Shown here: positions 1 through 64,000 of the stretch, piece after piece
How positions within the stretch are numbered: the first letter of the stretch is position 1
Layout of the letters: the number at the start of each line of letters is the position of its first letter
NCBI GenBank assembly: GCA_965222615.1
Contig: CBDCUI010000009.1
Span: 1,053,580 to 1,117,579 of the forward strand
Direction: 5' to 3'
Length of the DNA stretch: 64,000 nucleotides
Source: Gammaproteobacteria bacterium
Lineage (GTDB): Bacteria > Pseudomonadota > Gammaproteobacteria > UBA4575
The notes under the pieces: model-generated
Database searches by the model: none
Told to the model about the DNA's origin: nothing
What the model saw: the letters and a program-made list of their open reading frames with translations, nothing else
Translations under genes and position numbers: made by a program

Positions 1-603
1 GGGCTTTCGCGTGATAAGATGCAGATCTTTTAGAAGATGTTCTTGTTCTTTATCTATGTTAAAACTAACCGCCGGCTTTTCATTCTCTAAATGATTTTTT
101 AGCTTAGTGTATACATCAAGTTGCGCAATAGCTTCTTTATTACCTGATTTCGCCACACGTTCTACTTTGCTAATAGCTTTTTCTATCGTTTCCAAATCCG
201 CCAAGATCAATTCAGTATTAATCGTTTCCAAATCTGACAAGGGATCAATCTTGCCATCCACATGAATAATGTTTTCATCGTCAAAGCATCTAACCACATG
301 TGCAATTGCGTCAGTTTCACGCACATGACCTAAAAATTGATTACCAAGGCCTTCACCTTTTGATGCACCTGCAACTAAGCCTGCAATATCAACAAACTCG
401 ATCGTGGTAGGGATAACTTCTTTAGACTTGGCAATTTGAGCAAGTGTATCGAGTCGAGAATCCGGTACAGGAACAATGCCGATATTAGGATCGATTGTAC
501 AAAAAGGATAATTTTCTGCTGCAATTTCTGTCGCAGTCAAAGCATTAAATAATGTTGATTTTCCAACATTCGGTAGGCCCACTATTCCACATTTAAAACC
601 CAT
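1..603 (-). CDS. ychF: Redox-regulated ATPase YchF (runs off the left edge)
   Basis: Not in the ORF track. Manual translation from the ATG at 603 gives [23 protein letters not shown]...[10 protein letters not shown]...[21 protein letters not shown]. Canonical position after pth. Confidence 0.97.
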
Positions 604-670
604 CTGACGCAGGTATTATTTACAGAAGCTCTGATTTGTTCATTATTGAATGCTTATAGTTTCTATCTAG

Positions 671-1255
671 CTAATTTCTTGTGTGTAACTTTTTCATAGC
701 GGCCTCCATTTCACCTCGAAGTAATTCATCTACCACTGTCAGTGCATCATCGATTGCCCCATCAATTTCAGCTTTGTCTTGACTACTTGTTTTTTTCAGT
801 ACGTAGTTCACTACTTGGTTCTTATCACCCGGGTGCCCGACTCCAATCCGTATTCGCCAAAAGTCTTTATTTAAATGAGAAAATATGCTGCGCAAACCAT
901 TATGTCCACCATGCCCACCAGCCCATTTCAATTTAATCTCGCCACTGGGCAAATCAATTTCATCGTGTGCGATTAAGATTTCTTCAGTAGATATTTTATA
1001 AAAATCAGCAAACGGACGTAACGACTCGCCACTTTCATTCATATAGGTATGCGGTTTCAATAACCAAATTTTTTCACCTTGATAAAAAAAGAAGGCAACT
1101 TCACCTTTGAATTTGGATTCGTATTTGAAAACAGCATTATTTTTTCTTGCGACTGCATCTACAAACCAAAACCCGGCATTATGCCGGGTTTGTAAATGCT
1201 TCTCGCCAGGATTGCCAAGTCCGACAATAAGACGTATACCTTTCTGATTAGACAC
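671..1255 (-). CDS. pth: Peptidyl-tRNA hydrolase
   Basis: LIVGLGNPG, TRHNAGF, HDEID and GGHGGHNGLRS motifs; synteny with rplY and ychF. Confidence 0.98.
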   Translation of the reverse strand: MSNQKGIRLIVGLGNPGEKHLQTRHNAGFWFVDAVARKNNAVFKYESKFKGEVAFFFYQGEKIWLLKPHTYMNESGESLRPFADFYKISTEEILIAHDEIDLPSGEIKLKWAGGHGGHNGLRSIFSHLNKDFWRIRIGVGHPGDKNQVVNYVLKKTSSQDKAEIDGAIDDALTVVDELLRGEMEAAMKKLHTRN

Positions 1256-1293
1256 GTATCTTAAACACGTTTACTTGCCTATTGTTAGAAGTG

Positions 1294-2004
1294 CTACTGA
1301 GAAGATTTATCTCCTTCAGATTTATCTTCACTTTCGGCTTTGGTTTCTGCTTCGTCACCTTCAGCTTCTGCAACTTCTTCACCCTCTTCAGCTTCTTCAG
1401 CAACTACTGGCTCCTCTTCAATTGCGCGTTTGACATGGACAGATACCACCACATGATCATGACCTTCACCATGTGAAAGCTCTACAATAGTCACACCTTC
1501 GGGAACGGTGATTTTACTTAAATGGATTGCTTCGTTTAACTTGAGATCCTGCACATCCACTTCAATAAATTCTGGCAAATCTTTTGGTAAGCAGACTATT
1601 TCAATCTCAGATAAATTGTGACTGATTGCTCCACCTTCCATTTTTACCCCATGACACGATTCCTCATTAATAAAGTGTAACGGCACATGCACATTAATAG
1701 CCGTATCTTCACGTACACGTAATAAGTCCATGTGTAAAATTTTAGGTTTATAAGGGTGACGCTGTAATTCACGTAGAATTGCTTTTTGCGGTTTACCACC
1801 AACATCGATCGTTAAAATATGGGAATAAAATGATTCATTTTCTAAATTATGCATAAGACTATCGTGGTCAAAGGTAACTGAGACCGGCTCTTCGCCACCA
1901 CCGTAAATAACTGCAGGCACCTTACCCATTTTTCGCAGTCTTCTGCTTGCACTTTTACCGTAGTCACTACGTGATCCCGCAGTTAATGTAAAATCAAGAC
2001 TCAT
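1294..2004 (-). CDS. rplY: 50S ribosomal protein L25/Ctc (long form with acidic tail)
   Basis: GKSASRRLR..GKVPAVIYG and QRHP..LHMD motifs; lies between prs and pth. Confidence 0.97.
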   Translation of the reverse strand: MSLDFTLTAGSRSDYGKSASRRLRKMGKVPAVIYGGGEEPVSVTFDHDSLMHNLENESFYSHILTIDVGGKPQKAILRELQRHPYKPKILHMDLLRVREDTAINVHVPLHFINEESCHGVKMEGGAISHNLSEIEIVCLPKDLPEFIEVDVQDLKLNEAIHLSKITVPEGVTIVELSHGEGHDHVVVSVHVKRAIEEEPVVAEEAEEGEEVAEAEGDEAETKAESEDKSEGDKSSQ

Positions 2005-2070
2005 GATATTCTCCAGCCGTGTTTATCTAATATTTAGGTTTTATATTTACGTCGAATCTGAAATATCTAC

Positions 2071-3045
2071 CTAATCCATATATAAAGTACTAACAGATTC
2101 TTCCTGATTAATGCGCCGCATTGATTCTGCTATTAACCCTGATACTTCAAGTTGCCGAATTCGAGAACAGGCCTTAGCATCTTCGCGGAGCGGAATTGTA
2201 TCAGTTACTACCAATTCATCCAGCTCAGATTGATTAATATTCTCTATCGCATTACCGGAAAGTACGGGATGAGTCGCATAGGCCTGCACACTTTTAGCCC
2301 CATGTTCTTTAAGGGCGCTCGCCGCATGGCATAGAGTACCCGCCGTATCCACCAAATCATCGATAATGAAGCAATCCTTACCTTCGACTTCACCAATAAT
2401 ATGCATCACTTTGGCTTGATTGGCTTGGGGTCGACGTTTATCGATGATGGCTAAATCTGCATCATCCAGACGTTTGGCCAATGCCCGGGCACGAACAACT
2501 CCACCCACATCCGGAGAAACCACAATTAAATTAGGGAGTTTACGTTTGTAGATATCTCCCAAAAGAACCGGCGAAGCATAAATATTATCTACTGGGATAT
2601 CGAAAAAGCCTTGTATTTGATCAGCATGCAAATCTACAGTTAATACTCGGTCAGTTCCTACGCTAGTAAGTAAGTTTGCTATTACTTTTGCAGAGATCGG
2701 CACACGTATGGAGCGTACTCGTCGGTCTTGACGCGAATAACCAAAATAAGGGATGACAGTGGTAATTCGCTCTGCGGATGACCGCTTCAAGGCATCTACA
2801 ATAATAAGTAATTCCATGATGTTGTCATTAGTCGGCATACATGTCGGCTGCACAACGAAAACATCTTTGCCACGCACATTCTCTTGTATCTCGACCTGTA
2901 CCTCACCATCGCTAAACTGGCTAATTAATGCCTTGCCTAATGGTATGCTTAAATAATCTACAATATCATGCGCAAGTTTAGGGTTCGCGTTACCGGTAAA
3001 TACCATTAAATTACTATCAGCCGGTAGGGTTATTTGACGAATCAT
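2071..3045 (-). CDS. prs: Ribose-phosphate pyrophosphokinase
   Basis: [29 protein letters not shown] and [11 protein letters not shown] motifs. Confidence 0.98.
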
Positions 3046-3099
3046 AGGGATTGTGATGCCTTTTGCTTAATTGATGCTATTAGCTTACTAATATACCAA

Positions 3100-3696
3100 T
3101 CATTTACTATGGAAAGTAAGACTAAAATCAACGGGAACCGCTAAACTAATGGAAGGTAAACCTGCTATTTCACGCAGTTTTTCAACCCCTTCTAATAGCC
3201 CTAAATTGTCGCCATTTAATAGAATAGGCTTATTTGTAGAAACTACGATCGTATCCTCATCTAGTTTTAGTACTCTAAGCTCAGCTAGGATCTGGCTTTG
3301 CTTGCCGATTAAATCAAGTGTTGAATCAACTTCAGTAATCAAACTTTGGCCTGTTGTTAATGAATTAATGGCCTCCATATCTACTTTGGCCTCGACATTT
3401 GCGGTAGTAAACTTTGAAGTATCAAACAACATTTCACGCATACGTTTATCTCGCACATCTATACCTGTATTCACACTCTCCAACGATATAGAAAAATTGA
3501 CCTTACCATCTTCCGCTACATGGCCCGTTAATTGGCCGAAGGTATGTGCTTCGGCTACATGATCGGCTTTTACTGAAACAAAGTTTAATCTTGAGGCATC
3601 ATTATCCAATTCCCATTCTGCGGCATTAGCGGACGTGGCGATAAACAGAATCAAAATCAATAAATAAAAATCAATTCTGAGAATTTTTTTCAGCAT
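3100..3696 (-). CDS. YceI-family periplasmic polyisoprenoid-binding protein
   Basis: Signal peptide, WELDNDASRLNFVSVK, and SVNTGIDVRDKRMREMLF typical of YceI. Confidence 0.85.
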   Translation of the reverse strand: MLKKILRIDFYLLILILFIATSANAAEWELDNDASRLNFVSVKADHVAEAHTFGQLTGHVAEDGKVNFSISLESVNTGIDVRDKRMREMLFDTSKFTTANVEAKVDMEAINSLTTGQSLITEVDSTLDLIGKQSQILAELRVLKLDEDTIVVSTNKPILLNGDNLGLLEGVEKLREIAGLPSISLAVPVDFSLTFHSK

Positions 3697-3934
3697 AGTA
3701 ACGCTCCTATTTACCCTTAGTATAATATTGGACTGTAATTATGTTTTCTCGTTTCACATTTCTAATAAAAAAAGGTGCAATTAGTAATATATTCAATTCT
3801 AATCCACAGTAGCAATATTCAACATTATCTATACAACAACCTTACAAGCAGAAATAATGCCCGTATTTCTTAAATATCTGAAATATCTAATAAATATCTT
3901 TGAGTTTGGAAGCCTAGGCGAGTAAGGTTTTAGC

Positions 3935-4792
3935 TTACTTTACTTTTTGATAGAGTGTTTGGCCAATGTGCTGATAATGATGAGTTACATTTTCTATATT
4001 TTCGGAATGACCAATAAATAAATATGCCCCTAAATGTTGTAAATTCGAAAATTTTTCAAACAACGTAGACTGTGTATCCTTATTAAAATAGATCACTACA
4101 TTTCGACAAAAAATGATGTCAAAAGGTCCCTTCATCGGCCAAGTATCGATTAGATTTAATTGTTTAAAAGTTATTAACGACTTTACTTGAGTTTTTATTT
4201 TAACTTGATCTTTATTTTCCTTTGTAACTCCCATACGAAACCATTTGTGGATAATTGATGTAGAAGCTTTCTTGAGCTGGCCCATTGAATAAATACCATT
4301 TTCAGCTGTATTTAGTACTTTTGAATTCAAGTCAGTTGCTAATATCTTAATATCCCATTGATCAATATCTGGTATATGCTGTAACAGAGTGATAGCGATT
4401 GAATAAGGTTCCTCACCAGAGGAACATCCTGCAGACCAAATACGAATTCGATGCTCTGGATTATCTAGTAATTCTGGTATTATTTTCTTTGCGAGAAGTT
4501 CAAAATGATGAGTCTCACGAAAGAATGAAGTTAAATTCGTTGTGATGGCATTTGAAAAATATTCAATTTCACGATCAGGATTATCCTGAATATATCTGTA
4601 ATATTTACTGAAACTATTTACACCAAGAGCACGCATGCGTTTAGCAAAACGATTATAGACTAGCTCACGTTTCGATTCAGATAAATGAATTCCTGTGTGC
4701 TGAAAAACCATAGTACGCAATTTTTCAAATTCATAATCATTGAGCTTAAATTGCTGATGCATCTCGACTAAATTTTCATTAATTGGCAACAA
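3935..4792 (-). CDS. cheR: Chemotaxis methyltransferase CheR
   Basis: ITTNLTSFFRE, IWSAGCSSGEEPYS, FDIIFCRNVVIYF and LFIGHSE motifs. Confidence 0.97.
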   Translation of the reverse strand: MLPINENLVEMHQQFKLNDYEFEKLRTMVFQHTGIHLSESKRELVYNRFAKRMRALGVNSFSKYYRYIQDNPDREIEYFSNAITTNLTSFFRETHHFELLAKKIIPELLDNPEHRIRIWSAGCSSGEEPYSIAITLLQHIPDIDQWDIKILATDLNSKVLNTAENGIYSMGQLKKASTSIIHKWFRMGVTKENKDQVKIKTQVKSLITFKQLNLIDTWPMKGPFDIIFCRNVVIYFNKDTQSTLFEKFSNLQHLGAYLFIGHSENIENVTHHYQHIGQTLYQKVK

Positions 4793-5897
4793 TCTGCTTA
4801 CTAGAAACTATTTGTTTATCTTTTTCTGGACAAAGCTTCTGTAAGCTTGGTGCAATCGTGTTCAGTGGTAACGTTTGATCTATTATGCCTTGTTTTACAG
4901 CCTCACCTGGCATTCCCCACACAATACTAGTATTTTCATCTTGGGCAATTGTTTTACAGCCAATGTTTTTCATATCCTTTAAACCTTCAGCACCATCGCG
5001 CCCCATTCCAGTAAGAATAACACCTACTGCGCTAGCTCCAATATTGTGTGCAACAGAATGAAACAATACATCTACGGAAGGACGGTGCCGATTAACTGGT
5101 TCATCATTAGTAAGTTTGCAACGAAATACTGCACCATCACGAACTGCCATTAAGTGTTGCCCCCCTGGAGCAACATATACATGACCATGCATAATTTTTT
5201 GCCCATCTTCTGCTTCATATACTGTCATTGCAGATAAGGAATCCATTCTTTGTGCAAACGCAGCACTAAAAACAGCTGGTATATGTTGCACAATCAATAT
5301 GGGTGGGAAATTTGCCGGCAACGCTTCAATGATTGACCTTGCGGCTTCGGTACCTCCTGTTGATGCACCGATTGCAATAAGTTGCTCAGTAGCTCGATAA
5401 TTTTGTTGTTTCCTATTCTTTGACAAAACTATCTTATTTTTATGAGTTTTTTCTACATCAGTGCTTGTAACTTTAGGCCCTTGCAAGGATTTCACTTTTG
5501 CGTAACGAGCAATTTTGATTTTGTTTATAATTTCGTCTGTAAAAGAATTTAATGTGCTATCCAGATCTGCTTTAGGTTTTGAGACAAAATCCACTGCCCC
5601 CAATTCTAACGCTCTAAGAGTCATGTCAGCATTTTTTTGAGTTAATGACGAAATCATCACTACCGGCATAGGTCGCAACCGCATTAAATTTTTCAAAAAG
5701 GTAAGGCCATCCATTTTTGGCATTTCTATATCCAAAGTAATTACATGAGGATTGTGCTTTTTAATTTCATCGCGAGCCTCATAGGCATCCACCGCTGTGG
5801 CTACAACTTCAATTTGTGGATCTGAACTTAAAATTTCGCTTAATAGCCGTCGCACTAAAGCTGAATCATCCACAATAACTACACGTGTTTTATCCAT
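4779..5897 (-). CDS. cheB: Chemotaxis response regulator methylesterase CheB
   Basis: N-terminal REC domain plus IGASTGG, VQHIP, HRPSVDVLF and LTGMGRDGA. Confidence 0.97.
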   Translation of the reverse strand: MDKTRVVIVDDSALVRRLLSEILSSDPQIEVVATAVDAYEARDEIKKHNPHVITLDIEMPKMDGLTFLKNLMRLRPMPVVMISSLTQKNADMTLRALELGAVDFVSKPKADLDSTLNSFTDEIINKIKIARYAKVKSLQGPKVTSTDVEKTHKNKIVLSKNRKQQNYRATEQLIAIGASTGGTEAARSIIEALPANFPPILIVQHIPAVFSAAFAQRMDSLSAMTVYEAEDGQKIMHGHVYVAPGGQHLMAVRDGAVFRCKLTNDEPVNRHRPSVDVLFHSVAHNIGASAVGVILTGMGRDGAEGLKDMKNIGCKTIAQDENTSIVWGMPGEAVKQGIIDQTLPLNTIAPSLQKLCPEKDKQIVSSKQIVAN

Positions 5898-5964
5898 TTT
5901 ATTCCTTTACTTTTTACTGCAAAAACTCATGAAAGATATTTGAAACAAAAAACAACTCAAATTA

Positions 5965-6585
5965 TTATTTTTCTTTACCTTCAAGCATCTCGATGCACTG
6001 CGCATCATGTTGAGCAATAACTTTCTTGTGTATTGAACGCAAGCGCTTGACCATAACTTTTCCAGATTTTGGAAAATAATTTACTTTACGAGGAAACTCT
6101 AAGCCTACATCTGTTGATACAACTTCATAGTTCTCAGTTGCTAAAAAATTATTTATGAAATCAATATTTCTAGCGCCAATATCAGACATTGCAGGTGTTA
6201 TTTTTGCACCACCAAATACTTTTATTTCTAGAAATTCTCTACACCCACCTAATTTAAATATACTACTTAGAAGCCGCTCCATGGCGACATTTCCATAGCG
6301 AGTGTCTAAGTCACTCCATGTAGAACTATTACTTGCTTTCATTGGTAACATATAGTGATTCATGCCACCAATTTTTAATTTTGTATCGTGAACACAGACG
6401 GATATACAAGAGCCTAATGTTGTACTAATCATTTCATCTTGAGTAGTTACGTAATATTCACCTGGCTGTATTCTTGCTATGATTTGATTAGTACTTTCAT
6501 TTAGTACACGCTTGATATGTGAAAACTCAGAGTCTATACCTACAGTCCCCTCTAAACTCTGGAGATTTGCTACGCTTGTAACCAT
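5965..6585 (-). CDS. cheD: Chemoreceptor glutamine deamidase CheD
   Basis: PGEYYV, TTLGSCISVC, GGMNHYMLP, YGNVAMERL and KVFGGA motifs. Confidence 0.95.
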   Translation of the reverse strand: MVTSVANLQSLEGTVGIDSEFSHIKRVLNESTNQIIARIQPGEYYVTTQDEMISTTLGSCISVCVHDTKLKIGGMNHYMLPMKASNSSTWSDLDTRYGNVAMERLLSSIFKLGGCREFLEIKVFGGAKITPAMSDIGARNIDFINNFLATENYEVVSTDVGLEFPRKVNYFPKSGKVMVKRLRSIHKKVIAQHDAQCIEMLEGKEK

Positions 6586-6704
6586 TAAAGTTGTCTTTGT
6601 TACTATCTATTTCTATACTCGAAAAGATTTTGTAAATAATGAAAATAAAAACTTCTGTGCTTACACCCCTAGTAAGCATTCAAAAGATATCCAATCCTCG
6701 CTAT

Positions 6705-9272
6705 TTAAAACTCTTTCCAATCCTTGCCCTTATGATCAGTTCCCGATGCTTTTTTCAAAGATGCTACAGGCGCTATTGAAGTAGATTTGTCCCCCTTAGA
6801 AATTTTAGCTGCCTCACTCCCACTCCAAGGACGATTCGCCGAACGTCTCTCTACAAACGCAACTTGATCATGTTTATTTCTACTTACAGGTTCACGAATC
6901 TTCGTGAAATTCTTGTCATTGACGCTAAAAAAATTCATTTGTTTATTCAGCTCTTCAGCCTCTTGACTCATACACCCGCTTGCTGCAGTAACTTGTTCCA
7001 CCAACGCTACATTTTGTTGCGTCATATCAGTCATTTGTGAAATAGAGCGATTCATATGTTGAATACCAGTAGCTTGTTCTTGACTAGAAGCTGAAATCTC
7101 TCCAATAATGTCAGTTACTTTCTTTACACTTTTAACAATCTCATTCAAGGTCTCACCTGATTCATTCACAAATTTCGAGCCTTCTTTCACCCGGTCGACA
7201 CTATCTTCGATCAATTCTTTAATCTCTTTTGCCGCCGTAGCACTTCGCCCAGCTAAATTGCGCACCTCACTAGCCACCACCGCAAACCCTCGCCCTTGCT
7301 CCCCTGCGCGCGCCGCCTCTACCGATGCATTTAAAGCTAGTAGATTGGTCTGGAAAGCAATCTCATCGATCACACCGATAATATCGGCAATCTTCTTACT
7401 GGAATTGTTGATCTCATTCATCGCAGCTACCGCCGTACCCACAACCTTGCCACCGTTTTCGGCTTGTTCACATGCATTAATCGCAAGTTGATTGGCTTGT
7501 TGCGCATTATCGGCATTCTGTTGCACCGTTATCGTCATCTCTTCCATACCAGAGGATGTCTCTTCAAGATTGGCGGCTTGTTGTTCGGTGCGCTGACTGA
7601 GGTTGGTGTTGCCTTGATTGATCTCCGAGGAGCCTGCGCTCACCGAATCGGCTGAGCTTTTAATATTGCCCACCACATCTGTTAATTTCGTAATCACTTC
7701 ATTGGCATCATGCCTCAATTGTCCAAAGGCCCCTTGGTAATCATCATCAATGGTTTCAGTCAAATCACCTTGTGCCATCGCCCCCAATACACGCAGTGTG
7801 TCATTGATCACACGCTCTGATACATCGACGAGTTCATTTACACCTTGACTCAAACGCTCAAAGAAACCTTGTTTATTTGCTAGATCAATACGCTGACTTA
7901 AATCACCCGCCAAGGCACTATCGACCAAAGCTTGTACATCTGCTTCCACTACCAGCTCTTGTGTACGATCTTCCCATTCCATGATCGTACCGGCTCTTTC
8001 ATGGTTGGCACTGAACACTGGGTTGGCAATAATGCGGAACATCCTTCCACCTAGCCCAAATTCACAGGTAAAAGTAGTATCCATCTCTTCGAAATCTCGA
8101 TACTCACATGAAGGATCTGCATTAAAGACATCAATGTTTACACCCAATAGTTTCTTGCTGTCAAAGTTTGGCAAATCCTTACGAATATCAAACTCCGCCT
8201 CATTAAACATCTCCATTACTGCCGTATTGAGATAGGTGATATTTAGACCCGCATCCGTCATCATCACATTGGCACTGGCCTTGTCTAAAGCCTGTTTAAT
8301 GCGTCGGTTAACTTCGGCTTGCTCAAGCTCTTTCTCATGACTTTTGCGAAATGTGTTTTGTAGATTTACAATTGCTCGCAACAACTGACCCACTTCATCT
8401 TGTGAGTTGATCTTTATATCATCATTAATATTCTCTTCGGTTAGATGATTTACAAAATCAGTACCATACTTTAGTGGCTTGGTTACCCAAGATCGAAGAA
8501 AAAACCAAAGTAAAGAAATAATAATAATTGCCATAACTATTAATCCAGCAATAATTATTCTTGCGGTTGCAATTCCATTGGCAATTTGCGCATCGATGGA
8601 GCCATCAACTTCAAGCACACCTCTAACATCACCAAATTTCCAACCAACCTTTGGTGTATCGGGATGGGAGTTGTGGCAACCTACACACGACTCATCAACC
8701 ATTTTATCCGCAATTGCTACTCTTACAGAGTTTTTACCATCATTATTAAATGATTTCACAAAAATACTATCAGGGTTGGCTTGTAAATAATTCCAGGCAT
8801 CTTGCTGAAATTGATCTAACTTTCGATCATCTCTATTTGGAAAAGGAAAAGCACTATAAAGCCTGATTGTTGTACCTTCTTTTTCCTGTAATTTACTTAA
8901 ATCATGAATCATTGTGGCAGGCAAAGGAATCATATTGTCAATATTTTTATGCTCAAAGGATGCTTTAAAGTCTGATTCCCCAATAACTTTTTTTACAATG
9001 TTTTGGGTATAGTATTTTCGTAATGCCTTGTACTGATTAACAGTATCTTGAGCTGCTCTGGTTGCATCATGGATAGCATTACGTTTAATCAAATCTGGAA
9101 CCCAGATTGCTGCTGCAACAATACTAAGCGCAAAGATCACAACAAAAATTAATGATAAACGCAGTAATAAACTTTGCCTTAAAAGACCACTCATGTTTTT
9201 GCTGTGCTTACTATTTGAAGTACTTTCATTTATATCCATCAATCCTATCCCCTTAATAAAATCCCCTTCCAA
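6705..9272 (-). CDS. Transmembrane MCP with periplasmic heme-c (DUF3365/Tll0287-like) sensor, HAMP, Aer2-like PAS, signalling domain and C-terminal pentapeptide
   Basis: Two TM segments flank a domain with CVGCH and GDVRGVLEV; [30 protein letters not shown] hairpin tip; ends DWKEF. Confidence 0.92.
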
Positions 9273-9279
9273 CCTTTAT

Positions 9280-11256
9280 TTAAAATTCCTGCCAATCATG
9301 GTCTTCTATATCGCTCCCTGAAGTCTTTTGCATGAATGGTTTTGAGACTACAGAAACCGGTTCTGCTTTATCAGTTTTAGACGTTTCACTCCAAGGCCTA
9401 TCTGCTGAACGTCTATCTTCGAATACATCATGATTTTGATTATCTGCATCCATGTATTTACTTACATTCATAGTGTCTTCATCGTTTACAGTAAAAAATC
9501 CTATCTGTTTACTCAATTCCTTTGCTTCTTTATTCATAGAGTCACTAGCAGCAGCAGCCTGCTCGACCAAAGCTGCATTTTGTTGTGTCATATCATCCAT
9601 TTGCAAAATGGCTTTATTTACTTCCTCGATTCCCCTTGCCTGTTCTTGACTAGAAGATGTAATTTCCGCAATGATACTGGTTACTTTCTTAACACTACCT
9701 ACAATTTTTTCAAGCGTTCCCCCAGATTCATTCACCAATTTTGAACCTTCTTTAACTTTAACAACACTATCTTCGATGAGTTCCTTAATTTCTTTGGCTG
9801 CCGTTGCACTACGGCCGGCTAGGTTACGTACTTCACTAGCCACTACAGCAAACCCACGCCCTTGTTCACCAGCACGGGCTGCTTCTACTGATGCATTTAA
9901 AGCTAATAGATTGGTTTGAAATGCAATTTCATCAATCACTCCAATAATATCTGCTATTTTTTTGCTTGAATCGTTGATTTCACTCATCGCATCCATTGCA
10001 GAGCCAACGACTTTGCCTCCACTTTCGGCTTGTTCACAAGCATTAATCACAAGTTCGTTGGCTTGTTTAGCATTATCGGCATTTTGTTTCACAGCAGTAG
10101 TTATTTCTTCCATACTAGATGCGGTTTCTTCGAGATTTGCCGCTTGTTCCTCAGTACGTTGACTAAGGTTGGCGTTACCTTGATTGATTTCGTTAGACGA
10201 TCCACTAACAGAGCTTGCCGAAGATTTGATTCTATTAACAATGCTGGAAAGTTTATTACAATACTTATTTGTTGCTTCCTGAAGTACTGCAAACTCACCT
10301 TCAAATTTACCTTCCACCCGATCAGTTAGGACTCCATCAGCCAGTGATAATAAAACTCTACGAACTTCTTCAAAAATTAGTTCAACTCTTTGTTGTAGTA
10401 GTTTCTGTTCAGTAATGTCCGTTGCATATTTAACGACTTTGTATGGCTTATTGTTAAAATCAAAAATTGGGTTATAGGATGCTTGAATCCAAATTTCCTT
10501 GCCGCCTTTACCAATTCGACTATATTCTTTGGCCTGAAACTCGCCTCGATTTAAGGCTTCCCAAAATTCCCTATATTCTGCACTCCCACTAAATTCTGGA
10601 GTTACAAATATAGAATGATGCTTACCCTGAATCTCATCTAAGCTATAGCCCACTACATTAAGAAAATTCTCATTGGCGGTAATTATGGTGCCATCCATAT
10701 TGAATTCAATTACTGCTTGAGATTTACTAATCGCAGCAAGCTGACTTTTGTAATCCGTATGTAGTAACTTCTGTTCAGTAATATCCGTTGCATATTTAAC
10801 GATTTTGTATGGCTTATTGTTAAAATCAAAAATTGGGTTATAGGATGCTTGAATCCAAATTTCCTTGCCGCCTTTACCAATTCGACTATATTCTTTGGCC
10901 TGAAACTCGCCTCGATTTAAAGCTTCCCAAAATTGCCTATATTTTGCACTCGTACTAAATTCTGGAGTTACAAATATAGAATGATGCTTACCCTGAATCT
11001 CATCTAAGCTATAACCCACTACATTAAGAAAATTCTCATTGGCGGTAATTATGGTGCCATCCATATTGAATTCAATTACAGCTAGAGACTTACTAATCGC
11101 AGCAAGCTGACTTTCGTAGTCGGCCAGTTTTAATTTGAGTGTATTTACATTTCCATTATCACCATGTTTTCCTTTACCACTTATAATTTTGTACCCATCT
11201 TTCTTATTACGTTTAGTTTGGTTACGAAATATGGACATATCAAAGTCTCCTTGCAT
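9280..11256 (-). CDS. Soluble MCP with two tandem PAS domains (BdlA/Aer-like) and C-terminal pentapeptide
   Basis: No TM segment; two copies of [19 protein letters not shown]...WIQASYNPI; MCP signalling domain; ends DWQEF. Confidence 0.93.
10394..11121. repeat. Near-identical 366-bp tandem duplication encoding the two PAS domains
   Basis: 10394-10755 and 10760-11121 align at a constant 366-nt offset with few substitutions. Confidence 0.93.
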
Positions 11257-11341
11257 TTAGAATATATCTTAATTTTGTCTTCCAACATGGATATAAACAT
11301 ATGTTTTCCGATTACCACATTTTCTATATTATGTAGAACTG

Positions 11342-11875
11342 TCAAATAGCATCAGTGTTCACTAAATCTTCATCACATATAACTTTTTCAATAAAACTGT
11401 CCTCAATTAATTTCTCTACATCTAGGAGTATCACAAGCCTTTCGTTAACTATTGACAATCCTTTTACAAAATCTATATCAACAGTACTATCAAATTCTGG
11501 TGAAGGTCGGATATCAGAATTTTCTATTCTATATACTTCTGAAACACCGTCCGCAACCATACCTACGGTACGTTGCTTTCCGGCAAGCATAATTTTAACA
11601 ACAATTACAACTGTGTTAGAGTTAAAAGGAATTTCTGCTATTCCAAATCGTTTTCGTAAATCTATAATTGGTACAATTGTGCCTCGTAAGTTAATTACTC
11701 CAAGAATGCAACTTGGTGTATTAGGTAGAGGAGTAACTTTGGTCCAGCCTTTTATTCCCTCTACACATAAAATTTCTACTCCGTATTCTTCCTCAGCAAG
11801 CATAAATGTTAAGTACTGTTCTGAGTCAGTATTACTATTTGCACCTTCTTCTTCTAGAACTTCTGTGGTAATCAT
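11342..11875 (-). CDS. cheW: Chemotaxis coupling protein CheW
   Basis: QYLTFMLAEEEYGVEI, LGVINLRGTIVPIIDLR and GMVADGVSEV. Confidence 0.96.
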   Translation of the reverse strand: MITTEVLEEEGANSNTDSEQYLTFMLAEEEYGVEILCVEGIKGWTKVTPLPNTPSCILGVINLRGTIVPIIDLRKRFGIAEIPFNSNTVVIVVKIMLAGKQRTVGMVADGVSEVYRIENSDIRPSPEFDSTVDIDFVKGLSIVNERLVILLDVEKLIEDSFIEKVICDEDLVNTDAI

Positions 11876-11899
11876 ATTTGATCTCCGAAATCAATTAAC

Positions 11900-13717
11900 T
11901 TAAGCAGCGTTTTTCTGTAATGCAATTTTATATTTTTTGCTTGATTTAAATTTCTGCACTAGACCAGATACATCGAGTATCAACGCAACTGTTCCATCTC
12001 CTAGTATTGTTGCACCAGATAAACCTTCGATATGTCTGAAATTGTCTTCTAAACTTTTGATGACAACCTGTTGCTGGTCTAGCAATTCATCTAATAAAAT
12101 ACCTACACGAGAACCATCAGTTTCAACTACTGCCAGCAATCCACTTGTTTTGTTTCCAACGTAGTTGTGTTCTTGATGATTAAAAATCTCACCTAAATGA
12201 ACAATCGGAATATGCTCTCCACGCACTTGATATACATCGCCCTGACCAGCAATTTTATTAATCTTCTTGGTTGAAATAATGACAGTTTCAACAATAGATA
12301 GGACTGAAATAATGTATGTTTCATTATCTACACGAACGAGTTGACCATCTAGAATTGCAAGAGTTAATGGAAGTCGTATGGTGAATGTTGAGCCAACACC
12401 TTTTTCGGAATGAATTTCAACACGTCCACCTAAATCCTTCACATTTCGTCGAACTACATCCAATCCCACACCACGACCCGAAAGATCACTAACCTCGTCA
12501 CGCGCCGAAAGCCCTGGGTGAAAGATTAGATTGTTGATTTCATTGTCTGTAAGCTGCTCATCTACACCAACAAGACCTTTGTCACGAGCTTTAGCCAGAA
12601 TTTTTTCCGTATTGATTCCTGCGCCATCATCTTCAATACGAATAATAATATTTCCGCCTTCTTGAGAAGCACTTAAGCGCAGTGTACCGATTTCCGATTT
12701 GCCTGCGGCTCGACGCACATCTGGCATCTCAATACCATGGTCAAGTGAATTTCTAACTATGTGTACAAGCGGATCACCCATTTTTTCTAATACGGTTTTA
12801 TCCAATTCGGTATCACCGCCTTTGATTTCGAGATCAACTTTCTTACCTAATTGGTTACAGATATCATGTACTAATCGAGGAACACGATTAAATCTAAAAC
12901 TGATGGGCAGCATGCGAATATCCATTACATTTTCTTGTAACTCTCGAGTGTAGCGTTCCAAGCGATCAAGACCCTCCTCGAGTTCATTAAACGAATCAGG
13001 ATCATATTCGCTGCCAAAGCGTTTAAGCATAGATTGAGTAATGACTAGTTCACTCACAAGATCTAGTAAAGAATCCACCTTTTCGATACTGACGCGAATT
13101 GATGAAGATTCTTTATTTGTTGTTTTTGGTGCAGGTTCCGATTTTGGTCTTGCTGTATTGGCAGTAGATGTACTCTTGGATACATCTTCATCTTTAGAAT
13201 CTTCTTTAGAAGAGGTCTCACTCTTTTCTAAACTTTCCACTTGTGTTGTTTCTGACTCTTCTGTATTAGATTCATCTTCCTCTTGATCGTAAGAATCTAC
13301 AGATGAAGAAGCAGATTTTGTATCTTCCTCTAAGGCACTGCTGATTTTCTTTTGTAATTCATCACCTGTTGACTCATCAATTTCTTGCTTGTTTTTCAAT
13401 TGCGTCATTGTTTCACGCAAGTAATCAACAGATTTAAGGAGTAATTGGATATCATGTTTAGATACTTCCCGTTCCCCAGAACGCATTTCGTCTAATAAGG
13501 TTTCTACTACATGAGTGAACTCGGAAACCTGCATAAACCCAAATGTGCCCGCACCGCCTTTAATTGAGTGTGCGGCACGAAAAATATCATTGATGATTTG
13601 AGGATCGACCTCACCCTGTTCAAGATTCAACAGGCCAGATTCCATTACGTCCAACCCTTCAAAACTTTCTTCGAAAAAGATTTGGCTAATCTCATCTAAA
13701 TCCATATCACTTCCCAT
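11900..13717 (-). CDS. cheA: Chemotaxis histidine kinase CheA (no P2 domain apparent)
   Basis: IFRAAHSIKGG (Hpt), HIVRNSLDHGIE, DDGAGI, SGRGVGLDVV, and C-terminal CheW domain. Confidence 0.97.
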   Translation of the reverse strand: MGSDMDLDEISQIFFEESFEGLDVMESGLLNLEQGEVDPQIINDIFRAAHSIKGGAGTFGFMQVSEFTHVVETLLDEMRSGEREVSKHDIQLLLKSVDYLRETMTQLKNKQEIDESTGDELQKKISSALEEDTKSASSSVDSYDQEEDESNTEESETTQVESLEKSETSSKEDSKDEDVSKSTSTANTARPKSEPAPKTTNKESSSIRVSIEKVDSLLDLVSELVITQSMLKRFGSEYDPDSFNELEEGLDRLERYTRELQENVMDIRMLPISFRFNRVPRLVHDICNQLGKKVDLEIKGGDTELDKTVLEKMGDPLVHIVRNSLDHGIEMPDVRRAAGKSEIGTLRLSASQEGGNIIIRIEDDGAGINTEKILAKARDKGLVGVDEQLTDNEINNLIFHPGLSARDEVSDLSGRGVGLDVVRRNVKDLGGRVEIHSEKGVGSTFTIRLPLTLAILDGQLVRVDNETYIISVLSIVETVIISTKKINKIAGQGDVYQVRGEHIPIVHLGEIFNHQEHNYVGNKTSGLLAVVETDGSRVGILLDELLDQQQVVIKSLEDNFRHIEGLSGATILGDGTVALILDVSGLVQKFKSSKKYKIALQKNAA

Positions 13718-13930
13718 TTTATGTAGGCTTTATTTCTGATAATCACTTATGTGAATACCTCATAATTACTAGCAACTAAATATAATTTTCTAAATGTATG
13801 TGAACCAATTCATTGAAATTTCATCACCAGCTACAAGCTATTTGTTGAAACGCAGGCCCCAATATGAAAATTTATTTGCTCGCTTTTGCCACTAAATTGA
13901 CTAAGAACTCTTAATCTATATCTGCCATAA

Positions 13931-13957
13931 ATATCGGCGAACACAATAAAAACTTTA
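13931..13957 (-). promoter_or_regulatory. Sigma-28 (FliA) promoter for the cheA operon
   Basis: Minus strand reads TAAAGTTT-N11-GCCGATAT versus the consensus TAAAGTTT-N11-GCCGATAA. Confidence 0.8.
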
Positions 13958-14131
13958 AGAGTGCTTCGGGGTTCATGCTTAGCATTCAAATATTCAAAAG
14001 CACGAAATACGAAAACATATAGCTTGTATTGACATCCTTTTAAACATTATTCATACAGCAGTGTCTGCCCACTAATTGATGTAACTACTAGGGCAAGCTT
14101 GAGACTGGAAGGTTTTATTAAACAAATATTG

Positions 14132-15001
14132 TCAAGCAGCGACTTGCGTATTTTCAAATAGCAATCCTGCCATTTCAGAATATTCTTCTTTTACAATACT
14201 AAAACAACTCTCCACTATGGTCAGATCTGTGTCTAGTATTTTCCAGACCACTTCATTTATAGGTGGCCCTTGAGAGAGATCATCACAATCGACTTCAATT
14301 AATGACGCAACAGTGTTTGCAATATGCACTACTGCTACTTGCATTGCATTGGGCAAATCTTCACTTGGAGCATGATGATAGCCAATACATACTTGTAATA
14401 GTTCAGGTAAATTCCAATTACGTGCAAGCTCTATTCCAACCTCTGCATGATCATAATTAAATATACTTCTCTCGGCACTAGATAAATCCATACCATCATA
14501 CTGATCCAAGCTAAGCTCAAGCGCCTTTGCAGAGTTTTTGGGTTCTAAAGTAAATAAAACTAAATGACCAATATCATGTAGTAAACCCGCGGTAAATAAG
14601 GCTTCTGCTGGATGTAATTTAATGCTTTTAGCAATTGCACGGGCGGAAAGCGCGCACAATAAACTATGTTTCCAAAAATCTTCAGTTGAAATAAGATCGT
14701 TTGGAATATCATCAAAGCTACTTTTAGCACTAATACTAAAAGCTAAATCGCGTACCTGCTTAGTACCGATACGAATTATTGCACCATTCGCATTCTCGAT
14801 TGGTACAGCTGATCCAAAGTATGCACTGTTGGCTAACTGCAATAATTTTGCCGTTAGTGCAGGATCTTGTTGAATGATACGCCCTAGCTCTTCTGTATCG
14901 CTAAGTCCATTATTTATCGCCTCATTAAACTGCGTGACCACAATGGGAAAAGAAATAAGATTATTTGTTTCTGAAATAAGTTCTTTGATTGTTTTTGGCA
15001 T
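14132..15001 (-). CDS. Stand-alone HDOD domain protein
   Basis: IQQDPALTAKLLQLANSAYF, FWKHS, LFTAGLLHDIG, HAEVG..LARNWNLP and YHH. Confidence 0.93.
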   Translation of the reverse strand: MPKTIKELISETNNLISFPIVVTQFNEAINNGLSDTEELGRIIQQDPALTAKLLQLANSAYFGSAVPIENANGAIIRIGTKQVRDLAFSISAKSSFDDIPNDLISTEDFWKHSLLCALSARAIAKSIKLHPAEALFTAGLLHDIGHLVLFTLEPKNSAKALELSLDQYDGMDLSSAERSIFNYDHAEVGIELARNWNLPELLQVCIGYHHAPSEDLPNAMQVAVVHIANTVASLIEVDCDDLSQGPPINEVVWKILDTDLTIVESCFSIVKEEYSEMAGLLFENTQVAA

Positions 15002-15035
15002 GATGTTTTATAAAATTTAGACCCAACAAACATAA

Positions 15036-15062
15036 TTATCGGCCTAAGCAAGCAAATATTTA
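15036..15062 (-). promoter_or_regulatory. Sigma-28 (FliA) promoter for the HDOD gene
   Basis: Minus strand reads TAAA-N15-GCCGATAA, 35 nt upstream of the start codon. Confidence 0.75.
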
Positions 15063-15255
15063 TTCTTAAACCAATTAATAACATAAATATGCATTTTTAA
15101 TTAATCAGCCAGTATGTGTTTGTTTTACCAGCGATATTCTTTATATATCAATATGAATGGTGGTTTTTTCAGGACAAACAGTACGTTATCGCCATTTAAA
15201 CAATTAGTAATATGGACGATATAACTTATATTGTTAATTTATCTCTATAAATAGA

Positions 15256-15624
15256 ATGTTAAAAATATTAATTGTCGACGATAGCAGAGCTATGCGCATG
15301 ATTGTAAAAAGAATTCTGCGACAAATTGACATCGGCGAACATGACACGGTAGAAGCTGGCGATGGTGAAGAAGGCCTAAAACAGGTCAATGAACATAATC
15401 CCGATTTAATTCTTTCAGATTGGAACATGCCGAATATGAATGGCATCCAGTTTTTAGAAAAAGTACGCGAAGAAAATAAACAAGTAAAATTTGGATTTGT
15501 GACCACTGAAGGATCTTCAAAAATGCGTAGTCTTGCTAAAGAAACAGGTGCTAACTTTCTTATAACAAAACCATTTACACCAGAATCTTTTGAAAAATCA
15601 ATCATGCCGGCATTGCAGCCTTAA
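15256..15624 (+). CDS. cheY: CheY-like single-domain response regulator
   Basis: ILIVDDS, LSDWNMP, VTTE and KPF; 122 aa with no output domain; next to the che cluster. Confidence 0.85.
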   Translation: MLKILIVDDSRAMRMIVKRILRQIDIGEHDTVEAGDGEEGLKQVNEHNPDLILSDWNMPNMNGIQFLEKVREENKQVKFGFVTTEGSSKMRSLAKETGANFLITKPFTPESFEKSIMPALQP

Positions 15625-15642
15625 AAATAAGAGAGTAAAAGA

Positions 15643-16104
15643 ATGGCTTTAGAATTAAGAAAAGTTAAAAACACTTTTGATCTATTATTTGGGAAAGATG
15701 TTGAAGTTCAAGAAGGCTCATCAGTAAAAAATGAAGCCAATAGAGTAATAGGAACTTATAAAAATGATAACGGAGAAGAATGCGCTGCGATTGTATTCGA
15801 CACACCTCTCGCCTGTTATTCCGGAGCTGCACTATCTATGCTGCCTGTAGGGGTTGCTGAAGATTGTATAAGTTCTGGCAATATAAGCGATATGATTTTA
15901 GAAAACATCCATGAAGTATTTAACATTAGTGTACGCTTTTTTTCTGATGGCACATCACCCGATATGCGACTTGGACAACTACTGGCAAACAAACAGGATA
16001 TTCCAGACAACATATTAGAAATATTGGAAAATGGCGCATCCTTGGATATTCAAGCAAATATCCCTGGCTATGGGTCAGGCTGCGCATCGATTTACAGAAA
16101 TTAG
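15643..16104 (+). CDS. Hypothetical protein, probable CheC/CheX-like CheY phosphatase
   Basis: Follows cheY; contains LENIHEVFNI (ExxN); resembles the ORF paired with CheY in actinobacterial che clusters (from recall). Confidence 0.5.
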   Translation: MALELRKVKNTFDLLFGKDVEVQEGSSVKNEANRVIGTYKNDNGEECAAIVFDTPLACYSGAALSMLPVGVAEDCISSGNISDMILENIHEVFNISVRFFSDGTSPDMRLGQLLANKQDIPDNILEILENGASLDIQANIPGYGSGCASIYRN

Positions 16105-16141
16105 ATAAAAAACATCTCCATTATAAATTTGTATTAAAGTT

Positions 16142-16912
16142 TCATATTCTATTAGCTTTTGGCTTATATAACCCTATTGCATTTTTGTATAGAACATTGG
16201 TTGCATGTTCTGGCCCCAATACCTCGACGATGAGATTGTAATCTGAATCATTAAAAGGTCTTGTTGCTCGAGTAGACGGCAGATCTGTTCCAAACATTAA
16301 CGCTTGAGGATTTGCAAAATACAATTGATGCACTCGTGTACGCACATTAAAGTCAACACGTCCAAATCCGGATGCCTTTACAAAAATTCCATTTTCTACA
16401 AGTTTTAAAATTGTGCCAAAACCTTCGGTAGATAAACCAAGGTGGTCAATACTAACTGCGGGAAGCTTTACGAGTACTTGATAAAGATCTCTAAGTGTTT
16501 CTGTCTCGGTGTACAACTCAACATGCCATCCAACCATTTCATAAACACGCATTGCCATACTTTCAAGATATTTTAATTCTTCCGAACCACCACGTTTAAG
16601 ATTAAACCTAATAGCACGGACCCCTGCATTATTTAGTGTCAATATTTCTTTTTCAGAAACAGTTACGGGTAATTGGGTTACACCTACATAGGATGGACCT
16701 AACTTTTTTAATGCATCTAACAAATAAGTGTTATCAAAGCCCTGAAATGAGCCAGAAACTACAGCTCCTCCACAAAGTGTGCATTCATGCAAGCGTTTTA
16801 AATAGTTATCACAGGTAAATTCATCAGGTAGATAACCATTATTTGGGGTCAGCGGGAAACGCTTATCAATGATATGAAAATGCGCATCAAAAAGTTTTAG
16901 GTTATATTTCAA
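16142..16912 (-). CDS. Amidohydrolase family protein (2-pyrone-4,6-dicarboxylate lactonase-like)
   Basis: FDAHFH, GVRAIRFN, IDHLG and FGTDLP motifs. Confidence 0.85.
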   Translation of the reverse strand: MKYNLKLFDAHFHIIDKRFPLTPNNGYLPDEFTCDNYLKRLHECTLCGGAVVSGSFQGFDNTYLLDALKKLGPSYVGVTQLPVTVSEKEILTLNNAGVRAIRFNLKRGGSEELKYLESMAMRVYEMVGWHVELYTETETLRDLYQVLVKLPAVSIDHLGLSTEGFGTILKLVENGIFVKASGFGRVDFNVRTRVHQLYFANPQALMFGTDLPSTRATRPFNDSDYNLIVEVLGPEHATNVLYKNAIGLYKPKANRI

Positions 16913-16964
16913 ATAAAATATTTATCTCAACTATTACTAATACATGTTTATAGATATTTCTAAC

Positions 16965-17546
16965 TTAAAGCTTATATGGTCTTTGTTGTTCGTCTTGTTC
17001 TGGCATCCGTAATATGCGTTGTTTTTCTGGCTTGCTCAACTCGGCTTGTAAATATTTCATCCTGTCTAAAATTGTTGGGGGTTTCTCAGCTTGGTTGCGA
17101 AGAAATCGAATTACTAAGGTAGGCCCTTTTGCTATCTCCGGATCAAGCCGCAATGCTTTTTGATAATCTTCAATCGCTTCCTCGTATTTGTCCATACGGT
17201 CATTTAAGATGCCACGATTGGCATAACTGGCAGCAAACTCTGGTTCTTGTTCGATTACATCGTTAAATACATTTAACGCTTCGTGATTACGTTCCAATTG
17301 CATTAATGAACGCGCAATTCCTCTCTTTGCATGAATAAAGTTCGGATTTTCGGCTACCGCTTGCTGATACGTTTTAAGTGCTTCCTCATACTTGCCATCT
17401 TCAAAATATTTGTTTGCGGCATGATAAGCACCTTCACCAACAAATTTTTCACGAATGGCTCCATCATAGATTGACCATCCAATCCATGCGATGGTTAGAA
17501 GTAAAGCTACGCGTATTAATACATTGTATTGAGCTTTTTCCATCAA
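16965..17546 (-). CDS. Membrane-anchored TPR protein
   Basis: N-terminal TM helix and three TPR repeats (YEEAL..Y, ASYANRG..YEEAIEDY). Confidence 0.85.
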   Translation of the reverse strand: MMEKAQYNVLIRVALLLTIAWIGWSIYDGAIREKFVGEGAYHAANKYFEDGKYEEALKTYQQAVAENPNFIHAKRGIARSLMQLERNHEALNVFNDVIEQEPEFAASYANRGILNDRMDKYEEAIEDYQKALRLDPEIAKGPTLVIRFLRNQAEKPPTILDRMKYLQAELSKPEKQRILRMPEQDEQQRPYKL

Positions 17547-17770
17547 GGTCGCAAACCAATACTTAAGTTGAATAGATATGAAAAAATAAGCACCACAAAA
17601 ACTGCTAAGACACGAGCACGTTTTAATTGTGCTGCTGTTTCAGATTGCGATAATTCTGTGTTTGTTTTATTTTGTAAACGTCTGACACTCATTACCCAAA
17701 TGAGTTTGCTTACTGGGAAAAACAGTAAAGCCGCTAAAACCAAAAAAGACAAAAGAAAATAAATATTCAA
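17543..17770 (-). CDS. Small two-TM hypothetical protein
   Basis: Two hydrophobic helices; 4-nt overlap with the TPR gene. Confidence 0.7.
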   Translation of the reverse strand: MNIYFLLSFLVLAALLFFPVSKLIWVMSVRRLQNKTNTELSQSETAAQLKRARVLAVFVVLIFSYLFNLSIGLRP

Positions 17771-17838
17771 AATCTATTAATGGTTAGTTATTAGTATTCC
17801 ACATAATACCGAAACCACCCATAGCCAGCAGGAAATAA

Positions 17839-17864
17839 AAAGGCGCACCAAATGGTACACCTTT
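17839..17864 (-). terminator. Possible terminator hairpin after the SSS gene
   Basis: Imperfect stem aaaggcgcacca/tggtacaccttt followed by a T-run on the minus strand. Confidence 0.4.
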
Positions 17865-17894
17865 GCTCATCATTCAACCCACTTACTGTTGCTA

Positions 17895-19880
17895 TTAGGA
17901 TTGATCAACCGCTTCGCGTTCTGAGATTTGTACATCGCCTATATCTTCGTAGAGCACTTCTATTTCCTTATCGGGCACGGTTGACATTCCCATTTTGTAA
18001 GCAAGAAACCACATCATAAACACACCCAATGCCCACCATAGTAGCTGCCATACCCATATCGATGGCATACCAAATATCCAAGTTGTAGCATCATTTGGAT
18101 TACCAAATATAGTGTTGCCAATTACGGCACCCGGACCAATTCCAAAAAAGAACCACACCAAAGTAATTATCCAAGCCAGAGGAATCAAATGACGACGATT
18201 AGCAATGGTCGAGGCAGTGTGTTCACGCAAATAGTTATGAAACTTCATTTTATGGGGCATATTGTTGCTAGCGCTGGACTGAGTTAATGCAGAAACAAGA
18301 ATAGCAAGTCCAAAATTAAATAATATTCCCCAACCGGCTGAATGTATGGTCCACGGCCACCTCCCCCATGGCATGAATTGTGAACCGATACTTTCCGTCA
18401 AAGTCACTGCAATCAAACCGGCAACTAGTCCAGTGACCACTCCTTGACGCGTCAACCACGGCCACCAGCATACTGCAATGAGTGCCGGCCACATTTGAAA
18501 CCCATAGGCTACGGCAAGCCCGCCAAGTAACACCAATGCATCTTTACTGGTCGTTGCTACAATTAATGCAGCGATAACAATTACCACTACTCCCACACGG
18601 CCCCAAAAGATTTGTTGCCCATGGCTTGCATGCGGCATGGCGTAACGTTTCAAAATATCGCGTGTCAACATACCCCCTGCTGTAGACATGTATGCCGCGC
18701 CAGTTGATTGCATCGCAGCTAAGGCACATACCGCTAACAAACTCACAAACCATGGCACCGAATCACTTAATAAATGAATTAACTGTGGAACTAGCATGCC
18801 TTGCTTACCTGCAGAATCCATAAGGTCTTGGCCTTGTAAGCCAGCAGCCATTACATTGTTTACCAGTTCAGGATGAGCTTTTAGAAAAGCTAAATCACCA
18901 CCAAGAAAATGGCCGCCTAATCCCTGAAAGGCGGTAAACACCATAAGAATAAATCCAATTCCAAATGATGATGCCCACACTTGTTGAGGTCCAAATGGTC
19001 TTGGGTCGTTATTGGAAAACGCCCACATGGAGAACGCTGGTGCAGATTGAATACCCATCAGAGCAAACATGTAGGTCAAAATCATAATGCCTGTCCAAGC
19101 CCCACCGGTGGCAGAAGGCCCATTACTGACAAATTGGATCACACCAGGAATTGCAATGTAGTGGCTGTAATCTGCTGGCGTTCTCTTTTCATCTATCGCA
19201 GCTAATGCAGCAATACCTTCGTTGAGCTTTGCAAAACCTCCTACATAATTCAGCGCAATAAAACCTATCGCTACAATTCCAAATGCCAATAAAATGGCTT
19301 GCAAGGAATCTACATAGGCAACGGCTCGCAACCCTCCGGAGGCTACATAAATAATCACCACGATAGAAAGCATCCACATGCCGACATTGACACCAAGTAA
19401 TCCATCGGTAAGTACGTTGAATAAAAACCCAGAGGCTCTTAGTTGCACACCGAGATAAGGAATAGAAAAGACAAGCGCTACCAGTACAACTAACAGACGT
19501 ATGGCATCCGATTTAAAATAATTAGATAACATCTCGCCGGGTGTAACAAAGCCAAAGCGTTTTCCTAAAATCCATTGTCGTTTTAAAAAAATTACACCAG
19601 TGAAAGGAATTGTAATGGCATAAAAAGAGGCATAGGCATATTGAAAACCATCTCGATATAGCAGACCCGGGTGACCCATAAAGGTCCAGCCAGAAAAAGA
19701 CGTGGCGGTAGCCGCTAATACAAATACCCAAATAGAAATTCCTCGACCGGCAATAAAGTAATCCGTTGCGGTCTTGGCCGATATTGCACACTTAACCCCC
19801 CAGAATATGCAATATGCCCAATATAGGAATACAAAGAGAAAAAGCCAAACAATTTTAGCTTCCATGTGCACTCCCTCCAA
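17895..19880 (-). CDS. Sodium:solute symporter family transporter
   Basis: DYFIAGR, ATSFSGWTFMGHPG, GGLRAVAYVD and LAAMQST; many TM helices. Confidence 0.93.
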   Translation of the reverse strand: MEGVHMEAKIVWLFLFVFLYWAYCIFWGVKCAISAKTATDYFIAGRGISIWVFVLAATATSFSGWTFMGHPGLLYRDGFQYAYASFYAITIPFTGVIFLKRQWILGKRFGFVTPGEMLSNYFKSDAIRLLVVLVALVFSIPYLGVQLRASGFLFNVLTDGLLGVNVGMWMLSIVVIIYVASGGLRAVAYVDSLQAILLAFGIVAIGFIALNYVGGFAKLNEGIAALAAIDEKRTPADYSHYIAIPGVIQFVSNGPSATGGAWTGIMILTYMFALMGIQSAPAFSMWAFSNNDPRPFGPQQVWASSFGIGFILMVFTAFQGLGGHFLGGDLAFLKAHPELVNNVMAAGLQGQDLMDSAGKQGMLVPQLIHLLSDSVPWFVSLLAVCALAAMQSTGAAYMSTAGGMLTRDILKRYAMPHASHGQQIFWGRVGVVVIVIAALIVATTSKDALVLLGGLAVAYGFQMWPALIAVCWWPWLTRQGVVTGLVAGLIAVTLTESIGSQFMPWGRWPWTIHSAGWGILFNFGLAILVSALTQSSASNNMPHKMKFHNYLREHTASTIANRRHLIPLAWIITLVWFFFGIGPGAVIGNTIFGNPNDATTWIFGMPSIWVWQLLWWALGVFMMWFLAYKMGMSTVPDKEIEVLYEDIGDVQISEREAVDQS

Positions 19881-20136
19881 AGTTTTTATGGTTGGCTTTT
19901 CAACAAGCGCTAGATTTATTAGCTATCCAATCAGTATGTAAAGAAATTGGCCTGTTTGCTAAACCGATTATTATTCAAGGGCACACTTTATACCCAAAAT
20001 GCTTTCTAGCAAAATTATACGCCAGATCCTGCGCAAAGTGGCCGAGAATGATATGGAGCACTTAGACAAAACTACCACTATTTACATCATTCTAGGATAA
20101 TGGAACATAAAATTTGTTAAATATTTAGAGTAATTT

Positions 20137-21018
20137 ATGCCTAGAACTTTTATAGCGATGCGGAGCGTTTTATATGTTCCTGGTTCAAATACTCGTGCCC
20201 TTGAAAAAACAAAGTCCCTTTCGGCAGATGCATTTATTTTTGATCTTGAAGATGCCGTATCACCTGAAATCAAAGAAGATGCTCGAAAAAATATCGTAAA
20301 GACATTAACTCAAAATGATTATGGGAAAAAACAAACCGTGGTACGGGTCAACCCACTTAGCAGTCACTGGGGCTACGACGATTTAATTGCAGCAGCTAAT
20401 AGTAATGCTACTGCCGTATTGCTACCCAAAGTCGAAAGTGCAGACATGGTAAGACAATCAGAATCCATTTTATACGAAGCAAACGCACCAGATGATCTAA
20501 CTATTTGGTGCATGATGGAAACACCAAGAAGTATGTTACATGCAGAAGAAATTGCTAGTGCAAGTTCTAAAATTAGAGCGATTGTTATGGGCACTTCAGA
20601 TCTAGCAAAAGATCTTGGTGCTTTACACACTCGTGAACGAGTTCCATTTTTAACAAGTCTATGTCTTTGTATCATGGCTGCACGAGCAGCAGATGTAGCG
20701 ATTGTTGATGGCGTTCACTTGAATTTAAAGGATGATGAAGGATTTAACTATGCATGCCAGCAAGGAAGGGAATTAGGCTTTGATGGGAAAACTCTTATCC
20801 ATCCCAAAACCATATCTAAAGCGAATGAAATATTCTCGCCGTCTACAAATGAAATCTCTTGGTCGAAAAAGATAATACAAGCACACAAAGAAGCTGCTTC
20901 GCATGGTGAAGGAGTAGTCGTAGTAGATGGTAAATTAATTGAAAGTCTTCATGTAGAAGGTGCCAAACGTACATTGCTGTTAGCAAATGCCATAGCAAAC
21001 CTTCAAAACGAATCTTAA
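20137..21018 (+). CDS. CitE/malyl-CoA lyase-like CoA-ester lyase (HpcH/HpaI aldolase/citrate lyase family)
   Basis: RSVLYVPG, FDLEDAV, VRVN, LPKVE, MMETP and GFDGKTLIHP. Confidence 0.92.
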   Translation: MPRTFIAMRSVLYVPGSNTRALEKTKSLSADAFIFDLEDAVSPEIKEDARKNIVKTLTQNDYGKKQTVVRVNPLSSHWGYDDLIAAANSNATAVLLPKVESADMVRQSESILYEANAPDDLTIWCMMETPRSMLHAEEIASASSKIRAIVMGTSDLAKDLGALHTRERVPFLTSLCLCIMAARAADVAIVDGVHLNLKDDEGFNYACQQGRELGFDGKTLIHPKTISKANEIFSPSTNEISWSKKIIQAHKEAASHGEGVVVVDGKLIESLHVEGAKRTLLLANAIANLQNES

Positions 21019-21260
21019 ATTGTTTAGATTGATGGACTTTATATGACTATTCTTATTTGTTACTAAGGCTGGTAACAGACTTGTAACCCAGCTATTAAAA
21101 AACTAGTTTTGATATAGAAACTGGCTGGACCGAAATGTATAAGTAGCCCCTTGTCCAGTTAAATCATATGCTGGTTTTAGTATAAATTCCTGTTGTGTGA
21201 CCCCAAAAATAGCTAATTTAAATTACTACAACAAAGTTTTGGATAACAGCTTTATACTGG

Positions 21261-22223
21261 TTAAGAGGCCACACTATTAACGAATGCATATCCATTATGG
21301 TTCTCGATAATCTTTACTGCAGGTGTACCTCCAAGAGTATGAGTTGTCGCATGATAAACCGACATTACTAAATCTTGGATTTCATTATCTTGTTCAAGGG
21401 TTTCTATATTCAAGCCTTCTTCAGATAATTGTTCAATCATCAATGGACGACCATGCGAAAGATGTTTATCACTAGTGAAAAATTCTGTCAGATTCTTAGC
21501 TTTTTTCTTAAAGTCCTTCTCACCATTGAACATGTATGACTTCAACCATTTCTCAACTAGTTGTTTTGACAATTCTATAGACTTTTCACACTCAGACTTG
21601 AGACCCGGTGGATATTGGGCAATTATTGGTGCCCATGCCCTATAGGCATTTCCATCAGATTGAGCTGCCTCCTCAAAATCTTTTAATAATGAATGGGCTG
21701 CTACAAATCTTATTTCTCCAGTATTAGTTCGGATTAACATTTGTGGGTCTGTTGGACCTAATGTTGAATGTCTACCCATCATTACGATATTTGCTGCACA
21801 TGACATCATTGTAGCAGCTGACATAGCCATGTGTGGAACGATAACCCTTATTTCATCAAACTTCGATCTTAAATAATTAATTATTTGTTCAGCTGCTTCT
21901 GGGCTACCCCCAGGACTATGTATTATTAGATCGAGTTTTTTATTTCCTTTATCACATGTTTTAACCGCCTCTAAAAATCCATCTACATCAGAAGGATGAA
22001 TAGTTATTTTATCTGCTGGAATTTGAGATTTTTGTAACCAACCACTGGCATATATTATTGTATTGCGACATGTAGCATCTGAAAGCTGTTTTAAATATTT
22101 TCGTCTAACAAAATCCGGACCACTTACCTGTAAGCGGAGGTCTTGTGGGTTTTGTTGACTGAGTTGTTGACGGAGCTCAATTTCTTGCTTTATCTCTGCA
22201 AGTATTTCACTCCAACCAGGCAT
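21261..22223 (-). CDS. SDH-family Clp-fold serine protease (S49-like)
   Basis: LDLIIHSPGGS, AMSAATM, LGPTDPQ and SHGRP (Ser-Asp-His order). Confidence 0.88.
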   Translation of the reverse strand: MPGWSEILAEIKQEIELRQQLSQQNPQDLRLQVSGPDFVRRKYLKQLSDATCRNTIIYASGWLQKSQIPADKITIHPSDVDGFLEAVKTCDKGNKKLDLIIHSPGGSPEAAEQIINYLRSKFDEIRVIVPHMAMSAATMMSCAANIVMMGRHSTLGPTDPQMLIRTNTGEIRFVAAHSLLKDFEEAAQSDGNAYRAWAPIIAQYPPGLKSECEKSIELSKQLVEKWLKSYMFNGEKDFKKKAKNLTEFFTSDKHLSHGRPLMIEQLSEEGLNIETLEQDNEIQDLVMSVYHATTHTLGGTPAVKIIENHNGYAFVNSVAS

Positions 22224-22234
22224 CTATAAGTAAT

Positions 22235-22423
22235 TTATCGCGATAGATCAGTAGAAGATATTGTCGTTGGAGAAAAGCTCGGCTGCATAACAAAACGACC
22301 GTCCGGTGATTGTGACAGTTCAACTTGGGTATGTAATGGCTTCGATTCTTTAACCAGTCGGTTAATTGAATCAATAGTCTCAACTACATCTAATACTTCT
22401 AGATTTGTTTTATTATCAGTCAT
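22235..22423 (-). CDS. Small hypothetical protein upstream of the SDH protease
   Basis: 62-aa ORF with ATG start, co-oriented, ending 11 nt before the protease start. Confidence 0.55.
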   Translation of the reverse strand: MTDNKTNLEVLDVVETIDSINRLVKESKPLHTQVELSQSPDGRFVMQPSFSPTTISSTDLSR

Positions 22424-22589
22424 ATTAAATAGAGCTTCTTCTCTTAAAAATAGTTTAACAACGTTAAGAGTATTATCACAGCATAGTACTATTTTGTTAT
22501 GTATTTATTGGTGAATGGCACGTTTTGATTGATAATTTAGTAAAGTATCAGCTAAAGAATAGTTTTATTTTTAACATAAATTATTTTTA

Positions 22590-22664
22590 TGGCTGGGCCG
22601 GCAGGATTCGAACCTGCGAATGCCGGGATCAAAACCCGGTGCCTTACCACTTGGCGACGGCCCA
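22590..22664 (-). tRNA. tRNA-Gln(TTG)
   Basis: Reverse complement TGGGCCG..CCGGG-TTTTGAT-CCCGG..GGTTCGAATCC..CGGCCCAGCCA; cloverleaf with encoded CCA; usual position after ispE. Confidence 0.97.
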
Positions 22665-22696
22665 ATTTTAAATGCTAAGTTTTAATTATCCTCAGC

Positions 22697-23560
22697 TTAC
22701 AAATTTGCGGGTGAATGATTCAAGCCTTTAGCTACAAACGCAATCCACTCTAATGGGCAACTCTCGGCAATTTCACTGGCTTGTTGTTGTGACTCACACA
22801 CGATAAACATCCCGCTACCAGAACCAGTGAGTCTAGCAGGTGAAAATTGATTTAACCATTGAAAGACTCGCTCCACTTCTGGATGACGACGGGCAATGGG
22901 TTCAAAAACATTCCGCGTTTGCAACTGCCTATCCTTGGTCTGTAAGAAGTCGCGTATTTTGATCGGCGTACAATTGCGTGTCAAATTCGAATCGCTGAAC
23001 ATTTGTTTAGTGTCCAAGTGCACATTAGGAAAAACTACGACATGCCAAAATTCAGACAATTCAATCGGCTCTAACTGCTCTCCAATACCTTCCACCCAGC
23101 ATGCTTGGCCGCGCACAAACACTGGTACATCTGCTCCTAACTGGCTACCCAATTCTTGCATATATGACCGCTCTAAATTACAAGCCCATAACTGATTCAG
23201 AGCCAACAATGTAGTAGCCGCATCCGAGCTGCCGCCACCTAAGCCAGCACCCATTGGAATCACTTTTTTTAATTCAATGTTTACTCCTTGGTGAATCGAA
23301 CAAGTATTTTGCAAAAGCTTTGCCGCTTGAACAGACAGATCATCATCATAGGCAATATTACTAATTGAATTCTTACGCCGTATTTTTCCATCTTCTCGAA
23401 GAGTAAACTGCATTTGATCACATATATCTATAAATTGAATTGCGCTTTGCAATTGATGATAACCATCATCACGCTGTCCAATAATATGTAGAAAAAGATT
23501 TAGCTTTGCAGGAGCTAACCAGGTTTGTGATTCGAGTTTTGCAGAGATGTTATTATCCAA
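22697..23560 (-). CDS. ispE: 4-diphosphocytidyl-2-C-methyl-D-erythritol kinase
   Basis: APAKLNLFLHI, IPMGAGLGGGSSDAA, LGADVPVF and LTGSGS. Confidence 0.97.
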   Translation of the reverse strand: MDNNISAKLESQTWLAPAKLNLFLHIIGQRDDGYHQLQSAIQFIDICDQMQFTLREDGKIRRKNSISNIAYDDDLSVQAAKLLQNTCSIHQGVNIELKKVIPMGAGLGGGSSDAATTLLALNQLWACNLERSYMQELGSQLGADVPVFVRGQACWVEGIGEQLEPIELSEFWHVVVFPNVHLDTKQMFSDSNLTRNCTPIKIRDFLQTKDRQLQTRNVFEPIARRHPEVERVFQWLNQFSPARLTGSGSGMFIVCESQQQASEIAESCPLEWIAFVAKGLNHSPANL

Positions 23561-23581
23561 TGCGTATACTTGAATCTGTTA

Positions 23582-24211
23582 TCACTTAACTGGATTTAGT
23601 GACCAATGATCGATGACAATGTTTGCGTTAAGTATTTTATTGGAAATTTTTATGAATGCCGGCATCGCAGGCTTGCCTTCATGATAACGATTATAATCTA
23701 TTAACCAACCCGCCTGACTAAGCTGCTTTAACCGTCCTTGATCATCTAAATCTAAGGACGCATAGGTCTGAGCAGGATCGGGTATGCCACGCATCCAATA
23801 ACGCAAACCTTTGACTGGCAATGAATAACCGAAAAGGTCTTGCATTAAGCCTTCAGGATCCACGGCGGAATAGGACTCTCCTTTCGATGTGGTGAGCTGC
23901 ACATCTCCTGGTTTACCTTCGATTACAGCAACTTTCCTACCCAATGGCCCATGCAAATCAATATTAAAATCCTGTCGTTGCTGGCGCCAACGCACACCTG
24001 CACGAAACCCTTCATCATTGGATCTACCTGCAACACGCCCTTTTAAGCTCCAATTCTGCAGCGCTTCTAAATTAACTCGGTGTAGTTCCCAAGCAGCTTG
24101 CTTGCCAATTTCGGAATCAGGCGGGAGAGTATGTTCTTGAACGGTAACACACGCGTTCAAAACAAAAAGCAGTAAAATTATAAATACGACCTGCCTCATT
24201 TGGGCAAGCAC
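23582..24211 (-). CDS. lolB: Outer membrane lipoprotein insertase LolB
   Basis: Lipobox LNAC, W..GR, L.GPLG and LPV..L.YW..G.P; upstream of ispE. Confidence 0.93.
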   Translation of the reverse strand: MLAQMRQVVFIILLLFVLNACVTVQEHTLPPDSEIGKQAAWELHRVNLEALQNWSLKGRVAGRSNDEGFRAGVRWRQQRQDFNIDLHGPLGRKVAVIEGKPGDVQLTTSKGESYSAVDPEGLMQDLFGYSLPVKGLRYWMRGIPDPAQTYASLDLDDQGRLKQLSQAGWLIDYNRYHEGKPAMPAFIKISNKILNANIVIDHWSLNPVK

Positions 24212-24212
24212 C

Positions 24213-26045
24213 TCATTGCTGGAGCTTTTGCTGGAGCTCTAATAAGTATTCGTCTTCAGGTTCCCTTTCAAGACTCTCATTAATAATCTTACGCGCTTCA
24301 TCATAATTACCTTGAGCTAACAGCAGCTCTACCAAATGCCCAGCAATTTCGGAATCCTCTAAAAGCCCGTAAGCTTTACGTAAATAATTTTCAGCCTCTA
24401 GCAAATTACCCAGACGAAATTGCACCCAACCCATACTATCGATCACTGCGGGATCATCAGGGCGAATCTCTAAAGCCCGCTTTATATAACCCAAGGCCTC
24501 ATCCACTCTGAAATTATGGTCTGCCAAGGTATAACCCAACGCATTTAGCGCAGACGCATTATCTGGGTCTTCGGAAAGAATTGCTTTGAGATCGATTTCT
24601 AACAAATCAATTCGATCAATTTCTTCTGCCATCAAGGCACGTGCATATAACAAATCACTATGCCCAGGAAATTCTTGAAGTCCTTCACTGTAAAGATCCA
24701 TCGCCGCGACATAAAGTTTTTCATCGTGCAATAATTGCCCTTCAACTAAATACACTTCGATAATATTTTCAGGTGAACTTAAACTTGCGCGCACATTCTT
24801 TAAATAACTTTGTGCTTTCTGTATTCCATCTAGATCTTTATAAATTGTAGCAATACGCGCTTTAGCATCGATATAGTATTGGCCTTGCTCAACCTTTTCG
24901 AATTCTGCAATCGCTTGTTGGTGTTTCTTTTGTTCTTCGGCAACTCTACCTAAATAATAGTGACCCTCATCTTTGCGCTGATTGCGCTCAACTAAGCGCT
25001 TGAACTGCACTTCAGCCTCAATGTATTGTTCTAGCTGCAAGCGCAATAGCCCAAGGGTGTAAATTAAATCTGTATCATTTGGGTTTTCTGCAAGTAACAG
25101 ATCAAATTCAACAGCAGCCTCATCGTATTTTTCTGCAGTAAGCAACATCCGTGCATAAGCCATACGCATTTCACGGTTCTCAGGAGATTCTTCAACAATG
25201 AGTTTCATTTCCTGCAGGGCCTGATCGGTTTCCTTGAGATTCATTAAAGCTTGTGCCCGCATTGCACGCGCTTCGACTAAATCAGGCTTGAACCCTAAGG
25301 CAATTTCACTTTCATCTATAGTGCGTTGGTAATCTTGTGACTGAAAGGCAAGGCTCGCTAAGGTGAGGTGTCCGTACGGATTTTCAAAATGTTTGAGTAC
25401 TAACCTTTCTAATAATTGTATTGCGGCTTCAGATTCTGTTTCACGAGCAAGTACCGCGCCAATAATACTAAAGCCTTTTGCGGGGGAGTCATCGGCGGCT
25501 GACATAATTTTCTCAAAATGTGGCACTGCGGCATCAACATTGCCACTACGCAGCTCAAGTACACCCAGTATTTGACTAATCTCTAAGTTATCACCGGCTA
25601 ACTCGGACCATCGAGTTGCTGCCTTAATACCCAACGGCCAATCTTTTGCAAACATGGCAATGCGAGTGGCGCGCTCCGCAACAGATGGATCATCCGTCAA
25701 ATTTGCCGCATTGATATAATGCTGCAGGGCTTGCTGGACATCCCCAAATTGACCGGATAGCTCTCCAACCAGAACTTCATACATAAGATCTGACTGTTCA
25801 CTATATTTACTATCCTGAGCTTCACGTATTTTCAATGACTTATCAGGATCAGCGAGTCTTTCATCCTCACCAGTATCCACCTTGAATGAGGCACAGCTGA
25901 CCACACCGAAAACCAAGATCAGTGCCGTAATTTGGTTAAGAATCCGCAGAATAGGGGCTTTAATCTTCAATATACTGTGTTGTGTCAATGGCTTTAGTAG
26001 ACTATACCTAATAATACTGTAGTTAACTGAGCAATTCATACGCAT
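24213..26045 (-). CDS. Large TPR lipoprotein conserved between hemA and lolB
   Basis: Multiple TPR repeats, ALNALGYTLAD and DSMGWVQFRLG; lipobox-like VVSC; true start is probably downstream of 26045. Confidence 0.88.
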   Translation of the reverse strand: MRMNCSVNYSIIRYSLLKPLTQHSILKIKAPILRILNQITALILVFGVVSCASFKVDTGEDERLADPDKSLKIREAQDSKYSEQSDLMYEVLVGELSGQFGDVQQALQHYINAANLTDDPSVAERATRIAMFAKDWPLGIKAATRWSELAGDNLEISQILGVLELRSGNVDAAVPHFEKIMSAADDSPAKGFSIIGAVLARETESEAAIQLLERLVLKHFENPYGHLTLASLAFQSQDYQRTIDESEIALGFKPDLVEARAMRAQALMNLKETDQALQEMKLIVEESPENREMRMAYARMLLTAEKYDEAAVEFDLLLAENPNDTDLIYTLGLLRLQLEQYIEAEVQFKRLVERNQRKDEGHYYLGRVAEEQKKHQQAIAEFEKVEQGQYYIDAKARIATIYKDLDGIQKAQSYLKNVRASLSSPENIIEVYLVEGQLLHDEKLYVAAMDLYSEGLQEFPGHSDLLYARALMAEEIDRIDLLEIDLKAILSEDPDNASALNALGYTLADHNFRVDEALGYIKRALEIRPDDPAVIDSMGWVQFRLGNLLEAENYLRKAYGLLEDSEIAGHLVELLLAQGNYDEARKIINESLEREPEDEYLLELQQKLQQ

Positions 26046-26125
26046 TTTGACAGTTTTTAGAGGTAGTTAGACCAGGTTCAGCCATATCTAGATCGTTCAT
26101 ATCAGCAGAGATACCACATACTTTC

Positions 26126-27391
26126 ATGTCCTTATTCACCCTCGGAATCAACCATACCACTGCCCCTCTTGAGATTCGTGAGCAAGTAGCAGTGAGTGAG
26201 CAAAATCTCAGCCAAGCACTAAAAAAGCTCATAACCGTGCCCCAGGTAGATGAGGCTGCGATTATATCTACCTGTAACCGTACTGAACTCTACTGTGAAA
26301 TTACTGAGCTAAGTAAAGGCAAACAAGGCATTCTGAGTTGGCTAAATTCCTTTCATAATTTAGATTCAGCCGACACGGAACCCTATTTATATGACCATCT
26401 AGATGAGTCTGTGGTTCGACATATGTTTCGCGTCGCTTGTGGACTTGATTCTATGGTATTAGGAGAACCACAAATATTAGGCCAATTAAAATCCGCTTAT
26501 CACGATGCCAATCAAGCCGGCACATTAGGCAGAAACCTGAACCAACTTTTTCAACACTCTTTTAGTGTTGCTAAAAAAGTCCGTACCGATACTGCAATTG
26601 GCGCCAATCCAGTTTCTGTAGCATCTGCGGCAGTTTCCTTATCTAAACAAATTTTTGGCGACCTTAGTGAACACTCTGCATTATTAATTGGCGCTGGAGA
26701 AACTATAGAATTAGCCGCTGAGCATTTAAACAGCGCGGGAATTGGAAGCATTACCGTTGCAAACCGCAGTATTGAACGCGCGCAAAAAATAGCTGATCGT
26801 GTTAATGGGCAAGGCGTGAACTTGAGCTTTGTAAATGAAGTATTACCAAAATCTGAAATTGTAATTACTGCAACTGCCAGTACGTTGCCTATTCTTGGTA
26901 AAGGTTTGGTAGAACGCGCATTAAAAGAGCGCAAACATAAACCGATCTTTATGGTTGATTTAGCCGTACCAAGGGATATTGAACCTGAAGTTGCCAAGCT
27001 TTCGGATGTTTACTTATATACGATCGATGACTTACAGAATGTAATCGAACTTAATTTGCAGTCTAGAAAGGAAGCCGCAGACCAAGCCGAAGAAATTATT
27101 GATCTTGAAGTAGAAAAATTTTCCTCGTGGTTACGCAGCCAAAGTGTTGTACATACCGTGCGTACATTTAGAGAGAAAGCGGAAGTACACCGGGATGATG
27201 TTTTAGAAAAAGCGCGCAAAATGCTTGAACAAGGCAAATCCACTGATGAGGTATTACATTATCTAGCATATACTTTAACTAACAAGCTTACCCATGAACC
27301 AACTGAGGCACTCAATCTAGCTGGCAAAGAAGGCAAAAATGAGTTGATCGAGGCGGCCCGTATACTGTTAAATATCCCTACCGATGAGTAA
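26126..27391 (+). CDS. hemA: Glutamyl-tRNA reductase
   Basis: GINH, STCNRTE, GLDSMVLGEPQILGQ and DLAVPRDI. Confidence 0.98.
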   Translation: MSLFTLGINHTTAPLEIREQVAVSEQNLSQALKKLITVPQVDEAAIISTCNRTELYCEITELSKGKQGILSWLNSFHNLDSADTEPYLYDHLDESVVRHMFRVACGLDSMVLGEPQILGQLKSAYHDANQAGTLGRNLNQLFQHSFSVAKKVRTDTAIGANPVSVASAAVSLSKQIFGDLSEHSALLIGAGETIELAAEHLNSAGIGSITVANRSIERAQKIADRVNGQGVNLSFVNEVLPKSEIVITATASTLPILGKGLVERALKERKHKPIFMVDLAVPRDIEPEVAKLSDVYLYTIDDLQNVIELNLQSRKEAADQAEEIIDLEVEKFSSWLRSQSVVHTVRTFREKAEVHRDDVLEKARKMLEQGKSTDEVLHYLAYTLTNKLTHEPTEALNLAGKEGKNELIEAARILLNIPTDE

Positions 27392-27540
27392 ACCTACTTT
27401 TAATTCTGTTTCAAATAACGCGTTTAATGCACTAAGCATTCAAGCCGCACTTTTTTATTAGCTTTACTTAACCTCTACTACTTACCAATATTGTGTTTCC
27501 AAAGAGAAACGCATTTTTTTAGTTTTTTTATTAGCTGTAC

Positions 27541-28632
27541 ATGAAAGACTCAATTCTACGAAAACTTGAAACTATTAAAGAACGGCATGAAGAAATTTCT
27601 GCCGAACTTGCTGACCCAGATGTGATCAGTAATCAAAATGAATTTACTAAGCTGTCAAAGGAATATGCACAGCTTGAACCTATTGTGAAAAAGTTCAATG
27701 AGTATCTGCAGGCTAATGATGATCTGTCTGCCGCAAAAGAACTCGTTAATGATCAAGATGAAGACTTGAAGTCAATGGCATTAGAAGAAATAAAAGATTG
27801 CGAAGAACGCATTGAACAACTTGAAAACGAATTGCAAACCTTGTTATTGCCTAAAGATCCGCATGATGAGAGTGATGTATTTTTAGAAATTCGTGCAGGC
27901 ACTGGTGGAGATGAAGCCGCCATATTCGCAGGCGATCTATTTAGGATGTATTCCAGATATGCAGAAAACAAACGTTGGAAAGTAGAAGTCATTAACCAAA
28001 ATGAAGGTGATCACGGAGGTTTTAAAGAAATTATCGCTAAGATTTCAGGCAACGAAGTGTATTCAAATTTAAAGTTTGAATCTGGTGCCCATCGTGTGCA
28101 ACGTGTCCCCGAGACAGAATCACAAGGACGTGTACATACCTCAGCAGCGACGGTTGCTATCATGCCAGAAGTAGATGAAATTGATGAAATTGAAATTGAT
28201 ACTACGGATTTGCGTATTGATACATTTCGCGCATCCGGTGCCGGTGGCCAGCATGTCAATAAAACTGACTCCGCAATACGCATTACCCATATTCCGACAG
28301 GAGTGGTTGTTGAATGCCAAGACGAACGTTCACAACATAAGAATCGTGCTCGAGCGATGTCATTATTAAGTGCACGCCTATTAGACCAAGAACAAAAAAA
28401 GCAAATAGCAGAACAGGCGGAATCACGCCGCAACTTAGTAGGAAGCGGCGACCGCTCTGAACGCATTCGTACCTATAACTTCCCTCAAGGACGCGTGACG
28501 GATCACCGCATCAATTTAACCTTATATAAATTGGATGAAATGATGCAAGGTAATGTCGACCAAGTGATTCAACCATTACGTAATGAACATCAAGCGGATT
28601 TGCTTGCCTCAATGAATGACGAGACTTTATAA
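27541..28632 (+). CDS. prfA: Peptide chain release factor 1
   Basis: GGQ motif ([10 protein letters not shown]), PET anticodon-mimic motif, [10 protein letters not shown]. Confidence 0.98.
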
Positions 28633-28635
28633 GCA

Positions 28636-29466
28636 ATGACTTATCAAGAAGCGATCAATTACGCGAAAACTAGGCTTAAGCCAATAAGCGATTCTGCTGT
28701 AATTGATGCCTACTCTCTTCTTAGTCATGTCTGCAAAGTTGAACAAACGATACTACTAGCACACCCTGAAAATAGACTTTCCAAACAAGAACAAGTTTCT
28801 TTTAACAAACTACTTGATCGTCGACAATATGGCGAGCCCTTAGCCTATATAAGAGGTGAACAAGAGTTTTGGTCACTTAGCTTTTTAGTTAATCAACAGG
28901 TGTTAATCCCTCGTCCAGAAACAGAGCTATTGGTAGAAATTGCACTGAACATAATTTCAAAACTTGAAACTCCACGTGTTTTAGATCTTGGCACAGGCTC
29001 AGGTGCAATAGCGATCGCTATTGCCAATGAAACTAATAATGGTTCTATATATGCTGCAGATATTTCTTTGACTGCATTGGAAATTGCAAAAAAAAATGCT
29101 GCCAAACATCGAGCAAAGATCACCTTTAAACATAGTAACTGGTATGAAAATTTGCAGCATGAAAAATTTGATCTAATTGTCTGCAACCCGCCTTATGCGG
29201 CTGCAAATGACCCGAACCTCTGCCCTTACGTTAGAGAATACGAGCCATACAATGCTGTAATAAGTAACAAAAACGGTTTACAGGATATTGAGCTGGTTGT
29301 TAGACAAGCACATAAGCACTTAAACACTTTTGGACACTTAGCCATTGAACATGGATTTGAACAAAGGTCAGCTGTGCAAAAATTATTTAAACAATATGAC
29401 TTTAAACAAGTGATTACATATAAAGACTTAGCAGGACATGATCGTGTTACATGTGGTCATCTGTAA
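28636..29466 (+). CDS. prmC: Release factor glutamine methyltransferase
   Basis: LIPRPETE, LDLGTGSGAI and NPPY. Confidence 0.96.
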   Translation: MTYQEAINYAKTRLKPISDSAVIDAYSLLSHVCKVEQTILLAHPENRLSKQEQVSFNKLLDRRQYGEPLAYIRGEQEFWSLSFLVNQQVLIPRPETELLVEIALNIISKLETPRVLDLGTGSGAIAIAIANETNNGSIYAADISLTALEIAKKNAAKHRAKITFKHSNWYENLQHEKFDLIVCNPPYAAANDPNLCPYVREYEPYNAVISNKNGLQDIELVVRQAHKHLNTFGHLAIEHGFEQRSAVQKLFKQYDFKQVITYKDLAGHDRVTCGHL

Positions 29467-29626
29467 TCATAGACTGGACCAACAATTTATAAGTTGCAGT
29501 AATTAACTTTTACAAATAAATCCTCAAGTAAACTATTTGTAAACACATATATAGTAATATTCAAAATTAGATTTATCCTTTCTGGATTAGTTAACTTATC
29601 AAATTATTGAAATAATTGGTGGTTGG

Positions 29627-29651
29627 GCCTCGCTTTTATGCGAGGTTTTTT
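29627..29651 (+). terminator. Rho-independent terminator downstream of prmC
   Basis: cctcgc-ttttat-gcgagg stem-loop followed by T6. Confidence 0.65.
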
Positions 29652-29677
29652 ATGTATGGAATTTGTAATTTTTAAAT

Positions 29678-29941
29678 ATGGATTTTGACAGAACCTTACT
29701 AACCGACAATTATCTGATTGCCGTCGTAAAATGTATTGAAAACTATGGCTATAATGCAGGTGATTTTGAGTTTTCCACTCAACGCACACATGGCTATAAG
29801 AAAGGTGCATTAGACCCTAAAGCAATTGTTTATGTCTGTAGAATCAGTACTGGAATAGAAATGAATTATGTTCTAGGTGAAGAATCGGATTTTTCGAATC
29901 AGTTTTGCGATGACTTAAAATCGGGAGTGTTTGACGGCTAA
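29678..29941 (+). CDS. Hypothetical protein
   Basis: 87-aa ORF with ATG start filling an intergenic gap; no motif recognised. Confidence 0.55.
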   Translation: MDFDRTLLTDNYLIAVVKCIENYGYNAGDFEFSTQRTHGYKKGALDPKAIVYVCRISTGIEMNYVLGEESDFSNQFCDDLKSGVFDG

Positions 29942-29954
29942 ACATTCAGATTAA

Positions 29955-30473
29955 TCACGTATTTCTAACGTTAACAACTTTTGTGCCTGCGATAAAATCG
30001 TGGACGCATCTTCTGTCTTTTCTAAAAATAAATAACGCATCAATTGTAGGAAGAAAGCTACCAATTATCGGTACTACTGATGACAAAGTTATTGGCAAGT
30101 AACGTAACCCAAACAATTTGATAAGTGAAACTTTTTTATTATCCGTTGAGACAATTTTTATTTTGAGCAATTTCTTTCCAACAGTCTGTCCAGATTTATG
30201 CAAGTAATATCCATGTATCAGCAAAAACGCTACAAGACCAAATACCGTAGCTGCAATTAAATATGTGAGACCTGGCTGTTGTCCAAATTGCTCATAACCA
30301 AGATAAGGCCCTATAAAAAACATAAAGGGAACACCAAGCGCTAGTCCGATTGTTCCATCAATCAATGCCGCAAATAATCGAGTTTTCTTGAGCGCCAATC
30401 CTCCATCTTCAGTCACGTCTTCCAACTTAAGATCTGCTTTTGGTGTTTCATATACATTCGTCAAATTGCTCAT
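29955..30473 (-). CDS. RDD family membrane protein
   Basis: RLFAALID, GQTVGKKLLKIKIV and RRCVHDFIAGT. Confidence 0.92.
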   Translation of the reverse strand: MSNLTNVYETPKADLKLEDVTEDGGLALKKTRLFAALIDGTIGLALGVPFMFFIGPYLGYEQFGQQPGLTYLIAATVFGLVAFLLIHGYYLHKSGQTVGKKLLKIKIVSTDNKKVSLIKLFGLRYLPITLSSVVPIIGSFLPTIDALFIFRKDRRCVHDFIAGTKVVNVRNT

Positions 30474-30623
30474 TTGTGCTAGTCCTTTAAAATGATTTGT
30501 AACGATTGACTGTAAACTCCATCCTAAACTTTGGAGTTTTTTTACTAGACAGGGCGGATCGTAGCTAAATACTGGGAAATTTGACTATAGACTATCTTGA
30601 GCTGTGCAATTAAGCAGACTAAA

Positions 30624-33600
30624 TTACTTTTCAGGTGAAGGTATTTGAAAAAATGTGGCATAAAAAACCGGGACTAAAATCATAGTAAGGATTGTACCGA
30701 AAGTTAGGCCACCCATGATTGTCACCGCTAATCCTATCCAAAATACATCTTGAATTAAGGGAATAACGCCGAGAACAGTTGTTGCTGCTGCTAGCACAAC
30801 AGGACGAAGGCGAGATAGAGCAGCTTGTATTACTGCTTTATATCGATCCATGCCTTCCTCAAGATACAAGTTAACTTGATCGAGAAGTACAACGGCATTT
30901 TTAATCATCATCCCCGATAAACTCATGGCACCAAGTAGTGCCACAAACCCAAATGCTGCGCCAGTACTTAATAACCCAATTGTCATTCCAATTACAACGA
31001 AAGGAATAATTAAAAATATTATAATTGGAGGTCGAAAGGCATTAAACAAAGCAACTACAATGAATAGCATTACCGCAACTGCAGGGATGACTCCGGGAAT
31101 GAGTGAAGCCTGCGCATCTCTAGAGTCTTCTAACTCCCCTCCCCATTCGATTTTATAGCCTTTAGGTATTTCTATAGCTTCGATTTCCCCTTTAACACTA
31201 GACATCAAGTTTTGCAAAGTAGCACCATGAATAGGGTTGGCTTGAACAGTTATCGTTCGACGTCGATCTCTACGCCAAATAACAGGGTCTTCCCATTTCG
31301 TAATGACATTATCCGTTACTTGCGACAGAGGAATCGTTTGCACTGAATTAGAGGGCTGCACTTGTAGTACATCTATACCACCAACATTTTCCCTATCTTC
31401 TTCTACATGTCTTAGCACTATGGGAATTAAATCGTCATCTTCACGATATAAACCAACCGTACGACCGTCAAACGCACGTTTCGTGGCGCGCGCAATATCT
31501 TCACGCCATATTCCTGACCACCGACCACGTTGTTCATTGTATTCGGGAACAATTTTTTGAATGCGTTGGCGCCAGTCAGTTTGATGCAAACCGCCAAATG
31601 GTGCTTCTTCAATTATTTGTTCAACTTGATTGGCTATCTGTCTTAACTTGTCGGGTGATGCATTACTCGGTCCACTAATGCGCAACTCAAATCTCCAAGT
31701 ATTACTAGGCCCAACACCAAATTTCCGCACTGGCATAATTGCTTCAGGATATTCTGACGCCAAGTATGAGTCATATTCTTTAACTAGGTCATTAATGTCC
31801 TTGAAGTCATTTACGTTAACGATTATTTGACCATAAGATGAATTGGGCTGTTCGGAGTCAACCGGCAAATAAAACCGTGGCGGGCCTGCACCGACAAAGG
31901 TTGAAACAGCTGCTACACGTTCATCTTTAAGAAGTTTCGCTTCTATTTCCTTAAGATCGCTAGAAGTTTGTTCAATTCTAGTGCCGGCAGGTGCCCAATA
32001 ATCGACTATAAATTTTTCCATAGAAGAGTCTGGGAAAAATAGTTGTTTGACGTTCCCGAATCCAATAAAAGCAATAATCAATAAAGCAATCATGCTCAAA
32101 ATGGTTAACAACCGATAGCGTATTGCTAACTCTAAAATGCTTTTAAACTTTACAAACAATCCACTAGCATATGGATCAGTAGAACCTTGACCATGTTTAG
32201 GTGCAGGTAACATGTCTATACATTGTAAGGGAGTCAACGTTACAGAAATTATCCAGCTTACTAGTAGTGATATAGCAACTACCGTAAAAAGCGTTCGACA
32301 ATACTCGCCAGCACTTTCTACTGAAGCAAATATTGGGTAGAACGCCATTACGGCAACCACTGTTGCACCTAATAAAGGCATTGCAGGTTGTGCTGCCGCC
32401 TCAATGGCTGCCTGTACTCGATCCATACCTTTTTGCAAACGCACTACAAACCCATCGGCGACCACTATGGCATTATCTACCATCATGCCAAGCGCGATAA
32501 TAAGTGCGCCAAGTGACATACGTTGCAAATCGATACCAAGTATTGCCATCAATACGAAGCTTGCAAGTATCGTAGCGACCAATGCAGTACCGATAATAAA
32601 TGCTAAACGCCAACCCATACCAATAGTTAACACAATAATTACAATTGCAACGGCCTCAAGAAAGTTTATTAAAAAACCGTTGACGGCTTCGGCAACTACA
32701 TCCCCTTGCCAATGAACGTGATTAATTTCAATTCCAATTGGTAATTGTGTAATCAACTCTTGTAAACGGGCATTTACGGCATTCCCCATTTCAACCACAT
32801 TTACCCCAGGCATATTACTAATTGCTAAACCTATCGCAGGTTCACCGTTAAATCGCATTTTATTTAAAGGTGGATCTCGATAACCTCGACGAACTGTACC
32901 GATGTCTTGAATTCGAATTAATTCTGTAGACTGTTCGAGTAAATTGCTTGTAGATGAGTTTTGTATCGACTCAGTAAGCGAAGGTTGAATAATTAAGTCT
33001 GCAATATCCTCGGGAGACTGAAATTCTCCAGTTGGCGCAATGCGTAACCTTCTATTTTGAACATTTACATAGCCTGCATCTACAACTGCGTTTTGTAAAC
33101 GCAAAGTATTTTCTAAGCTTGTGTCACTAATCCCAAGTGCTGAAAGCTGAGTTTCCGATGCATCAAGATATATAACTTTTTCTTGCACTCCCCATAAATC
33201 AACGCGTGCAACGCCTTTAACTAGGCTTAGTTCTTTCTTAAGCTCTTTTGCATATTTTTCAATCTCTGCATAACTGAACCCATCACCAACAATTGCAATA
33301 AAATGTCCAAAGACATCACCAAAATCATCATTGACAACTGGTTTTTCAGCGCCAGGAGGCAAATAGACTTCTGTATCACTAACTTTTCTACGCAGTTCAT
33401 CCCAAACTTGCGGAAGTCTATCTGCCCAGTATTGTTCCTGAACATTTACCTTAATAATAGAACGACCCGCACTTGAATTTGATTCTAGAAATTCAACTTG
33501 CTCAAGTTGTTGAATGGCGAGTTCAAGCCTATCCGTAACTTCTTCCTCAACCTCTTCTGGGCTTGCGCCAGGATATAAGGTGGTTACTACTGCAGTTTTA

Positions 33601-33725
33601 ATTGAAAAATCTGGATCTTCTAACTGACCCAGTCTAAAAAAGCTGGTAATTCCAGCTAATACGATGAGAAATGAGGCGAAATAAGTAACCGCTTTATTTT
33701 TTACTGCGACTTGAGCGAGTATCAC
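30624..33725 (-). CDS. RND efflux permease subunit (AcrB/AcrD/AcrF family)
   Basis: 1033 aa; GMMVDNAIVV, GMMIKNAVVL and RLRPVVL. Confidence 0.95.
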   Translation of the reverse strand: MILAQVAVKNKAVTYFASFLIVLAGITSFFRLGQLEDPDFSIKTAVVTTLYPGASPEEVEEEVTDRLELAIQQLEQVEFLESNSSAGRSIIKVNVQEQYWADRLPQVWDELRRKVSDTEVYLPPGAEKPVVNDDFGDVFGHFIAIVGDGFSYAEIEKYAKELKKELSLVKGVARVDLWGVQEKVIYLDASETQLSALGISDTSLENTLRLQNAVVDAGYVNVQNRRLRIAPTGEFQSPEDIADLIIQPSLTESIQNSSTSNLLEQSTELIRIQDIGTVRRGYRDPPLNKMRFNGEPAIGLAISNMPGVNVVEMGNAVNARLQELITQLPIGIEINHVHWQGDVVAEAVNGFLINFLEAVAIVIIVLTIGMGWRLAFIIGTALVATILASFVLMAILGIDLQRMSLGALIIALGMMVDNAIVVADGFVVRLQKGMDRVQAAIEAAAQPAMPLLGATVVAVMAFYPIFASVESAGEYCRTLFTVVAISLLVSWIISVTLTPLQCIDMLPAPKHGQGSTDPYASGLFVKFKSILELAIRYRLLTILSMIALLIIAFIGFGNVKQLFFPDSSMEKFIVDYWAPAGTRIEQTSSDLKEIEAKLLKDERVAAVSTFVGAGPPRFYLPVDSEQPNSSYGQIIVNVNDFKDINDLVKEYDSYLASEYPEAIMPVRKFGVGPSNTWRFELRISGPSNASPDKLRQIANQVEQIIEEAPFGGLHQTDWRQRIQKIVPEYNEQRGRWSGIWREDIARATKRAFDGRTVGLYREDDDLIPIVLRHVEEDRENVGGIDVLQVQPSNSVQTIPLSQVTDNVITKWEDPVIWRRDRRRTITVQANPIHGATLQNLMSSVKGEIEAIEIPKGYKIEWGGELEDSRDAQASLIPGVIPAVAVMLFIVVALFNAFRPPIIIFLIIPFVVIGMTIGLLSTGAAFGFVALLGAMSLSGMMIKNAVVLLDQVNLYLEEGMDRYKAVIQAALSRLRPVVLAAATTVLGVIPLIQDVFWIGLAVTIMGGLTFGTILTMILVPVFYATFFQIPSPEK

Positions 33726-33739
33726 AACTTTTCAGTCCT

Positions 33740-34882
33740 TTATTTTTCAAGTATTTTGACTTTTTGATTTTCACTTAAATAATTTACGCCCGCCGTTGCA
33801 ATCCATTCACCTGGTGTCAGCCCTTTAGTCACTCTTATACCGTGATCAGTCAAAGCACCTGTGGTAATTTCTCTACGGTTAACAATATTTGCATTCGTAT
33901 CTATCACCCAAACATAGGTTTTGTCTGATTCGCCTGTGGAAAATGTTGCGCTGATTGGAATCTCTACACCTTCTTGTCCCACTTCTTGAAGAATTTCGGG
34001 AGAAGTCATTTCTGCACGGACAGTTTTTCCTGCCATTCCAGGTAGAATCCTAATGTCAGTAGGCTGATCCATAATTAATGTGACGGGATACGTGCGCGTA
34101 GCAGTTGATGCCTCGGTACCAATTTCTTTTACAGTTGCTTCAAGCTCATGGTCTGGAAATGTATCAAATATGACATACACTTTTTCTACATGGGGCGCGT
34201 ATGAAATCAAGTTTTCCGGAACATTCACAACCATTTCAATTCTTGTATCATCAAGTATTCTAAGTATGGCTTGTTTGGCATTAACGTCTTCAAAATTTTC
34301 TACATAAGTTGATACAACCACTCCATCAAATGGAGCTTTTAGAAAAGAATACTCTAATTGGTTTTGCGCTGAAGTTAGCGAGGCTTGTAAAGATTTAATA
34401 TTTGCAGTAGCACGATCACGTTCTTCACGTTTGCGATCGACTGCTGCTTTACTCGTCGCGCCCGGTTCTTGCTTTAGAATATTAAGTTCTCTTTGGTAAT
34501 CGTTTGCCGCTCTTCGGTAGGCAGCTTGTGCTTCTTGAAGCTGTCCCTCGACCGCATCGACATTGATTTTAAAATCGCGCGGATCAATTCGTGCTACTAC
34601 ATCACCAGCCTTAACATCATCACCTACTTTTACCGGTAGGGTAATTAAAGGGCCCGATACTCTAAATGCTAAATCAACTTCTTGAGTTGCTTGGGCACGG
34701 CCCGGAAACGTGCGTCTACCAATTTGCTCAATATCGGAGACTTGCATCGCCAGCACCGGACGAATAACTTCTTTCTCCTCAGCTTCTTGCTCGGAACAAC
34801 TAAACAAAAAAATTGTAAATGCTAATACTAAAACAGATTTTAGTAGCCGAAAGATATGCGGTTTGTTTATAGTTATTAACAT
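33740..34882 (-). CDS. RND membrane fusion protein
   Basis: Lipobox, LAFRVSG..LPVKVGD, LKAPFDG and LPGM. Confidence 0.94.
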   Translation of the reverse strand: MLITINKPHIFRLLKSVLVLAFTIFLFSCSEQEAEEKEVIRPVLAMQVSDIEQIGRRTFPGRAQATQEVDLAFRVSGPLITLPVKVGDDVKAGDVVARIDPRDFKINVDAVEGQLQEAQAAYRRAANDYQRELNILKQEPGATSKAAVDRKREERDRATANIKSLQASLTSAQNQLEYSFLKAPFDGVVVSTYVENFEDVNAKQAILRILDDTRIEMVVNVPENLISYAPHVEKVYVIFDTFPDHELEATVKEIGTEASTATRTYPVTLIMDQPTDIRILPGMAGKTVRAEMTSPEILQEVGQEGVEIPISATFSTGESDKTYVWVIDTNANIVNRREITTGALTDHGIRVTKGLTPGEWIATAGVNYLSENQKVKILEK

Positions 34883-34940
34883 TGAACCTTCCTTTACCGG
34901 TGTTATTAAAATTTAAACACACTGTTCAAATTTATAGATA

Positions 34941-36509
34941 TTATTCCGCTAAAATTTTCCCCCAGTCTGTTCTTTTTCGCATCGTGTCTTTGGTATCTTC
35001 AGGCACAAATTCATTTTCCTTACGAATTTGCCAACCTCCCCCAAGAGCTTTGTACATAGCGATGAGGTTGGTTGCAATAACACCACGTGTCTGTGTCCAG
35101 ACATCTTGTTGATTGACTAAAGAAGTCTGGGTATCAATAACACGTTGGTAGTCTTCAACACCGTCGCGATATTGAATAAGCGCAAGTTCAACGGAACGTT
35201 CTGCAGCCTCAACGCTCTCTCGCAAAAATCCTTCTGCTTCTTGTGCTTGCAAGAAGCCCACCATAGCATCTTCTACTTCACGGGCAGCAGTCAAAACCGT
35301 ATCTTGATAACTGACAATTAGCTGTTGGAAGCGCGCGTCCTGTACACGCACCTGATTTTTAATACGGCCGTAATTAAATATATTCCAGCTAAACGATGGA
35401 CCACCAAAAAACTCCAGGCTATCGCCTTCAAATAATTCATCTGCACCATCCTTTCCCGTTCTTGTAGTATTTGTACCACCACTTGATTTCAGCCCCAAAG
35501 AACCGGTTAAAGAAAAGCTTGGGTATAGGTCGGCCTTAGCTACGCCGATTAACGCACTTTGAGATGCAGCTTCTAACTCGGCCCTGCGTATGTCCGGTCT
35601 TCTGCGCAATAATTCTGCGGGAATTCCCGCTGTAACTTCAGATGGCGCAATGGGAATTTCATTTATTGCTTGCAAAATGCCATCTAATTCACTTGGTGGC
35701 TTGCCCAATAGAGTACTCAGCGCATGTCTCGCTTGTCGATCACCGGATTTAAGTTGCGGAATTGTCGCTTGTGTATTGCGTAATAGTGTCTTTGCTTGCT
35801 GTACATCAAGCTCAGTAGTTGCGCCATTTTGAAAACGTACTTGCGTAATTCTCAAACTACGCTTTTGCAGTTCGACGTTTTCTTCAGCCAACTGTATACG
35901 TTTCTCAAATGTTCGAATCGTCACATAGGCATTTGCGACTTCTGCCAATAAACTCACCAAAAAATCATCATAAGTCGCCATATTCGCCAACAAACTTGCA
36001 TCGGCTGATTCAACACTTCGCTTAAATTTCCCCCAAAAGTCTAATTCCCATGCAGCATCAAATCCCGCGTCGTAATCCCAGTAATTCAAATCACCCTGAA
36101 AAGAATTCGCAGAATTTTCACTGCGAGTATTATAAGTGGCACCACCTCTTGCTTGTTGCACTTGTGGATAAAGATTTCCTACCGCAATTCCCAATTGCGC
36201 ACGCGCCTCAAGTACACGTAATCCAACTACTTGTAAGCTTAAATTTTGCTTATATGCTGAAGCAATTAATGAATCTAGAACAGGGTCATTAAAAACTCTC
36301 CACCATTGAGCAAAATCATCAGAATCAGATCTTAGTTTAGGATTTTCAATATCAATCCATTCATCAGATACCTTTGCTTTAGGCGTTTCAAAGTCGGGAC
36401 CAACTTTTGCGCAAGCATTGAGGAGTAAACTAACCAGTGCTACCAAGAAAACAACTCTCGTTGTTAAAGCTAGTTCATAAGTAAACAAAATAAATTTCAT
36501 GGTAAACAC
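34941..36509 (-). CDS. RND outer membrane factor lipoprotein (NodT/OprM family)
   Basis: LNAC lipobox, WWRVFNDP.L, WELDFWG, LLRRRPDI and LYKALGGGW-like ending. Confidence 0.94.
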   Translation of the reverse strand: MFTMKFILFTYELALTTRVVFLVALVSLLLNACAKVGPDFETPKAKVSDEWIDIENPKLRSDSDDFAQWWRVFNDPVLDSLIASAYKQNLSLQVVGLRVLEARAQLGIAVGNLYPQVQQARGGATYNTRSENSANSFQGDLNYWDYDAGFDAAWELDFWGKFKRSVESADASLLANMATYDDFLVSLLAEVANAYVTIRTFEKRIQLAEENVELQKRSLRITQVRFQNGATTELDVQQAKTLLRNTQATIPQLKSGDRQARHALSTLLGKPPSELDGILQAINEIPIAPSEVTAGIPAELLRRRPDIRRAELEAASQSALIGVAKADLYPSFSLTGSLGLKSSGGTNTTRTGKDGADELFEGDSLEFFGGPSFSWNIFNYGRIKNQVRVQDARFQQLIVSYQDTVLTAAREVEDAMVGFLQAQEAEGFLRESVEAAERSVELALIQYRDGVEDYQRVIDTQTSLVNQQDVWTQTRGVIATNLIAMYKALGGGWQIRKENEFVPEDTKDTMRKRTDWGKILAE

Positions 36510-36766
36510 TAATGATAAATACGGAGTTTATAAGCAGTTTAACAACTCTTACAAAAATCTAATCTGTTATTAATATCTATCTTACAGTATGCGATTAAGT
36601 GTTTTATTCACTTTTTGAGAATGTTAAGCAGTTTATGTAGTCAAAATTCAGTCCATATTCCCTCTTATGGACCTATTTTAGATTGGTTTTTACTTTCTTT
36701 ATTATTATTTGACCAGTGTTGATCAATTATTCAATATAAACTAAAACAAAATGCTTAAAAGGTTAT

Positions 36767-38200
36767 TTACTTTAGTTTTTCCTTTAGCAGCTTGTTCACT
36801 TGTTGGGGATTGGCCTTGCCCTTGGAGAGCTTCATCACTTGGCCCACAAAAAAACCGAACACCTTATCTTTACCTGATTTGTATTGCTCTACTTGACTTG
36901 GATTATCTGCAATGACTTGCTCAACTAGCGCCTCAATCTCGCTACTATCGGTAATTTGTTTTAAGCCTTTTGCTTCAATAATTTCGTCAACACCGCCTTC
37001 GCCTGACCAAATGGCTTGAAATACTTCTTTGGCAATTTTTCCAGAGATTGTGCCATCTCCAACGCGATTCAAGAGTTTAGCTAACATTGAAGACGATACA
37101 GGGCTGTTTGCAATATCGAGATTATCTTGATTAAGTGCTGCGCTAAGTTCACCTAACACCCAATTAGCAGCAAGTTTTGCGTTACCATTTAAATGCTTAA
37201 CAGTTTGTTCAAAATACTCTGCAGTTTCTTTATCTAACACAAGATTTCCGGCATCGTAATCGTTTAGGCCATAGTCTTGTTTAAAACGAATAATTTTCTC
37301 ATCGGGCAACTCTGGAAGACTATTTTTAATGTTCTCTAGATTCTCGCTATCTATAACTACAGGTAACAGATCGGGATCAGGAAAATAACGATAATCGTTT
37401 GCCTCTTCTTTAGAACGCATAGAACGAGTTTCATCTTTACTGGCGTCATACAAACGTGTTTCTTGTACAACTTCTCCACCTTCTTCTAACAAATCGACTT
37501 GTCTTTCAATCTCATAATTGATGGCGCGTTCGACAAAACGAAACGAATTTAGGTTTTTGGTTTCAGTACGTGTGCCAAATTCTGATTGATCTTTAGGACG
37601 TATGGATACGTTTGCATCACATCGGAACGAACCTTCTTGCATATTACCGTCGGAAATACCTAAATAACGCACAATAGAATGAATTTTTTTCATATAGGCA
37701 ACCGCTTCTTCAGCCGAACGCATATCGGGCTCCGATACGATTTCAATCAACGGCGTACCGGCACGATTTAGATCAATACCGGTAAAATCAGGAAACTCTT
37801 CGTGCAAAGATTTACCGGCATCCTCTTCCAGATGTGCACGGGTGATGCCTATTGTCTTACGTTCACCATCATTCAATACGATTTCAAGCGAACCCTTTTC
37901 TACAATGGGCAATTCATACTGACTAATTTGGTAGCCTTTTGGTAAATCGGGGTAAAAATAGTTTTTTCGTGCAAAGATAGAGCGTTTGGCAATGGTTGCA
38001 TTCACAGCCAAACCAAACATTGCAGCCATGTTGACAGCTTGCCGATTTAATACTGGCAAAACCCCTGGCAATCCTAGATCAACTGCACAGGCCTGTGTAT
38101 TGGGCTCTGCACCAAAAGCAGTTGATGCAGCAGAAAATATCTTGCTCTGTGTCGCAAGCTGCACATGTATCTCTAAGCCGATGACGGGTTCCCACTGCAT
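36767..38200 (-). CDS. gatB: Asp/Glu-tRNA amidotransferase subunit B
   Basis: [27 protein letters not shown] and YRYFPDPDL. Confidence 0.98.
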
Positions 38201-38228
38201 AAGTTCAATCTCTATATCTTAAATCCTA

Positions 38229-38359
38229 GGAAGCTCTGATTTATTAATAAAATGACTGAGATTAGGCAAAATGATTTCGAAAAAACGGAGTGTATATATA
38301 CATACATGAGTATTTTGAGAAATCATTTTAACGCCATATCAGAATAAATCAGAGCTTCC
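38229..38359. mobile_element. 131-bp MITE-like element between gatA and gatB
   Basis: Perfect 17-bp terminal inverted repeats ggaagctctgatttatt/aataaatcagagcttcc, an inner inverted repeat aaaatgatttc/gaaatcatttt, and no ORF. Confidence 0.75.
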
Positions 38360-38363
38360 CAAC

Positions 38364-39815
38364 CTATTCAAAGCCTGGTGGGGATTGCTCATGCCAATCC
38401 GTATCGAGTTGATATTGGTGTGCAAAATTTAGCAACTTTTCTTCTTCAAAATAATTGCCAATCAGTTGCATGCCTACTGGTAGCTCGCCATGTCTTCCAC
38501 AAGGAACAGAAATTGCCGGCAACCCTGCCAAGTTAATTGAAATGGTGTAGATATCAGACAGGTACATCGTAACGGGATCATTCACCTTTGCACCAATTTT
38601 AAAGGCCGGTTCCGGTGTAGTAGGACCGATTATTATATCTACGTCTTCAAAAGCTTTTTTAAAATCTTCACTGATGAGTCTTCGAATCTGTTGTGCTTTT
38701 AAGTAATAGGCGTCGTAATAACCCGCCGATAGCGCATAAGTGCCTATCATGATGCGACGTTTCACTTCTGCACCAAAGCCTTCGCTGCGACTTCTGATAT
38801 ATAAATCTTGTAGATCTTTAGGCTCATCGCAACGATGCCCATAACGTACACCATCAAAACGCGCTAAGTTTGAAGAGCATTCTGCTGGTGCAATGACATA
38901 ATAAGCCGGAATTGCAAGCTCGGTATTAGGCAAGTTGATATTTTTAATTTCACAACCTTGTTGTTCATACCAACTTATCGCTGTATTAATAATGTCTTTT
39001 ACTGCAGCACTTAAACCAGCACTGAAATATTCATCTGGAATTCCGATTACTTTGCCTTGCAGCGATACATCCAAAGTTTGTAAATAATCTGGAACGGGTC
39101 GATCAATACTGGTCGAATCCCTTGTATCAAAACCTGCCATGGCCTGTAATAAATAGGCGCAGTCTTTTGCTGACTTAGCAAACGGCCCGCCCTGATCCAG
39201 GCTGGATGCATAAGCAATCATGCCATAGCGAGACACTCTGCCGTAGGTTGGCTTCAATCCAGTAACACCACACAGTGCGGCGGGCTGGCGTATAGATCCT
39301 CCCGTATCGGTACCCGTTGCCATGGGTACCATGCGTGCAGCTATAGCTGCGGCAGATCCACCTGAAGATCCACCCGGCACACAATCTATATTCCATGGAT
39401 TTTTAACCGGCCCGTAATAACTGGTTTCATTCGATGAGCCCATTGCAAACTCATCCATGTTTGTTCTGCCTAATACAACACAACCAGCTTGATCAAGCTT
39501 TTCTACAGCAGTCGCGTTATAAGGCGCGTAAAAATTATCTAATATCTTCGAACCACAAGATGTCTTCACTCCATACATACAAAATATATCTTTATGTGCA
39601 AGTGGAATACCAGTTAGTGGACCATGTTGCTTTTCTTTAATTAATTTATCTGCATTGCTTGCTTGTAAAATAGCGCGCTCACCTAGCTCAGTAATAAATG
39701 CGTTTAAGTCACTAAATTTTTGCATGCGATCAATAAAGTGTTGAGTAATTTCAACACTCGAAAAATCGCCATTACTTAAACCCGCAGCAAGTTGTGAAAC
39801 AGATAATTCGTGCAT
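38364..39815 (-). CDS. gatA: Asp/Glu-tRNA amidotransferase subunit A
   Basis: Amidase signature [11 protein letters not shown] and [12 protein letters not shown]; EVKRRIMIG. Confidence 0.98.
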
Positions 39816-39869
39816 GAAAATTTAATTATTCTGAAAATATAAATTCTATTAGAGGAGAATAAATAATAG

Positions 39870-40157
39870 TTACTCAATAACTTTAGGCACAAGGTACAAA
39901 CCTTTATCTGCACTTGGTGCAATAGTTTGAAATTTCTCTCGTTGATTGGTTTCCGTAACCTTATCTTCTCGTAAACGCTGTGTAACATCCTGAGAATGTG
40001 CCATAGGTTCGATCCCTTGCGTATTGACTTTATTCATTTGATCTACCAAGGACATAATATTGGACAGATCTTTTGCATATTGCTCAAGCTCAGCTTCACT
40101 GATTTGTAGTTTTGCCAACTGAGCAATTTTTAGGACTTCTTCAGGTGAAATTGTCAT
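39870..40157 (-). CDS. gatC: Asp/Glu-tRNA amidotransferase subunit C
   Basis: IAQLAKL, LRED and YLVPKVIE. Confidence 0.96.
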   Translation of the reverse strand: MTISPEEVLKIAQLAKLQISEAELEQYAKDLSNIMSLVDQMNKVNTQGIEPMAHSQDVTQRLREDKVTETNQREKFQTIAPSADKGLYLVPKVIE

Positions 40158-40376
40158 ATCTATTTTGTCAATTTATAAATCTAGTAATGAATAAAACCAT
40201 GATGCATTCATGGCGAGAGCGATCACCCGCCATCCAATCGACCCATAACTGGCAAAAGCGGCACCACAAGGCTTTATTATGAGCGGCACAAACTATCACA
40301 CTTAATGTCTTGCCCAAAATTTAGGCCACTGTTAGAGTACATCTTCTTGCGAAATAAGAAGTCATTCATTTAATAG

Positions 40377-41426
<1,050 letters not shown>

Positions 41427-41519
41427 ATTTGCCAGACTTTTACGCTGACGAATAATAGTTGATTCGTTATCATTAGCAGCCAGTTACTGTAACCGGGTCA
41501 TTCTCAGGGAGTATTTGCT

Positions 41520-42395
41520 ATAAAACCGCTGTTTACTCTTGGCCCCTCGGTCTCAACTAAATTGATAATCTTAGTGATCGTGTCCATCGCCATGATGACC
41601 GTTGATCACCACTTCAATCATTTACGTACAGTACGCTCTACTATAGCAGTGGCAATGTATCCGATTGAGTATTTGGCTGGTTTACCTGCAAAAGTTTACA
41701 ACTGGAGTACCGAATCTTTTTCTGCACGCAATAAACTTTTGAGCGAGAATGCCAACCTCCGTGCGGAACAAATTCGCCTTGAACTTCAGTTACAAAAACT
41801 TGCTACCCTAGAACAAGAAAACACACGTTTACGCGAATTGCTCTCTTCGGCAAAGTATTTTGAGAAAGAACGTTTACTCATAGCCGAACTCCTATCTGTT
41901 GATCTAGATCCTTTTCGTCACCGTATTGTGCTAAATAAAGGCACGCGGGATGGCGTGTATGAAGGACAACCACTACTTGGTGCAAAAGGTATTATTGGAC
42001 AAATTGACAAAGTCGGGCCTTTTAATTCAGTTGCTATATTAGTTTCAGATCCGAATCATGCTTTATTAGGTGTTGTGGCACGCAGTGGGCAACGTAGCCT
42101 AATAGTGGGTACAGGCAATATTGATAAACTTGAATTGTTGCATGTCACCAACACTGCAGATATCAATATTGGTGACTTAGTGATTACCTCCGGTTTGGAC
42201 GAACGCTATCCAACAGACTACCCTGTTGCCGAAGTAACTAGTATTCAACAAGTTGCCGGAGAAGCATTTACGAAAGTAGAAGCAAAACCCTTAGTGGACT
42301 TAAATACGATTCGTGAAGTATTACTGATATGGCCTAGTGGAAAAGAAGCAAACTTCGCCGCTAATCAAGATAATCAAGATCAGTCGTTGCAGTGA
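41520..42395 (+). CDS. mreC: Rod shape-determining protein MreC (probable ATA start at 41520; ORF track start 41562)
   Basis: ENTRLRELL, LNKG..DGV and ITSGL; in-frame upstream extension IKPLFTLGPS preceded by AGGGAG. Confidence 0.93.
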   Translation: MKPLFTLGPSVSTKLIILVIVSIAMMTVDHHFNHLRTVRSTIAVAMYPIEYLAGLPAKVYNWSTESFSARNKLLSENANLRAEQIRLELQLQKLATLEQENTRLRELLSSAKYFEKERLLIAELLSVDLDPFRHRIVLNKGTRDGVYEGQPLLGAKGIIGQIDKVGPFNSVAILVSDPNHALLGVVARSGQRSLIVGTGNIDKLELLHVTNTADINIGDLVITSGLDERYPTDYPVAEVTSIQQVAGEAFTKVEAKPLVDLNTIREVLLIWPSGKEANFAANQDNQDQSLQ

Positions 42396-42877
42396 ATAGC
42401 TCATCAAAATTTTTCATTATAAGCGTGACATTTATTGTGGCCATGATATTGATGTTGATGCCTTTACCCGAATGGGCCCGACCATATCGTCCTGAGTGGT
42501 TGGTACTTGCATTAATTTATTGGAGTATGACAATGCCGAAAAATGTTGGCGTTGGCATTGCCTGGATGCTTGGACTCTGTGTAGACGTTATACAAGGCGC
42601 ACTATTGGGTCAACATGCACTAGGATTTGCACTGACCGCTTACATTGCAATTCGTTTTCATCAACGAGTCCGCAATTATCCATTACATCAACAAGCTATG
42701 TTTGTAGGCATGATTTTGTTACCTTATATGAGCATCTCTCTCTGGATCTTAGGCATTCTAGGCGAAGATCCAAAATCCTGGTTATATTGGGCTCCCGTCG
42801 TAACAAGTGTAATAGTGTGGCCCTGGATTTATCTTGTGTTACGTGCAGTTGGTAGAAACCTATCGATCTATCGATAA
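42392..42877 (+). CDS. mreD: Rod shape-determining protein MreD
   Basis: RPEWLVLALIYW and G.LLGQHAL; overlaps the mreC stop. Confidence 0.95.
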   Translation: MNSSSKFFIISVTFIVAMILMLMPLPEWARPYRPEWLVLALIYWSMTMPKNVGVGIAWMLGLCVDVIQGALLGQHALGFALTAYIAIRFHQRVRNYPLHQQAMFVGMILLPYMSISLWILGILGEDPKSWLYWAPVVTSVIVWPWIYLVLRAVGRNLSIYR

Positions 42878-43073
42878 TTGTTATTTTTATAACAGAAATA
42901 AACGCATTTATTAATACAATTAAATATTGATTGACCTAAACATAAATTTCTTAATAAATTTTTAAGAGTTCAATGTTTTTTTGAAATTTATATCGACTAT
43001 AGCTAATACACAGACATTATCGAATTAAGAGTTACATTAGGATTAGAATAAAGAAAATTTAGGTAAATACGTA

Positions 43074-44027
43074 TTAAAAGTGATGCTTATCCAACCAATC
43101 CATATATTCTTTTACCCCATTTTTTACATTTAAGAATGAACTAGCATAACCGACTTCACGTAATTTTGTTATATCAGCTTGAGTAAAACTTTGATAGCGA
43201 CCGTTTAATTTTTTATCAAAAGGAATATACTCGATTTTACCTTTTCCATAATACTCAATAACAGCCTCGGCCACTTCATTAAACGTATGACTTTCACCTG
43301 TACCTAAATTAAAAATACCTGAGATTTCAGGATGTTCTAGAAACCAAAGATTCACTTTTATGACATCCCCCACATAAATAAAGTCGCGTCTTTGTTTACC
43401 GCTTTCAAATCCATCGCTTGATTCAAATAACTTTGCCATTCCAGTTTCAAGAATCTGACTGCGAAATCGATAGGCAACGCTTGCCATATATCCCTTGTGT
43501 TGTTCACGAGGACCATACACATTGAAATATCTTAAGCCTACTATTTGGGACTCTTCATTTTGAATTGCATCACGCACATAATTATCAAATAGATATTTAG
43601 ATTCCGCATATAAATTTAGTGGTTTTTCAAATTTTGGATCTTCACAAAATTTATTATTGTCTCCATAAACCGCAGCCGATGATGCGTATATAAAAGGGAT
43701 TTTTTTTCGAAGACAATACTGAAGTAGTTTAATGGAATATTCATAGTTGTTATTTAACATATACTCACGATTAGTTTCCGTTGTGTCAGAACATGCCCCT
43801 TTATGAAATACTGCTTCTATTTTCTTATCCGATTTCTCACTGTTAGTTAAAAAATCATATAACTCTTCAGCTTCAACTAGATCAAGAACATTACAATCTA
43901 CTAAATTTTGCATGTTTGAATCTTTAGAAAACTCATCAACTGCGACAACATTCTCAATACCAACATCATTAAGTGCTTTGATAATGTTACTACCAATAAA
44001 TCCTGCACCTCCAGTTACGATATACAT
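43074..44027 (-). CDS. hldD: ADP-L-glycero-D-manno-heptose 6-epimerase
   Basis: IVTGGAGFIGSNI, GACSDTTE, YASSAAVYG, YAESK and RYFNVYGPREQHKG.MASV. Confidence 0.95.
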   Translation of the reverse strand: MYIVTGGAGFIGSNIIKALNDVGIENVVAVDEFSKDSNMQNLVDCNVLDLVEAEELYDFLTNSEKSDKKIEAVFHKGACSDTTETNREYMLNNNYEYSIKLLQYCLRKKIPFIYASSAAVYGDNNKFCEDPKFEKPLNLYAESKYLFDNYVRDAIQNEESQIVGLRYFNVYGPREQHKGYMASVAYRFRSQILETGMAKLFESSDGFESGKQRRDFIYVGDVIKVNLWFLEHPEISGIFNLGTGESHTFNEVAEAVIEYYGKGKIEYIPFDKKLNGRYQSFTQADITKLREVGYASSFLNVKNGVKEYMDWLDKHHF

Positions 44028-44037
44028 AGTATAACTA

Positions 44038-45108
44038 TTAAGCGATATCTAAATTTCTATCAAAGATTTGATTTTTTACTGTCATCACGACATCTAATTT
44101 TTTTTTGGCATCTTCGATTTGAATCAAGTCCATTGCACCTGGATACTCAAGCTTAGTCCCCCATTTAAGTTCTGAAGCTGGCTTTTTTAAAAATTTTCTC
44201 GCTGCTTCGTCATATTTATTCACACACCAAGCTTCACTAAAGTAAGGACGAGCACGGGCTGGATTGGTTGCAGCATATAAACCAATAGCAGGGACATTCA
44301 TAGCCGTTGCCATATGCACGGGGCCGGAATCTGGTGAAAGCACAATAGTCGAGTTTCCAATTAGAGCTAGTAACTGTTTTAGATTTGTCATACCAGCTAA
44401 ATTAATAGGAGGTGATTGCATTTTTTGCTGAATTTCGACAGTCATATTGATTTCTTGCTTTTTTTGGCTCCCAGTGAGTATGGTCTGCATCCCATATTTA
44501 TCTCTTGCATAGTCAGCTATTGCGGCATAACCCTGAGAATTCCAACTACGAATTAAATGACTAGAGCAGGGACTAATAAGTAAAGTTGGATTGTTCTTAC
44601 AATATTTTTCCGCATACTTCTTATTCTCATTGCTAAGTGGTATATCCCATTTATATTTCCGTTTACTGATTCCTAACTCTTCGATAAAACTAAAAAAAGA
44701 ATCCATGACGTGTTGGCTGGCAGGAGGAATTTGCATATTGACAAAGAAACGATGAAGGTCTTTGGACCTTGCATTATCAAAACCTAACCTAACCTTTGCT
44801 TTGACGGCTAAACTTGCAATATGCGCACGTAGAGAATATTGCATCAGCATCAAAATATCGAAGTCCCTATTCTTGAGATCATCGAACAATTTTCTTTGCG
44901 AACTAAGGCCTTTCGATTTATCAAAGACTATAAATTCAATATCTGGTATATCGCCTAGAAGTGAATATTCTAATTTTCCAATAATCCAAGTAATTGACGT
45001 GTCCGCCCAATAATGTTGAATTGTGCGTACTACTGGTAACACATGTAATACATCACCAACTGCAGAAAGTCGCATGATACAAATTGATTTAGGCACACCA
45101 TCAATCAT
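44038..45108 (-). CDS. Glycosyltransferase family 9 (LPS heptosyltransferase-like)
   Basis: RLSAVGDV and SPDSGPVHMA..M..P.IGLY. Confidence 0.92.
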   Translation of the reverse strand: MIDGVPKSICIMRLSAVGDVLHVLPVVRTIQHYWADTSITWIIGKLEYSLLGDIPDIEFIVFDKSKGLSSQRKLFDDLKNRDFDILMLMQYSLRAHIASLAVKAKVRLGFDNARSKDLHRFFVNMQIPPASQHVMDSFFSFIEELGISKRKYKWDIPLSNENKKYAEKYCKNNPTLLISPCSSHLIRSWNSQGYAAIADYARDKYGMQTILTGSQKKQEINMTVEIQQKMQSPPINLAGMTNLKQLLALIGNSTIVLSPDSGPVHMATAMNVPAIGLYAATNPARARPYFSEAWCVNKYDEAARKFLKKPASELKWGTKLEYPGAMDLIQIEDAKKKLDVVMTVKNQIFDRNLDIA

Positions 45109-45128
45109 TAACTGAATACATACATGCG

Positions 45129-47114
45129 CTAATTATTATGGTACCGCATATATTTTGCGGTCTCGTATAACGCAAATACTTGTGTGTTTAACTGACTAGC
45201 AATATTAGGAAGTTTGTTTAAAAGATTCTCTGGAGGATTAATTGAATCAATTTTATGTAACCGTGGATTTGAACCATCGTTGCCTACTAGATAATAGTAT
45301 TCATCATTTAACAAACCAATTACATGATATTTACCTGCTCTAGAAATAGTTAACGCATAACGATTATTTTCAAATCTTGTATCAAAGAGATTTCTTCCCA
45401 ATGTAGTGTTTTTACTTTCAACTGAAGCTAGGCCCGCTATAGTTGGCAAAACATCTATTGATGAGCCTACTGTTTCGATAACATTTGATTTCAATAAATT
45501 TGGAGCATAAAAAACCAAGGGGATATGGTGTCGATCTAATGGCAATAATCTCTCACCTATAGGCTGGTGTTGTGATCCACCTGGTGAGCCATGATCAGCA
45601 TATAAAACAAAAATTGTGTTGTTGAAGTATTTTTGTTGTCTAGCCAATTGGAAAAATTGCCCTAAACTATGGTCCATAAAGCGAAACGCATTGTAGTCTT
45701 TTGCAGACTTAAACCCGTATTTTTTGACTTCTTTATCTGTTATTTTTTTTGAAATAAATCCCCGATTATCATCCGGAATATTAAATGGGCTGTGATTTCC
45801 TGAAGTATGTATAACAGCAAAAAAAGGTTGATCATCAACTTGGTTTAACACAGTGTTAGCTTCTTCAAATAAATGCAGGTCGCTGATGCCCCAAACATCC
45901 ATCCTCGGGCTGTTATAACTTCCTTCCTCGTATATTTTTATGTCTGGGATATTGCGCTGCAAAAGAGCACGAATATTAGCCCAGCTGGCACTGCCACCTA
46001 GAAAATAAAACTTCTCATATCCGACAAAAGAATTGACTATTGTGTGCTGATTGACAACAAGTGGATTTCGCGAGGATGTTTTGTTTTTCTCAACATCAGG
46101 TAACCCTACTAGCGAAGCAAATACTGCTCGTGCAGTACCTCCATGAGGGGCATAGAATTTAGAAAAATAAATGCCGTTTCTTGTAATTTCATCAAAATTA
46201 GGAGACGGATCTAATGGATTACCTGAAATTCCAGTTTTAAAAGACGCGAATGATTCAAGCAATATAATTACAACATTTGGAGTTGTGTTAACTTGAATAG
46301 CTGATGAAGATATTGGTCGAGAAAAATTTAGTTTATCTTTATCAGGTTGCTTAACCCCTAAATAAGTTGTTAGGAAATCATAATTGGCTTTAACTTTTGT
46401 TGCATTATATTCAATCTCTTTATTCTTAAATGTATCAACAAAATATAAAACCGGATTAAGGGCAATTGCAGAAATAAAATCATCGGTTGAGAAATAGGCA
46501 TCACTCCAACGTAGTGGATAATAAGAAAATTTTCCATATACACCAGCAGAATAAATCATAATTGCAATCCCTATGATTGCTGCTTTATGCCAACGTCTAT
46601 AGCGAGAGTGACTAGAATTTTGTAATTTTCGAATAGTCCAGTTGATTATCCTGATCAAACCAAACGTACAAATAAGCAAACTCAACGTGCCAATTAATAC
46701 TGGATAACCCTCCCAAAGCACACCGAAGCTTTCATAGGGATTGCTAAGAAATCGAAGAACTGATGCATCAAGCCGTGATTCTAGATAGTCGTAATATCCA
46801 AAATCGATTGAATAGATAAATAACAATAAAAATCCAATAATTGAAAAATAAACAAGCCAACCAATTTTAGCGATGCAGTTTTGCAAAGGATTAAGAATAG
46901 GCACCCATATAAGAATCGAAAGTGGTATCAATATTAATAATATGCAACGAAGGTCATACTTTAGTCCTAAGTAAAAGGCCTGACTCAGTGCATCAATTGG
47001 GATAATAATTTGTGGATCTCGAAAGGCTAGCCAAAAAATAACACGAAGGGACGACATCACAATAAGAAACACTGTAGCGATAATCGCAATCAAACGAATT
47101 TCTTTAGGAACCAT
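45129..47114 (-). CDS. LTA synthase family / alkaline-phosphatase-superfamily membrane phosphotransferase
   Basis: Five N-terminal TM helices, PNVVIILLESF, GGTA (Thr nucleophile), NHSPF and YADHG. Confidence 0.9.
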   Translation of the reverse strand: MVPKEIRLIAIIATVFLIVMSSLRVIFWLAFRDPQIIIPIDALSQAFYLGLKYDLRCILLILIPLSILIWVPILNPLQNCIAKIGWLVYFSIIGFLLLFIYSIDFGYYDYLESRLDASVLRFLSNPYESFGVLWEGYPVLIGTLSLLICTFGLIRIINWTIRKLQNSSHSRYRRWHKAAIIGIAIMIYSAGVYGKFSYYPLRWSDAYFSTDDFISAIALNPVLYFVDTFKNKEIEYNATKVKANYDFLTTYLGVKQPDKDKLNFSRPISSSAIQVNTTPNVVIILLESFASFKTGISGNPLDPSPNFDEITRNGIYFSKFYAPHGGTARAVFASLVGLPDVEKNKTSSRNPLVVNQHTIVNSFVGYEKFYFLGGSASWANIRALLQRNIPDIKIYEEGSYNSPRMDVWGISDLHLFEEANTVLNQVDDQPFFAVIHTSGNHSPFNIPDDNRGFISKKITDKEVKKYGFKSAKDYNAFRFMDHSLGQFFQLARQQKYFNNTIFVLYADHGSPGGSQHQPIGERLLPLDRHHIPLVFYAPNLLKSNVIETVGSSIDVLPTIAGLASVESKNTTLGRNLFDTRFENNRYALTISRAGKYHVIGLLNDEYYYLVGNDGSNPRLHKIDSINPPENLLNKLPNIASQLNTQVFALYETAKYMRYHNN

Positions 47115-47757
47115 GTTTAATCTCTGGTCTAAATTCCACTCTATTATTCAATGGATAAAATTTTGCAATTACCTCAACATTATGTGATTTATAATTGGTT
47201 AAATATTGCCCACGTCTATCATTTTCTTTAAAACTACCCATCAATGACCGCCAATATGCGCTTTGCCGTGCCTCTTTATTTGTCCAGCCTAAAAATTCAA
47301 TTCGATAAATGGCTTCAAATAATGAGCTTCTACCAATTCCATGTTCACAATGAAACAAAATTGGGTAATTAGCAGAATCAGACATCACATGTAAAAAATG
47401 CCTAACCGTCTTTTCATCAGGTACAATTTCGGAAGGAATATTGATTGATTGAATACCTTTTTTTTGCAGTGCCTGCTCCTCCAAGGCAACATCTGCAGGC
47501 GTTTTTCTAAAATCTATTACTGTTTTTATATCGTACTTATTTACTCTTTTTAGCAACTGCTGTGGAGACATTTCTGCAGAGCGATACACAAACCCGTCAA
47601 CCACAGTCAAGAATCTTTTATTCACATGCGCCCAGTACAAATAACTGGAAAACAACAATATGAATATAATCAAGGACATATAAAGCCCAATATTCTTTAA
47701 TCGATTCTGACAAGGCGCAGGGGATTTCATCTGCACTGAGGAATTGTGCAAGCACAT
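47104..47757 (-). CDS. Membrane-anchored Cys-based (PTP/DSP-like) phosphatase
   Basis: VYRSA, IKTVIDFR and HCEHGIGRS (CX5R); N-terminal TM; true start is probably downstream of 47757. Confidence 0.88.
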   Translation of the reverse strand: MCLHNSSVQMKSPAPCQNRLKNIGLYMSLIIFILLFSSYLYWAHVNKRFLTVVDGFVYRSAEMSPQQLLKRVNKYDIKTVIDFRKTPADVALEEQALQKKGIQSINIPSEIVPDEKTVRHFLHVMSDSANYPILFHCEHGIGRSSLFEAIYRIEFLGWTNKEARQSAYWRSLMGSFKENDRRGQYLTNYKSHNVEVIAKFYPLNNRVEFRPEIKHGS

Positions 47758-47864
47758 ACTTAAGAATCCTGTAGACGTTAGTGATATTCAGAAATAGAAA
47801 ATCTGTTTTACTTGACCCAAAGTAAGGACAAATTGAGTGTAAAAGTGCTTTCTGACACAAGAAA

Positions 47865-47965
47865 TAGATAAATGCCCAATGATGTCTAGACATCTGTCTA
47901 CTGGCCTAAACTAGGACAAATGTCTAAAATTCTCTACAAGGAGAGCACATATAGACATTAGTCTT
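47865..47965. promoter_or_regulatory. Cluster of four 14-bp palindromic operator-like boxes
   Basis: TAGATAAATGCCCA (47865), TAGACATCTGTCTA (47887), AGGACAAATGTCTA (47913) and TAGACATTAGTCTT (47952) in a divergent promoter. Confidence 0.65.
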
Positions 47966-48013
47966 AATTAAGCTATTTTTAAGATACAAGCAGAATGAGG
48001 TAAAAATATATCT

Positions 48014-48574
48014 ATGAGTAGTACATCAGGCCAACCAATGAATAAACCAAGTATTTTATCGATCTTACTGTTACAGCAAACTTCAAACTATAAACAAACA
48101 CAGAGCTATATATCAATCGTAGTACTAATAATTGCGATCCTATATTTTTCCTTCGATGTTGTAGAAGATATAACTATCGAGCAACAGGGAATTATTTATA
48201 TAACAATAGAGGCAATGGTTTTTTTATCAATACTCCTAGTACTTTGGTTTGAGATATCTCGAGTAATACAATTATCCTCTAAAGTTCAAGTAACTGAAGA
48301 AAAAGTAACTAGACTACGCAAACAAATCCATACTGCGATACACGAAGAATTTGAGAGCTGGGGACTAACCGAGACCGAAAAAAATATTGCCTTAATGTTA
48401 ATTAAAGGACTTTCCATGAAAGAAATTGCTGAAGTACGTGGCGTTAAAGAAAAATCTGTTCGCCAGCAAGCAACAGGAATTTATACAAAATCAGGTCTTG
48501 CAAATCGATACGAACTTACTTCGCATTTTATTGAGAGTTTTTTCTTAACAGACATTCCAATAAATGGCAGTTAA
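48014..48574 (+). CDS. Membrane-anchored LuxR-type HTH regulator (copy 1)
   Basis: Two TM helices, a coiled coil, and WGLTETEKNIALMLIKGLSMKEIAEVR..SVRQQATGIYTKSG. Confidence 0.88.
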   Translation: MSSTSGQPMNKPSILSILLLQQTSNYKQTQSYISIVVLIIAILYFSFDVVEDITIEQQGIIYITIEAMVFLSILLVLWFEISRVIQLSSKVQVTEEKVTRLRKQIHTAIHEEFESWGLTETEKNIALMLIKGLSMKEIAEVRGVKEKSVRQQATGIYTKSGLANRYELTSHFIESFFLTDIPINGS

Positions 48575-48693
48575 AAATAAAATGCTTAAACATGAATAAG
48601 ACAAAATTGCCTTCAACATTTATTCTCTATAAATATAAAATAGTTCGTTTAAATTACAAATCAATGTTATAGATAAGGCCTAGCTACACTTAT

Positions 48694-50331
48694 TTATGGA
48701 CTATTAATTAAGTACCAGTCGCGCCGCTCATGTGTACCTACATAAACTGCACGATCAATATTGAAACAACAGTCTACTACTGATTTTCTTGTTAATAGCC
48801 AACGATTATTTTTTTGTATTTGCCATTTTATCGCTGTTTTAGATTGTTCTTCGAAAGATTTCGAAAACCCGAATTCTTTGATATTTCGATCGGTATATAA
48901 CAAAAATGCGTCACGCCATGCCACAAAACCAAGCTCAGCAGATGGTCCTATAATTTTTACAGTTTCTTCTATGATGTAACGCTCAGATTTTATTTTATTT
49001 AGTTCAGGATAAGCCCACCATCCAACTATGAACCAAAACGTTATAACAAATACAAACATACCTAAAATTGAATGCCGTGTGGCAGTTAGTGTAATAATAA
49101 TTTGCCCAGCAAATCCCAAAATGAGTATAACTATAAAGAATTGCTTCACATCATTACTAACAAAGCCAGGACAGCTCAAAGTGTCATAAGTACACAAGTA
49201 AGGAATATAAATAAAGAATACTGAAATAACAAACACAGTAATTGCAGATAAGGCATTTGCGGATAATGATTTACGAATTTTGACTAATATTGGACTGCAA
49301 GCAACCACAAAAGCAGGGAGCGCAGGTAAAATATATACACCTCGTTTGCCTGGCGAAAGAGAAAAAAATAATATAACTAAACTAACCCAAACGAGGAGAC
49401 TTATTACTCTGGCATCTTTCATAAGAAATTGTTTATACCAACCAAAAACAAACCAAGGTAATAACAAAGTCAATGGCATCCATAATTGTAGTGCCTGTAC
49501 AATTAAATACCAATAAGGTCTTAGGTGCGCCCATGAATCAAAATACCGAATTTTTGTTTGCTGAAACAATATATTATTAAAGTAATTACTTAAATCTGCA
49601 TTTTTCGTTATATGCATCTGAGCCAACAATACACTTAGCCAGACAGCAAGCGGAGCAATAAACAAAAACACGGCATATAACCACTGCCAAGACGATATAG
49701 AATATCTAGTACTATAATTCCATCCGTTTAGTCTAGTTAGAAAATAAGGTACCAATAGAAATAAAGGAAGAAAACCAACGCCTTTTGTAAGTACACCGAG
49801 TCCCATAGAAAAAAAAGACAGATAAACCCAACGCACATTGTGTTGTAAAAAAAGTGTTCTCATCAAACCATACAATGCAAGTGTAGTAAAAAACGTTAAT
49901 GTCATATCAATCTGAGCACTTTTGGCTTGAAGTCCAAATTGATAAGTACCTAATAAGACAATCGCTGCAATTAGACCTGTCTCTGCTGACCATAATCTTC
50001 GTCCTAGGTCATAGACCATTAATAACACAGCTACGGATGCAAGTAAGGAGGGTAATAAAAATGCAATATTAATCGAACCAAAGATTTTATAGAAAATTGC
50101 AATGGCCCATATGAATATTGGAGGCTTATCTGCATAAATCTCAACCCCTCGATGTGGGATAAGCCAATTCCCTGACTCGACCATTTGTTTAGCAATAATT
50201 GCGAATCGGGGCTCATCAGGTGTCCATGGATCACGCAAACCAAGTCCTGAAGTAATTATTACAACACTAAGTGTTAAGATTAGTGCAAAATGATATTTCG
50301 AATTACAGAGTCGATTAAATAATCTTCTCAT
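48694..50331 (-). CDS. ArnT-like polyprenol-phosphate-sugar transferase (GT39/GT83)
   Basis: PDEPRF, YADKPP, LTKG and KRGVYILPALP; multi-TM. Confidence 0.9.
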   Translation of the reverse strand: MRRLFNRLCNSKYHFALILTLSVVIITSGLGLRDPWTPDEPRFAIIAKQMVESGNWLIPHRGVEIYADKPPIFIWAIAIFYKIFGSINIAFLLPSLLASVAVLLMVYDLGRRLWSAETGLIAAIVLLGTYQFGLQAKSAQIDMTLTFFTTLALYGLMRTLFLQHNVRWVYLSFFSMGLGVLTKGVGFLPLFLLVPYFLTRLNGWNYSTRYSISSWQWLYAVFLFIAPLAVWLSVLLAQMHITKNADLSNYFNNILFQQTKIRYFDSWAHLRPYWYLIVQALQLWMPLTLLLPWFVFGWYKQFLMKDARVISLLVWVSLVILFFSLSPGKRGVYILPALPAFVVACSPILVKIRKSLSANALSAITVFVISVFFIYIPYLCTYDTLSCPGFVSNDVKQFFIVILILGFAGQIIITLTATRHSILGMFVFVITFWFIVGWWAYPELNKIKSERYIIEETVKIIGPSAELGFVAWRDAFLLYTDRNIKEFGFSKSFEEQSKTAIKWQIQKNNRWLLTRKSVVDCCFNIDRAVYVGTHERRDWYLINSP

Positions 50332-50371
50332 GAAAGAATAATTTAACAGTCTAACGATAATAAAAATATTG

Positions 50372-50659
50372 CTATGCAGAAATTTGTTTGCTTGTTGAGG
50401 CGTTGAGATAAATAAAGTATAAATTTCTTACATAAACAAATAAGCCGGTCAATTGACCTAAGATAAAAACAGGGTCCATTTTATGAATTGCATAAACTAG
50501 TAAAGTAATTCCACCAAAAATACTGAAATACCAAAATGATATAGGGATTACGCTCTTCTTTTGGTGCTCAGTTGCCAACCATTGAATTAAAAATCGTATT
50601 GAAAATAGTGCCTGGCCTGAGAAGCCTACTAAAAGCCAAATTGCTTCATAGCCTTTCAT
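50372..50659 (-). CDS. Lipid A biosynthesis N-terminal (LAB_N) domain small membrane protein
   Basis: GF.GQALFS.RFLIQW..E...SVIP..FWYFS and DPVFILGQ. Confidence 0.9.
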   Translation of the reverse strand: MKGYEAIWLLVGFSGQALFSIRFLIQWLATEHQKKSVIPISFWYFSIFGGITLLVYAIHKMDPVFILGQLTGLFVYVRNLYFIYLNASTSKQISA

Positions 50660-51436
50660 TCATATATCTTCAATAATAGGGTTCATAGTTCTTTTACGTA
50701 ACCACAAAACACCGAATAAATCGATGATCCCTGCAGATAGTCGATCTAGTGTGCCATACTTTGAGAAGCCTGTTTTTCTATGCCGATGACCAACAGTTAT
50801 AAACTCTACCTTGCCACCTTGCATAATAAATAAAGCGGGTAAAAAACGATGCATATGGTTAAACTGAGGCAAAGCTAAATAAGACTGGCGATGGAATAAT
50901 TTAATTCCACATCCTGTGTCAACTGCATTATCTTTAAGAATTACTCTCCTAATAGTGTTCGCAACGCGTGAACTTAATTTTTTAATGCTAGAGTCACATC
51001 TTTTATTGCGGACCCCTGAAATTAATAAAGAGATATCTTTATTAATTCGATTGCCCAAATGATTTAACATTGGGATAATGTCAGCAGGATTGTTTTGACC
51101 ATCTCCATCTAGAGTTATTACCCATTTCGTCATTGCGTTTTTTGCACCAACGTGTATTGCAGCGCTTTGGCCATAGTTACTATTTAGCTTAATGATTTTT
51201 AGAATATGGGAGTTAGATTGTTTGAGATTCATCAGTTCCTTTACTGTCCCATCGAAACTACCGTCATCCACGTAGATAACAACATAATCACAGTAATTAT
51301 TAAGAGCAGATTTAATTTCCTTCAAGAGTGGGCGAATATTTGTAGCTTCATTGAAAACTGGAATAATTATAGAAATCTCTGGTTTTTTTCGGCTAGTATC
51401 TAGTCGATTATTTCTACATAGATTATCTAAATCCAT
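50660..51436 (-). CDS. GT2 polyprenol-phosphate glycosyltransferase (ArnC/DPM1-like)
   Basis: IIPVFNE, VDDGS.D, LDGDGQN, DTGCG and HRFLP. Confidence 0.92.
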   Translation of the reverse strand: MDLDNLCRNNRLDTSRKKPEISIIIPVFNEATNIRPLLKEIKSALNNYCDYVVIYVDDGSFDGTVKELMNLKQSNSHILKIIKLNSNYGQSAAIHVGAKNAMTKWVITLDGDGQNNPADIIPMLNHLGNRINKDISLLISGVRNKRCDSSIKKLSSRVANTIRRVILKDNAVDTGCGIKLFHRQSYLALPQFNHMHRFLPALFIMQGGKVEFITVGHRHRKTGFSKYGTLDRLSAGIIDLFGVLWLRKRTMNPIIEDI

Positions 51437-51581
51437 AATTAATTAGCAGCAAATTTAGTTTAGTTAAAATGTATACACTATGATTTTCTATTCTTGAGTT
51501 TGGCTAAGCGTCCCTCATAATTAGATTAGGACTGTGCATGAAATGTTTAAAATATGCCATAGATATACAACTAATCGAAAA

Positions 51582-51595
51582 TAGACATATGCCCA
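51582..51595. promoter_or_regulatory. Operator-like box in the GT2/luxR2 divergent promoter
   Basis: TAGACATATGCCCA, with flanks (gaaa..., ...at) resembling the 47865 box. Confidence 0.55.
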
Positions 51596-51724
51596 ATATG
51601 ATTTTTCTTTAGCATAATTATACTTACAGCATTGTTTCTCAATCATAGGGTTATATCTATGTGGTTAAAATTTAATAAAACAATGCGATTTGGAAAATAT
51701 TGAAATTTAATTCCCATTAATATA

Positions 51725-52249
51725 TTGACACAAAAAAACAAAAATTTAGATATATTAACTTCCGCTTTTGCACAGAATAGTCCTGAGTTTCACAGTATAC
51801 GGAGCTATTTCTCTTCACTCGTTTTAATATTAGCCGCCCTATTCTTCATTCAAGACATATACATAGATCTAATCATTGAGAAAAAAAGTTTTTCCCATGT
51901 ATTTATTGAAAGCGGTATATTCCTTTCTATACTATTTGCGCTTTATTTTGAGATTAAGCGTGTGTTGAGCCTTTTATCTACAGTATCAGATAACCATGAA
52001 CAAATACTTAAATTAAAAAAACGTTTGCATAAGGAAATTTTAGATGAATTTGATCGATGGGGACTAACAAACACACAAAAAGACATAGCATTGATGCTAA
52101 TTAAAGGACTTTCTATGAAAGAAATTGCTGAGGCTAGAAACGTAAAAGACAAATCAGTTCAAGCACAAGCAACCATAATCTATTCAAAAGCAAATGTATT
52201 AAATAGACATGAATTATCGTCGTATTTTATAGAGAGTTTGTTATTATAA
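51725..52249 (+). CDS. Membrane-anchored LuxR-type HTH regulator (copy 2)
   Basis: Paralog of 48014-48574: two TMs and WGLTNTQKDIALMLIKGLSMKEIAEAR. Confidence 0.88.
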   Translation: MTQKNKNLDILTSAFAQNSPEFHSIRSYFSSLVLILAALFFIQDIYIDLIIEKKSFSHVFIESGIFLSILFALYFEIKRVLSLLSTVSDNHEQILKLKKRLHKEILDEFDRWGLTNTQKDIALMLIKGLSMKEIAEARNVKDKSVQAQATIIYSKANVLNRHELSSYFIESLLL

Positions 52250-52276
52250 ATTTCTGAAGTAAAGAAGTGTTAATTT

Positions 52277-52417
52277 ATACGATGCTAAAAAAGAATCTAT
52301 ACGTCAGCGTTTATCAGATATTTATGCTGAATCAGGCCTTACTAGTCGATACGGGTTCACCTCACACTTTTTATAGAAAGTTTTTTCTTAACGGATATTC
52401 CAATAAATGGAAATTGA
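52277..52417 (+). pseudogene. Frameshifted 3' remnant of a third LuxR copy
   Basis: Translates KESIRQRLSDIYAESGLTSRYGFTSHF, then 2 extra T, then IESFFLTDIPINGN*; copy 1 ends EKSVRQQATGIYTKSGLANRYELTSHFIESFFLTDIPINGS*. Confidence 0.8.
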
Positions 52418-52475
52418 AATTACATTACTTCGAGTAGAATCAAGCTAGCACTTCTTACCCATGAATCGCACCTAC

Positions 52476-52648
52476 GTAGGCATGATTTTGCTGGCCTATA
52501 TGAGCATTTCTGTTTGGATTTTGGGCATTCTAGGCGAAGATCCCAAATCGTGGCTGTATTGGGCTCCCGTCGAAACAAGCATATTAATATGGCCTGGATC
52601 TACCTTGTATTACGTGTAGCTGGTAAAAACTTGTCAATTTATCAGTAA
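52476..52648 (+). pseudogene. mreD: Decayed duplicate of the mreD 3' end
   Basis: Translates VGMILLAYMSISVWILGILGEDPKSWLYWAPVETS, then a 1-nt deletion, then WIYLVLRVAGKNLSIYQ*; matches 42704-42877. Confidence 0.9.
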
Positions 52649-52844
52649 TCAATTTCGTCCGTATTCAGCATTACGCAAGGCTCTATCCTTTTAAAAATAT
52701 TAACAAATAGACGACTGCTAACAGCTAAAAGTGGTCATTTAATTTTAAATACTTACATAAATAAAGGTTGACTATCGACACAAATCAATCCAACTTTCCC
52801 ATTATCATTTGGTATTACTTCAGCATGAAATCACGGGAGATACT

Positions 52845-53381
52845 ATGAAAATCAAAAACAAAGTTTTAATAACAGTATTATTGACCGTAGCCATTGCATC
52901 AACAACGTTTGCTGAAACCGCCGGTGAGCACATAGATGATGCAACTATCGCTTCTAAAACTAAAACCGCTCTTATTAGCAACAAAAATGTCTCTGCCGCT
53001 AGCATTGATGTAGAGGTCTCCAAAGGTCATGTGCAGCTATCAGGATTTGTAGATTCCAAGGCCGAAAAGGCTGCAGCATTGGATATTGCTGAAAATGTTA
53101 AGGGAGCCAAGAAAGTCTTAGATGCTATGGTTGTATTCCCTAGCTCCAGAAGCGCAGGCGATGTTATCGATGACACAACCATATCTGCGAAGTTGAAAAC
53201 AGAACTTGCAAAAACTGAAGGATTAGGTAGTGCTACAGCTATTAATACTGAAGTCAGACAAGGCCAAGTCTTACTTGCTGGTTTTGTCGAAAGCGAAAAG
53301 GTTAAAAGTGTTGCCGGTAAAGTTGCTAAAGGTATAAAAGGTGTAACCGAAGTCCATAACTTAATTGCAGTTAAACAATGA
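52845..53381 (+). CDS. Dual BON domain (OsmY-like) periplasmic protein
   Basis: Signal peptide and two IDD.TI..K.K...V.L.GFV.S repeats; ATG at 52845 follows GGAGA (ORF track start 52809). Confidence 0.92.
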   Translation: MKIKNKVLITVLLTVAIASTTFAETAGEHIDDATIASKTKTALISNKNVSAASIDVEVSKGHVQLSGFVDSKAEKAAALDIAENVKGAKKVLDAMVVFPSSRSAGDVIDDTTISAKLKTELAKTEGLGSATAINTEVRQGQVLLAGFVESEKVKSVAGKVAKGIKGVTEVHNLIAVKQ

Positions 53382-53443
53382 ATACTGAAATCTTATACTA
53401 ACTAATAAGTTGAAAATAGACCAATAAAGCAAACATTCAAAAT

Positions 53444-54853
53444 TTAACTTTCACCAGATGGATTTGTGTATTCATCATTTAGTTTTTGTACAAAAGTATC
53501 AGCAGCTTCACGAATTTCCATCATTTTTACGCGTGCATGCTTATTCCAACCGACAATAAATGGACGCGCCAAGGGCTGCCACCATCGAGTATTATGCAAA
53601 AACCCAGAGCGCATACTTCCTTCTAAATCATTTTCAGGTAAAGAATTTGCCATCCACTTTGAAATGACACCACGAATGAGCAAATGTATTAAAAAAAGTA
53701 GTAAGAACGACAAAACAATTACTCCAACAAGCCCTTTTGCACCATAGGCATCAAATGCTGTACCAGATCCTGAATGTTTAATTAAATAAAGCAATATTAA
53801 AATAATTAGTGGTGCTATCACGACCGCATCAACTAATAAAACTCTTTTCCTCCATGTGTTAACCGCTGCTTTCACTTTGGGAACAATATTATTTTCGATT
53901 TGATTCGCAGTATTTTCTAATGAACCTATAATTCGGTATACGCGTTCTACACTTACTTCGGCAATACGCTGGTAAATCTCACTAAGATCCACATCGCGCT
54001 TGCGCTGATAACGTTCACGCAACCCTTTATCTTCTATCGGTACAGCTACATCTTCATTGTATATAGTATAGAATCGACCACTCACCAAACCTCCTTGTGC
54101 TAACGCGCGTTGCCAAGCCGCAACTACTTCTTCGGTATTATCTTCAATCGCTGTGGTATCGATTTGATTGAGTATAAATAAAACTTTATTGGCATCATTG
54201 CGACGTACCGTGCCCGCAACTAAATGCTCTAAAGTATCACGCATCGCTCCAGGTTCTGGATGTCTGGCATCAAACAACACCAAAACTAAATCGGATAAAT
54301 TAATGATGTGATCAGTAATACGCAGAGTTGAAGTACGTTGAGCATCTGCATCAAATCCCGGTGAATCGATAAGAATCTTACCTTTTATTAAGTCCGATGG
54401 GCAAGTCTTCAGTTGTAGATAAGTATCTATACGCGAACCTTCGCCTTCAGCCACTTTTTCAATTTCTTCACTGATTTGGTAGAAAGGAAATCGCGGATCT
54501 GCATCCAATGCTAAACCGGGAAGCACACGAATTTTTTCATCACTACTGAAACAAATAACCGTAAACTTATCGTCTACGGCTTGGTTACCTGTTTTTTGTA
54601 AATTTGTTTTTACATAGTGATTAATAAAAGTGGATTTCCCTGCCGAAAATGTGCCCAATACAGATATCAACGGCCACCAAGAGATTTCCGTTGCATAGGA
54701 TTGCTTGGCGGAAATAATTCCAAGCTTATAGGCAATTTTGTCTAGCTCACAAAACTTATCGACTACCGTTACAAGTAGAGGGTTTTCTGTGGAGAGGTGT
54801 TGACGCAGACTTTTTATTCGCGCCTTAAGATTTGCATCCGGGCCAACAGGCAT
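53444..54853 (-). CDS. Dynamin-family (EHD-like) P-loop NTPase with two C-terminal TM helices
   Basis: GTFSAGKS (G1), DSPG (G3), NQID (G4-like) and two hydrophobic helices. Confidence 0.85.
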   Translation of the reverse strand: MPVGPDANLKARIKSLRQHLSTENPLLVTVVDKFCELDKIAYKLGIISAKQSYATEISWWPLISVLGTFSAGKSTFINHYVKTNLQKTGNQAVDDKFTVICFSSDEKIRVLPGLALDADPRFPFYQISEEIEKVAEGEGSRIDTYLQLKTCPSDLIKGKILIDSPGFDADAQRTSTLRITDHIINLSDLVLVLFDARHPEPGAMRDTLEHLVAGTVRRNDANKVLFILNQIDTTAIEDNTEEVVAAWQRALAQGGLVSGRFYTIYNEDVAVPIEDKGLRERYQRKRDVDLSEIYQRIAEVSVERVYRIIGSLENTANQIENNIVPKVKAAVNTWRKRVLLVDAVVIAPLIILILLYLIKHSGSGTAFDAYGAKGLVGVIVLSFLLLFLIHLLIRGVISKWMANSLPENDLEGSMRSGFLHNTRWWQPLARPFIVGWNKHARVKMMEIREAADTFVQKLNDEYTNPSGES

Positions 54854-54970
54854 TTATTTGCTCACAATAAATGGAAATTGATTAAACTTTATTAATTTTA
54901 TGCTCCGCACTAGCGAGTATCATTGTCGCATAAACTGCTGGTACTGCAAGCAACGATATTGCTTGATAGG

Positions 54971-55933
54971 CTAGCGGATACTTTTATCCCGTAAATTTTT
55001 CAATTGTTTTCTAAATTTCACACATGGATCCTGATTTGTGTGACTAGGCGTGAAATACAGAATATCAAATTTATTTGGCGAATCATCCAAATAATCTATA
55101 GGTTTAGATAATTCTGGATCCACAGAAATAAATGCTATTGAAATAAATGACAACTGTTGATGTGTGTTCTGTAAATGCATGGGTATTGCATAATCATTAC
55201 GCACATGACCAGCTCCGGCTATTAACACAACAGGTATTTTACTTTCGATTAGTGACGTGGTCATGATTCGATCTCGTTGCAATTGTGCGCGAGACATGAA
55301 GTTCACAAATGCTTCATTTGCATGTCCACAATGAGAATCTACTATATCTTGCTTAAGCTGTTTGAAATTTGCTGGTGTAATCCAGTATTCAGTAATCACT
55401 TCTTCAGGAGTATAGGAGCCAATATTATTGGACCATTGATGCAGGTCTTCACTCTTAATGTTTCCAGCAACAAGTTCTAGTTGATGGGAAACAATCGACT
55501 CCAAAACTGGAATATATAATTCCCAGGGCCAACCTTTATTCAGCAATCTTGCTTGATTTTGCAATATGGCAAGATCATCCCAGGTGGAAGGTTGCTTCAC
55601 CCATGACTCCTGCGCCAACATTTCCATTACAATCGTAGGCCTGCGCCCATTTGCAGCAAGAAAGTCTATAACACGGGCCTGTAATGCATGGTGGTCAATA
55701 TTGTTATGGGTTTCCCCCAGCAGTATATAGTCATACTCTATCAACTCCTGAAATAACTGCTTTTCTGTAATCCAACTATTTTTTTCAGTATCCCAAATTT
55801 TACCAACAAGGATATGCTCACGATAAAATTCCGATTCCCAACTTTGGGCAAATGTATTCGCATTACTTAGCAAAGCCCATAATAAAAATATAGAGAATAA
55901 AAATTGATGATGTTTTAACAAACGAATTCCCAT
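54971..55933 (-). CDS. ChaN-family (heme-uptake/TIKI-like) protein
   Basis: ILLGETHNN..HH..Q, MEM, AQLQRD..M and IAGAGHVR. Confidence 0.85.
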   Translation of the reverse strand: MGIRLLKHHQFLFSIFLLWALLSNANTFAQSWESEFYREHILVGKIWDTEKNSWITEKQLFQELIEYDYILLGETHNNIDHHALQARVIDFLAANGRRPTIVMEMLAQESWVKQPSTWDDLAILQNQARLLNKGWPWELYIPVLESIVSHQLELVAGNIKSEDLHQWSNNIGSYTPEEVITEYWITPANFKQLKQDIVDSHCGHANEAFVNFMSRAQLQRDRIMTTSLIESKIPVVLIAGAGHVRNDYAIPMHLQNTHQQLSFISIAFISVDPELSKPIDYLDDSPNKFDILYFTPSHTNQDPCVKFRKQLKNLRDKSIR

Positions 55934-55946
55934 TAGAATATGAATA

Positions 55947-57059
55947 ATGGAATTTGAATTAATTCAAGACGTTGAACTGCTTCAAGCATATTGTTCGAGC
56001 ATGGCGACACAAGAATGGCTAGTACTAGATACGGAGTTTATACGTGAAAAGACTTACTTTCCAAACCTATGTCTAATCCAAATTGCAAATCAAGAGCGAG
56101 CAGCCTGTATAGACACACTAGCAATCGAAGATTTATCCGCCCTAAGACAATTAGTTAACTCACAATCGACAATAAAAATATTTCATGCTGCAAGTCAAGA
56201 CCTTGAAATTTTTTTTAATTTATTTGGTGAAATACCTACCCCTCTGTTTGACACTCAAATTGCTGCCAGCGCTCTTGGTTACGGCGATCAAGTGAGTTAT
56301 GCGCATTTAGTGAACAAAATTTGCGGAATCACTATCGATAAATCATTATCGCGCACCGCGTGGGACCGAAGGCCATTGACCGCAAAAGAAATGCAATACG
56401 CAATAGACGATGTGAAATTTCTAGCCGAAATATACTTACATTTAAAAAATGAGTTAAAACAAAAACAACGAGATCACTGGTTGGATGATGAATTCCAGCG
56501 CATGTCTGATATAAATAGATATAACGTCACTCCTAGTAAACTTTGGAAATCGGTTAAGGGTGTTGGAAAGCTATCTCCTCATCAGCTCATCGTACTTAAA
56601 TTTCTTGCAGAATGGAGAAACAAGCAAGCCAAGCAAGAAAATAAGCCACTACAATGGATACTACGTGACAAGTCATTACGTGTGCTGTCTTTTGAACAAC
56701 CGACATCTGTTTTGGAACTATCAAAGATTGAAGAAGTTACTCAGGCACAATGCGCCAATTATGCCGATGCAATAATCGAGTGTATAAAGAATGCTCGCCA
56801 AACTCCTGAACGACATTGGCCTGAAGCATCTCAAATCGCACCACTAAATCGCGAACAACGCAAACTGGCAAAGAGTGCTTTACAGTTAATTCGCGATCGA
56901 GCAGAAGAGCTTGATATTGCCCCAAATCTATTAGCGACACGCAGTATTGTAGAAAAATTAATCCGTGGTAACCGAGATCTTCAAATCTTGAAGGGTTGGA
57001 GACAAGACCTCGTCGGCAATGATTTAGTTAAATTATTAGAGGAATACGGTACTATTTAA
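55947..57059 (+). CDS. rnd: Ribonuclease D
   Basis: LDTEFIRE.TY.P.LCLIQ, FHAASQDL, W.RRPL and YA.DDV; HRDC region. Confidence 0.95.
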   Translation: MEFELIQDVELLQAYCSSMATQEWLVLDTEFIREKTYFPNLCLIQIANQERAACIDTLAIEDLSALRQLVNSQSTIKIFHAASQDLEIFFNLFGEIPTPLFDTQIAASALGYGDQVSYAHLVNKICGITIDKSLSRTAWDRRPLTAKEMQYAIDDVKFLAEIYLHLKNELKQKQRDHWLDDEFQRMSDINRYNVTPSKLWKSVKGVGKLSPHQLIVLKFLAEWRNKQAKQENKPLQWILRDKSLRVLSFEQPTSVLELSKIEEVTQAQCANYADAIIECIKNARQTPERHWPEASQIAPLNREQRKLAKSALQLIRDRAEELDIAPNLLATRSIVEKLIRGNRDLQILKGWRQDLVGNDLVKLLEEYGTI

Positions 57060-57134
57060 TTACAAAATTAGTAACCTATTAAAAAATAATATACATTCAC
57101 TATCATTGCTATATTTTTAAATCATTTCTTAAGT

Positions 57135-57380
57135 ATGACTGTAGATGAAATAAAAAATTTAATTGAAGCCGGAATTCCAAACTCAAAAGTAATTGTCACG
57201 GGTGCTGAAGGCAAATATGAAGCGACTGTAATCAGCGATCAATTTGATGGTATGAGCATGGTTAAAGAACACCAACTGGTTTATTCTACCGTTAAATCAC
57301 AAATTGCTTCCGGCGAATTGCACGCTTTAACAATTAAAACATTCACTATAGAAGAATGGAATACACAAAATTCTGACTAG
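57135..57380 (+). CDS. BolA/IbaG family protein
   Basis: VISDQFDG...VKEHQLVY and LHALTIKTFT.EEW. Confidence 0.93.
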   Translation: MTVDEIKNLIEAGIPNSKVIVTGAEGKYEATVISDQFDGMSMVKEHQLVYSTVKSQIASGELHALTIKTFTIEEWNTQNSD

Positions 57381-57401
57381 TAAATTATTTTACTTGCCAA
57401 T

Positions 57402-57746
57402 TTACTGTTCTAAACCAATCTTTTGTAATCCTTGTTGAACTGAAAAATAAGCTGCAACATTTTTCATATCTTCTTCGCTGAGTGCAGCCACAATGCCCGC
57501 CATAATCGCATTTTTTCGAGCACCAGTTTTATAAGATTCCAAGGCATGGAATAGGTAATCTTGATGTTGTCCAGCAAGTCTTGGGAAATTTGGGGTTGGG
57601 CTATTGCCATCTTCACCGTGACATGAAACACACTGCTTAGACACTTCTTTGCCACGCTCAGGATCGGCCGCATCAACTGATGTAATAATTAATAGCAGTA
57701 CTGTAATTAGAGTTGTTAAGAGTAATTTATTCATTCTGATATTCAC
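57402..57746 (-). CDS. Class I monoheme cytochrome c (c553/c4-like)
   Basis: Signal peptide, CVSCH, PRLAGQ..YL and distal Met. Confidence 0.94.
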   Translation of the reverse strand: MNIRMNKLLLTTLITVLLLIITSVDAADPERGKEVSKQCVSCHGEDGNSPTPNFPRLAGQHQDYLFHALESYKTGARKNAIMAGIVAALSEEDMKNVAAYFSVQQGLQKIGLEQ

Positions 57747-57749
57747 TTT

Positions 57750-58088
57750 TTACTGCAGAGATTCAAAATAAGCGCCGATATCGGCCATATCTTGTTCACT
57801 AAGACTATTTGCTTGTGCACGCATTGTAGGATGACTACGCTCACCGCTTTGATAAGCCTTTAAAGCCATAACAATATATTCTGCGTATTGACCCCCTAAT
57901 CTTGGCACGTGATAAGTAGGATATACATTTGTGTAACTGGGAATGCCATGACATCCTAAACAAGTATCAGCTTTAACTTTGCCAGCATCCGCGTTACCTC
58001 CGGCATGGGCAATTGACAATGTAAACACACATAACTGTATTACAATAAAAGTGCGGCACAGAATTTTGCGCATAATGTGTTTCTCCAT
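57750..58088 (-). CDS. Class I monoheme cytochrome c (c553/c4-like)
   Basis: Signal peptide, CLGCH, YPTYHVPRLGGQ and HPTM. Confidence 0.94.
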   Translation of the reverse strand: MEKHIMRKILCRTFIVIQLCVFTLSIAHAGGNADAGKVKADTCLGCHGIPSYTNVYPTYHVPRLGGQYAEYIVMALKAYQSGERSHPTMRAQANSLSEQDMADIGAYFESLQ

Positions 58089-58210
58089 TTGTACACAGTG
58101 TTCGTAAAATTTTGAAGAGTATACCTAGTTTTTTAGCGTTATGGATCTCCATAATGGAATGCAATAGAGATATATAATTATAAGGTAATAATTAACTGAC
58201 GCATATCAGT

Positions 58211-58693
58211 ATGGTTTACTTCGAGGAGATTGATATCACTTCTTTATGCTGTGCACTAAACATATACGGCATAGAAATCAATGAGGTCCCTGAAGATATA
58301 CTCATACCTTATAGCTATTGGGGAACACCTGAAGCTGGGAGAAAAAACAATACGCTATATGTACGCTGTGACACGCCTGTTCACTCAATATTGCATGAAA
58401 CCTGCCATTTCGTTTGTATGCCGGAAAAACAGCGCCTTTCCAATAACATTGATGCCGCTGGTAGTAGTAAAGAAGAAAACGCAAGCTGTTATTTGCAAAT
58501 CCTATTATCCGATCACATTGGTGACTTCACACGCGAAATGCATATGCAAAACATGGATGAATGGGGCTATAGCTTTAGACTGGGTTCAGCTACAGCTTGG
58601 TTTTATCAAGATGCCGAAGATGCAAAAAAGTGGCTGCAAGACCAGATGATTATTGATCAATACAGTAATATTACTTGGAAACTTAGAAAATAA
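58211..58693 (+). CDS. Conserved hypothetical protein with an HExxH motif
   Basis: IPYSYWG.PEAG, SILHETCH and MDEWGYSFRLGS. Confidence 0.75.
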   Translation: MVYFEEIDITSLCCALNIYGIEINEVPEDILIPYSYWGTPEAGRKNNTLYVRCDTPVHSILHETCHFVCMPEKQRLSNNIDAAGSSKEENASCYLQILLSDHIGDFTREMHMQNMDEWGYSFRLGSATAWFYQDAEDAKKWLQDQMIIDQYSNITWKLRK

Positions 58694-58749
58694 ACTATGA
58701 TTATTCAGGAATTTAGATAAACTGCTTGTTAAATCCATGTGTTTAAATA

Positions 58750-58778
58750 TTGACATCACTTTAAATTGCTCTTAGCAT
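58750..58778 (+). promoter_or_regulatory. Sigma-70 promoter of the riboswitch leader
   Basis: TTGACA-N17-TAGCAT; the predicted start site (~58785) coincides with the 5' end of the first aptamer. Confidence 0.75.
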
Positions 58779-58785
58779 TCCCTTA

Positions 58786-58836
58786 GGCGCTGATTTGAGC
58801 ACGAGCTTGCGGGCGCTATATAAGTACAGCTAAAAG
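58786..58836 (+). ncRNA. SAM-II riboswitch aptamer 1
   Basis: GGCGCT-GATTT...TTGCG-GGCGCT...ACAGCTAAAA matches the SAM-II pattern; upstream of metY. Confidence 0.82.
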
Positions 58837-58849
58837 CGTGGAAAATTAT

Positions 58850-58883
58850 AAACCCGCTTAAGAAGTACTTAAGCGGGTTTTTT
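58850..58883 (+). terminator. Intrinsic terminator between the two aptamers
   Basis: 13-bp perfect stem aaacccgcttaag/cttaagcgggttt with a 5-nt loop and a T-run. Confidence 0.88.
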
Positions 58884-58886
58884 ATT

Positions 58887-58939
58887 GTCGCTGATTTAAT
58901 TCAACAACTTGCAGGGCGACCAATCAAATACTGCTAAAG
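58887..58939 (+). ncRNA. SAM-II-like riboswitch aptamer 2
   Basis: GTCGCT-GATTT...TTGCAG-GGCGAC...ACTGCTAAAG; P1 differs from aptamer 1 but still pairs. Confidence 0.75.
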
Positions 58940-59007
58940 CGATGACCGTCCTAAAAGCTTCTGGGTCGCGTCACCGCCTAAACCATTAGAAGCTAAAGGC
59001 GGTTAGT

Positions 59008-59451
59008 ATGATGACCGAAATAAACTTCCTTAAAAATACAATTAGACTTGCTGAAAACAACCACTATTTCATCAACTTAGTTGACCCATTAACATCACCT
59101 CGTCTTTTTAGTGATATTGAGGCCATTGCAGCCGTGGCCTGCGCTGAGATTCAAACCCATACTAAGCTTCAGCCCATTTTATTCGAAAGCGCGCTTACTC
59201 AATCACTGCATGAATGTCTATTTCATAACGAATGGTGTGCAAAAAATTCTGAATCAATCGAAGAGCTAGTCAATCAATTGCTACCCAAAGTTAAAAATAC
59301 CCTGCATAATATTTATGCATATTGTAAAGATAATGGTACAAAGTTTGACGAAATAATTAAAACAACTCAACAAGAATGTGACTATGAATTTCTACAATTC
59401 ATTACCAAAATATTTATAAAAGCATACTTAAGAGAGATCCACCATTTTTAA
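59008..59451 (+). CDS. Hypothetical protein, first gene behind the SAM riboswitch leader
   Basis: 147-aa ORF with ATG start preceded by AAAGGCGG; no family recognised. Confidence 0.6.
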   Translation: MMTEINFLKNTIRLAENNHYFINLVDPLTSPRLFSDIEAIAAVACAEIQTHTKLQPILFESALTQSLHECLFHNEWCAKNSESIEELVNQLLPKVKNTLHNIYAYCKDNGTKFDEIIKTTQQECDYEFLQFITKIFIKAYLREIHHF

Positions 59452-59572
59452 AAAACACTAAATATTCACTTTTATGCTGATGTGGCGAAAACCAAAGTAT
59501 TAATGAAAACAAATAAAATGTTTAGGTAGCTGAAATCTTTTTACAGAAATTTCAGCAAAAGGATAACGAATT

Positions 59573-60838
59573 ATGAAAATAGAAACACTTGCAATACATA
59601 GTGGTTATGAACCAGATCCTACTACCAAGGCAGTTGCAGTTCCGATTTATCAAACTACTTCCTATGCCTTTGATAATACGCAACATGGCGCGGATTTATT
59701 TGACTTAAAAGTCGAAGGCAACATCTATACGCGCATTATGAATCCCACAACCGCCGTTTTAGAACAGCGCATCGCTGCGATGGAAGGCGGGGTTGGCGCA
59801 CTAGCCTTATCTTCCGGCATGGCGGCAATTTCCTATGCAATTTTTGCCATCGCTGAGCAAGGAGACAATATTGTGTCTGTCGCCACTTTATATGGCGGCA
59901 CCTACAATTTCTTTGCACACACACTGCCAAAATTGGGAATAGAAGTACGTTTTGTAGATTATCAAGACATGAACGCCATTGCCGCAGCAATTGATGAAAA
60001 TACCAAGGCCGTCTTTTGTGAAACATTGGGAAATCCGGCAGGCAATGTCATTGATTTAGAAAAAACGGTTAAAGTTGCACACGCAGCAGGTGTGCCCGTA
60101 ATGGTAGATAATACCGTCCCTACTCCTTACCTTTGCCAGCCCTTTACATTCGGTGCCGATATATCAATACATTCCTTAACCAAATACATGGGCGGCCATG
60201 GAACTTCAATTGGTGGTGTTATTGTTGATTCAGGAAAATTTCCATGGGCAGAACACAAGCAGCGCTTCCCCATGCTCAATGAACCTGATCCTTCATATCA
60301 TGGAGTGGTGTATACCGAAGCCTTGGGAGAAGCCGCTTATATAGGCCGTGTACGAGTCGTTCCACTGCGCAATATGGGTTCCGCTATTTCACCTTTTAAT
60401 AGTTTTTTAAGCTTACAGGGCATTGAAAGTCTACCTGTACGTATGGATCGACACTGCGAAAATGCGCTAGCAGTCGCTCAGTATCTAGAAAAACATTCCA
60501 ATGTGACCTGGGTAAACTACGCTGGATTACCAACTCACCAAGACCATCATTTAGTACAAAAATACTTTAATGGTCGTGCTTCTGGCATCTTAAGTTTTGG
60601 CATCAAAGGAGGCCTTGATGCAGGCGTGAAGTTTATCGATGCCCTTAAGTTAGTTGTTAGATTGGTAAACATTGGCGACGCAAAATCACTTGCTTGTCAT
60701 CCGGCTACAACCACACACCGGCAATTGTCTAAAGAAGAACAAGCCGCTGCAGGGGTAACTGAAGATTTAGTACGACTCTCTATTGGTATTGAACATATAG
60801 ACGATATTTTGGAAGATATAGAACAAGCCTTGAATTAA
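59573..60838 (+). CDS. metY: O-acetylhomoserine sulfhydrylase (aminocarboxypropyltransferase)
   Basis: PIYQTTSY, IYTRIMNPT, HSLTKYMGGHG (PLP Lys) and NIGDAKSL..HPA.TTH.QL. Confidence 0.93.
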   Translation: MKIETLAIHSGYEPDPTTKAVAVPIYQTTSYAFDNTQHGADLFDLKVEGNIYTRIMNPTTAVLEQRIAAMEGGVGALALSSGMAAISYAIFAIAEQGDNIVSVATLYGGTYNFFAHTLPKLGIEVRFVDYQDMNAIAAAIDENTKAVFCETLGNPAGNVIDLEKTVKVAHAAGVPVMVDNTVPTPYLCQPFTFGADISIHSLTKYMGGHGTSIGGVIVDSGKFPWAEHKQRFPMLNEPDPSYHGVVYTEALGEAAYIGRVRVVPLRNMGSAISPFNSFLSLQGIESLPVRMDRHCENALAVAQYLEKHSNVTWVNYAGLPTHQDHHLVQKYFNGRASGILSFGIKGGLDAGVKFIDALKLVVRLVNIGDAKSLACHPATTTHRQLSKEEQAAAGVTEDLVRLSIGIEHIDDILEDIEQALN

Positions 60839-60861
60839 ATTATATCGTTTCCTACACAAAT

Positions 60862-61839
60862 GTGACTGAATATTATCCTGCACGGATATATCGGAACGGC
60901 CATATAAACACTGTGGCCGCATCGTCTATATTACGCAAATTATACACGCAACGAATTAGCCAAAGCTTTCGAAAACGCAGCAAATCTGTAATCTTAGAGC
61001 TGGCAAATAACATTCGCTTACAAGGTTGGTTAAGTTCTTGCCCAAACAACCAAGAAGTAAATCGCCCGTTAGTCACAATTATTCATGGCTGGCTTGGTTG
61101 CGCTGATTCTGTATATTTACTACCGATTGCAAATAAGCTAGCTCAATTAGGCTTCCGTATATTTCGCTTAAACCTGAGAGATCACGGCGGTACACAACAT
61201 TTAAACAAAGAGCTTTTCCATTCTTGCCGTTTACAAGAAGTGCTAGATGCCATAAAAAAAATTCAATCCCAAGTACCCCATTCCAAATCCTATTTGATCG
61301 GCTATTCACTTGGAGGAAATTTTGCATTGCGTATTGGTGCTCATGCCGAGAATCAAAACTTGAAGATAGCTAAGATATTTTCGATTTGCCCAGTAATGAA
61401 TCCGGAAAATGCGTTGAATAAAACACATAGCATGTTAAAGATTTACACTGATTACTATCTCAGACGTTGGAAACAAATGCTAAAGTACAAGTATCACTTA
61501 TATCCAGATGACTTCGATCTACAAGTTATCAATCAACAACAGACATTAACGGGTATGACAGAGCATTTGCTGTTGCAATACACAGATTTTAGCACTTTAC
61601 AAAGCTATCTAAATGGTTACTCAATTACTGGTGATAGACTTAAAGATTTAACCGTGCCAAGTGAAGTTTTTATTTCCAAAGATGACCCGGTAATCCCTTA
61701 TATAGATTATAAGAATCTACATTCAACAAAGTATTTAAACATCCACCTAAATGATCATGGCGGACATTGTGGGTATTTAAACGGATTATTTGCAATGAGC
61801 TGGATTGATGAACAAATCATCCAGCAACTTAGCAAATAG
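60862..61839 (+). CDS. YheT-like alpha/beta hydrolase
   Basis: HGWLG, GYSLGG nucleophile elbow, DDPVIP and GGHCG. Confidence 0.9.
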   Translation: MTEYYPARIYRNGHINTVAASSILRKLYTQRISQSFRKRSKSVILELANNIRLQGWLSSCPNNQEVNRPLVTIIHGWLGCADSVYLLPIANKLAQLGFRIFRLNLRDHGGTQHLNKELFHSCRLQEVLDAIKKIQSQVPHSKSYLIGYSLGGNFALRIGAHAENQNLKIAKIFSICPVMNPENALNKTHSMLKIYTDYYLRRWKQMLKYKYHLYPDDFDLQVINQQQTLTGMTEHLLLQYTDFSTLQSYLNGYSITGDRLKDLTVPSEVFISKDDPVIPYIDYKNLHSTKYLNIHLNDHGGHCGYLNGLFAMSWIDEQIIQQLSK

Positions 61840-61886
61840 TTGTGCCCTTCTAAAGAGCACAACTATCACTAGGTATTACCGATTAT

Positions 61887-64000
61887 TTAAGGGATCGGTA
61901 ATGGAAGTGCCCCACCCTCGCAGTCGGTTGTATTGCCTACATAGAAATTTGAGAACATGTAGTTCAAGATCTTTGTTGCACAGGCTGCATCACAAGTACC
62001 CGCTGGTAGCCCGTATGGCATTGGCTGACTTGCAGGTGGCGCACCTGTGGTGTACTTAGCTACTAAGCCCGCAGTATTTGTGTATTTAGCACACAGCGCA
62101 TTCTTATCGAAGGTAGATAACATTAAAAGAACTTCAAACGTTCCCGGAGTACCTGGTAGCCCATGACAACCGGCATCCGCACAGGTTTGAACACCTCCGA
62201 ATAATTCAGTGTTGTATAAGTATTGACCTGTTGAGGTGGGATCAACTGTCACGGTAGCACTAGATGTAACATTTGCCGCATTTATACCGACACAGTTCAA
62301 GGTAAATGTAGTCGTTTCTTGAATAGCAGTGATTACTTGGTTTTGATTTGCGAGAATGCCTTTTGCTCCTGTCCACTGTGCGTTGGCGGGAACTGCGCTC
62401 GCATTACAAGAAACCAAATCTGTGGTAGCCCATGTAAGTGTACTTGCCATACCTTGACCAATCATTGTTGGATTAGCTGTCAGCGTGACCGTTGGATTTG
62501 GTTGCACCACTGTTACATTAACATTTGCAGTTGTAAATAAACCACCTGCATTAGTACACGTAAGTGTAAATGTGTTATTGGCAGCAGTTAAATTAGCAAT
62601 TACTTGACCAACTGCTTCATTCAAAGCCTTGTTTGCATTATCCCATGCAGGATTTGCTGGGTTTGAAGTTGCTACACAACTTGTGGCGTTTACAGTAGAC
62701 CAAGTTAATGTTGTAGAGCCATTATAAGGCACATTCATCGTTGGATTTGCCGTAAGATTAACCGTTGGCGCACCAGGTTGAGGATCGACCGTTACATTTA
62801 CTGTAGCCGGTACAGAATTAATACCGCCTTTGGTACAGACCAAACTAAATACATTCAAACCTGAATCGGTTAAATTCAAAAGCGTTTTAGAATCTGATGC
62901 TGCTAAAGCACCTGCCCATTGGCCACCGGCTGTAGCACCACCGGCAGTACATGCATCGCCATCAGATGTCCAAGTCAAAGTTACCGAACCATTGTAAGGT
63001 ACATTACCAACCGCATCTGAAGTAAATGTCATGATAACTGGTTGCACATCGTTATCGTTATTTGTAACAGCAACATCCGACGCGTCAGAGCGCTATAGGA
63101 TAAATCATTACTAATGGCTGGAGCCGTAACAACGGTATACGCAATGTCGCCATCAACCATTGGAGTTGCTACATCATCTACACCGGTAACCGTTACCGTT
63201 TGTGGCGTTGCATAATTAGCCGAAGTAAATACTACTGATGCAGGTAGTACGGTGCCTTCCGCAGCGTTGCTACTTGAAAGACCAATACTTACATCAGCTG
63301 TCGGCATGGTTCCTAAAACAATGGTAAATGTTGCAGAGGTACCATCTTCACCAGTAACTAAACCAGATGTTGGATTCACTGTTATCACGCCAGGAGGCGG
63401 TATTTCGTCATCTGTATTGGTGACAGAAACATCCGCTGGATCAATACCATTGTAATTAGCATCTGCTGATGATGAAGCTGCGGTCATGATCGTATAAGCA
63501 ACATTTCCATCTAATATCGCATCATCCACACCAGTAACCATTACAGTTTGTGGTTGTGTCCAATTCGCTGTAGTGAAAGTTAAAGTAGCAGGGTTAACTG
63601 TTCCCTCGGCTGCATTACTACTCATCAAATCGACTGTCACATCATCGGTAGACAATGAATTTAAAGCAACAGTAAATGACGCCATACCACCCGCTTCTGT
63701 TGTGGTAAGGCCTGAAGTTGGATTTACATTTATGCCAGGATTGTTGTTCGCACCTGGCAGTACTTTACCTTGAATAAAGCCTTCAATGATGTATTGCGAT
63801 ACATCACTTGCACATTGACCAGTACAGGCACCAGGATTATAACCACCAGTGGTTGATGGCATTAATGCTTCATTGTATGCAGTAAGTTGAGCATGTGTAG
63901 CACAAGTGGGGCAATCATTTATATTATTGACTGGACCACCTGCAGCAGTGCCTTCTCCTAGTTGTCCATGACAACTCATACAACCATGTGTAGCAGCTTC
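61887..64000 (-). CDS. Large surface/secreted protein with cytochrome c domains and Calx-beta-like and PKD/Ig-like repeats; frameshift at ~63086; 5' end outside the window
   Basis: CMSCH near the window edge and CADAGCH near the C-terminus. ORFs 63029-63979 and 61887-63047 join as ...SYSAL-DASDVAVTNNDND-VQPV if one base is restored. Confidence 0.8.

Follow-up and report, generated by a model that had tools for sequence, protein, structure and literature searches.

The metY leader described here carries two SAM-II aptamers behind one promoter and is most probably (we put the probability at about 0.85) a “bi-mechanism” tandem SAM-II riboswitch, in which a transcription switch is followed by a translation switch within one leader. 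It lies in a 64,000-nucleotide stretch of a gammaproteobacterial genome (the window), to which positions refer. The order of elements on the + strand is promoter, aptamer 1, terminator, aptamer 2, an expression platform of approximately 65 nt, an ORF of 147 amino acids, metY and a hydrolase gene. A first-pass annotation of the same DNA had proposed the promoter, aptamer 1, a 13-bp terminator, aptamer 2, the ORF and metY, and each of these is present at or near the position it had been given. The tandem arrangement is not due to chance, since it recurs at two further loci of the same genome and in relatives. Established are the sequence and its conservation, covariation in P1 and in both extension helices, the gene context and the overlaps between alternative structures.

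The leader and its two aptamers

A sigma-70-type promoter (TTGACA-17-TAGCAT, 58750..58778, + strand) matches 10 of 12 consensus positions and places the predicted transcription start at about 58785, where aptamer 1 begins. A consensus scan of the + strand from 58600 to 59088 detects no other promoter-like site, and the same hexamers stand ahead of the leaders of relatives. Downstream, the first regulated gene would be the 147-aa ORF (59008..59451, + strand, ATG at 59008), followed by metY, encoding O-acetylhomoserine sulfhydrylase (59573..60838, + strand; Pfam PF01053 at 474 bits, and TIGR01326 at 666 bits with a cut-off of 495), and by an alpha/beta-hydrolase gene (60862..61839, + strand; Pfam Abhydrolase_1, and PRK10985 at 84 bits, under its cut-off of 267). 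The hydrolase gene is probably part of the same operon as metY, and a consensus scan of the + strand from 58884 to 61839 found no terminator-like site.

Covariance models were trained on sequences collected with a pattern from the window's own aptamer 2. The resulting alignment holds 97 distinct sequences, 72 of the aptamer-2 type and 25 of the aptamer-1 type, the latter collected only through their adjacency to a pattern match. P1 and the pseudoknot pair in 97.7% of cells of these 97 sequences, versus 16–51% when the 3' partners are slid, and in five of the six P1 pairs both partners have changed. No variation, and hence no covariation, is seen in the columns of the pseudoknot, partly because the sequences were collected by their core pattern. 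Model R1 was built from the whole alignment, and model R2, to remove circularity, from 71 sequences that include no member of the window's family. In the 64-kb window R2 returns two matches of 66.9 and 46.7 bits, with the next best at 13.1 bits, and in the 3.1-Mb genome it returns exactly seven sites, the same as R1, namely three pairs and one single.

Aptamer 1 (58785..58841, + strand) is of the “GAUUUGA...CAGCUUGCGG” subtype, scoring 50.8 bits with R1 and 46.7 bits with R2 (58785-58838). Its P1 helix (58787-91:58812-16, GCGCU/GGCGC) covaries in alignment A2, its pseudoknot joins 58805-10 with 58829-30 and 58834-37, and a 3' extension pairs CAC (58800-02) with GUG (58838-40). Across the aptamer-1 type this extension helix is paired in 70.5% of cells, versus 36–67% in slid controls (alignment A1); in the window the tail holds one additional A. 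Aptamer 2 (58886..58945, + strand), of the “GAUUUAA...CAACUUGCAG” subtype, scores 69.4 bits with R1 and 66.9 bits with R2 (58886-58941), and begins only 3 nt after the terminator U-run. Its P1 (58887-92:58915-20, GUCGCU/GGGCGA-C) also covaries; the P1 helices of the two aptamers differ in sequence and both pair, as had been suggested at the outset. The pseudoknot of aptamer 2 joins CUUGCAG (58908-14) with CUGC (58931-34) and AAG (58937-39), and its 3' extension joins 58901-05 with 58941-45. Among the 72 sequences of this type the extension helix is paired in 73% of cells, versus 22–46% when slid, and has 47 double-change cells versus 24±5 in shuffled alignments, with none of 500 shuffles reaching the observed score. 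All 72 distinct sequences, which come from several phyla among the matches listed, share one and the same aptamer 2 core.

A CUUGC(AG):(CU)GC..AAAG pseudoknot can form in both aptamers, and both hold the U-rich loop strand (GAUUU) and the A-rich tail (AAA), the motifs expected to make up the triple helix that binds the ligand, which are nearly invariant in A2. In the portion of Huang & Lilley 2018 drawn on here (PMC6061858), bases just 3' of the pseudoknot of SAM-II and SAM-V are described as pairing with the P1 loop; a helix of this kind is present and covarying in both aptamer types. The idea of a spermidine-responsive variant was set aside, as the relevant paper treats SAM-I variants and is inapplicable.

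Scanned against Rfam at gathering thresholds, the whole window yields tRNA only. Neither aptamer reaches the gathering score of RF00521 (SAM_alpha), which is 36 bits: aptamer 1 scores 24.6 bits at 58777-58851 (E 0.0019, 501-nt scan), and aptamer 2 has no match to any Rfam SAM family at E<=10 in a 136-nt scan (58875-59010). Lowering the threshold for RF00521 to E<=10 gives 13 matches in the whole genome, none of them above the cut-off, and matches in 14 of 14 control genomes. An Rfam match alone is therefore weak, and was not used as evidence. As a control for the reach of Rfam, the same library was scanned on 18 loci of other organisms. RF00521 found none of 16 aptamer-2-type elements at E<=0.1, including those of the SAR11 SAM-II/SAM-V tandems, and four of eight aptamer-1-type elements, two of them above 36 bits; these two are first-position aptamers of a Planctomycetota locus (38.4 bits) and a Crenobacter locus (37.3 bits). 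Since all 16 aptamer-2-type elements are missed, the SAR11 ones included, the failure of RF00521 reflects a limit of the model's reach. Failure of the second element against covariance models had been named beforehand as a result that would count against it. Rfam does fail it, which is uninformative here, and the lineage-excluded R2 does not, scoring it at 66.9 bits.

The Rfam SAM-II model appears to be tuned to alphaproteobacterial members of the family. In the part of Leyn et al. 2014 used here (PMC4239095), the Rfam profile is reported to find SAM_alpha only in Rhizobiales and Rhodobacterales, and a separate “metXZ” element, consisting of a pseudoknot plus a terminator, is described in Betaproteobacteria. 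Because a widespread SAM-II subtype escapes RF00521, methionine-regulation surveys that are based on this model are under-counts.

Expression platforms and alternative explanations

An intrinsic terminator (58850..58883, + strand) follows aptamer 1, with a 13-bp stem (58850-58880), a 5-nt loop and a U-run at 58878-83; the core hairpin has a folding energy of -15.1 kcal/mol. The first-pass annotation had pointed out that AAGCG at 58834-58838 is complementary to CGCTT at 58855-58859 in the terminator 5' arm and had proposed this as an antiterminator. The complementarity was found as claimed, and it forms the core of a longer pairing, which other phyla show in a far stronger and plainer form. The putative antiterminator of the window (58834..58859, + strand) joins AAGCGUGG (58834-41) to CCCGCUU (58853-59) at -9.1 kcal/mol, a value matched by 4.5% of 200 shuffled terminator arms. 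In the other phyla the tail GCUAAAGCGAGG complements the terminator 5' arm CCCGCUUUAGC almost perfectly, with energies of -10 to -20 kcal/mol. A hairpin with a U-run stands between the aptamers in 26 of 28 distinct tandem leaders, and in 14 of 26 leaders, including that of the window, no more than 5% of shuffles equal the tail-to-arm complementarity. In three leaders of the family from other loci (L018, L020 and L026) this complementarity is no better than in shuffles.

At low SAM, the aptamer 1 tail AAGCGUGG would pair with the terminator 5' arm, letting RNA polymerase read through. When SAM is bound, the tail would be locked in the H-type pseudoknot and its short extension, so that the terminator could form and transcription would stop at about 58883. 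Such competition of an antiterminator with a terminator would follow the classical scheme. Bases 58834-40 are common to the antiterminator and to the ligand-bound pseudoknot with its extension. That SAM favours termination at this first switch is suggested by pathway logic.

Aptamer 2 may act by masking of the Shine-Dalgarno (SD) site: no terminator follows it, a conserved helix can mask the SD and a competing hairpin overlaps the aptamer, with thin covariation. The hairpin, H1 (58939..58977, + strand), is a putative anti-sequestor. Its 5' strand (58939-50) starts inside the bound aptamer: the pseudoknot ends on the base with which H1 opens, and the pseudoknot and extension together take up the first seven bases of the hairpin. 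Within H1 an anti-SD segment rich in pyrimidines, GUCC(U), is paired to an SD mimic rich in G at 58963-66, and 14 of 14 family leaders have this hairpin as their minimum-energy structure when folded as nascent RNA. In alignment A3 (16 sequences) 97.4% of its cells are paired, versus 26–34% when slid, and one pair has changes on both sides. The helix, H2 (58945..59003, + strand), is a putative sequestor built from two pairings, ACCGUC (58945-50) with GGCGGU (58998-59003) and AGCUUCU (58956-62) with AGAAGCU (58988-94). It partly covers the SD (AAGG, 58996-99), which lies about 55 nt past aptamer 2. H2 is paired in 72% of cells of A3, versus 21–46% when slid (16 rows, five of which MAFFT misaligns), and compensatory changes in its central stem are visible when the alignment is anchored by hand. 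Both H1 and H2 show only slight covariation among these close relatives.

The two states are almost equal in energy in the window, with -25.4 kcal/mol for H1 and -24.4 kcal/mol for H2 once 58939-41 are blocked. Nine of the 11 family leaders that were folded have the H2 strands paired in their minimum-energy structure, with or without blocking of the equivalents of 58939-41, the exceptions being the window and L012, and H1 would therefore need to act as a kinetic, co-transcriptional trap. Plain minimum-energy folding of whole leaders was rejected as evidence for a switch, given that most relatives form H2 in both conditions. A test in other phyla for hairpins starting <=3 nt from the aptamer end was likewise rejected as too loose, being passed by 67 of 73 sequences and by 658 of 1460 shuffles.

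The second switch would act on those transcripts that escape the terminator. Without SAM, 58939-50 would form H1, tying the anti-SD to the SD mimic and leaving the real Shine-Dalgarno site free. With SAM, 58939-45 would be held in the pseudoknot and extension and H1 could not close; the freed anti-SD segment and its neighbour would then pair with 58988-59003 as H2, masking the ribosome-binding site of the small ORF, and probably reducing metY expression too. This reading of the second switch has moderate support. In both aptamers, as judged from the pairing schemes, the 3' strand that the ligand would capture is the strand required for the predicted “on” structure. We infer SAM binding, the direction of each switch and the relay from H1 to H2, and on these terms the earlier suggestion of two-layer SAM control by two SAM-II units is supported, with a putative terminator/antiterminator first and a putative SD-masking structure second.

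Other explanations have to be weighed against this reading, and the one that stays closest to it keeps the aptamers as described but has the second switch work differently. P1, stabilised by SAM, would release the post-aptamer segment to form H1, and translation would be set by H1, or by a ribosome standby or uORF mechanism (cf. Sinorhizobium metA), and not by a relay from H1 to H2. We regard this as unlikely. The post-AAAG segment of many other lineages does, on inspection, look like the 5' strand of P1 and could pair with its 3' strand, and Scheuer et al. is counted in support. An AUG at 58942 also opens a 15-codon frame ending at 58989; in relatives, however, CUG or UUG takes the place of the AUG, and the frame differs in length or continues further. 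A leader peptide from this start was therefore rejected, and a uORF is unlikely. Promotion of H1 by SAM would, moreover, leave the SD open and turn the methionine genes on with SAM, contrary to pathway logic, and the covarying extension helix puts 58941-45 inside the bound aptamer, where it competes with H1.

It is very improbable that the second element is not a working SAM-II aptamer at all, being instead a SAM-V, a variant for another ligand or a decaying duplicate. The absence of any Rfam SAM match to it at E<=10 would fit such a view, but RF01826, which gives 77–79 bits on true SAM-V, finds nothing on element 2, and this element outscores aptamer 1 (R2 66.9 bits), has a core identical in 72 sequences with covarying P1 and extension, and in relatives stands alone before metY. 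That last arrangement bears also on the notion, to which we give hardly any credence, that the hairpin at 58850-58883 is nothing more than the terminator that closes a small RNA or the upstream gene, and that aptamer 2 has its own promoter, the two being independent units. In one genus (L014, L016, L017 and L021) aptamer 2 is indeed found alone directly behind the same promoter type. In the window, however, there is no promoter-like site on the + strand at 58779-59088, only 3 nt separate the U-run from aptamer 2, and the terminator sits downstream of the promoter, not between it and the end of the upstream gene at 58693; across phyla, spacing and order are kept. The bi-mechanism tandem thus remains the preferred reading.

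Distribution, regulon and a broader reading

BLASTN of 58740-59010 against 41 genomes (its own included) gave matches in 11, and the series of aptamer, terminator, aptamer and platform is repeated at two further loci of this genome as well as in several family genera. The gammaproteobacterial host proposed in the first-pass annotation agrees with its close relatives among the loci that carry the aptamer 2 core pattern, whose records are labelled Gammaproteobacteria or Thiotrichales. Of 56 family genomes, 20 have one match or more and nine have pairs about 100 nt apart, giving 11 pairs in total, three of them in this genome. The seven aptamers of the genome make up four units: the tandem of the window before the small ORF, metY and hydrolase; a tandem before metF-metH; a tandem before a 246-aa signal-peptide protein of no known family and a rhodanese; and a single aptamer before a paralogue of the small ORF. 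One genus has aptamer 2 alone, behind the same promoter type, at the orthologous metY locus, and the transcriptional half is therefore gained or lost as a unit.

The 147-aa ORF belongs to no Pfam or NCBIfam family. Its own family, small and lineage-restricted, comprises only 32 clusters among 5.8 billion proteins, all without a name, with the conserved motifs ALACAE and EC/YD.EFL. The AlphaFold model is all-helical (pLDDT 76) and has no convincing structural relative (best E 0.076 with Foldseek against the PDB, best Z 4.6 with VIA-align); the best Atlas score, 0.84, is a lead only.

Across species-representative genomes the aptamer 2 core pattern occurs in at least 116 stretches, of which 80 were analysed and four (L029, L030, L067 and L094) were rejected as chance matches. 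The remaining 76 true loci, among the matches listed, are from Beta-, Gamma- and Deltaproteobacteria, Bacteroidota, Rhodothermales, Planctomycetota and SAR11, and the tandem is found in Beta-, Gamma- and Deltaproteobacteria and in Planctomycetota. Two matches are present at 30 of the 76 loci, again among the matches listed, and at 29 of these they lie within about 170 nt on one strand; in these 29 close pairs from the same matches, the partner is upstream of the pattern element in 27 and downstream in two. The first downstream ORFs elsewhere (n=71) include metY (eight), metF (one) and MoxR-type ATPases (10), while 47 have no Pfam family; BLAST clustering places 11 in a MoxR-type AAA+ ATPase group. 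At a Bacteroides locus, the genes that follow in the operon encode a VWA protein, a divergent MetK-like protein and an FGase-family amidohydrolase. The presence of a SAM sensor at this MoxR-type locus would be explained by the MetK-like operon.

A broader reading, which we put forward as tentative and on balance doubtful, is that the tandem goes beyond a doubling of a single switch and is an old two-part module of two distinct, co-inherited SAM-II subtypes, each with its own output device, the order kept and the first half gained or lost, controlling a family of small proteins. Under such a module, the tail of the “GAUUUGA/CAGCUUGCGG” subtype would mirror the terminator arm, and the “GAUUUAA/CAACUUGCAG” subtype would be read out through a relay hairpin starting inside the aptamer; the order would have been conserved from Planctomycetota to Gammaproteobacteria, with the first half gained or lost at orthologous metY loci of one family. 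A strict division of labour is opposed by a single element (C8:832305-832357) that combines a subtype-1-like loop with a translational platform, and by SAR11 and some Betaproteobacteria, where the second subtype is coupled to terminators. If the module reading is true, the 32-cluster family of small helical proteins is a new member of the methionine/sulfur regulon. The analysis flags as SAM-regulated this uncharacterised small protein family and, in other phyla, the MoxR/VWA/MetK-like operon.

Comparison with known SAM-II systems

The SAM-II family (Rfam RF00521, SAM_alpha) reportedly goes back to Corbino in 2005. The two aptamers share with it the H-type pseudoknot, the U-rich loop strand, the conserved GCUAAAG tail, the 3' extension helix and the downstream met genes, whereas both lie below its gathering score. 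The structure of SAM-II is that of Gilbert 2008, as cited in the portion of PMC6061858 used here. SAM-II in Gammaproteobacteria, and its frequent association with terminators, are described in the part of Barrick & Breaker 2007 drawn on (PMC2258182). The statement from which the first-pass annotation had set out, that SAM-II usually acts singly on translation, does not hold, since most SAM-II riboswitches associate with transcription terminators according to the relevant portions of PMC2258182 and PMC6061858.

The closest published counterparts are the 44 tandem SAM-II riboswitches in the sections consulted of Sherlock et al. 2022 (RNA Biol 19:1059; PMC9481103), some of which have a terminator after aptamer 1 and apparent control of the ribosome-binding site by aptamer 2, a layout likened there to 149 SAM-II/SAM-V tandems. 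By their criterion, the window has two same-strand SAM-II aptamers behind one promoter with a terminator after the first. Shared with those tandems are the two SAM-II aptamers in one leader before sulfur/methionine genes, and relative to the sections consulted there is no difference in kind. With the architecture in print in those sections, the locus is not new in kind, and the understanding of how such switches work is left unchanged. The complementarity of tail to terminator arm and the H1/H2 relay are detailed here and do not appear in the consulted sections of the Sherlock et al. account; explicit pairing schemes are thereby offered for both expression platforms. What the locus adds is a clean, triplicated natural example of two-step riboswitch control in a gammaproteobacterial lineage that is without standard annotation of it.

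The tandem of “Candidatus Pelagibacter”, in which a SAM-II aptamer is followed by a terminator and a SAM-V aptamer, is credited to Poiata et al. 2009, with 149 examples, in the consulted part of PMC9481103. This layout, to which the locus had been likened from the start, was seen in our own material at two SAR11 loci (L031 and L044), where an aptamer-2-type element and a terminator lie directly upstream of a SAM-V (RF01826 at 79 and 77 bits). The first aptamer of the SAR11 tandem has the same core as aptamer 2 of the window, and its tail is complementary to its own terminator arm. The second aptamer of the window is by contrast a SAM-II and not a SAM-V, without a match to RF01826, and the SD, which in Pelagibacter lies inside the 3' helix of the aptamer, is here about 55 nt past the aptamer and would be masked through a relay hairpin. 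The logic of the two systems appears to be the same, with control of transcription first and of translation second.

The small protein family behind the riboswitch

The "orphan" ORF at window 59008-59451, which directly follows the tandem SAM-II leader, is a member of a small conserved protein family. Among 5.8 billion proteins the family comprises 32 clusters of 145-172 aa, one being a 100-aa fragment, none of which carries a name, and the ORF itself has no Pfam or NCBIfam family match. Its members share the conserved motifs ALACAE and EC/YD.EFL. Structure prediction gives an all-helical protein (pLDDT 76), and the predicted model has no match in the PDB (best Foldseek E-value 0.076, best VIA Z-score 4.6). 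A paralogue is encoded on the minus strand of contig C8 of the same genome, G000 (L154:4789-5253). In every case seen, the family is under predicted SAM-II control.

Downstream of metY lies an alpha/beta hydrolase gene (window 60862-61839), the product of which is not recognisable as MetX (the top NCBIfam model, PRK10985, scores 84 bits versus a cut-off of 267). It may nevertheless provide the acylation of homoserine.

Other SAM-II elements in the genome

The second tandem of G000 (G000:C9:161682-161836, minus strand) is predicted to control a gene for a 246-aa protein with a signal peptide-like N-terminus and no Pfam family, and behind it a gene for a rhodanese-domain protein (L152:4377-5117 and L152:3952-4380, respectively). 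Homologues of the 246-aa protein, of 242-246 aa, are also found behind the tandem in relatives (L018 and L022). The third tandem (G000:C7:799232-799389; genes in L153:485-5114) places metF and a full-length cobalamin-dependent metH under predicted control, with a 66-aa ORF that looks like a remnant between the leader and metF.

The sole single aptamer of the genome (G000:C8:832305-832357, locus L028) is by its sequence a hybrid of the two subtypes, with the loop of the first (GACUUGAGC...CAGCAUGCAGG) and a translational platform, as is typical for the second.

Distribution in other lineages

Five covariance model matches are found in the whole of the betaproteobacterial genome G073, three of them inside 18 kb (G073:C1:1006768-1024610). 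The SAM-II subtype matching aptamer 2 of the window stands upstream of a gene for a MoxR-type AAA+ ATPase, an arrangement seen in Betaproteobacteria, Bacteroides, Rhodothermales and a Thiohalobacter MAG (loci L035, L053, L064, L072, L074, L078, L081, L082, L083, L089 and L096). Of 71 first downstream ORFs at the matches that the pattern search listed, 10 encode this ATPase by Pfam, and 11 by BLAST cluster. The operon was read in L155 (652-5805) and L156. At the Bacteroides locus, where a tRNA gene adjoins the SAM-II element, the ATPase gene is followed by genes for a VWA protein, a divergent S-adenosylmethionine synthetase-like protein and an FGase-family amidohydrolase, and this MoxR/VWA operon is predicted to be SAM-regulated.
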